This document shows, piece after piece, positions 1 to 6,343 of a DNA stretch of 6,343 bases. This stretch comes from Selaginella moellendorffii (Eukaryota; Plantae; Lycopodiophyta): the NCBI RefSeq assembly GCF_000143415.4, contig NW_003314726.1:1-6343 (forward strand), given 5' to 3'. Position 1 is the stretch's first letter; the number at the start of each line of letters is the position of its first letter. The position numbers and the translations under genes were made by a program. The notes beneath the pieces are model-generated. The model had not been told where the DNA came from. It saw only the letters and a program-made list of their open reading frames with translations, and made no database searches.

Positions 1-368
1 GTGTTGCCACTAGCAACCGTGATGCCGTGGAGAGTCTAAAACATGGAATTGTCCATGTTAGACTATATGGTAATTGGAAAGCTTGCAAAAAGGGAGACCT
101 TAGCAAGCTAAGGGACAGAGTTCCTTCAAGGTTCCCAAAGAGGATTCTAGGTAGCCTAGTACCTAGAAAGGCCAAGCGTAAATGGTTCAAGGAACGCACG
201 AAATCAGAGTGGCGCAGCAGAAGCGTGGTCTTGAAGCTTGCCATGAGGCAAGGCTATCAAGGTTAGGGAAGAAGTTCCCGAGTGTTCAAAGAGAGGGCTT
301 TGAACGAAAGTCGGTGATCAAGGGCTTTCACGCTTGTGCAGGAACCATGTTACAGTAGTCGGAGGACT
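1..368 (+). repeat. Direct repeat copy 1 (matches 5976-6343); part of the internal domain, not an LTR
   Basis: gtgttgccactagc...gtcggaggact occurs at both window ends at offset 5975. The ORF track gives the same 79-aa translation at 27 and 6002. No mismatch was seen by eye. Confidence 0.97.
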
Positions 369-626
369 TGCAAAAGCGAGATTGGCAAGTCAGGGGAACA
401 AATACCCTAGTTGAAGGTGATAACTTCAAAAAGGGTGGGCCATGGGGCCAAGCATGGAGGAGTCCATGCATGATCATAGGCTTGTCAAGTGAGAGGACTT
501 GGCAGTGGGGAGGAACTAGGTTCCTAAGCTGTGATCTATAGCGCGCTTTAAATATAGGTTGGTGCACCGGCGTGGGGAGTCACGCCAGGCATCTTGTGTG
601 ATGCCATCCGTAGATGCATATACGGA

Positions 627-681
627 GGTTGGGTTCGAGTCCCGACCCTCTAGTGCTTGGGTTCGAGTCCCAAATCACTAG
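627..681 (+). other. Two tandem tRNA T-arm-like hairpins, each containing a Pol III B-box match (GGTTCGAGTCC)
   Basis: ggttggg-TTCGAGT-cccgacc (627-647) and ctagtg-c-ttggg-TTCGAGT-cccaa-at-cactag (650-681). Both have the 7-nt TTCGANT loop. No full cloverleaf was found. Confidence 0.65.
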
Positions 682-972
682 GGCGTGGTGATGGTTTGGA
701 ATATGAGGACACTCATATTTCGGTGGTCATGGACTCTCAGTGGGGAGACTAGTTTGGGCACACCGCCAAGCGAGGGATGCCTCGGAGTCGTGATGCACGG
801 TTAGATTGCTTAGTGTGAAAGCTCGACATATCTAACTTAAACGCTTTGGTGCAAGTGGCACCAAGGTCGTGGTGAGTGAGATGGGGACACTTAATCTCAG
901 TTGCTATGAACCCTTGGCCGTAAGGGCTAGCTTGGGTGCACCGTCAAGTGTGGGGGATGCCCCCGGGGTTAT
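676..972 (+). repeat. Diverged direct duplication, period ~178-183 bp (about 676-790 vs 859-972)
   Basis: cactagggcgtggtga/caccaaggtcgtggtga (676/859); atgaggacact/atggggacact (703/881); ctagtttgggcacaccgccaag/ctagcttgggtgcaccgtcaag (749/927); gggatgcctcggagt/gggatgccccggggt. Confidence 0.75.
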
Positions 973-1058
973 AGTCAACAACTTGGAGGTCTAGAAGACC
1001 AAGTACCTCTTGGCAACTCTGTTAAGGTGCCAAGGTGAGATCACTACGTGATCTTATG

Positions 1059-1908
1059 NNNNNNNNNNNNNNNNNNNNNNNNNNNNNNNNNNNNNNNNNN
1101 NNNNNNNNNNNNNNNNNNNNNNNNNNNNNNNNNNNNNNNNNNNNNNNNNNNNNNNNNNNNNNNNNNNNNNNNNNNNNNNNNNNNNNNNNNNNNNNNNNNN
1201 NNNNNNNNNNNNNNNNNNNNNNNNNNNNNNNNNNNNNNNNNNNNNNNNNNNNNNNNNNNNNNNNNNNNNNNNNNNNNNNNNNNNNNNNNNNNNNNNNNNN
1301 NNNNNNNNNNNNNNNNNNNNNNNNNNNNNNNNNNNNNNNNNNNNNNNNNNNNNNNNNNNNNNNNNNNNNNNNNNNNNNNNNNNNNNNNNNNNNNNNNNNN
1401 NNNNNNNNNNNNNNNNNNNNNNNNNNNNNNNNNNNNNNNNNNNNNNNNNNNNNNNNNNNNNNNNNNNNNNNNNNNNNNNNNNNNNNNNNNNNNNNNNNNN
1501 NNNNNNNNNNNNNNNNNNNNNNNNNNNNNNNNNNNNNNNNNNNNNNNNNNNNNNNNNNNNNNNNNNNNNNNNNNNNNNNNNNNNNNNNNNNNNNNNNNNN
1601 NNNNNNNNNNNNNNNNNNNNNNNNNNNNNNNNNNNNNNNNNNNNNNNNNNNNNNNNNNNNNNNNNNNNNNNNNNNNNNNNNNNNNNNNNNNNNNNNNNNN
1701 NNNNNNNNNNNNNNNNNNNNNNNNNNNNNNNNNNNNNNNNNNNNNNNNNNNNNNNNNNNNNNNNNNNNNNNNNNNNNNNNNNNNNNNNNNNNNNNNNNNN
1801 NNNNNNNNNNNNNNNNNNNNNNNNNNNNNNNNNNNNNNNNNNNNNNNNNNNNNNNNNNNNNNNNNNNNNNNNNNNNNNNNNNNNNNNNNNNNNNNNNNNN
1901 NNNNNNNN
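1059..1908. other. Assembly/scaffold gap of 850 N
   Basis: Continuous run of N. The true length and content are unknown. Confidence 0.99.
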
Positions 1909-1995
1909 TTAGCGAGAACTAAACCAATAAAAGGAGAGAACCACTATATGTGGTCCAATCAGTCTCTAAGTTGGAGAGACTACCCTCCTTAGAGG

Positions 1996-2085
1996 ATATG
2001 CAAAAGGCATGGTGAGCCTTCAATGTCCAACCATTGACAAATATGGAGAAGGCATGGTGAGCCTTCAATGTCACACCATTGACAA
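1996..2085 (+). repeat. 45-bp tandem duplication (2 copies, 41/45 identical)
   Basis: atatgcaaaaggcatggtgagccttcaatgtccaaccattgacaa (1996-2040) vs atatggagaaggcatggtgagccttcaatgtcacaccattgacaa (2041-2085). Confidence 0.95.
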
Positions 2086-2152
2086 ATATTGGTTACGCGC
2101 CAAGGATGGAAATGGTAACACATGCGGGTGTTACTTTATAAAATGGTTCACC

Positions 2153-2172
2153 GTTCGATGAGGACATCGAAC
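2153..2172 (+). promoter_or_regulatory. Pre-PPT inverted repeat GTTCGATG-AGGA-CATCGAAC
   Basis: Perfect 8-bp stem with a 4-nt loop, 9 nt upstream of the PPT. It resembles the TTCGAGGACGAA / GACGAGGACGTC-type palindromes that precede the PPT in plant chromoviruses. Confidence 0.6.
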
Positions 2173-2181
2173 TTCGTCTAT

Positions 2182-2193
2182 GGGTGGTGGAGT
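2182..2193 (+). promoter_or_regulatory. Polypurine tract (plus-strand primer)
   Basis: GGGTGGTGGAGT lies immediately 5' of the TGT that starts the inferred LTR. It is G-rich but interrupted by T. Confidence 0.65.
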
Positions 2194-2410
2194 TGTGAGA
2201 CACAAAATCCCTAGGCCCCAAAGTGGAGCTGGAAGGGCGCCACATGGTAGTGGCCGAAGCGAGAGCCAAACGAGCGTAATACATTTGGACCAAAAGCTCC
2301 AACTTGAAAAGTCAAGAGCGAGAGTGGAACTCCCAACGAAGTGCTCGAGGAATGAGCACGAAGCGAGCAAAAGGCGAGGCTCCAAAAAGGGACCCAAAAG
2401 GACCAACACA

Positions 2411-2420
2411 TGACACGTGG
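2411..2420. promoter_or_regulatory. G-box/ABRE-like motif TGACACGTGG
   Basis: CACGTG core at 2414-2419 in ACACGTGG context, in the inferred U3, just before the satellite. A short motif like this could occur by chance. Confidence 0.3.
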
Positions 2421-2428
2421 GAGTGTCC

Positions 2429-2870
2429 AAGATGGACCCGAGTTGGAGTCCGAAGTGGAGTCCGAGATGGACCCGAGTTGGAGTCCGAAGTGGAGTCTGA
2501 GATGGACCCGAGTTGGAGTCCGAAGTGGAGTCCGAGATGGACCCGAGATGGAGTCCGAGTTGGAGTCCGAAGTGGAGTCCGAGATGGACCCGAGATGGAG
2601 TCCGAGATGGAGTCCGAAGTGGAGTCCGAGGTGGACCCGAGATGGATCCGAGTTGGAGTCCGAAGTGGAGTCCGAGATGGACCCGAGATGGAGTCCGAGA
2701 TGGAGTCCGAGGTGGACCCAAGATGGACCCGAAATGGAGTCCGAGATGGAGTCCGAGATGGACCCGAGATGGAGTCCGAGATGGAGTCCGAGATGGACCC
2801 GAGATGGACCCGAGATGGAGTCCGAGATGGAGCCCGAGATGGAGTCCGAGATGGAGTCCGAGATGGAGTC
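2429..2870 (+). repeat. Minisatellite of ~38 11/12-bp monomers (GAGATGGACCC, GAGTTGGAGTCC, GAAGTGGAGTCC, GAGATGGAGTCC) with 35- and 47-bp higher-order units
   Basis: Parsed manually: (11+12+12)x3 at 2429-2533, two 47-bp units at 2534-2627, then progressively more GAGATGGAGTCC/GAGATGGACCC monomers up to 2870. Confidence 0.95.
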
Positions 2871-3050
2871 GAAGTCGAGACCGAGACCGGGACCGAGACC
2901 GAGACCGAGATCGAGACCGAGACCGAGACCGAGATCGGGACCGAGACTGAGATCGGGACCGAGACCGAGACCGAGGCCGAGCCCGAGACCGAGCCCGAGC
3001 CCGAGTCCGAGTCCGAATCCGAGTCCGAGTCCGAGTCCGAGTCTGAGTCC
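2871..3050 (+). repeat. Compound hexanucleotide microsatellite, 30 units: (GAGACC)n grading through GAGCCC to (GAGTCC)n
   Basis: gaagtc at 2871, then 29 in-phase hexamers from 2877 to 3050, with variants gggacc, gagatc, gagact, gaggcc, gaatcc and gagtct. Confidence 0.97.
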
Positions 3051-3146
3051 GGAGCCTGAGAGGGTGAAAGCCCAAAGCGTTCGTCTCCCAGACCCTGGGG
3101 GGTTTGGTGAGCTCCAAAAGTATAGTAGGGGGAGGACTGCAATGGA

Positions 3147-3187
3147 GCCAGTTTGGCCAGGAAAGGCCAGTTTGGCTCAGGAAGGCC
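3147..3187 (+). repeat. 19-bp tandem duplication
   Basis: gccagtttggccaggaaag (3147-3165), gccagtttggctcaggaag (3166-3184), then gcc. Confidence 0.85.
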
Positions 3188-4058
3188 GGACCCAGTGTTG
3201 GGTGATGAGCTGCCCACTGGGAAGTCCAAGACTAGAGTGAACACGGACTGACAAGCGGGGTAGCTTGGTGAAGTGTTCAAGAGCCGGCTCTAGTTCCCCC
3301 GGGAGATCGACTGGCCGATGCTCCCAGTCCAAGTGTGGGTGGCACTACCTACTTGGATACCTGGTGTGGCTCAACGGAACCTCGCTCTAAGCCCATGGCT
3401 AGAGCACCTAAAGATGAAAGGTGGGGAGAGTACCCAGGAGGCTTGCGTAAGGCCACGGTGTTCTGAAATGGTGTCCCAAAGTCCCAGACTGTGGAAAGGA
3501 AGAGGGGTAGCCCTCCGGTGTGGTGACCAAGGACACAGTCACACAATGAGGAAGTCCTAGAGGATAGTGGGACTTAGTGGTCGGGCCGGTGGGCCTCGAT
3601 CTAGTGGCAGTGTTAGCGAACACAGCCAAGGACAGAAAGGGACTTGGTGGGGACCGGAACAGAGATATTGGGGAAGGCTATTCCCCATGTCTGTAGGCAT
3701 CCTAAGGATGTTAAGGAGTGGATCTGGGACAACCACTCATGGACGGATGACCCAGTCTTTGAGAGACGGGATTGGAATGTAGGTGGTGTTGGACCACCAG
3801 TGTGACCAAGGTAAATGGGCATGGCCTTAGCGTAACAGGCCGATATGTCGGAGATACCTTGGGGTGTCGATCATGGGATCGGACATGTGGAGCACTTGGA
3901 CCAAGTGCTAAGGTTGAGTGGCATGGATGCCATTCTCGGGGCTAGCAAGCCCCAAGTCCTGAGTTGGGCTTATGGAAGTTGTGAATGAGACTCCTCCAAG
4001 TGGTCGGAGGTGTGGTTAAGTGACTAAAGTAGAATGGAAAAATTAGTCGCTTACAATT

Positions 4059-4070
4059 TGGTATCGGAGT
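4059..4070 (+). promoter_or_regulatory. Primer-binding site, initiator tRNA-Met type
   Basis: TGGTATCGGAGT vs canonical plant TGGTATCAGAGC is a 10/12 match, and both differences allow G-U pairing with the tRNA. It lies 3 nt (ATT) after ...TTACA. Confidence 0.75.
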
Positions 4071-4849
4071 TGTTCCTTAGTCCGACTTTTATTAGTGCTC
4101 AAGTATATCACCATTGATATTGGTATCGGAAGGTCGTAGGAGTGGGCCTATCCTTGAGGAGTAGCACGTCGAGAGGACATGGCTCTCCACTCAAGTTCAT
4201 GCATGAACTTGGGCGCGATGTGGTGGATAGAAAAGGGGCCAGTAAGGGAACGACTTTGGGATCTTGGGAACAGTATATGGTTTTCCTCAGAGAGTTGAGG
4301 ATGTGACCCAGATGAGCGTTTGACTTAGCAAACTGGCTAATGTAGTTGTGGTAAACAACTACAGTTGGGATCACGGGAAAGATAAAGACTCCAAAGCAAT
4401 AAAGGAGTCACAAGATTATCCTCATATAGTTGAGGTTGGTACTCATGAATGTGAGACCAGAAGTAATGACCGTGGGAGGTCAAATACGGAAGAGGACTCA
4501 AGTCCTTGAAATGGTAGCCGGGGCTACCTTTAATAAATGCTGGAACAACCCAAGGAGTTGGGGGGTGTACTTAGAGATGAGTGGTATTCTCATCATATGG
4601 ACAAGTAGTTCTAAGGGGCAAAAGTTGCCCCAGAGAACAAAATCAAGTGTCAGAGTAACACTTGTGAAAATAGTCCTTTTGAGTAGGACAGGAATGCAAG
4701 AAGTGTATTCCAGTGAGGTAGGGCCTCACAAGTGAGACCTTACGGGTCTGTGGATTAACCAAGTCCAAAACTGCTGGATGACTCAAGTAGAGTCAAGGAA
4801 TGGTCCTAAAAGGACTAATGGAAGCATTTGGACTGAGGTGTGTTGTACC

Positions 4850-5791
4850 CCACGAAGGATGGGGGGGGGATCATAGAATCCAAAGATGAGAACAGAGGGT
4901 ATCTCATTGATGGCAAAATGTGCCATGCTAAAGTTATGGGAAAGGTGTTCCCAGAAGAAAACAACTTTGACACAAAGTTGTGTGTGACCTCTATGGTGCA
5001 GTGCTAACGGATGGTTAGCATGAGAAAGAGCAGTGTTGGTCTTGGCAAAGACTTAGACACAAAGGGGAAGTGTCATAGAGGTAGGCTCGAGGAGCCGATG
5101 GTGTGGAGACACCAAATGTGCCAAGGTGTGATACCTTGAAGCTATGTTCGTGGGTTCATGAGAACCCCTTGCTAAAGGAATCCCAATGGAAATGGGAATG
5201 GCATAGCCTAAGCTGCAAAGCATGCAATTGGAGTGTGGTGACCCAGATAATGATGGAGGTGCAGAAGCACCAAGCAATGAGTTGTAGGACTTGATAACTA
5301 TGAGGCAACTAAGCAAGAGGTGCAAAATAACTGGTTAAACAGGTAGAAGTTAGCTACCCAAGACTTCTTAATAGCATAGGGAAGTTGGATATACCCTTAC
5401 GGGGGAGAAGTTGCTGGTGTTGCGATATAGTAAGTCAATGTCATAAAAGGAAATACTCATTGTCAAGAAAGCCATCATTGGGACATACGAACACTCTAGA
5501 ACACCAGAAGGTGGTGTTTGATGTCGCGAGGGCAATGGATAAGGCCCAAGGGACTAAGTCCCTAGCGAATGATGGATAAAAAGTGCTATCCAAATGTCCA
5601 AGGCTGTGGAGACAGGAGAAGACTGTCTACCCGAGTTGGACAAAGCCAAAAAAATGGAATTTTGGCAAGGCTAGTGATGGGCATGTAAAGGCCCATAAGC
5701 AACAATGTAATCCCAATGTGTGGGATTATAAGGTGAGCATACCCGGATTGAGGAACCACTCCCTGGACTATTGGGTAGGTTCATCCCTAAA
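4850..5791 (+). pseudogene. Possible highly decayed Ty3/gypsy reverse-transcriptase remnant
   Basis: Short motifs in different frames but in the correct order: PRR..DHRI (4850-4880), DIV (5424-5432), EH-(+1 nt)-LEHQKVVFDVAR (5489-5531), GLLGRFIPK (5765-5791). There is no YxDD and the spacing is only approximate. Confidence 0.3.
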
Positions 5792-5975
5792 AATACTTGC
5801 TAAGGCATGATAGAAAGTGCAAAGCTATCCTCCTAGTCTAGAGGAGAATGACCGAAGGAAAGATGTGAAGCCAAAAGCAAGGAGTAAGGGGATAGAACCG
5901 AACTATAGGAATCGAAGGGCATAACCAAGGTTGGTTATGCCAACTGGGAGTGGAGAATCAAGTGGGGGCTCGAGG

Positions 5976-6343
5976 GTGTTGCCACTAGCAACCGTGATGC
6001 CGTGGAGAGTCTAAAACATGGAATTGTCCATGTTAGACTATATGGTAATTGGAAAGCTTGCAAAAAGGGAGACCTTAGCAAGCTAAGGGACAGAGTTCCT
6101 TCAAGGTTCCCAAAGAGGATTCTAGGTAGCCTAGTACCTAGAAAGGCCAAGCGTAAATGGTTCAAGGAACGCACGAAATCAGAGTGGCGCAGCAGAAGCG
6201 TGGTCTTGAAGCTTGCCATGAGGCAAGGCTATCAAGGTTAGGGAAGAAGTTCCCGAGTGTTCAAAGAGAGGGCTTTGAACGAAAGTCGGTGATCAAGGGC
6301 TTTCACGCTTGTGCAGGAACCATGTTACAGTAGTCGGAGGACT
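5976..6343 (+). repeat. Direct repeat copy 2 (matches 1-368), truncated by the window end
   Basis: Same sequence as 1-368 at offset 5975. Confidence 0.97.

Follow-up and report, generated by a model that had tools for sequence, protein, structure and literature searches.

What kind of sequence carries a dense chain of small inverted repeats, and what keeps such a chain in place? This question is raised by a contig of Selaginella moellendorffii. The window, which is the whole 6,343-nt stretch that was analysed, is non-coding and repeat-like. None of the 10 ORFs scanned reached the curated cut-off of a Pfam family, with three weak matches far under it, stop codons amount to ~3–7% in all six frames, and the long ORFs are artefacts of a satellite. 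By base composition the + strand is purine-rich along its whole length, and a depletion of CpG and CHG together with an excess of TG and CA gives the window a plant-like signature. No relative was found in protein, viral, metagenome, prokaryote-genome, plasmid, and phage collections. The first-pass annotation had described adjacent inverted repeats and quoted 20 of them, and all 20 were found where it had placed them, with loops of 1–22 nt. The chain and its interruptions are laid out as follows:

1–1058, + strand: hairpin-chain segment left of the gap, with 26 perfect hairpins (stem >=5 bp, loop 3–8 nt)
1059–1908, no strand: assembly gap of 850 N
1909–2424, + strand: hairpin-chain segment from the gap to the satellite, with 14 perfect hairpins (loop 3–8 nt)
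1996–2085, + strand: 45-nt tandem duplication whose copies share two hairpins
2425–3051, + strand: internal satellite of 12-, 35-, and 6-nt units, outside the hairpin counts
3052–5975, + strand: hairpin-chain segment right of the satellite, with 64 perfect hairpins (stem >=5 bp, loop 3–8 nt)
145–168, 4341–4363, and 4961–4981, + strand: 9-bp stems
5212–5450, + strand: hairpin-poor interruption with z ~0 on both strands; a second lies at ~5752–5900
5918–5941, + strand: longest perfect hairpin, with a 10-bp stem and a 4-nt loop

Hairpins were counted in 1–1058, 1909–2424, and 3052–5975 (4,498 nt), which leaves out the gap, the satellite, and the second terminal repeat (5976–6343), the last because it is an exact duplicate of 1–368. 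The two sides of the gap were counted apart, so that no counted hairpin or fold crosses 1059–1908. With a stem of at least 5 bp and a loop of 3–8 nt, there are 104 perfect hairpins against 20.4 in dinucleotide shuffles, a 5.1-fold excess (z ~18) at 23 per kb, which bears out, more strongly than a reading by eye could, the chain described in the first-pass annotation. The identical count gives 2.5-fold for the MS2 genome and 1.1–1.4-fold for rRNA and coding DNA, and in density the window clearly exceeds the structured RNA controls, the phage RNA genome included. When loops of 2–12 nt are allowed, 131 perfect Watson–Crick hairpins with stems of at least 5 bp are found against 36.3 ± 6.3, and the counts at stems of at least 6 and at least 7 bp are 63 (shuffle mean 8.9) and 25 (shuffle mean 2.3), respectively; none of the 500 dinucleotide shuffles attains the observed count at any of these three lengths. 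The excess is kept (4.0–5.8-fold) under shuffles that preserve composition in 20–50-nt blocks. Moreover, reverse-complement symmetry alone is enriched, with mirror repeats at 0.7-fold and direct repeats at 1.3-fold. A sensitive self-BLAST gave no matches outside the satellite, in agreement with the earlier statement that the stems share no sequence, and what is repeated is structure rather than sequence. The sliding-window MFE likewise differs from shuffled sequence, with a mean z of about −2 to −2.6 (120-nt windows).

The excess is spread over the segments. At stems of at least 5 bp and loops of 3–8 nt, 1–368 holds 8 hairpins (1.7 expected) and 369–1058 holds 18 (2.9 expected), while 1909–2424 holds 15 with loops of 2–12 nt (3.8 expected). 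Regions 1–368, 369–1058, and 4056–5975 are alike (4.7–6.2-fold; 5.3-fold in the last), and 3052–4055 is lower (3.0-fold). Both the hairpin excess and a G-over-C skew of the same sign are present on either side of the gap. The chain is nevertheless uneven, as the z of 120-nt windows comes near 0 in the two interruptions listed. In 1–1058 the mean MFE z comes to −2.6 (+ strand) and −2.2 (− strand), and 4300–4899 reaches −8.35 as + RNA, −8.13 as − RNA, and −9.66 as + ssDNA; both strands thus fold equally well, also under ssDNA parameters. The satellite is of another kind, its unit being a quasi-hairpin that folds chiefly on the + strand via G·U pairs (mean MFE z −4.95 on + and −1.62 on −). The two copies of the 1996–2085 duplication differ at four positions, none of which disrupts a pair. 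Tandem copies of 45, 28, and 19 nt are present besides the satellite.

The features that bear on the identity of the element are the following:

1–368, + strand: terminal direct repeat copy 1, which may be an LTR itself or the first part of a longer one, with TG at 2–3
203–229, + strand: segment like the 5' half of initiator tRNA-Met, within the terminal repeat; second copy at 6178–6204
4059–4070, + strand: PBS-like site, matching a plant-type initiator-tRNA PBS at 10/12 positions, with ...ACA plus 3 nt upstream
4122–4132, + strand: partial second PBS-like copy
5945–5975, + strand: PPT-like purine-rich stretch immediately 5' of terminal repeat copy 2, read from the sequence
5976–6343, + strand: terminal direct repeat copy 2, extending to the window's final base and possibly beyond

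Compared within the window, 1–368 and 5976–6343 are identical at 368/368 positions. The window termini coincide exactly with this 368-bp self-overlap, and the repeat unit measures 5,975 bp with the estimated gap included; the same picture of terminal repeats would arise if units of 5,975 bp lay in tandem or had been collapsed from a circle. The 368-bp repeat terminates in ...GGACT and not in CA, and nothing PBS-like directly follows position 368. A CA end (...TTACA) is located at 4051–4055, just ahead of the PBS-like site. The limits of the putative LTR are ambiguous: it may be 368 bp long, or it may extend to 4055 and measure about 4 kb. One PBS-like match was seen where 0.47 are expected by chance per window, which alone is not significant, and the PPT-like stretch carries little weight in a + strand that is rich in purines throughout. 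In the tRNA-like segment, a 23-mer at 205–227 has one mismatch to the 5' half of initiator tRNA-Met (chance expectation 0.00); its reference is printed as 5'tiRNA-iMet-CAT (PMC8001983).

These features are compatible with candidate membership among LARD-type LTR elements. LARDs such as barley Sukkula share with the window the kilobase scale, the non-coding content, the terminal direct repeats, and the internal tandem array, and the PBS-like and PPT-like sites would be further points of likeness; LARDs are defined by a size above 4 kb, and the element here has ~6 kb and no gag or pol coding capacity. The LARD-like reading of the first-pass annotation is compatible with the non-coding, repeat-like features, but it is weakened by the ambiguous LTR limits and by a PBS-like match that stands at chance level when taken alone. 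For LARDs and TRIMs, conserved secondary structures of the RNA have been reported (PMC7215508). The LARD accounts consulted describe conserved folds, whereas the window has a chain of ~100 perfect mini-hairpins, unrelated to one another, at a density of 23 per kb. Cassandra TRIMs and retrozymes are non-autonomous LTR elements that hold one structured RNA module in the LTR. The 368-bp repeat resembles them in being of LTR size and in containing part of a cellular small RNA, the initiator-tRNA 5' half, but here the element is much larger and structure is spread throughout. A Cassandra-type TRIM was rejected since 5S rRNA is unmatched even at relaxed E-values and the unit has ~6 kb instead of <1 kb, and a retrozyme (hammerhead in ~350-bp LTRs) was rejected since no hammerhead passed the gathering threshold or appeared when E-values up to 5 were allowed.

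The shape of the hairpins indicates what may hold them. Their excess peaks at spacers of 4–7 nt and is absent at 0–1 nt and beyond 13 nt. Stems of 3–4 bp show no excess, and those of 5, 6, 7, 8, 9, and 10 bp exceed expectation by 38, 24, 10, 7, 3, and 1, respectively. This profile looks thermodynamic. Stems of 5–6 bp are only marginally stable. Pairing past the first mismatch is at chance level, so longer repeats did not leave these hairpins behind; the longest perfect helix has 10 bp, and composite ones extend to about 13 bp. In unconstrained 500-nt folds, pairs spanning at most 30 nt make up 67% (46% in shuffles), hairpin loops occur at 29 per kb (20 in shuffles), and the stems are nearly all Watson–Crick, with a G·U fraction of 0.11 (0.15 in shuffles). 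The loops are diverse and a common loop motif was not found, GGAG being the top tetraloop at 3/23. Loop and linker compositions are equal, and the A-rich, C-poor character of unpaired positions follows from the overall base composition. The loops and linkers had been called A/G-rich, and at 68–72% purine they are, but they add no evidence because shuffled sequences show the same unpaired composition.

The purine asymmetry of the arms is 0.182, to be compared with 0.170 ± 0.012 under a balanced-arm model and 0.236 ± 0.015 for copies of the purine-rich background. The observed/expected ratio of CpG is 0.15 in stem arms and 0.57 elsewhere, with TG and CA at 1.45; broken steps of the TG:TG or CA:CA type were not seen. 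Stems of at least 8 pairs with an internal G:T number 17 against 8.0 ± 2.8, and an internal A:C occurs in 6, with 6.8 expected. This excess of G:T-interrupted but not A:C-interrupted stems points to the + strand, but this signal, which one of six tests gave with z 3.2, is modest, and G:T is not enriched at stem ends. Since hairpins occur only past a stability threshold, the arms look matched by point mutation and not like copies of the background, and hypermutable CpG is avoided, it may be the pairing itself, and not a particular sequence, that is maintained; this is deduced from a single sequence. The near-pure Watson–Crick stems, the G·U use below shuffles, and the lack of G:T enrichment at stem ends speak against it.

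Our main reading is that the window probably represents one unit of a non-coding, repeat-flanked element, most likely a LARD-sized, non-autonomous derivative of an LTR retrotransposon from a plant, with maintained pairing and a + strand that may act as a scaffold. A probability of about 0.45 is given to this joint explanation. The architecture, its statistics, and the missing coding capacity are what the analysis shows, whereas the retroelement identity, the strand, the selection, and the function are inferred. The dense hairpins suggest that the single strand is maintained in a folded state, as a row of small stem-loops.

The same hairpins could instead be functionless, created or perfected and extended by repeated short-range template switching in sequence free of coding constraint, by snap-back or quasi-palindrome correction of a reverse transcriptase or a replicative polymerase. 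It has been documented that template switching generates RNA hairpins, preserves them, and lengthens the arms of inverted repeats (10.1101/2021.04.15.439925, PMC5453318, PMC13100816). The template-switch hairpins of Löytynoja and colleagues are likewise perfect, short, mutually unrelated inverted repeats with small spacers, and perfect Watson–Crick stems with abrupt ends, equal stability of both strands, loops with no motif, and G·U use under the shuffle level all agree with such an origin, as does the slippage or duplication in the same element (the satellite and the 45-, 28-, and 19-nt copies). Homogenisation of arms would also explain the missing broken CpG steps. However, simple copying of neighbouring sequence misfits the arm composition and CpG: copies of a purine-rich background should be skewed while the arms are balanced, 3.6 sd apart, and their CpG ratio should be ~0.57 and not the 0.15 of the stems. 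In addition, the excess sets in abruptly at 5 bp while shorter copies show none, and G:T-interrupted stems are in excess while A:C-interrupted ones are not. Known genomic template-switching rates are far below the ~85 independent events in 4.5 kb that would be needed. This origin is a live rival, though judged rather unlikely.

A role in double-stranded DNA, where dense dyads would favour non-B DNA such as cruciforms in a centromere-associated or other structural repeat, is improbable. Centromeric repeats have an excess of dyad symmetries <10 bp (Kasinathan and Henikoff 2018, PMC5889037), and the window resembles them in its stems of <10 bp, its repetitive DNA with a satellite array within the element, and its equal symmetry on both strands. 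In contrast to centromeric dyads, the units here are not repeated in sequence; spacers of 0–1 nt are unenriched and the 4–7-nt optimum suits single-strand hairpins, and the strong, constant purine skew with the asymmetry of G:T over A:C points to a strand-specific, single-stranded life. Stems of 5–6 bp are, moreover, poor candidates for cruciform extrusion. The 850-N gap, the window ending exactly on its 368-bp self-overlap, and the absence of the sequence from the collections searched could also signify a mis-assembled or collapsed repeat contig, or an unfaithful sequence whose production made the hairpins. Such an artefact is highly improbable, as the hairpin excess lies on both sides of the gap and coherent biological signatures are present, namely CpG/CHG depletion with TG/CA excess, a tRNA-derived segment, and an organised satellite; to our knowledge, no sequencing or assembly process yields ~100 unrelated 5–10-bp stems with 4–7-nt loops.

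Under maintained pairing in a LARD-sized element, the single-stranded form, most likely a + strand transcript serving as genomic RNA, would fold into ~25–30 independent local hairpins per kb, with stems of 5–10 bp, loops of 4–7 nt, and purine-rich linkers between them. Single-stranded RNA viruses such as phage MS2 carry dispersed packaging-signal stem-loops. MS2 shares with the window many local stem-loops along a multi-kb RNA and an excess of perfect hairpins, but the density here is twice as high, the sequence is non-coding, and there is no common loop motif for a coat protein to read; MS2-like packaging signals with such a motif were rejected, with the commonest tetraloop at only 3/23. The first-pass proposal that the RNA was selected to fold has partial support: it gains from the balanced arms, the avoidance of CpG in stems, and the excess of G:T but not A:C, and loses from the equal folding of both strands and the missing loop motif. 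The roles suggested there (Gag competition, compaction, helices below Dicer length) are speculative, and of the present data the helix lengths, at most 10 bp when perfect and about 13 bp when composite, are what bears on them. That selection holds the whole RNA as ~100 sequence-unrelated mini-hairpins, as a scaffold to be captured by helper Gag/nucleocapsid and/or for evasion of RNA silencing, is possible but doubtful. The chain may be used as a multivalent, sequence-independent scaffold that aids both survival of the non-coding RNA and its uptake by helper Gag/nucleocapsid, and helices this short would be meltable by reverse transcriptase and lie below dicing length. If selection does hold the whole RNA in this form, the constraint would fall on structure only, with no motif, and non-autonomous elements would have a means of competing that has not been described before.

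A dense chain of short hairpins is confirmed in the window, and it is more extreme than that of structured-RNA controls. All 20 inverted repeats quoted in the first-pass annotation, which had described a kilobase-scale chain of mini-hairpins, lie where it had placed them. The counts cover 4,498 unique bases of the 6,343-base window, leaving out the gap and the satellite, which are listed here with its other features.

1-368 and 5976-6343: two copies of the terminal repeat
203-229 and 6178-6204 (+ strand): tRNA-like segment, lying within the terminal repeat in the sense direction
629-684 (+ strand): 28-nt tandem duplication in which the tRNA B-box/T-arm consensus GGTTCGANTCC is matched exactly twice (0.01 expected)
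1059-1908: 850-N gap
1996-2085: 45-nt tandem duplication, with the same two hairpins in each copy
2425-3051: satellite of 12-, 35- and 6-nt units
4054-4070 and 4117-4133: two occurrences, 63 nt apart, of the PBS-like motif TTGGTATCGGA (PBS, primer-binding site)

Perfect stems of at least 5 bp with loops of 2-12 nt number 131, against 36.3 ± 6.3 in 500 dinucleotide shuffles. With the same loops, stems of at least 6 bp number 63 (8.9 in shuffles) and those of at least 7 bp 25 (2.3), and none of the 500 shuffles reaches any of these counts. When loops are restricted to 3-8 nt, 104 hairpins are present against 20.4, which is a 5.1-fold excess and 23 hairpins per kb. The same script returns 2.5-fold for the phage MS2 RNA genome, 1.1-fold and 1.3-fold for E. 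coli 16S and 23S rRNA, and 1.3-1.4-fold for rpoB and rpoC. The density thus exceeds that of shuffled sequence, the comparison proposed in the annotation, and that of the structured RNAs as well. Shuffling inside 20-50-nt blocks, which keeps the local composition, still leaves an excess of 4.0-5.8-fold, so neither low complexity nor local composition accounts for it. Mirror repeats (0.7-fold) and direct repeats (1.3-fold) with that geometry show no enrichment, and the signal is therefore specific to base-pairing symmetry. The median spacing of the hairpin centres is 34.5 nt. Sensitive self-BLAST detects no similarity among the hairpins, in agreement with the earlier statement that the stems share no sequence, and diverged copies of one unit are rejected.

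Only spacers from 2 to 8 nt show the excess, which is highest at 4-7 nt and absent at 0-1 nt and above ~13 nt. By stem length its onset is abrupt at 5 bp: the values for 3 bp (+10) and 4 bp (+8) are not significant, and those for 5 to 10 bp are +38, +24, +10, +7, +3, and +1, the longest perfect stem being 10 bp. Past the first mismatch pairing is at chance level, with a continuation of at least two pairs in 10 of 104 stems; the stems are thus bounded units, and decayed long inverted repeats are ruled out. Loop sequences are diverse, have the same composition as the linkers, and share no motif among the hairpins of the window. The purine-rich loops and linkers of the first-pass annotation hold as a description, the unpaired bases being A-rich and C-poor, and fail as independent evidence, since the shuffles reproduce this composition (A 0.42 vs 0.43 and C 0.07 vs 0.09 for window and shuffles) and it follows from the overall base content. 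Purine-rich loops as a sign of RNA design are rejected for that reason, as is AA flanking the stems, which equals the unpaired composition.

The sliding-window comparison of MFE with shuffles, also proposed earlier, gives an average z of -2 to -2.6 in 120-nt windows. At 4300-4899 the z is -8.35 for + RNA, -8.13 for - RNA, and -9.66 for + ssDNA. When 500-nt pieces are folded without constraint, pairs spanning at most 30 nt make up 67% (46% in shuffles) and hairpin loops number 29 per kb (20 in shuffles). In the local fold, stems take up 54% of bases, loops 28%, and linkers 18%. The chain is interrupted at ~5212-5450 and ~5752-5900, where the MFE z is near zero on both strands; these stretches might belong to a domain under a different constraint, or have been inserted later. 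In the satellite, units of the 12/35-nt GTCCGAGATGGA type are followed by CGAGAC hexamers and then by GAGTCC hexamers. Its mean z is -4.95 on the + strand vs -1.62 on the - strand, and this far better + strand folding indicates that the satellite, unlike the remainder of the element, relies on G·U pairs. The ORFs of 250-330 aa across it are repeat artefacts.

The terminal 368 bases at either end of the window are identical, leaving a non-redundant unit of 5,975 bp. G exceeds C on the + strand along the whole window (GC skew ~+0.13 to +0.30). The two sides of the gap were analysed apart, and no hairpin, fold or conclusion spans it. The sign of the skew and the hairpin excess are common to both sides, which is consistent with, and is not proof of, one element in one orientation. 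A Pfam scan of ten ORFs found no family at its cut-off, ~3-7% of codons are stops whichever frame is read, and long ORFs occur only where they run through the satellite. Together these indicate that the window is non-coding, and coding remnants are rejected on the Pfam scan. Rfam gave zero matches at gathering scores and chance-level matches only at relaxed thresholds; the weak matches to MIR2933 (on the satellite) and SCARNA18 (just downstream of it) are far below threshold and were dismissed. A tRNA gene search of the window found none. Homologue searches with the ORFs at 4430-4732 (+), 2410-3237 (+, satellite), and 5938-6219 (-, repeat region) were blank and did not return the window's own ORFs either. 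An exact look-up of the satellite ORF and blastn against plasmids and phages gave no match, exact 23-25-mers taken from three places (the start of the repeat, the region of the PBS, and the dimer of the satellite) were absent from viral, metagenome, and prokaryote-genome contigs, and six k-mers of the window were absent from the literature text searched.

A 23-mer at 205-227, repeated at 6180-6202, is one base off the 5' part of initiator tRNA-Met as printed in PMC8001983 (chance expectation 0.00). The tRNA-like segment that contains it is ruled out as a PBS, because a PBS is antisense to the tRNA 3' end; a captured tRNA piece and a pol III A-box remnant are its candidate origins. The bases flanking the 23-mer are presumably also of plant initiator tRNA type. 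The GGTTCGANTCC matches lie ~400 nt downstream of this segment, farther than a normal type 2 promoter of pol III allows. At 4059-4070, 10 of 12 positions match a plant-type initiator-tRNA PBS, after ...ACA and three bases, where about half a chance match is expected. The TTGGTATCGGA pair may have arisen when the primer-binding region was duplicated locally, or by chance. The element is eukaryotic and probably of plant origin. Human sequence is considered unlikely, since CHG is depleted along with CpG and the initiator-tRNA-like and PBS-like motifs of the window are taken to be of plant type.

There are two candidate LTR readings. In one, the LTRs are 368 bp, the non-coding interior is 5.6 kb, and no PBS stands where one is expected; in the other, the LTR is ~4 kb (2-4055, TGT...ACA), the interior is 1.9 kb, and the 3' LTR is cut by the contig end. 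A collapsed tandem or circular unit would have the same appearance. Under either LTR reading the element would fit the large retrotransposon derivative (LARD) category by its size and absent coding capacity. A Cassandra-type TRIM is excluded by the lack of 5S rRNA in the window, and a retrozyme by the lack of a hammerhead. The element would be an LTR-type derivative that is non-coding and has an unusual repeat architecture, one of structure alone.

The tests of selection are indirect, as they use one copy of the element. The preferred reading, with a probability of roughly 0.45, is that pairing is maintained on one strand, probably in the + RNA. The main rival, that the hairpins are a by-product of template switching, is considered rather unlikely. 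Reverse-complement copying of purine-rich neighbours should leave one purine-rich arm; the observed arm asymmetry of 0.182 agrees with the value for balanced arms (0.170 ± 0.012) and disagrees with that for arms derived from the background (0.236 ± 0.015). CpG observed/expected is 0.38-0.69 in the window, CHG is also depleted, and TG/CA are in excess, a combination that reads as the signature of a methylated, plant-like genome. In perfect stem arms the CpG ratio is 0.15 vs 0.57 elsewhere, and TG and CA each stand at 1.45. Recent copying of the background would give ~0.57 in stems, and neutral decay of older stems would give broken TG:TG and CA:CA steps, of which none was seen in the interrupted stems. 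Arm composition and stem CpG content are thus a poor fit to hairpins born from template switching. All four self-complementary dinucleotides (CG, TA, GC, AT) are rarer in stem arms than in the rest (TA 0.59/0.85, GC 0.73/0.89, AT 0.80/0.88), and a ready explanation exists for CpG only. By region, the CpG ratio is 0.58 at 1-1058, 0.69 at 1909-2424, where CHG is lowest (0.19), and 0.38 at 3052-5975; this uneven methylation-decay history could correspond to U3/promoter and body regions.

Among stems of at least 8 pairs, 17 have an internal G:T (8.0 ± 2.8 expected) and 6 an internal A:C (6.8 expected), an asymmetry expected if pairing is important on the + strand, where G:T is G·U. CpG decay is rejected as the source of the wobbles, with a TpG context in just 18 of 68. 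Of the four differences between the copies of the 45-nt tandem duplication, none breaks a pair (chance ~0.06). Against maintained + strand pairing, both strands fold equally well, the G·U fraction is lower than in shuffles, stem ends show no G:T enrichment, a loop motif is absent, and the G:T-over-A:C signal is modest. Moreover, template switching can homogenise inverted-repeat arms (10.1101/2021.04.15.439925, PMC5453318, PMC13100816), and this could mimic the stem CpG and broken-step results and that of the 45-nt duplication. The earlier interpretation is partly supported: the non-coding nature and the LARD-like size stand; selection of the RNA to fold is a tentative claim, somewhat short of even odds on these single-copy tests.

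PMC7215508 credits LARDs and TRIMs with encoding conserved RNA secondary structures. Among analogous systems, ssRNA phages have dispersed packaging stem-loops, whereas the window has no shared loop motif; hairpins born from template switching fit poorly with its arm composition and CpG content, and dyad-symmetry-rich centromeric repeats (PMC5889037) with its spacer profile and strand skew. Within the papers searched, no account was found of unrelated perfect mini-hairpins chained along a whole element at this density, and the first-pass annotation likewise knew of none.

Large parts of plant genomes consist of non-autonomous LTR elements. To our knowledge, the features that make their RNAs good substrates for helper proteins are largely unknown beyond the LTR, PBS, and PPT. 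The hairpins of the element are twice as dense as those in a phage RNA genome, and an element with all 4.5 kb of its readable non-coding sequence organised into short hairpins would amount to a natural experiment on constraint by structure alone. It would open to test whether the folding of transposon RNA is favoured through packaging, stability or silencing evasion, and by what means pairing persists where the genome is methylated and its CpG sites decay. Were the hairpins a by-product of mutation instead, short template switches, possibly made by reverse transcriptase, would be recorded in this element with unusual clarity.
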